Notes: generated from the sequence alone by a model not told the origin. Shown: positions 1-21,184, counted from the stretch's first letter. The stretch is 21,184 nucleotides of DNA from Nanobdellati archaeon (GCA_015520605.1 WAPT01000014.1:1-21184); one strand, 5' to 3'. A program made the numbers and translations.

Positions 1-195
1 CTTTCATTCCAAGCAGGAATTATCACTGAAAGGTATTTAAAAGGCGTATTCATAGTAAACCCACGTAACTTTAAAATTTTAAAAATATTTAAAAATCGGT
101 CAGGAAAATTGGCTTAAGATGGGAATAATTTTCTGTTGTTGAATTCTTAGCTTTCAATAACGAATTTCGAGAGGAGGTTTGGAGATAAAGAAATT

Positions 196-304
196 AAAGC
201 AAGCGAATTACTCAACTGCGAGGATTTGCTTTGCATAACTTGGGACTATGAAGAGGAGGAGAAATGGTGTTCATGCCTTTGTGGGAGTGGTCGTTGAATT
301 CGTA
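196..304 (+). pseudogene. Decayed 3'-end fragment of a COG1373-type AAA+ ATPase paralogue
   Basis: Translates KASELLNCEDLLCITWDYEEEE, then after a frameshift VFMPLWEWSLNS*. This matches the C-terminus of 353..1630 (EAGKELRCKNLLCITWDYEDEI...RFIPLWKWLLMG). 28 nt are identical (227-254 = 1536-1563). No upstream ATPase body is visible. Confidence 0.8.
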
Positions 305-313
305 AATTACAAA

Positions 314-336
314 AGTCAAATTTATAAATTTTGACT
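314..336 (+). promoter_or_regulatory. TATA box (TTTATAAA, 321-328) embedded in a near-perfect palindrome AGTCAAA...TTTGACT
   Basis: The TATA lies about 25 nt before ATG 353, which fits a leaderless start. Inverted arms are at 314-320 and 330-336. Confidence 0.55.
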
Positions 337-352
337 CATATTATGGATCATA

Positions 353-1630
353 ATGTATGAGGAAGTGCTCATCGAATGGAATTTTTGGGGAGATTTTGAT
401 ATAAACTACATAGAAAGAGATATTAACACCGCTGAGCTTTTGAGCGAGAAGTACGCTTTAGTACTGTTCGGGATAAGAAGAGCGGGAAAAAGCTATATTG
501 CTTACGGAAGCCTGAAGAAAGCCATCGAAAAGGGTCTGGACGAAAAGGAAACTCTTATTTTGAATTTTGAAGACCCTCGGTTGAAAAACATTGATGCAAA
601 AGACTGCTTAAAAATTCTTGAAATCTACTTTAAGTTAACGAACGCGAAAAATCCTATAATAGTTCTGGATGAAGTGCAGAATGTAAGAGCATGGGAAACT
701 TTCGTGAGATATTTGATAGAGAATAAACGTTTCCGAGTAATAGTAACGGGTTCTTCTTCAAAATTGATGAGTAAAGAGTATGCAACCGTGCTTACGGGCA
801 GGCACGTAGATATCGAGATCTTTCCTCTGAACTTCAGGGAATTTTTAAGATTCAAGGGGATAGAAATCAAAAATGAAGTCGATATCTATAAAAACAAAAT
901 CAGAATTCTCAGAACTCTTGATGAATATCTGGAATGGGGAGGATTTCCCGAAATAGCGTTGCTCGATTCTAAACTCAAAAGATCTGAACTTCTCAGAAAG
1001 TATTTTGACGACATACTTACAAAAGATATCAGTGAAAGGTTCGGAATAAGGGATAAAAGGTTTTTGGAATCTCTCGCAAATGTTTATCTTGCAAACATCT
1101 CGAATATAGTAAGGTTTAGAAAACTGAGCAGAGAGTTTAACAAAAGTATCGCGACGGTTGAAAGGTATTCATATCATTTTGAAACAGCCAGGTTATTTCA
1201 CTTTTTGAACAAAATTTCATATAAAGTGAAGGAGGTTGAAAAATCCCTTAAGAAAGTTTATGTTGCAGATGTAGCATTCCACACACGGCTTGCTTTGAAG
1301 TTCTCTAAGAATATCGGCAAAGTAATGGAAAATATTGTGTTTCTGGAACTTGCAAGAAAATACAGAATTAACAAAGAACTGTTTTACTATGTTACAAAAT
1401 CCGGGAAGGAGATCGATTTTGCTATAAGGGAAAATCAGAGGATAAAAGCCCTTGTAGAGGTTTGTTATGAAGATGATTTCGAAAGTCACGGAAAAAAGCT
1501 TGCAGAGGCGGGAAAGGAACTAAGGTGTAAAAATCTGCTTTGCATAACTTGGGACTATGAAGATGAGATTGAGTTTAAGGGGAAAAAGATAAGGTTTATA
1601 CCTTTGTGGAAATGGCTGTTAATGGGTTGA
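353..1630 (+). CDS. AAA+ ATPase, COG1373 type (AAA_14 + DUF4143 with C-terminal PD-(D/E)xK-like region)
   Basis: Walker A GIRRAGKS, Walker B IVLDEVQ, VTGSS, LTGR, GGFPE, KKVYVAD, and C-terminal GKEIDF...VEV. Confidence 0.92.
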   Translation: MYEEVLIEWNFWGDFDINYIERDINTAELLSEKYALVLFGIRRAGKSYIAYGSLKKAIEKGLDEKETLILNFEDPRLKNIDAKDCLKILEIYFKLTNAKNPIIVLDEVQNVRAWETFVRYLIENKRFRVIVTGSSSKLMSKEYATVLTGRHVDIEIFPLNFREFLRFKGIEIKNEVDIYKNKIRILRTLDEYLEWGGFPEIALLDSKLKRSELLRKYFDDILTKDISERFGIRDKRFLESLANVYLANISNIVRFRKLSREFNKSIATVERYSYHFETARLFHFLNKISYKVKEVEKSLKKVYVADVAFHTRLALKFSKNIGKVMENIVFLELARKYRINKELFYYVTKSGKEIDFAIRENQRIKALVEVCYEDDFESHGKKLAEAGKELRCKNLLCITWDYEDEIEFKGKKIRFIPLWKWLLMG

Positions 1631-1671
1631 ATTTAGTAAATCCCTCTTTGCACTCTCCCTTACCTAGCCTG

Positions 1672-2964
1672 TCATTCCCTTGTCAGTTTAAAGTAAATAG
1701 CGATGCAGACAGCAGCTATTACCGCAGCTATGATTAGAATAAGTGTCTTCCTCCCAGCTCTGGTTTTAACCTTAACATTTTCCTCACCCGGTTTTGTAAC
1801 CTTCCCTGTTTCGGGCTGCTTTACCTCTTTCGTCTTGTTAACCACCCCTCCCTCTGAAGGAGCCGGAGAAACCTCTTCCCCAACAGTCTTCTTCTCTCCA
1901 ACAACAGCAAAGTAGCTGAAGCCCGGAGTCTCAGCTTCATAGTACACATAATTGGCATCCTCTCCGACCATGGATGTGCTGAGCTCCTGCCATAACGTGC
2001 CTGTATATCTTAGCAGTTTGACCGTGCTCTCATCTATGTCATTTTCTTCCATCCATGCCTTGGAGACCTTGAACTTTATCTTCCCATACTTTATGCTTCC
2101 GGGTTCCGCACTCACCTCAATTCTGAGGTAGCTGTACACGGGTTTTGGTGGAGCGGGAATGTAAGTTGGTAAAGACTCCACCTCCTTCACTTCTCCCTTG
2201 ATCTCCATACTTTTGTTGACAACAATCTCCATCTCATCAACGGTTATGTTCCTGCCACCATCAAACTCCACTTTCACAGGCACATCAGGCTGAACATTAC
2301 TCACTGTGAACTCCGCCCCTGTTGGGGTATGAACAACGATTTCTGTTGGTGTGGAAGGCACTTTAACAGCTTCTCCTCCACCGCCACCCACGTAAACTGT
2401 TTTGATCAGGCTGAAGGTTGCACTGTTTTTGGCCACAGAGACTTCTCCATTTTCACCTGCTGCCACCACCCCCACATTCACAGAATACTCGCCAACCTGA
2501 TAGTTATCCAGCTTTATTACGACCCTGTAGGATAGCCTGTTTGAGTAACTTGTGTTATAGCCATACCCATAACCATAACCAAACTCATAACCACCAGCAG
2601 CATAGCCATACCCATAACCATAAGAGGCGTTAATCTCCACCGGCTCAACCCGGATTTCTCCCCCACCCATCTTAACACTGCCGTTGATATAGAACTCATA
2701 AACTCTGTTCACAGGACCTGTAACATTGAGTATCACATAGCTCAGAGGTACATACCGGTCCACATTTTGAAGTTCAATGTTTATGTTGAGTTCCAGTTCA
2801 TTGGTCTTTCCCAGATCCACAACAGATGATGAGGGAGTAACGGTAACAGTAACTGCACTCGCAGGACCGGACCAAATCAGCATAAGCACTAATAGAACTG
2901 TTAGAAGCAGACTGCAGTTTTTCTTAATGAGTTCAGCATAGCTACTTCGTTTTTTCCCACTCAT
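1672..2964 (-). CDS. Secreted, membrane-anchored cell-surface protein with PGF-pre-PGF domain and Gly-Tyr repeats
   Basis: Signal peptide (LLLTVLLVLMLIWSGPASA), GGGGG linker, PGF-pre-PGF signature FKVSKAW...YEAETPGFSYFAV, C-terminal TM helix with a short tail. Start moved to ATG 2964 because BRE/TATA (GAAAAAC-TTTTATAT, minus strand) lies about 26 nt upstream. Confidence 0.85.
   Translation of the reverse strand: MSGKKRSSYAELIKKNCSLLLTVLLVLMLIWSGPASAVTVTVTPSSSVVDLGKTNELELNINIELQNVDRYVPLSYVILNVTGPVNRVYEFYINGSVKMGGGEIRVEPVEINASYGYGYGYAAGGYEFGYGYGYGYNTSYSNRLSYRVVIKLDNYQVGEYSVNVGVVAAGENGEVSVAKNSATFSLIKTVYVGGGGGEAVKVPSTPTEIVVHTPTGAEFTVSNVQPDVPVKVEFDGGRNITVDEMEIVVNKSMEIKGEVKEVESLPTYIPAPPKPVYSYLRIEVSAEPGSIKYGKIKFKVSKAWMEENDIDESTVKLLRYTGTLWQELSTSMVGEDANYVYYEAETPGFSYFAVVGEKKTVGEEVSPAPSEGGVVNKTKEVKQPETGKVTKPGEENVKVKTRAGRKTLILIIAAVIAAVCIAIYFKLTRE
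2557..2623. repeat. Intragenic 22-bp exact direct repeat encoding two YGYGYGY blocks
   Basis: ATAGCCATACCCATAACCATAA at 2557-2578 and 2602-2623. Confidence 0.9.
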
Positions 2965-3019
2965 GAACTTTATCTTAATCATAAACATATATAAAAGTTT
3001 TTCAAGAAGGTATTAACTC

Positions 3020-3892
3020 TTATATTGACTTTAACTCTTCAATAACTTCCCTTATCGCCTCCAAACACGTTTCCTCATACAGTTCAGCGAGCTTCGTTGC
3101 CCTTTCGATCTCCTTTCTCACCTGTTGTTCTTCTTTCTCCAGCAGAATTTCAATCCAATTTAGGAGGAGAGAATATTGTCTCTCCACCAGCCTTACCAGA
3201 TCTGCGTCCATGCAGGCTTTCCTTATGGTACCAACATCAAACTCAGCTTTCCTTTTCAGCTTGTCCTTTATTACCTCCCGCGAGAGATAATATCCGTTGA
3301 CCTTCCTGTACTCGCCCACGGCGGCCAGAACCCTTTGCTTATCCACATCAAGAATGTCGGCAACCCTTAAAATGGATGTCATCTCCCTCACATCACCTTC
3401 TATTTCGGGTGAGGAAGGATCATCATGATACCTCACCACCTTCTCTATTAGCCTTGCGCTTTCCTCCGGGAATATCTTCTCAGCTATTTCATAAGCTGCT
3501 TTGCATGCTTCGCTCCCATTCGGCACTATGCCATTGTTCTCATGTACCTCATATGGCCTCACAAGATCATGGAGCAAAGCTGCTGCTATGAGCTCCTCCC
3601 TACAGTAAGGGCGAATAACACCAACCTGCCTGATCAATTTATGGAGATTTATCGCTGTGTCTATGGCGTGTGATGCTCCGTGGGAGGGCATATAATTTCC
3701 GCGTGAACACTTAAAATAATCATAAATTGCTCCCATGACTGCAGGAACTTTTTCGGGGTACGTATTGCAGAGCATTGATATCTTTTCTTTCCACTCTTCC
3801 TTTAGCCGTGTTACCTCTCCGTAAAGGTCGTTGGCAAAACCATAATCGTGGTGAGAAGTCTTACCGTCTTGTTCCTCATACCCCGCATGCAT
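3020..3892 (-). CDS. HD-superfamily metal-dependent phosphohydrolase
   Basis: SHGASH...AALLHDL...YHD...VADILD pattern, followed by a helical C-terminus. Confidence 0.8.
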   Translation of the reverse strand: MHAGYEEQDGKTSHHDYGFANDLYGEVTRLKEEWKEKISMLCNTYPEKVPAVMGAIYDYFKCSRGNYMPSHGASHAIDTAINLHKLIRQVGVIRPYCREELIAAALLHDLVRPYEVHENNGIVPNGSEACKAAYEIAEKIFPEESARLIEKVVRYHDDPSSPEIEGDVREMTSILRVADILDVDKQRVLAAVGEYRKVNGYYLSREVIKDKLKRKAEFDVGTIRKACMDADLVRLVERQYSLLLNWIEILLEKEEQQVRKEIERATKLAELYEETCLEAIREVIEELKSI

Positions 3893-3976
3893 ATTCTAAG
3901 TTGTTCGACCCTTCCTTTTAAATTTTCGTCAAAAAACTTTCAGAATATTAGTTAATGGTCGAATTAAAATTGGAAT

Positions 3977-4834
3977 TCACAGGGGTGGTATTGATGAAAT
4001 TATAAAGGAAAAGATGAGGATGAACATTGCTATCTTAATCCATCTCTGGGCCTTTGAAGGGTTAGAGCGATATCTGAAGCTGTTTCCAACAGCAAGCAGG
4101 AAAGGAAAATAAAGTAAGGTATACGCTGTTCTGTTGAGATTAAAAGCATCCCATATTATCGGGAGAGTGGCAAGTGCAGTACCGACCACAATAAAAACAT
4201 AAGCTGACATCATCGCCTTCCTCACGCCGAAAACTATGGGTATGGTTTTCGCTCCAGATTTTTTATCACCCTCAACGTCCTCAGCATCCTTCATTATCTC
4301 CCTCCCCAAGTTACCTATAAACGCTATGAGGGCCATGAACGCTGCCGCACTGTTGAACAGTTCAGCTTTAAGCTGATTGAAAAGGAAAAGCGGTGCAACA
4401 AAAACCACACTTGCGAGGTAGGAATCAGCAAGATTGCCAATAATGAGCATCCTTTTTAACTTCCACCCGTATATAAATGCCACCAGCGCGTTTAGAGATG
4501 CAAGCAGAAAAAAGGGAAAAGAAATTGATGCCGCCACGACAATTCCAGAAAGTAAGAGCAGGGTAAAAATCGTCAGAGCTTCACATGGTTTTATCTTTCC
4601 TGAAGGAATTGGTCGGGTTGGTCTGTTAACCCTATCTATATCCATATCAAAGTAATCGTTTATGACATTGCCAGCGGAGCATATAAGAAAAGTTGTTAAG
4701 AGAGCTTTGAACAGCGTCACAACATTAACAAAGCTGATTATCCCGCTTACTATCGCTCCTCCCATGAATCCCATCACTGCTAGAGCACAAACGCTCGGGC
4801 GGATGAGAGCTATCATGGCTTTCAGCTTCTCCAT
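3977..4834 (-). CDS. UbiA-family prenyltransferase, probable digeranylgeranylglyceryl phosphate (DGGGP) synthase
   Basis: NDYFDMDIDRVNRPTRPIPSG and REIMKDAEDVEGD aspartate-rich motifs, LIRP near the N-terminus, multiple TM helices. Start set at ATG 4834. Confidence 0.85.
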   Translation of the reverse strand: MEKLKAMIALIRPSVCALAVMGFMGGAIVSGIISFVNVVTLFKALLTTFLICSAGNVINDYFDMDIDRVNRPTRPIPSGKIKPCEALTIFTLLLLSGIVVAASISFPFFLLASLNALVAFIYGWKLKRMLIIGNLADSYLASVVFVAPLFLFNQLKAELFNSAAAFMALIAFIGNLGREIMKDAEDVEGDKKSGAKTIPIVFGVRKAMMSAYVFIVVGTALATLPIIWDAFNLNRTAYTLLYFPFLLAVGNSFRYRSNPSKAQRWIKIAMFILIFSFIISSIPPL

Positions 4835-4888
4835 ACATCTGTCTTTGGCCGTTAACAAGATAAAAAATTTTCATACCGAGAATTTTTC

Positions 4889-5731
4889 ATGGGGAAGAGA
4901 ATCACAAAACTTCTATTCGGTACAGCGGGCATACCCCTAAGCACCGAGAAACCAACAACGGAAAGGGGTATTGAGAGGGTTAGAGAGCTTGGCCTCGATG
5001 CAATGGAGCTGGAATTTGTTAGGAGCATACATATAAAGGAGGAAAAAACACCCCAGATAAGGAAGGTTGCCGAAGACAACAACGTTCTGCTGACGTGTCA
5101 CGCTCCCTACTACATAAACCTCAACGCTTCAGAAAAAGCCAAGGTGGAAGCCAGCAAGGAAAGGATAATCAATTCGGCGCGCATAGCTTATCTGTGTGGC
5201 GGGTGGAGTGTTGTTTTTCATGCAGCCTACTACATGAAAATGATAAAAGAGGAGGTTTATGAGAGGGTTAAGAAAGCTCTGCAGGACGTGGTTAAAAAGC
5301 TGAGAGACGAGAACATCGAAATCTGGATAAGACCGGAGCTGACCGGCAAGCCAACACAGTTCGGGGATGTTGATGAGCTGATAAAACTTGCACAGGAAGT
5401 TGAAATGGTATTGCCGTGCATCGATTTTGCGCACCTCCATGCAAGGTATTGCGGAGCTTACAACAGCAGAGAAGAGTGGGTGGACTTGCTTGAAAAAATT
5501 GAAAGAGAGCTCGGCAGAGAGGCTTTGGATAACATGCACATCCACATTTCCGGCATAAATTACGGCGAGAAGGGTGAGAGAAACCATCTGAATCTGGAGG
5601 AAAGCGATCTTAATTATGTTGAGTTGTTGCGCGTCCTAAAAGAGTTTAAGGTGAGAGGAGTCGTTATCTCCGAGAGCCCTAACATAGAAGGAGATGCTAT
5701 TTTGATGAAGAGGACTTATGAGAAGCTGTGA
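4889..5731 (+). CDS. nfo: Endonuclease IV (AP endonuclease family 2, TIM barrel)
   Basis: FGTAGIP, AMELEFV, HAPYYINL, VVFHAAYY, RPELTGK, CIDFAHLHAR, HIHISGI, GERNH, ISESP. Confidence 0.9.
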   Translation: MGKRITKLLFGTAGIPLSTEKPTTERGIERVRELGLDAMELEFVRSIHIKEEKTPQIRKVAEDNNVLLTCHAPYYINLNASEKAKVEASKERIINSARIAYLCGGWSVVFHAAYYMKMIKEEVYERVKKALQDVVKKLRDENIEIWIRPELTGKPTQFGDVDELIKLAQEVEMVLPCIDFAHLHARYCGAYNSREEWVDLLEKIERELGREALDNMHIHISGINYGEKGERNHLNLEESDLNYVELLRVLKEFKVRGVVISESPNIEGDAILMKRTYEKL

Positions 5732-5760
5732 TCCGCACATATAATATAAAAGCAGGTAAA

Positions 5761-6501
5761 CTACTCATACATAATTCCAATATCTTTCAGGATTTCCTTA
5801 ATCTCCTTGATTAGGTCGAATGCGAGGTAAGTTATGTCCCTATTCTTTTCTTTCACTTTGTATATAACGAAAGTCTCACCATCGATACGCTTATCCTCCA
5901 TATCTATATCCAGAAGAGCGCAACAGTAGACTTCCTTTACCGGATTCCTTTCCTTTATAAATTTGGACAGCTTCTCCACCGTTGCTCCGGAATAAATCAC
6001 ATCATCCATAAGGGCGATACTCCCTGCGATACAATCGTCATTTATCTCTGAAGACTCATCCCCTCTCAACATATACAGCTCGCCCCGATATGGCTCACTC
6101 GTCATAGCATTAACAAAACCTTCATACCTGCCATCAAGGCTTCTCACGCGCTTTATAGGAGCGTATGCAACCCGTACATCTTTGTCATCTTCCGCTTCCA
6201 GCATATCGAAAACTTTCTTCCCGCCGCTTCCAACAAGCACAAGCATGTCTGAGTTGTTCACAATTTCTTTGTACCAGTTTTTCAGCGCATCTTCGGGTAT
6301 GTTAACCCATCTGAAATTGTATTCGTACCTCAAAAACTTCGGCACATAGCTTCCTCCTGCCTTGGACGATCTTATGTATTCCTCAACAATTCCATCTTCT
6401 CTCAACTTATTCAGAATCTCGAGCAAAGTTTCACACTCTCTTTTTTCATCCTCATTTGTGTAAAATATGCACCCGCAACCATCCACTATGAACCTCACCA
6501 C
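5761..6501 (-). CDS. Divergent type I phosphoribosyltransferase-fold protein
   Basis: PRPP-binding loop IALMDDVIYSGAT, with LVLVGSGG upstream; substrate unknown. Confidence 0.65.
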   Translation of the reverse strand: MVRFIVDGCGCIFYTNEDEKRECETLLEILNKLREDGIVEEYIRSSKAGGSYVPKFLRYEYNFRWVNIPEDALKNWYKEIVNNSDMLVLVGSGGKKVFDMLEAEDDKDVRVAYAPIKRVRSLDGRYEGFVNAMTSEPYRGELYMLRGDESSEINDDCIAGSIALMDDVIYSGATVEKLSKFIKERNPVKEVYCCALLDIDMEDKRIDGETFVIYKVKEKNRDITYLAFDLIKEIKEILKDIGIMYE

Positions 6502-6515
6502 CTACAGCATAGCAT

Positions 6516-6842
6516 CTATATTCTTTCATCTGAACCACCACTACTTTTTTGGCAAAGAAAGACGACAATCATCCCAGCTGATGTAAGCCTTGCTGTCCTT
6601 CCCCCACCATAGATTATCAAACCCAAATCCTGCAACACTCTTGCATTGAGTTTGAGGGTGGAGAGAGGAATATTTTCCACTTCGGATATAAATTTGAGCA
6701 GGGATGAACAAGATCTATCAAGATTCTCTGCAACATACTTTAGAATGAGAAGCTGAACATCGTTCAGTGCCTTATAAATAACTCTGGATAATGATTCTTT
6801 ACACTCCCTATCAAGGAAGATCCAACTGCTTTGTGTTGGCAA
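6516..6842 (-). CDS. Small winged helix-turn-helix protein, probable transcription regulator
   Basis: LNDVQLLILKYV...IPLSTLKLNARVLQDLGLI...ARLTSAG wHTH pattern; GGTGAT/GGTGG SD-like sequence before TTG. Confidence 0.7.
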   Translation of the reverse strand: MPTQSSWIFLDRECKESLSRVIYKALNDVQLLILKYVAENLDRSCSSLLKFISEVENIPLSTLKLNARVLQDLGLIIYGGGRTARLTSAGMIVVFLCQKSSGGSDERI

Positions 6843-7029
6843 GGCACCACCATCACCCCAGACCTATTTTTTGAACGGGATGTTTTTAAGTATGGTGGAC
6901 AGGAAGATTTGTCCAGCAGTCCAAAACAAAAATCCTGACAAATGAATCAAACCGATCAAACTCTCAAAAATCGTAACACAGATTGTGAGAGAATGTCTTT
7001 AACAATATTTATGAACATATTGAGAGATT

Positions 7030-7830
7030 ATGCTTCAGGTAATACCCATTAAAGCAAAATCCATCTTCTCCAGATCCAGAATTCCTTCATGTGACTTCGT
7101 TGTGAATCCTTATGTTGGGTGTGAGCACGCCTGCCTTTATTGTTATGCGAAATTCGTATGTAAATGGAAAAACTACGGCAGCTGGGGTAGTTGGGTTGAA
7201 GTCAAAGAGAATGCTGCAGAGCTAGTGAAAGGGAAGTACGTGAATGGCACAGTTTACATGGCAAGCGTCTCGGATGCTTACCAGCCGATTGAGAAGGAGC
7301 TGGAACTTACAAGAAAGATTCTCGAAAACATGGATAAGAAGATAAGGCTCGCAATTCTCACAAAATCGGATCTTGTTGTCAGGGATGTTGATATCTTCAA
7401 GAAGTTCAAAAGCATAGAAGTGGGGTTAACCATTAACGGCTTTGATGAAAATGTGAGGAAGGTTCTTGAACCAAGAGCCTCAGATCATGACAAGAGAGTT
7501 AACGCTCTCCACGAGCTGCATGAGAACCGCATAAAAAATTATGCTTTTATCTCACCGTTCATACCGGAGTTGGTGGATCTGGAAGCGCTGATAAAAGAAA
7601 CGCGAGACTTTGTGGATGAATACTGGGTTGAGTTTCTGAATTTAAGGGCTGCAGGCGAGGAGTTTCGAAAATGGCTGGCAGAGAACCATCCATACAGTTA
7701 CAAGGCGCTGCTCAGCAAAGAAAAAATGGAGAAGCTCTTTTATGAAGTGCGCACCACTCTAAAGAAGTGTGGAGTTAATGTTGCGGGAATTGTTACACAC
7801 CATGCTGGCTTCAAAATCATCAGGTCATAA
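7030..7830 (+). CDS. Radical SAM protein, SplB-like (COG1533 type)
   Basis: NPYVGCEHACLYCYA (CxxxCxxC), SDAYQPIE, ILTKSDLVVRD, LEPRAS. Confidence 0.88.
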   Translation: MLQVIPIKAKSIFSRSRIPSCDFVVNPYVGCEHACLYCYAKFVCKWKNYGSWGSWVEVKENAAELVKGKYVNGTVYMASVSDAYQPIEKELELTRKILENMDKKIRLAILTKSDLVVRDVDIFKKFKSIEVGLTINGFDENVRKVLEPRASDHDKRVNALHELHENRIKNYAFISPFIPELVDLEALIKETRDFVDEYWVEFLNLRAAGEEFRKWLAENHPYSYKALLSKEKMEKLFYEVRTTLKKCGVNVAGIVTHHAGFKIIRS

Positions 7831-7921
7831 CATTTCCCGCCTCACATGATTAGGTTGTATATTAAACCATACAGCTACATGGAAGTGGGCTATCAGAACC
7901 CAACACCTATTTGTGAATCAG

Positions 7922-8767
7922 TCACGATTTTAAAGGAACAATGCTAAAAACTTGTACTTCATCTAAAAATACTTCATAATATCTCTTATTTTTATCGAAT
8001 TTTACTGTATTGTGTGTTACTCCTTTCAAAATCCCTGAAAATTCAATGTTTGAATTATTTAGGTATAGTGTTACGCTCAGTTTAATCTTACCCGATTCAA
8101 GGTTTTTGTTGATGTACTGAATAACATCTTTTTGTAAAAATTGAGTGTATAGATACCACACAAATGCCAGTGCTGCAAACTCCAAGACCACTTGAATTAT
8201 GTATTTCTCAAAACCCTCTTTCAAAATTGTATAAATCATCAGAAATAACAATCCACCGATATTACAAAGGTAAGCCCCAATTAAAGAATAGCGCAAAGAT
8301 GTTAATGAATCTTGTAATCGAGTGAATAGCGCGATCTTTCTGTCTAAGACTTCTAAAATCGACGAAGAAAATTTTACTAAAAAGAAAACCGAAACAACTG
8401 CCATAAAGACCAAAACAGAGATTACAGAGAACAGTATTCCAAAGTATAACAGGTTTTCAAGAGTAAACAGCTTAGATGAACCGTTCCATGTTAATTTACC
8501 CCACAACCATAATAAAATCAACCATAAGAAAACAGAAAACCCAAATATGGCCATTATTGTGTTTTTAAAGCTGTTAGATAACTGTTCAGAAAAGGTGTAT
8601 TTGGATTTGGTTATTGTTTTAATGACCTCCAAGATTGCCTGGAAGAATGTGTTCTTTTTCAAACGAGATCTGTAGAAATGCGAAATATAAATCGTTAATA
8701 ATGGAATGGAAATACCTAAGATAAGTTTTGATATTTGTATTAGCTCCATAACCGTCTTTATATCCAT
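7922..8767 (-). CDS. Hypothetical multi-pass membrane protein, AT-rich, with a possible C-terminal Sm-like beta domain
   Basis: 281-aa ORF with about 5 hydrophobic segments and a soluble tail VTLYLNNSNIEFSGILKGV...YEVFLDEVQVFSI. Confidence 0.7.
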   Translation of the reverse strand: MDIKTVMELIQISKLILGISIPLLTIYISHFYRSRLKKNTFFQAILEVIKTITKSKYTFSEQLSNSFKNTIMAIFGFSVFLWLILLWLWGKLTWNGSSKLFTLENLLYFGILFSVISVLVFMAVVSVFFLVKFSSSILEVLDRKIALFTRLQDSLTSLRYSLIGAYLCNIGGLLFLMIYTILKEGFEKYIIQVVLEFAALAFVWYLYTQFLQKDVIQYINKNLESGKIKLSVTLYLNNSNIEFSGILKGVTHNTVKFDKNKRYYEVFLDEVQVFSIVPLKS

Positions 8768-8816
8768 GATAAAGCTTGAACATTAAAAACAATATAAGCT
8801 TTTAAGAGGTTTGGGA

Positions 8817-9200
8817 ATGAAGGGTTCATACATCCTCCTAATACGGGTTAAAAATCCTGTAGAGATAAAGGTCGGCAAGCTCGGTAGAATTAAGTTCAAA
8901 GCTGGATATTATGCCTATGTGGGTTCTGCCATGAACTCGATAGAAGCGAGGGTGGCAAGACATCTCAGAAAGAACAACAAAAAGCTCTTCTGGCATATCG
9001 ATTATCTGCTTGGAAACGAGTATGCGGAAATTGTGAGCGTGCTGATCAGAGAAAGCGAGCAAAGAGAAGAATGTAAGATAGCACAAAAACTTGCGGAAAA
9101 ATTCCAAGCTGTCCCCAAATTTGGATGCTCTGACTGCAAATGCAGAAGTCACCTGTTTTATCTTGGCGCTTCTTTACCAAGAAACTTCCAGATCTCATGA
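8817..9200 (+). CDS. DUF123 / Uri-superfamily (GIY-YIG-like) endonuclease
   Basis: GSYILL, GYYAYVGSA, RVARH, WHIDYLL, EC, FGCSDCKCRSHLF; GAGGT SD 6 nt before ATG 8817. Confidence 0.88.
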   Translation: MKGSYILLIRVKNPVEIKVGKLGRIKFKAGYYAYVGSAMNSIEARVARHLRKNNKKLFWHIDYLLGNEYAEIVSVLIRESEQREECKIAQKLAEKFQAVPKFGCSDCKCRSHLFYLGASLPRNFQIS

Positions 9201-9817
9201 AGACTTTCCATCCTTTTCGGATAGTCCGGATGCTTATTTCTTCTATCAAGAAGCAAACCCTTTATCCCGCATGCTTCAGCAGCAAAAACATCATCCTTTA
9301 AAGAATCTCCAACCATGACCGCTTGAGACGGCTCAACCTTAAGCTTTTCAAGGGCTGTATTGAACATTATCGGAGATGGCTTTAGTTCGTGTATCTCGTA
9401 AGAAAGTACGCACGCGTCAAAAAGGTCAAGCACATTCTTCCATCTCTTTTTAAGCTCTTCAAACCCTTTTGAGTCTGTGTTGCTAACGATGCAAAGCTTG
9501 TAGCCCTCCTTCTTTAGCTGTTTTAGCACAGGAGGCACATCATCAAATGGTCTAGCGTGCACGCCGATGTTTGTGTAAAGTTGCTTTATCCTAAAGACTA
9601 GTTTATCGCTCATCTTCCCAAGCTCCTCAAGAAAGTTTCGAATGGCTTCATCTACATCATCGAGCGGGTAGAGCATGAAGTTTCGCTCAAAGACCTTGAT
9701 GTAGCTGTAATCATCACGGCTGTAACCCAGAATTCTGGCTATTTCCGGAATTGGTCTCGGATCAACATCATCATAAAAAAGTGTGCCCCAGCAGTCGAAG
9801 AGGACTGCTCGGATCAT
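9158..9817 (-). CDS. HAD-superfamily hydrolase
   Basis: Motif I FDCWGTL, motif II VSN, motif III KP, motif IV VGDSLKDD; 3' end overlaps the DUF123 gene by 43 nt. Confidence 0.9.
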   Translation of the reverse strand: MIRAVLFDCWGTLFYDDVDPRPIPEIARILGYSRDDYSYIKVFERNFMLYPLDDVDEAIRNFLEELGKMSDKLVFRIKQLYTNIGVHARPFDDVPPVLKQLKKEGYKLCIVSNTDSKGFEELKKRWKNVLDLFDACVLSYEIHELKPSPIMFNTALEKLKVEPSQAVMVGDSLKDDVFAAEACGIKGLLLDRRNKHPDYPKRMESLHEIWKFLGKEAPR

Positions 9818-9860
9818 GCAAAAAATTTATGTAGTAACAATTATTTTTAATTTAATTTGA

Positions 9861-10760
9861 TCAATCCACGACATTCAGGCCGAGATCCTCAGCATAACTA
9901 ACTGCTTTTTCCCATTCTTCCAGTTTTAGCGGTCTGCTTATATCCTCATACTCATGCGCTTTCCACTCCTGCCTGTACTGAGCCATGACATTCACAACAA
10001 CATTCCTGCCATTTATGTTCTCTGCAATCCATTCAAGCACGGGCTTTGTGCAGCATTCAAAGTGATTTGGCAGGACAAGATGTCTTATGCAAACATCAGC
10101 ATCCTCGGCAGCTTCCTTAAGGTTCCTTGTGACGGTGGCAAAATAATTCTTAACTTTTGATAAACGCAGAGCACACTCATCATTCCCGTACTTGAAATCA
10201 GGAAGATAGAGATCCACAACACCTTTTAGTAAGCTCATTGCTTTCTCGCTCATATAAAAGTTGGAATTCCACACAACAGGGGTGTGGACACTTTTTTCCT
10301 TCATTACCTGCAGTACTTTGAGTATGAACGGCAGATAAGGTGTGGGTTCACCACCAACAAAGTTGACATTCATTGCGTGTTGCTCTTTCCTTCTCGCTAT
10401 TATTTCAGCAAGAGCCTCCTCACTAACCCTTGTCCCGAACTCCAGCCAGTTCGAGATGGTGTAGTTCTGGCAGTAAACGCATGAAAGGTTGCAGCCCATA
10501 AAGAAGATGGTATGGGAAGGTACAAGGAAGTTCTCCTCACCATAGTGCAGGAACTCGCTGCTTATGTAAAGAAATGGTGGCGCTTTACACACACCCTTCT
10601 CGCCAGCGGTTCTGTTCACTCCACATCTGTGCTCGCAGAGCTCACAACTTTCAAGCAGCTTGAATGCTTCACTCGCTCTCTTCTCAAGATCAGCGCTCCA
10701 GAACCTCGGCTCTTCCTTTCCATCCCTCACAGCCACGTAATGTGGAAGTAACTCTCTCAT
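9861..10760 (-). CDS. Radical SAM protein, PflX-like (COG1313 type)
   Basis: CELCEHRCGVNR, HYGEE, GCNLSCVYCQN, VGGEPTP, YLPDFKYG, IRHLVLPNH. Start set at ATG 10760. Confidence 0.88.
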   Translation of the reverse strand: MRELLPHYVAVRDGKEEPRFWSADLEKRASEAFKLLESCELCEHRCGVNRTAGEKGVCKAPPFLYISSEFLHYGEENFLVPSHTIFFMGCNLSCVYCQNYTISNWLEFGTRVSEEALAEIIARRKEQHAMNVNFVGGEPTPYLPFILKVLQVMKEKSVHTPVVWNSNFYMSEKAMSLLKGVVDLYLPDFKYGNDECALRLSKVKNYFATVTRNLKEAAEDADVCIRHLVLPNHFECCTKPVLEWIAENINGRNVVVNVMAQYRQEWKAHEYEDISRPLKLEEWEKAVSYAEDLGLNVVD

Positions 10761-10784
10761 AGCGTTGAGTTGAGGAGGAACAAA

Positions 10785-10799
10785 GAAAAAGTTAAATAT
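10785..10799. promoter_or_regulatory. Probable bidirectional BRE/TATA element between the pflX-like gene and the RimK cluster
   Basis: GAAAAAGTTAAATAT, about 25 nt before ATG 10824 (+) and about 30 nt before ATG 10760 (-). Confidence 0.5.
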
Positions 10800-10823
10800 G
10801 TCTCGGGACAAAAACTTGTGGTG

Positions 10824-11252
10824 ATGATGGAGGAGGATGCCGACCATAATAGAACAGAAGGAAAAGAGGTTGTAGGGTTGATAACCAAGGTTAAGGTTCG
10901 CGGAAAAAACGGCGAGAGAGAGGTTCTGGCACTTTTTGATACGGGCGCCACAAGGACTTCTATAGATAAGAGGCTTGCTGAGGAGTTGCAGCTGGAAAGG
11001 AAGCGCAAAAAGGTGAAAGTAAAGTCAAAAACCATCCCGGAGGGCTATGTAACAAGGGGGATTTACGAGGCTGAGCTTGAGATAAATGGCAGGAAATTCA
11101 GAGTTGAGGCAAACGTAGCTGATAGGTCCAACGTGATGTGCCCCGTGCTTATAGGGAGAGATATCATCCACGGAAATTTCGTAATAGACGTTACGAAAAC
11201 GCACTTTTCCAACAAGCTGAAAGACATAAAGCCCGAACTCAGGGAGGAATGA
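10824..11252 (+). CDS. Retropepsin-like aspartic protease, RimK-associated (RimB-like) family
   Basis: ALFDTGATRTSID catalytic motif and ADRS...PVLIGRD...FVIDV C-terminal signature; start ATG 10824/10827 inferred from promoter spacing. Confidence 0.85.
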   Translation: MMEEDADHNRTEGKEVVGLITKVKVRGKNGEREVLALFDTGATRTSIDKRLAEELQLERKRKKVKVKSKTIPEGYVTRGIYEAELEINGRKFRVEANVADRSNVMCPVLIGRDIIHGNFVIDVTKTHFSNKLKDIKPELREE

Positions 11253-11255
11253 ATT

Positions 11256-12182
11256 ATGAAACTCTGTATTCTTGGGCCGGAATCCAAAAAGGACTATCAC
11301 CTTCGTCTAATAGAGCTTTCAAAGTATCATTTTGATAAGGTTTTGTATGCACCACTTTCAGGCGTGAGAATTGAGAGGGAAGGAGAGGAGTTCACACCGT
11401 ATTACAAGTCGGCATCACTTTACACCTTTGATGTTGTGCTCCCCCTCATCCCAAAGTCACTTGCTCACTTCGGTTATGCTGTCGTATCTCTTCTGGAAGA
11501 GCACGGAATCTTTACCCCCATAAGCAACAGATTTATATCTCATGCCTCCAACCCGTTCTTAATTGCGCTTCTCAACCAGAAGCTCGGTAATGCTGACTCA
11601 CCAATAAGAGTTTACCTTTCCGTCTCCAGAGACGCTCTAAACGCGATTCTACCGAAACTTAACTATCCTGTAAGGGTGTATATCCCTGAGGCAAAGAAGC
11701 AAGCATCCGCAACATTTGAATCTGAGGCAAGCCTGAAAAGCTTCCTTGACACGATAGAGTTGCTGGCACAGCCGATCATTCTGGAGGAAATAAAAACCTC
11801 AAAGAACCTGAGAGAGATGGATGTGCTCACCATAGGCAACAGAATTTTTGCCGTTCAGAAGGTGGGAAATGAAAAGAGAAGATGCAGAACATCGAAACAC
11901 ATACAGGGCTTTGTTCTAAGGATGGGGAAGATCCTTAAAACATCAATCTTTCAGGCGAGGATAATTGTTGAGAAAAATAGCATGTTTGTTAAGTCGCTCA
12001 ACACCTCCCCAGCTCTGAGTAGATTCGAGGATGTTTTCGGCAAAGGTATGGTAGAAGATTTAATAGCTTTCCTATCCAAAGAATGTGAGGAGTTCTACAG
12101 GAGGCATGCCCTGCTGACCTTCGTGGACAGGTTGGTGGAGCATCTGAGAACAATGGGAGGCAGACACTTCTCAAAAAGGTGA
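11256..12182 (+). CDS. RimK-like ATP-grasp paralogue with degenerate catalytic motifs
   Basis: RimK-type N-domain (MKLCILG...FDVVLPLI) and colinearity with the downstream RimK, but key residues are replaced: YPVRVY, ILEE, EMDVL, FQARII, KSLNTSPA. Confidence 0.7.
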   Translation: MKLCILGPESKKDYHLRLIELSKYHFDKVLYAPLSGVRIEREGEEFTPYYKSASLYTFDVVLPLIPKSLAHFGYAVVSLLEEHGIFTPISNRFISHASNPFLIALLNQKLGNADSPIRVYLSVSRDALNAILPKLNYPVRVYIPEAKKQASATFESEASLKSFLDTIELLAQPIILEEIKTSKNLREMDVLTIGNRIFAVQKVGNEKRRCRTSKHIQGFVLRMGKILKTSIFQARIIVEKNSMFVKSLNTSPALSRFEDVFGKGMVEDLIAFLSKECEEFYRRHALLTFVDRLVEHLRTMGGRHFSKR

Positions 12183-13066
12183 TCATGAAGATGGTTGAGG
12201 TACTTGTGGTGCATCCGAAATCAAAGTCCAAAACAACAGAGCTCATTCTGGAAGCGATGAGGAAACCTTTTGATGTGGTCAACTTGGCTCTCGATGATAT
12301 TGTTGTGGTCTCGCATACTGGCGGAGTGGAGATAAGGTCAAATGGTAGAGAGCTTAATAATGTTGACTACTTTTTTCCCAGAATAGATGGGAAGAGAGTA
12401 TTGCATGGGTACAACGTTGTAAAAGCATATGATTATCTCGGCATTAAACATCCCTATCCTGCAGAAACTCTCAGGATAGCTCACGACAAGTTCCTGACCA
12501 CGCTTGTTCTTGGGAATGCTGGCCTACCTGTACCAAGAACTTTTGCTCTAAAATCAGGAAGCGGGTTGAAGAAGGTAAAGGCAAGACTGAACTTTCCTGT
12601 GGTTGTGAAGATAATATCTGGTGCTGGTGGGAAGGGTGTGATGTTCGCCAATAGCGAAGAGGAGCTTGCAGCCATGGTAGGCTCGATGGAAGCTCTCAAC
12701 CAGGAGATAGTTCTGCAGGAGTTCATACCAAACAAAGGAGAAGATATAAGGATACTTGTATTAGGTGAAGAGGTCGCTGCTGCTATGAAAAGGATAGCGC
12801 CAAAAAGTGATAAACGTGCTAACATCTCAGGGGGAGGAAAAGCCGTATCCTATGATCCCCCTGATGAAGTGAAAGAGATCGCAATAAAAGCTTCTGAGAC
12901 TCTGGAAGCAAGAATTCTCGCTGTCGATATAATAATTGATACGGACGGCAATCCTTGGATCATAGAGGTCAATGTAAACCCCGGAATAAGGGGCCTTATG
13001 AAGGCTACAGACAAAAACATAGCCAGAATGATAGCGGAGTTTGTTGAGAGAGAGATCAAGAGTTAA
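12179..13066 (+). CDS. rimK: RimK-family ATP-grasp alpha-L-glutamate ligase
   Basis: HDKF, GLPVPRT, PVVVK..GAGGKGV, LQEFI, DIRILV, RANISGGG, AVDII, IIEVNVNPG are all intact; GTGA start/stop overlap with the upstream gene. Confidence 0.9.
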   Translation: MIMKMVEVLVVHPKSKSKTTELILEAMRKPFDVVNLALDDIVVVSHTGGVEIRSNGRELNNVDYFFPRIDGKRVLHGYNVVKAYDYLGIKHPYPAETLRIAHDKFLTTLVLGNAGLPVPRTFALKSGSGLKKVKARLNFPVVVKIISGAGGKGVMFANSEEELAAMVGSMEALNQEIVLQEFIPNKGEDIRILVLGEEVAAAMKRIAPKSDKRANISGGGKAVSYDPPDEVKEIAIKASETLEARILAVDIIIDTDGNPWIIEVNVNPGIRGLMKATDKNIARMIAEFVEREIKS

Positions 13067-13102
13067 ATTAATTTTAATTCTTCTCTTTGAGAATTGTTCT
13101 TC

Positions 13103-13840
13103 ATGAGGAAAGAAAACTTGCGGGTGGGATGCTGCGGATGGGGATTCTTTAATCCTAAAAAGCTGATGGGGGAAGACTGGAAAACTAAATACAGAAGCGT
13201 GCTTCAGGCTTACGCATCACTCTTCAATAGTGTGGAGGTCAACTCGACCTTTTACAGACTGCCAAAACCATCAACAGCAAGAAAGTGGTTTGAGGAAGCA
13301 AGAGAAGTTAATGCTGAATTTGAATTTACCGTCAAAGTACATCAGGACATAACCCACAAGCTGAAATTTGGAAAGGAAAGCGTTGAAGTGTTCAACAGAG
13401 TAAAAGAAATTGCGAGGAGTCTTGATGCAAAGGTTCTTGTGTTTCAGACAGCAGCCAGCTTTAGGCCAACGGAGGAAAACATAAGCAGAGTTGAAGATTT
13501 CTTTAGCTCAATAGACAGGGAAGATTTCATTCTTGTATGGGAGGTGAGGTGGCAGGAAGTATGGACAAAAGATATCGTCTCTGATTTATTCAGCAGACTT
13601 GATGTTGATCAGGTCGTTGATCCCCTCCGCCAGGAAATCTTTTATGCGAAAAGGTTGCACTATTTCCGCCTTCATGGCTTTGGGAACAGGATGTACGATT
13701 ACAAGTTCGGCGATGATGAACTTGAGAGATTAAGAGAAATTGTGGGAAGCTCTCTAAAGCTCAACGTAAAGGTTTACGTGTTCTTCAACAACTATAACAT
13801 GTATGAAGATGCTCTCAGGTTCATGAAGCTGATGAGGTAA
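13103..13840 (+). CDS. DUF72 (YecE-like) TIM-barrel protein
   Basis: VGCCGW, VEVNSTFY.LP, FTVK..Q.ITH, WEVR, YFRLHG, YVFFNN. Confidence 0.9.
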   Translation: MRKENLRVGCCGWGFFNPKKLMGEDWKTKYRSVLQAYASLFNSVEVNSTFYRLPKPSTARKWFEEAREVNAEFEFTVKVHQDITHKLKFGKESVEVFNRVKEIARSLDAKVLVFQTAASFRPTEENISRVEDFFSSIDREDFILVWEVRWQEVWTKDIVSDLFSRLDVDQVVDPLRQEIFYAKRLHYFRLHGFGNRMYDYKFGDDELERLREIVGSSLKLNVKVYVFFNNYNMYEDALRFMKLMR

Positions 13841-13845
13841 GTCAG

Positions 13846-15117
13846 ATGGGATCGGTGGTTGAAAAATATAAGGAAATTGATGAAAAACTCAGGGAACATA
13901 AAAAGTTCAGTGCAGGGATCCTTAAACTCCTGGAGCCAGTCAACCTTAGTGAGGAGAAGGAAAAGTTTATGCGAACTGGAGAGGAGCCCAAATTTAAGTA
14001 CCCGTTTGTTCTCTTCAACCCTAGAGACACCATAAAAAGATTATGCGAACTTAAGGTGCCGGAGGGTGAGCTTCACGAAATTTATGCGAACAAAATAGAG
14101 GAGCTGATAAATCTCGCATACATCATCCTACACCGTGGGGAGAGAAATGAGGTGCTTGAATACAGCACAAAGGTTTACGGAAAGCCATCTCCTGCACTTG
14201 TCCGAGAAGCGCTTAACATAATGAAAAATACTGCTGGTAAGAGACCTTCCCCAACCCGCTATGGTAAAAAGTATGATTGTAGATATGCCAAAACGCTCTT
14301 CGAGGAGACGATAAGGAATTACGGTATTAAAGGGTGGATTGTTGAGCTGAGCAGAAAGACTCTCGTTACAGTTATGCCTCTCGAAAAGAAAGTGCTTGTA
14401 CCTTATGGCAGGGAATTCACAACCTATGAATTGAGGAGGTTAGTGGTGCACGAGGTGGGGGTGCACGTTCTTAGAGCTGAAAACGGGCATAACCAGCCAC
14501 TGCACATATTTGCAAGCGGATTCCCGAACAACACGGAAACTGAGGAAGGGCTTGCAGTCTACATGGAAAAAGCAACCAAATTGCTAGAGAGAGAAAGGCT
14601 GAGAAACTACGCAGGTAGGGTTATAGCGGTGGATATGGTGGTGAAAGGTTACACATTTTCCGAGACGTTCAGCAAACTTAAAGAGCTCGGATTTAATGAT
14701 GATGATGCCTTCACTTTGACCTTCCGTGCGTTCAGAGGAGGAGCTTTCACCAAAGATTACCTGTATCTTAAAGGTTTGCTGGAAATTGAAAGGATTGCAA
14801 AGCGTAGAGGTGTGTTAAAACTTCTGTATCTGGGTAGAGTTACGTACCCATATCTGGAAACGCTGCAGAACCTCCTAGAGAACAGGGAGATAAAAGCTCC
14901 ATTTTACATGCCAAAGGGTATGAGGAGCCTTGCACGGGCGGAAAACTTATTAAAGCATGCGGAAACATTGATTAGAAGAGTCATCAGGAGATCGATAAAA
15001 TCGCTGCCAGAGCTTCCAAAGCTGGAGGTGATTGACAGTGAGGTTGGGAGAAAAATTACTCATGACCTCCGCGCTGCCTTACGGAAATGGCGAGCCACAC
15101 TTCGGACACGTGTATGA
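13846..15117 (+). CDS. DUF1704-family (MATCAP/TMCP-like) zinc carboxypeptidase
   Basis: LVVHEVGVHVLRAENG (HExxxH), TEEGLA, RAFRGG.FTKDYLYL.G, LYLGRV; basic C-terminal extension overlapping metG. Confidence 0.85.
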   Translation: MGSVVEKYKEIDEKLREHKKFSAGILKLLEPVNLSEEKEKFMRTGEEPKFKYPFVLFNPRDTIKRLCELKVPEGELHEIYANKIEELINLAYIILHRGERNEVLEYSTKVYGKPSPALVREALNIMKNTAGKRPSPTRYGKKYDCRYAKTLFEETIRNYGIKGWIVELSRKTLVTVMPLEKKVLVPYGREFTTYELRRLVVHEVGVHVLRAENGHNQPLHIFASGFPNNTETEEGLAVYMEKATKLLERERLRNYAGRVIAVDMVVKGYTFSETFSKLKELGFNDDDAFTLTFRAFRGGAFTKDYLYLKGLLEIERIAKRRGVLKLLYLGRVTYPYLETLQNLLENREIKAPFYMPKGMRSLARAENLLKHAETLIRRVIRRSIKSLPELPKLEVIDSEVGRKITHDLRAALRKWRATLRTRV

Positions 15118-16660
15118 GTTCATAATAACTGACATTATGGCCAGATTTTACAGACTCACCGGAAGGGACGTAATTTATGTGTGTGCTACTGATGCTCACG
15201 GCACACCGATAGAGATAAATGCGATGAAAGCTGGAAAGGATCCGCTAAGCTTTGTTATGGAGAATCATGAGAAGTTCAAGAAAATGTTTGAGTTTTTCCT
15301 GATAAGCCTTGACAACTACCACATAACACACAGCGAGGAAAACGAGAAAATAGCACATGAAATGTTCAAGAAAGCTCTGGAAAACGGATACATCTACACA
15401 AAGGAAATCGATCTACTTTTTTGCGAGAAATGCAACCGCTTCCTTCCCGACAGGTATGTTAGGGGAACATGTCCAAAATGCGGGGCTGAAGATCAGTACG
15501 GGGATGTATGCGAGAAGTGCGGAGCAACTTACACACCCTTCCAGCTTAAGAATCCAAAATGCGCTTTATGCGGGAGCAAACCAGTAATAATGAAAAGCAA
15601 ACACTACTTTTTCAAGCTGAGCGCTTTTGAAGGGAAGCTGAAGGCTTGGATTCAAAACGCTCCGCTTCAGCAAGAGGTTAAAAACTACGTGCTGGACTGG
15701 ATAGAAAAGGGACTTGAGGACTGGTGCATCTCAAGAGATGGTCCTTACTTTGGATTCAAAGTCCCGGGAGAAGAAAACAAGTACCTCTATGTGTGGTGGG
15801 ATGCTCCAATCGGGTACATAGCCTCAACAGCGAACTACTGCAAAAAAGCTGGATGTGACTGGGAAAAAATATGGAAGGGCACATGTGGAGAGTTTCAGAT
15901 TGTGCATACGATAGGGAAAGATATAATTTACTTCCACTATCTCTTCTGGCCGGCAATGCTAATGGCCACGGAATTTAAGCTTCCAACATACATTCACACT
16001 CATGGCTTCCTTACAGTAAACGGGGAGAAAATGAGCAAGAGCAGAGGTACATTTATCACGGCTAAAGACTACATGGAGAAGATCGGAAACCCCGAGTACT
16101 TGAGATTCTACTTTGCAAGCCACACCTCAAGTGGGATAACTGACATAGATCTGAGCAGGGAAGCTTTCCTGACAGCTGTGAACAGCGTGCTTGTCGGCAA
16201 CATAATGAACTTTGTTTACAGAGCACTCACGCTTCTGTATCGTTACTTTGAGGGGAAAACGATAAGTGCTTCTACTTACGATATGGAGGAGCTCGTTGAG
16301 GTGAAGAACATCCTTGAAAGAATAAGGGAGGCGTATGAAAACTGGAACATAAGGGAGGTTGTGGAGTGTGTGGATGGAATCGCGTCCATCGGAAATGCAT
16401 ACCTTCAAAAGAAGGAGCCGTGGAAGCTCGTTAGGGAAAACAAAGAAAAAGCTCATGAAGTCATAGCACAAGCTCTGAACATGGCCAAGGATATCTGCAT
16501 AGCTCTGTTCCCGATCCTGCCTTCAGCGTGCGGGAAAGCGCTGAAAATAATGAACCTTGAGGAGAGCTGGAACCTTATTGGAAAAGAGCTGGAGAATGGG
16601 CACATTATAAATAAGCCAGAGCCACTGATTCCCAAGATTGAGGACTTCCAGCTGTTTTAA
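15038..16660 (+). CDS. metG: Methionyl-tRNA synthetase, short form lacking the C-terminal tRNA-binding domain
   Basis: TSALPYGNGEPHFGH (HIGH-like), ATDAHGTPI, four CxxC (two zinc knuckles), YVWWDAPIGY, GKDI, KMSKS. SD GGAGGTGA at 15024-15031 favours GTG 15038 (TTG 15032 is an alternative). Confidence 0.95.
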   Translation: MRLGEKLLMTSALPYGNGEPHFGHVYEFIITDIMARFYRLTGRDVIYVCATDAHGTPIEINAMKAGKDPLSFVMENHEKFKKMFEFFLISLDNYHITHSEENEKIAHEMFKKALENGYIYTKEIDLLFCEKCNRFLPDRYVRGTCPKCGAEDQYGDVCEKCGATYTPFQLKNPKCALCGSKPVIMKSKHYFFKLSAFEGKLKAWIQNAPLQQEVKNYVLDWIEKGLEDWCISRDGPYFGFKVPGEENKYLYVWWDAPIGYIASTANYCKKAGCDWEKIWKGTCGEFQIVHTIGKDIIYFHYLFWPAMLMATEFKLPTYIHTHGFLTVNGEKMSKSRGTFITAKDYMEKIGNPEYLRFYFASHTSSGITDIDLSREAFLTAVNSVLVGNIMNFVYRALTLLYRYFEGKTISASTYDMEELVEVKNILERIREAYENWNIREVVECVDGIASIGNAYLQKKEPWKLVRENKEKAHEVIAQALNMAKDICIALFPILPSACGKALKIMNLEESWNLIGKELENGHIINKPEPLIPKIEDFQLF

Positions 16661-16725
16661 GGAGAAGCAAAGACATCCTGCTTAATTTTTTAAAAAGTTA
16701 TTATCTAAACAAATTTGTCACACCA

Positions 16726-16743
16726 CCACAACTCCCACAACTC
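16726..16743 (+). repeat. 9-bp tandem duplication (CCACAACTC x2) just upstream of tRNA-Val
   Basis: CCACAACTC at 16726-16734 and 16735-16743. Confidence 0.6.
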
Positions 16744-16749
16744 TACTGT

Positions 16750-16825
16750 GGGCCGGTGGTCTAGGGGTTATGACGCTCCCCTGACGCGGGAGAGATCCCA
16801 GGTTCGATTCCTGGCCGGCCCACCA
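16750..16825 (+). tRNA. tRNA-Val(GAC), intronless, CCA encoded
   Basis: Acceptor GGGCCGG/CCGGCCC, anticodon arm CTCCC-CTGACGC-GGGAG, T arm CCAGG-TTCGATT-CCTGG, 3' ACCA; 76 nt. Confidence 0.97.
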
Positions 16826-16861
16826 GTTACTGCAACTCTGCAAGAGGTGTGGAACAAGGTT

Positions 16862-17341
16862 ATGAATATCGTGATAAGAGAAGCTGATGAAGACGACTCG
16901 GATCGCATAGCGGATCTTCTCCTTAAAATGCAGGACGAGGAGAAGAAATTTGACCCTCTCCTGAAGAGCTCTTCCAGCCACGAAATGCAGGAATCCGCAA
17001 AGCGATATGCTCACAACGCTGTTAAAAATAACGATAGGATAACTCTTGTTGCTGAAGTTGACAACAGGGTTGTAGGATTTATTATAGCTAAGATATTTAC
17101 CTATGGCGGGATATACGATAAAGAGAGAGCAATCTACATCAGCGATCTGTATACGGAAAAAGAATACAGAGGTAAAGGAATAGGTTCCATGCTTCTACAT
17201 GCTTTGGAAGATGAAGCAAGGAAAAGAGATATTAGGATTCTTGAGCTTGATACCTATGCAGAAAGCGAGAACTCCATTCAGTTCTACAGCAGGCGAGGGT
17301 ACAAAGCTGTGGATATCAGGATGAGGAAAGTCCTGGGATAA
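16862..17341 (+). CDS. GNAT-family N-acetyltransferase
   Basis: IREA, LVAE...VVGF, ISDLY...YRGKGIGSMLL, N..SIQFY.RRGY. The ORF-track extension to 16715 runs through the tRNA and is rejected. Confidence 0.9.
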   Translation: MNIVIREADEDDSDRIADLLLKMQDEEKKFDPLLKSSSSHEMQESAKRYAHNAVKNNDRITLVAEVDNRVVGFIIAKIFTYGGIYDKERAIYISDLYTEKEYRGKGIGSMLLHALEDEARKRDIRILELDTYAESENSIQFYSRRGYKAVDIRMRKVLG

Positions 17342-17346
17342 AAACC

Positions 17347-17961
17347 CTAAATTAGCATGCCCAGGAACTTCAAGAATAATCCGAGCAGTCCGTTGAACAT
17401 CACGTTGCCAACGTAAGTCATATCTGTCAGTTCGGGCTTACCCGAAACAATGAAATCGAGAAGTATTCTTCCCAGATTTGCCATGATTGCACACATGAAG
17501 AGCAGTTCTGGGATTGGAAAATGACCTTTAAGGAGCGAGGCTGAGAACGCTGCAACACCGTACCCAAAAGCATAACTTCCAAACGGTATGGAATCTTCAT
17601 CCGAATCCAGATCTATAAATTTTGATATTGTGCTGATCATCCCAACCGTGAGATAGGAATAGATGAATGCCAGAACCGCGTTAAACTTCACCCCCACAAG
17701 CACACACCCAAGAGTTATGAGCTCCATACCCAGATCACTCAGGCCGAGCTCCCATATGCAGTCCTCGAAGACATGATAGGAGAACCATATTATCAGAAAG
17801 GGTATCAAAAGATCGAAACCTCCAATAAAGTATGAAATGAGAGATCCGAGGAAGAATTCATGAAATTTATAAGGGAAGGTCTGGATAACCTCCTTTATTC
17901 TCAGAAAGTTTATCCGAATAGTTGGTATTTCTTTCGATATCTCCTCTCTGTTCTTTTTCAT
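17347..17961 (-). CDS. Hypothetical multi-pass membrane protein
   Basis: About 6-7 hydrophobic segments; TTTAAA about 23 nt upstream of ATG 17961; no family recognised. Confidence 0.7.
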   Translation of the reverse strand: MKKNREEISKEIPTIRINFLRIKEVIQTFPYKFHEFFLGSLISYFIGGFDLLIPFLIIWFSYHVFEDCIWELGLSDLGMELITLGCVLVGVKFNAVLAFIYSYLTVGMISTISKFIDLDSDEDSIPFGSYAFGYGVAAFSASLLKGHFPIPELLFMCAIMANLGRILLDFIVSGKPELTDMTYVGNVMFNGLLGLFLKFLGMLI

Positions 17962-18180
17962 GGGTGTTCTCTTGCTCAAAACATTTAAATTTTTTAGATC
18001 AGGAGGGCAAATTTTTCTCTACCTCTCAAGCATCAGACAGAGATTTTTGTGGTGTGCTCAGGGTTTAATTCAAGGGTGTCTGTTTGAGTTGTATGGTAAG
18101 CAGTTTACTTGCTGGAAGTTTGTGAGGTTGCAGAAGTGAAATTGGGGCAGGCCCTCACACATCTTATAACACTTTTCTTA

Positions 18181-18687
18181 TTATTCTCTCATCATAATGG
18201 CAACCTTTTCTTCTTCCTGCCCATTTATTTCAAACAGAGAAAGGAGCTTGCATCCATTATTTGTAAGGCGTTCCACTTCCGCGTTCATTTTGTGCTCATA
18301 CCTTTTGGGCAACGATATAATAAGAATACCTCCATTTTTCAGAGGTTCAATGTCTATTTTTCTCTTAAGAAGGTGGAGAACGTCTATGCAGAAAATAACA
18401 TCAAAAATCTCCCGCTTGAATGGGAGTGCTTCACCCATCCCCACAACTTTAAGGCTTGTTCTGTTCTTTCTGATCGCTTCCTTATCAACATCCATAGCTA
18501 CAAAAACTCTCGGCTTGATTCCTCTCTCCTCCAGAAAATCGTGCAGAAATCCCTTGGATGAGCCGACATCAAAGATGTATTTGTTGTTGAGTTCAAGCCC
18601 ATACAATCCAAGATTTTCCAGAATCACCTCGTACTTTTCGTACTGAATTTTCCTCCAGCTCTCGTAAATCTTTGTAAAGAAGGTCAT
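18181..18687 (-). CDS. Class I SAM-dependent methyltransferase (short)
   Basis: IFDVGSSKG (motif I variant), AMDVD, GEALPFKREIFDVIF, LKNGGILII. Confidence 0.8.
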   Translation of the reverse strand: MTFFTKIYESWRKIQYEKYEVILENLGLYGLELNNKYIFDVGSSKGFLHDFLEERGIKPRVFVAMDVDKEAIRKNRTSLKVVGMGEALPFKREIFDVIFCIDVLHLLKRKIDIEPLKNGGILIISLPKRYEHKMNAEVERLTNNGCKLLSLFEINGQEEEKVAIMMRE

Positions 18688-18738
18688 GAACTGCCATGTG
18701 GAGCAACCCTTTTAATATTTTTTAGCCAAACACCACTC

Positions 18739-20175
18739 ATGCCAATAAGGATCTACAACACCATGACAAGAAAAAAGGAAGAGTTTGTTCCACTTGAGGA
18801 CGGGAAGGTAAGGATGTACGTTTGCGGCATAACGCCTTACGACTACAGCCACATAGGTCATGCGAGAAGCTGTGTTGCTTTTGATGTCATAAGAAGGTGG
18901 CTGGAGTACAGAGGATACGAGGTCATCTTCATCCAGAATTTTACAGATGTTGATGATAAAATAATAAACCGTGCTATTAAGGAAGGCAAAAATTTCAAGG
19001 AGGTATCTGAATATTTCATTAAGGCTTTTTTCGAGGATATCGTTGAGCCCCTCAATGTGAAGAGAGCCAGCCACTATCCAAAAGTTACCGAGCACATAAA
19101 AGAGATTGTGGAGCTCATTCAGAGGATCATAGACAATGGCCACGCTTACGTTCTGGATGATGGCACAGTGTATTTTCACGTGCCTTCATTCAAGGACTAC
19201 GGTAAGTTAAGCAAACAAAATCTTGAGGAGCTGAAACGCCACAGAATAGAGCCGGATCCGCGCAAAAAGGATGTCAGGGATTTTGCTTTGTGGAAAGCTG
19301 CAAAAGAAGAGGATTATAAAGCAGGTAGCGTTTTCGATTCACCGTGGGGTAAAGGCAGGCCGGGGTGGCACATAGAGTGTAGCGCGATGAGCATGAAGTA
19401 CCTTGGCGAGACTCTTGACATTCATGGTGGGGGAAAGGATCTCATCTTCCCGCATCATGAGAATGAGATAGCTCAGAGTGAAGCAGCCACTGGCAAAACT
19501 TTTGTGCGCTACTGGATGCACAACGAATTCGTTAACATCAGGGGAGAAAAGATGAGCAAGAGCCTCGGCAACATAGTCACGATGAGAGATCTTCTCCAGA
19601 AGTACGATCCAAGAGTCATAAGGTTCTTCCTTTCGAGTGTCCACTACAGAGACCCTGTAGACTTTGACGAGAGAGCAATTGAGGAAGCTGAAAAACTTTA
19701 TAGGAAGCTTGAGAACGCTCTGGAGATGCTTGATGCCGAGATAAACGCAACGAAGGATGATGGAAAACTTGATGAGGAAGCGGAGAAGGAGGTTGAAAAA
19801 TTTGTAAAGGAGTTTGAGGAAGCGATGGATGATGATTTTGATGCCTCTCGCGCTGCAAGAGTGCTTGTGGAATTTGCATCATTCATAAACAAATACGTGA
19901 ACACTTCCGGCCAGAAAATCAGGAAGAGTATGGAGAAAATGATGGAAAGCTTTCTCAAGCTAGCAAATGTGCTGGGTGTTTTTGAGGACTTCCAGAGAAG
20001 TGATGAACTTCATGAGGAAGAGAAAAAAATGATTGAGGAAAGAGAAAATCTCAGAAGGGAGAAAAGGTTTGAGGAAGCGGACAGAATAAGAGAAGAGCTG
20101 AGAAAAAGAGGCGTGATTCTTTACGATACGCCGAGAGGCGTCAGGTGGAGAAAGGTTAAAAGTACCTCAGAGTAA
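18739..20175 (+). CDS. cysS: Cysteinyl-tRNA synthetase
   Basis: MYVCGITPYDYSHIGH, QNFTDVDDKII, DFALWK, GRPGWHIECSAM, HGGG.DL.FPHHENE, KMSKS. Confidence 0.98.
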   Translation: MPIRIYNTMTRKKEEFVPLEDGKVRMYVCGITPYDYSHIGHARSCVAFDVIRRWLEYRGYEVIFIQNFTDVDDKIINRAIKEGKNFKEVSEYFIKAFFEDIVEPLNVKRASHYPKVTEHIKEIVELIQRIIDNGHAYVLDDGTVYFHVPSFKDYGKLSKQNLEELKRHRIEPDPRKKDVRDFALWKAAKEEDYKAGSVFDSPWGKGRPGWHIECSAMSMKYLGETLDIHGGGKDLIFPHHENEIAQSEAATGKTFVRYWMHNEFVNIRGEKMSKSLGNIVTMRDLLQKYDPRVIRFFLSSVHYRDPVDFDERAIEEAEKLYRKLENALEMLDAEINATKDDGKLDEEAEKEVEKFVKEFEEAMDDDFDASRAARVLVEFASFINKYVNTSGQKIRKSMEKMMESFLKLANVLGVFEDFQRSDELHEEEKKMIEERENLRREKRFEEADRIREELRKRGVILYDTPRGVRWRKVKSTSE

Positions 20176-20646
20176 CTTCTCAATCTCCTCCTCGCTGAAC
20201 ACCTCTATGCTGTGTTGTTTGAGTAATGCAGTAGTAACTCCTTCTCCACTCTTTATCCTTCCGTTGAACGTGCCGTCATAAATGTAATTCACTCCACATG
20301 ATGGGCTCCTTTCTTTCAGAAGAGCTTTCCTTATTCCAAGTGTTTTGCATATTAGAAGGGTCTGTTTCGCGCCCATCACAAAGTTCTGGGTAACATCTCT
20401 ACCGTCTTTGGTTATGACCCTGGCCTTTCCCTCTATAACATCCTTTCCGCTCCTATTCTGTTCTATCTCTGCGCTTGTTCTGGGTGTGCTCAACCCGCCA
20501 AGTTGTTCCGGACAGGCGGGAACAAGGATGTATCTATCCAGCAGCAATTCAAGCTTTCCCAGCTTCCTGTCCTTTCCGTCATAAGCTGTGCAGAGGCCAA
20601 AAAGGCATGCTGAGATTAGCAGAAGCTCCTTTCCCTTATACTCCAT
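20167..20646 (-). CDS. DUF523 family protein (TudS-like thiouracil desulfidase / YbbK-like)
   Basis: ISACL.G...YDG, CPEQLGGL.TPR, DVT..F..GA, LKERSPSCG, GEGVT.ALL. Confidence 0.88.
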   Translation of the reverse strand: MEYKGKELLLISACLFGLCTAYDGKDRKLGKLELLLDRYILVPACPEQLGGLSTPRTSAEIEQNRSGKDVIEGKARVITKDGRDVTQNFVMGAKQTLLICKTLGIRKALLKERSPSCGVNYIYDGTFNGRIKSGEGVTTALLKQHSIEVFSEEEIEKLL

Positions 20647-20716
20647 ATTAAATCTCAGCAAATCTTATTATTTTTAACTTTTGTGTGTAATAGATTGTTG
20701 GTAAGCTCTCTTCACT

Positions 20717-20852
20717 GCGGGGGTTGCCGAGCCTGGTCAAAGGCGCGGGATTCAGGGTCCCGTCCCTTAGTGGGTTCGAGGGTTCAAATGTTGCGGAAGC
20801 AAAAAAAGCTGGGGATAATGTGGCTCCGCAACTGAAAATCCCTCCCCCCGCA
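20717..20852 (+). tRNA. tRNA-Leu(CAG) with a 50-nt intron (20789-20838) in the T-loop at position 59/60; CCA not encoded
   Basis: Acceptor GCGGGGG/CCCCCGC+A, D arm GCC..GGC, anticodon arm CGGGA-TTCAGGG-TCCCG, long variable arm CCC-TTAGT-GGG, T stem GAGGG/CCCTC interrupted by a BHB-bounded insert. Confidence 0.93.
20789..20838 (+). other. BHB tRNA intron
   Basis: Outer helix GAGGG/CCCTC; central 4-bp helix TTCA(20783-86)/TGAA(20833-36); two 3-nt bulges AAT (20787-89, 20837-39); inner helix GTTGCGGA/TCCGCAAC. Confidence 0.9.
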
Positions 20853-20859
20853 CTTTTTC
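20853..20859 (+). terminator. Oligo-T terminator candidate after tRNA-Leu
   Basis: CTTTTTC immediately after the discriminator base. Confidence 0.45.
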
Positions 20860-20971
20860 AAGAATTAATATGTTATATAAGGATGTGCAAATGATATAAA
20901 CCGAGGTATGGCAGAGGAGAAGTAAACATTTCAGCTTAACAATTTAGCGAACGATTCAATAAGACGTATAT

Positions 20972-21184
20972 GGTGCTGTCAAATTAACACCTCCAGTAGT
21001 TGTAGAAAGCCATAAAGCTTTCCAACCAGCTCTGAACAGAATCAAAAGAACTCCTAAAAGGAAATCTGTTCCAGAACCTCTTTGTTCTTTCTTTAAGCCT
21101 AAAAAAGAACCTTTCTACGGAATTTCTTCTGCCAAACGTCTCATGCTCGTATTTTAAACAACTTTGTAAAGCCCATTTGTACCA
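20972..21184 (-). mobile_element. Right end of an IS6-family insertion sequence, truncated by the window edge
   Basis: Terminal inverted repeat GGTGCTGTCAAATT from 20972 (IS6-type GGnnCTGT end), overlapping the transposase stop codon. Confidence 0.8.
20984..21184 (-). CDS. IS6-family DDE transposase, C-terminal 66 aa (partial; absent from the ORF track)
   Basis: Manual translation: WYKWALQSCLKYEHETFGRRNSVERFFFRLKERTKRFWNRFPFRSSFDSVQSWLESFMAFYNYWRC*. It has the N-x-x-E-(x6)-K DDE helix typical of archaeal IS6 transposases. Confidence 0.85.
   Translation of the reverse strand, partial: WYKWALQSCLKYEHETFGRRNSVERFFFRLKERTKRFWNRFPFRSSFDSVQSWLESFMAFYNYWRC

Follow-up and report, generated by a model that had tools for sequence, protein, structure and literature searches.

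In bacteria, the retropepsin-like protease RimB is described as cleaving poly-glutamate and stimulating the ligase RimK, and surveys have reported both rimB-rimK gene pairs and RimBK fusions (PMC11957791). The published RimB-RimK survey is confined to bacteria, the word 'archaea' appearing 0 times in its main text (PMC11957791). The RloA-RloB-RloC operon of P. aeruginosa is reported to encode a secreted retropepsin, an inactive transglutaminase-7TM protein and an ATP-grasp protein, and the RloA proteases of this system are described as required for hypo-osmotic survival. In Photobacterium damselae at 1% NaCl, the adjacent genes 'GshB' and QEGLA, and rimK as well, were strongly induced (38.4-, 27.5- and 52.2-fold, respectively; PMC10308900). 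In eukaryotes, the ATP-grasp ligases TTL/TTLL are described as putting Glu or Tyr on acidic tubulin tails, and TMCP/MATCAP enzymes as taking off C-terminal Tyr, Glu and polyglutamylation (PMC10499314).

The DNA considered here (the window) is a stretch of 21,184 nucleotides from a Nanobdellati archaeon (GCA_015520605.1 WAPT01000014.1:1-21184) whose genome measures 863 kb and is 90.7% complete. The ORF coordinates agree with the initial annotation, which had listed five co-oriented genes, all on the + strand, for a retropepsin, two RimK-fold proteins, DUF72 and a DUF1704 (MATCAP) peptidase, separated by a gap of 3 nt, an overlap of 4 nt (GTGA), a gap of 36 nt when the ATG at 13103 is taken as start, and a gap of 5 nt. 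These five genes do not behave as one unit; the region falls into two units, which are neighbours in this genus. The preferred reading, to which we give a probability of roughly 0.55, is that the first three genes (Unit 1, 10824-13066) represent an archaeal variant of RimB-RimK with a third fixed component, and that Unit 2 is a neighbour offering a plausible accessory exopeptidase. A tiny-genome archaeon would thus retain, as one gene set, a glutamate-adding enzyme, its dead copy and a small protease, an archaeal version of a known bacterial system that has not previously been studied.

The retropepsin, pseudo-RimK and RimK genes

Across the 42 genomes representing the window's GTDB phylum (one order, DPANN-type, 0.5-2.2 Mb each), whose relatedness makes the counts overstate independent support, pseudo-RimK was present in 39/42, RimK in 38/41 and the retropepsin in 36/41. 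The trio was contiguous in 15 genomes, nine had pseudo-RimK and RimK adjacent with the protease elsewhere, and six had the protease and pseudo-RimK adjacent with RimK elsewhere; in this adjacency tally of the phylum, RimK adjoined the protease without pseudo-RimK in no genome. All three genes lie apart from one another in one family (f5), and on a metagenome contig from outside the phylum (locus L159) their order is retropepsin, RimK, pseudo-RimK. Survey and tally together bear out the proposal that RimK, its degenerate paralogue and a RimB-like retropepsin belong together: they are a conserved module and the core of the region.

The RimB-like aspartic peptidase (10824..11252, + strand, alternative start 10770) matches PF13975 gag-asp_proteas (41.4 bits) and PF13650 (39.6 bits), and its DTGA motif (10938-10949; D39/T40/G41/A42) is invariant in 12/12 orthologues, so that its designation as a DTG protease holds. 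The DTG motif together with a score above the cut-off for PF05618 Zn_protease (34.3 bits against 27, covering only positions 54-134 of the 138 in the profile) marks it as RimB-type. It scores below the cut-offs of TIGR03698 and of the RloA models, the retropepsins giving weak RloA matches with all NCBIfam RloA scores far under cut-off. Its dN/dS was 0.20 (G000 vs G002). A candidate archaeal promoter box, AAAGAAAAAGTTAAATAT (10782..10799, + strand), 25-42 nt 5' of the retropepsin ATG, is kept in 3/3 genomes of the genus, including one with only 55-78% protein identity, and may serve the trio's first gene.

RimK (12179..13066, + strand) has an intact ATP-grasp site and belongs to the RimK family by its scores with TIGR00768 (169.6 bits, cut-off 143.4) and PF08443 (129.9 bits, cut-off 21). 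HDKF (H102 D103 K104 F105), K144, G148/G150/G151/G153, Q180, D189, R191, K204 R205, R213 N215, D250, E263 and N265 are invariant in 14/14 orthologues, residues that we take, from general ATP-grasp enzymology, to act in catalysis or Mg/ATP binding. The best solved relatives of its profile are the Pseudomonas and E. coli RimK structures (175-179 bits), compared with 133 bits for ArgX and 100-105 bits for LysX, and its closest homologues are DPANN RimKs and RimB-RimK fusions. With the bS6-L-glutamate ligase equivalog NF007764 it scored 122.5 bits, below the cut-off of 331. The second-best NCBIfam score of the MptN equivalog (144.1 bits), followed by that of LysX (132.9 bits), might suggest an MptN-, CofF-, LysX- or ArgX-type ligase with the protease and the paralogue as incidental neighbours. 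We hold this to be extremely improbable, as the cut-offs for MptN, LysX and CofF (350, 275.6 and 300 bits, the last against a score of 90.9) are all widely missed, and the profile lies nearer bacterial RimK than ArgX or LysX. Moreover, as with bacterial rimB-rimK, the gene keeps its link to a retropepsin, and a search of the window genome (90.7% complete) gave no match for cofE, lysW or mch, each of which was detected in 3-4 control genomes. The earlier remark that LysX, CofF and MptN roles lack support in the window thus extends to the whole genome.

The locus resembles the Pseudomonas RimA-RimB-RimK system in that an intact RimK ligase, nearest in profile to Pseudomonas and E. coli RimK, adjoins a small DTG retropepsin matching PF05618, and in that RimBK-type fusions occur among the homologues of the window RimK. 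It differs in its archaeal host, where a bS6 gene was not found, in a locus without RimA, and in a dead RimK paralogue as fixed third member. With P. aeruginosa RloA-RloB-RloC it shares the composition of a three-gene set, namely a retropepsin, an ATP-grasp ligase and an inactive enzyme homologue, but the dead member is a ligase here and a transglutaminase there.

That paralogue, pseudo-RimK (11256..12182, + strand), gave a single Pfam match, Rimk_N (27.7 bits against a cut-off of 26.4), and none to any NCBIfam model at E <= 0.01. Its homology to RimK is nevertheless certain: hhalign aligned the two profiles with a probability of 100 at 21% identity, and the pseudo-RimK profile matches RimK structures over the full length (70-78 bits). 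The profile-profile alignment shows that pseudo-RimK has lost HDKF, the glycine loop, KR..RAN, D250 and E263; set against the invariant residues of RimK, this confirms the view that one RimK-fold protein is intact and the other degenerate. Judged by these residues, pseudo-RimK is a RimK-derived pseudoenzyme and not a RimK ligase. It is under purifying selection (dN/dS 0.135, G000 vs G002). The 150 best representatives retrieved with its profile included 132 of at least 250 aa, and in 81 of these 132 one or more of six catalytic residues are missing, 67 of the 81 scoring better with the pseudo-RimK profile than with that of RimK. Nucleotide binding by pseudo-RimK may still be possible, because most pseudo-RimKs retain the K144 equivalent and QE.

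In the tree, every degenerate clade is split from all 53 intact RimK rows by a branch with 99% SH-aLRT, which points to an old duplication. Such an age would also suit a pseudo-RimK that is no partner of RimK or the protease, serving instead some separate function without catalysis, for instance ligand binding, and lying nearby through tandem duplication, and the same explanation is consistent with the dispersed genes of family f5 and with two Aenigmatarchaeota-titled genomes in which the degenerate paralogue stands apart from RimK and adjoins an MscS-like gene. We consider it very unlikely: although the duplication is old, pseudo-RimK still adjoins RimK or the protease in at least 30 genomes and at L159, split clusters leave pseudo-RimK with one partner, and the 4-nt overlap and 3-nt gap are compatible with translational coupling of the trio, start/stop overlaps suggesting coupled translation.

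Predicted activity and the acceptor

For the chemistry, complex formation, substrate and operon structure of the archaeal RimB-RimK variant, we work from the observed gene content, conservation, catalytic-residue loss and linkage patterns. RimK is predicted to be an active ATP-grasp alpha-L-glutamate ligase, building alpha-linked glutamate chains with ATP, which the retropepsin would cut endolytically. Pseudo-RimK, its fold kept and its catalytic and Mg/ATP-binding residues lost, may act as a structural or regulatory subunit, binding RimK, the protease dimer or both. This role is modelled by analogy only on dead-paralogue activators such as deoxyhypusine synthase, whose trypanosomatid heterotetramer is described as a case of a dead paralogue selected beside the active enzyme (PMC3663545), in a protein of a different fold.

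Ribosomal protein bS6 (PF01250 Ribosomal_S6), which the initial annotation had taken to be missing from archaea, was indeed not found in the window genome, and was detected in 10/14 control genomes. We slightly favour a free glutamate or oligo-glutamate acceptor, and with it poly-alpha-glutamate turnover in glutamate or osmolyte homeostasis, over a protein tail.

Modification of an archaeal protein, likeliest a component of the ribosome or of translation, with the acidic P0/P1 stalk as the lead, would parallel the action of bacterial RimK and RimB on bS6. Bacterial RimK is described as modifying a ribosomal protein, and RimB as able to cleave internal poly-Glu stretches (PMC11957791). In family f2, moreover, RimK lies directly 3' of the stalk genes P0-P1, co-oriented and with gaps of 15-52 nt, in 4/4 genomes where RimK was found, and the stalk tails are rich in Glu/Lys. 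Against this stand the C-terminus of P0/P1, which is GLGALFG and not Glu, the absence of a long Glu run, and the position of P0-P1 on another contig in the window genome; the adjacency belongs to one family, possibly as a single event, and chance adjacency is likely in small genomes dense in translation genes. The Glu-Glu termini point the same way: the screen returned 18 ORFs, and the three followed in relatives (the retropepsin itself, RpoB and aEF1A) do not conserve theirs beyond the genus. On balance we consider a protein target rather unlikely.

That screen yielded no protein whose Glu-Glu C-terminus is kept throughout the phylum, a result that does not amount to proof of free poly-glutamate.

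DUF72, MATCAP and the second unit

Past the stop codon of RimK, the AT-rich stretch noted earlier at 13067-13080 is present. It opens a gap (13067..13102, + strand, beginning TTAAATTAATTTTAATT) that looks promoter-like and is a candidate internal promoter and/or terminator, an AT-rich box standing at this position in all 3 genomes of the genus. Unit 2 follows (13103-16660), comprising DUF72, MATCAP and metG, a genus-specific neighbour of the trio that probably has its own promoter. The metG gene (methionine-tRNA ligase; 15062..16660, + strand; NF001100, 670.5 bits) has an ORF start at 15032 (TTG) or 15062 (ATG), so that it overlaps the end of the MATCAP gene, whose stop lies at 15117; both the order and the overlap are repeated in the other two genomes of the genus.

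DUF72, a TM1631-like TIM-barrel protein (13103..13840, + strand, alternative start 13094), belongs to PF01904 (127.2 bits, cut-off 25.3), and its sole solved relative is the hypothetical protein TM1631 (PDB 1VPQ, E 8.3e-8). The family occurs in 7/42 phylum genomes, adjoins the trio only in this genus, and elsewhere lies on contigs other than those of the trio. It is probably unrelated to the RimK module, and its inclusion as a part of the system is not upheld.

In the model of the initial annotation, all five genes form one reversible glutamylation operon, in which DUF72 is a working part beside the writer, the pseudo-writer and the endo- and exo-erasers. In its favour, the genes share one orientation and close spacing in 3/3 genomes of the genus, even where protein identity falls to 53-78%, all are under purifying selection (dN/dS 0.06-0.20, G000 vs G002), and bacterial relatives of MATCAP show linkage to ATP-grasp ligases. 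We nonetheless find this operon unlikely, given the restricted distribution of DUF72 and its hypothetical-protein relative, the promoter-like gap 5' of it, the overlap of MATCAP with the housekeeping gene metG, and the surroundings of MATCAP elsewhere in the phylum. DUF72 and MATCAP adjoin the trio only in the 3 genomes of this genus. At 10 other MATCAP loci retrieved from the phylum no trio or DUF72 homologue was found within the flanks, and the six of these with Pfam annotation neighbour unrelated housekeeping genes (MCM, Lsm, DRG GTPase, HerA, POR).

Within the two-unit arrangement, the MATCAP/DUF1704 zinc metallopeptidase (13846..15117, + strand) may be an accessory exopeptidase acting on the products of the trio. 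It belongs to PF08014 (232.2 bits, cut-off 27), and HExxxH (HEVGVH, 14449-14466; H202 E203 H207) and T-EEGL (T232 E233 E234 G235 L236, with EEGLA at 14542-14556) are invariant in 9/9 orthologues, which bears out its description as an HExxxH/EEGLA peptidase; the roles of HExxxH and of the EEG third-metal-ligand motif in the family have been described (PMC10499314). The protein also carries a basic C-terminal extension specific to the genus. Its likeness to the eukaryotic tubulin-tail cycle (TTL/TTLL versus MATCAP/TMCP and CCP) lies in the pairing of ATP-grasp writers with HExxxH and EEG trimmers of the same Pfam family (PMC10499314). The match to human KIAA0895L structures (7Z5G, 7Z6S; 70-73 bits) is, however, limited to the catalytic core, and the linkage to RimK to one genus.

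A second parallel comes from bacteria, where a co-oriented ATP-grasp gene lies upstream of MATCAP-family peptidases at 57/65 bacterial loci among the best 80 loci, a set dominated by Flavobacteriaceae and Photobacterium and thus non-independent. In the four loci checked, however, the ligase is GshB-like (NF009110), of the PRK12458 glutathione-synthetase subfamily and not a RimK, and an FGase domain, absent from the window, is fused to or adjoins the bacterial MATCAP. The window protein also scores below the cut-off of the QEGLA model TIGR02421 (238.7 bits against 338.65), compared with 370-442 bits for the bacterial members at loci L058 and L077.

The proposal of DUF1704 as a second eraser therefore stands in part. 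Against it, MATCAP occurs in 14/41 phylum genomes and adjoins RimK in 3/14, all of one genus, and the 10 further phylum loci retrieved are those without a trio homologue in their flanks. What favours the proposal is the bacterial linkage of DUF1704 genes to ATP-grasp ligases and the equivalent place held in another genus by an unrelated zinc hydrolase, AstE/AspA, which lies directly 3' of RimK in 4/4 genomes of genus g11. AstE/AspA is related to M14 carboxypeptidases, the family of the CCPs, and would fill the exopeptidase role in other lineages. Among 41 genomes, 3 have both peptidases, 19 AstE/AspA only, 11 MATCAP only and 8, themselves 72-92% complete, neither; the two are thus partly complementary in their distribution across the phylum.

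Gene content of the region and conservation of the trio

The reading that fits the region best is a new RimB-RimK variant with three components, found in archaea without bS6 and accompanied by interchangeable accessory hydrolases. The source genome is 863 kb in size and 90.7% complete, the window being one entire contig of 21,184 bp, and its lineage is DPANN-type: the most similar MATCAP loci belong to records titled archaeon, Nanobdellati archaeon, Candidatus Nanohaloarchaea/Nanohalarchaeota, Aenigmatarchaeota and Woesearchaeota. Two DNA runs of one study, labelled hydrothermal vent metagenome, contained at least half of the window's sampled words, and one of them is possibly its source.

The five genes named in the initial annotation are open frames on the + strand with the spacings reported there. 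They encode a retropepsin (10824-11252, +; gag-asp_proteas 41.4 bits, PF05618 34.3 bits), a degenerate RimK paralogue, here pseudo-RimK (11256-12182, +; Rimk_N alone, at 27.7 bits, and nothing in NCBIfam), RimK (12179-13066, +; TIGR00768 169.6 bits vs. a cut-off of 143.4), DUF72 (13103-13840, +; PF01904 127.2 bits) and the zinc peptidase MATCAP, i.e., DUF1704 (13846-15117, +; PF08014 232.2 bits). Purifying selection acts on all five (dN/dS 0.06-0.20, two genomes of the genus compared); the DTGA of the protease was invariant in 12/12 retropepsin orthologues, as were HExxxH and EEGL in 9/9 MATCAP orthologues. A promoter-like box, AAAGAAAAAGTTAAATAT, is located 25-42 nt 5' of the retropepsin start and is kept throughout the genus. 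PADLOC gave 0 matches for the five proteins.

The phylum counts only 42 species genomes from a single order, with sizes of 0.5-2.2 Mb, and pseudo-RimK was present in 39/42 of them, RimK in 38/41 and the retropepsin in 36/41. The three genes were contiguous in 15 genomes and split at contig ends in two more; pseudo-RimK adjoined RimK with the protease elsewhere in 9 genomes (family f3), the protease adjoined pseudo-RimK with RimK elsewhere in 6 (families f2 and f8), and all three lay apart in family f5, while a tally of the position tables of the phylum returned 0 genomes with RimK adjoining the protease without pseudo-RimK. These layout counts are not independent events, because the genomes are related. 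As judged from gene content and order, retropepsin, pseudo-RimK and RimK form the conserved unit.

MATCAP and DUF72 were detected in 14/41 and 7/42 genomes, respectively, and adjoined the trio only in the genus of the window (3 genomes). The five genes are not a fixed operon, as the single glutamate-tagging module first proposed would have them; the linkage between DUF1704 and RimK, for which a survey had been suggested, was confined to this genus within the phylum, where the flanks of the 10 further MATCAP loci retrieved contained no homologue of the trio or of DUF72. At six of these 10 loci the neighbours recognized by Pfam were MCM, Lsm, primase, DRG GTPase, HerA, POR or M29 peptidase. An AT-rich stretch lies between the RimK stop codon and the DUF72 start, approximately 25-35 nt ahead of the latter, in each of the three genomes of the genus, and in each of them the 3' end of MATCAP overlaps the metG start (by 56-86 nt; window 15032-15117). 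Given the genus-restricted adjacency, the AT-rich gap, the unrelated neighbours at other MATCAP loci and the metG overlap, DUF72, MATCAP and metG (13103-16660, +) look like a separate and genus-specific unit. Compared with other genera, MATCAP of this genus also has about 60 aa more at its C terminus, a basic extension whose coding sequence overlaps the metG start. A parallel between DUF72 and the TIM-barrel gene that follows MATCAP in the Woesearchaeota locus L068 was discarded, the similarity being weak (E 0.01); the L068 protein is an AP_endonuc_2 member and, by eye, closer to the other TIM-barrel gene of the window (4889-5731).

Several features of the surroundings were also recorded. Mre11/Rad50 genes precede the retropepsin in three genomes, which was taken as synteny only, and in both annotated loci of family f2 (L033 and L034) retropepsin and pseudo-RimK, away from RimK, come after Mre11/Rad50. 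Directly 3' of RimK there is an archaeal histone-fold gene in G008 and G039, which belong to different families (L030:5584-5892, +; L037:3744-3953, +), and a CBS-domain gene in G007 (L025:4971-5348, -). On the other side, a divergent radical SAM ORF resembling PFL activases (window 9861-10847, -) adjoins the trio in the window's genus only; as listed it overlaps the 5' region of the retropepsin. The orthologue in G001, another genome of the genus, aligns only from residue 20, which makes the ATG at 10760 the likely start of this ORF. Farther away, a tRNA-Val(GAC) gene is found just 3' of metG (16750-16825), with a long ORF (16715-17341) running through it, and a GNAT acetyltransferase probably starts near 16856. 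A 438-aa protein without Pfam match (1672-2988, -) may be located at the cell surface; it has a hydrophobic segment at the N terminus, repeats rich in Gly/Tyr and a hydrophobic anchor at the C terminus.

The degenerate RimK paralogue within and beyond the phylum

The profiles of RimK (14 orthologues) and pseudo-RimK (18) aligned over their full length with a probability of 100 and 21% identity, and the pseudo-RimK profile matched solved RimK structures at 70-78 bits, again along its whole length. Among the features invariant in 14/14 RimKs, the HDKF motif, the SG(S/A)GGKG loop and residues D250 and E263 are substituted or deleted in pseudo-RimK; the KR...RAN segment is lost through a 14-residue deletion, and at the K144 position the pseudo-RimK of the window has Y. 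Pseudo-RimK has in turn invariant residues of its own, namely P138 and, within a DTxE motif, D165 and E168, and its dN/dS was 0.135 (two genomes of the genus compared). By these sequence criteria it is a pseudoenzyme derived from RimK and not a gene in decay, and it would be a well-defined example of a pseudoenzyme that acts as a subunit in an ATP-grasp system. Members of two pseudo-RimK clusters are annotated by NCBI as 'hypothetical protein' only. A second, more diverged pseudo-RimK-like copy occurs on a separate contig in one genome of the genus (L044:5393-6262, corresponding to G001:C2:55395-56264), and in one search the match to it contained a TAG.

When the pseudo-RimK profile was run against 1.84 billion representatives, 1577 matches were obtained at E ≤ 0.001. 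Catalytic residues were counted in the best 150 of these, 132 of which are at least 250 aa long: 51 of the long proteins had all six residues and 81 lacked at least one, and for 67 of these 81 the pseudo-RimK profile outscored that of RimK. In a rapidly built ML tree with 97 rows, all 53 intact RimK rows fell on one side of a branch with 99% SH-aLRT and three degenerate clades on the other, an arrangement in which long-branch effects are possible; the consensus of one degenerate clade has N-terminal and DT...QPI motifs in common with the pseudo-RimK of the phylum. A metagenome scan with one pseudo-RimK protein as query returned a single locus (L159), where the trio is ordered as retropepsin, intact RimK and pseudo-RimK, flanked by ArgRS and mevalonate-pathway genes. 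Bare retropepsin-RimK pairs occurred in three other DPANN genomes, and in these genomes the pseudo-RimK profile matched just the intact RimK. No description of this archaeal trio turned up in literature searches on DUF1704, on MATCAP in bacteria or prokaryotes, and on RimK in archaea and DPANN or as a pseudoenzyme or paralogue. Related neighbourhoods are possibly covered by Iyer et al. 2009 (Mol Biosyst).

Identity of RimK and candidate substrates

Work on bacteria has treated RimK as a bS6 modifier and RimB as its protease partner (PMC11957791). The RimK profile of the phylum was closest to the Pseudomonas and E. coli RimK structures (175-179 bits), followed by ArgX (133) and LysX (100-105), and on the window's RimK the bS6-Glu ligase, MptN, LysX and CofF equivalog models all scored far under their cut-offs. 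Its closest relatives in the database are 'RimK family' proteins from DPANN archaea and, in a few cases, from bacteria, together with RimB-RimK fusions. The initial annotation had noted that archaea lack bS6 and that no lysW, cof or mpt genes lie in the window; in agreement with it, bS6, cofE, lysW and mch could not be found anywhere in the 90.7% complete genome, each being detected in control genomes. The retention of the trio in nearly every 0.5-2 Mb genome of the phylum argues for an important function other than S6 modification, and such retention without bS6 means that the system could reveal a general role of RimK, either poly-glutamate turnover or a protein target.

The search for proteins with Glu-Glu or acidic C-terminal tails selected 18 of 1048 crude ORFs, and this screen provided no candidate with a Glu-Glu C-terminus conserved across the phylum. 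Three proteins were considered as conserved substrates and rejected: the retropepsin itself, whose REE end is limited to G000 and G002 within the genus, RpoB, with an EEEE end confined to the genus, and aEF1A, with a WEE end in G000 only. In family f2, RimK directly follows the genes of the ribosomal stalk, P0 (uL10) and P1, co-oriented and with gaps of 15-52 nt, in 4/4 genomes where RimK was found (L040:5320-7566, L042:4947-7197, L160:450-1670 and L161:463-2734, all -); the P0/P1 stalk tails end in GLGALFG.

Accessory hydrolases, channels and a possible osmotic role

An exopeptidase partner for the trio is plausible. In genus g11 a 344-aa zinc hydrolase of the AstE/AspA family directly follows RimK, co-oriented and with gaps of 16-22 nt, in 4/4 genomes (L028:3956-4987, -; L162:1041-2072, +; L163:3117-4148, -; L164:178-1209, +). 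The family occurs in 23/42 genomes of the phylum, where it and MATCAP show partly complementary patterns: of 41 genomes searched for both, 3 had the two together, 19 AstE/AspA alone, 11 MATCAP alone and 8 neither. TMCP/MATCAP enzymes, with their HExxxH and EEG ligand, remove C-terminal Tyr/Glu and polyglutamylation (PMC10499314). A scan of public genomes yielded 578 MATCAP loci, and neighbours were counted in the best 80 (65 bacterial, 15 archaeal). Within these best 80, a co-oriented ATP-grasp gene lay upstream of MATCAP in 57/65 bacterial loci, belonging to the GshB-like subfamily NF009110 in 4/4 checked (L058, L061, L062 and L077), and an ATP-grasp neighbour was present in 3/15 archaeal ones, of which one is titled Woesearchaeota and the other two come from this genus. 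Bacterial MATCAP relatives (QEGLA, TIGR02421) often have an N-formylglutamate amidohydrolase-like (FGase) domain fused to the N terminus, giving proteins of 666 aa (L058:7056-9053, L077:3685-5685), and elsewhere a separate FGase gene precedes them (L061:7087-9071); in the four loci checked FGase was either fused to MATCAP or preceded it. That zinc hydrolases recur but can be exchanged, one lineage having MATCAP and another AstE/AspA, suggests a testable role for prokaryotic MATCAP relatives.

Osmotic leads came from both gene order and published work. In Photobacterium damselae grown at 1% vs. 3% NaCl, rimK, the adjacent 'GshB' and QEGLA were among the most-induced genes (PMC10308900, Table 2), and hypo-osmotic survival of P. 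aeruginosa requires RloA retropepsins (PMC11957051). A small MscS-like channel gene (266-315 aa) lies directly 3' of pseudo-RimK-RimK in 8/9 genomes of family f3 (e.g., L027:4356-5153, -; L036:2738-3682, +; L043:4287-5084, -), and a homologous gene (28-34% identity) immediately follows a degenerate RimK paralogue in 2/2 divergent genomes titled Aenigmatarchaeota (L133:6975-7823, +; L134:5559-6401, -).

Complex formation by the trio, its chemistry and its substrate are points that we infer. One proposal, to which we assign roughly one chance in five, is that RimK, the dead RimK and the retropepsin constitute a three-protein machine, present in at least two DPANN lineages, that would turn free glutamate into poly-alpha-glutamate and back, buffering both osmolarity and glutamate in cells without bS6. 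In such an osmotic buffer the dead paralogue would dock ligase and protease, and lineage-specific add-ons, i.e., a MATCAP or AstE/AspA exopeptidase plus the small MscS-like channel, would complete the machine; polymerisation of glutamate would leave fewer osmotically active particles, an effect that hydrolysis or channel opening would reverse. The genome of the window has one MscS gene, placed away from the trio (contig C16:40451-40651).
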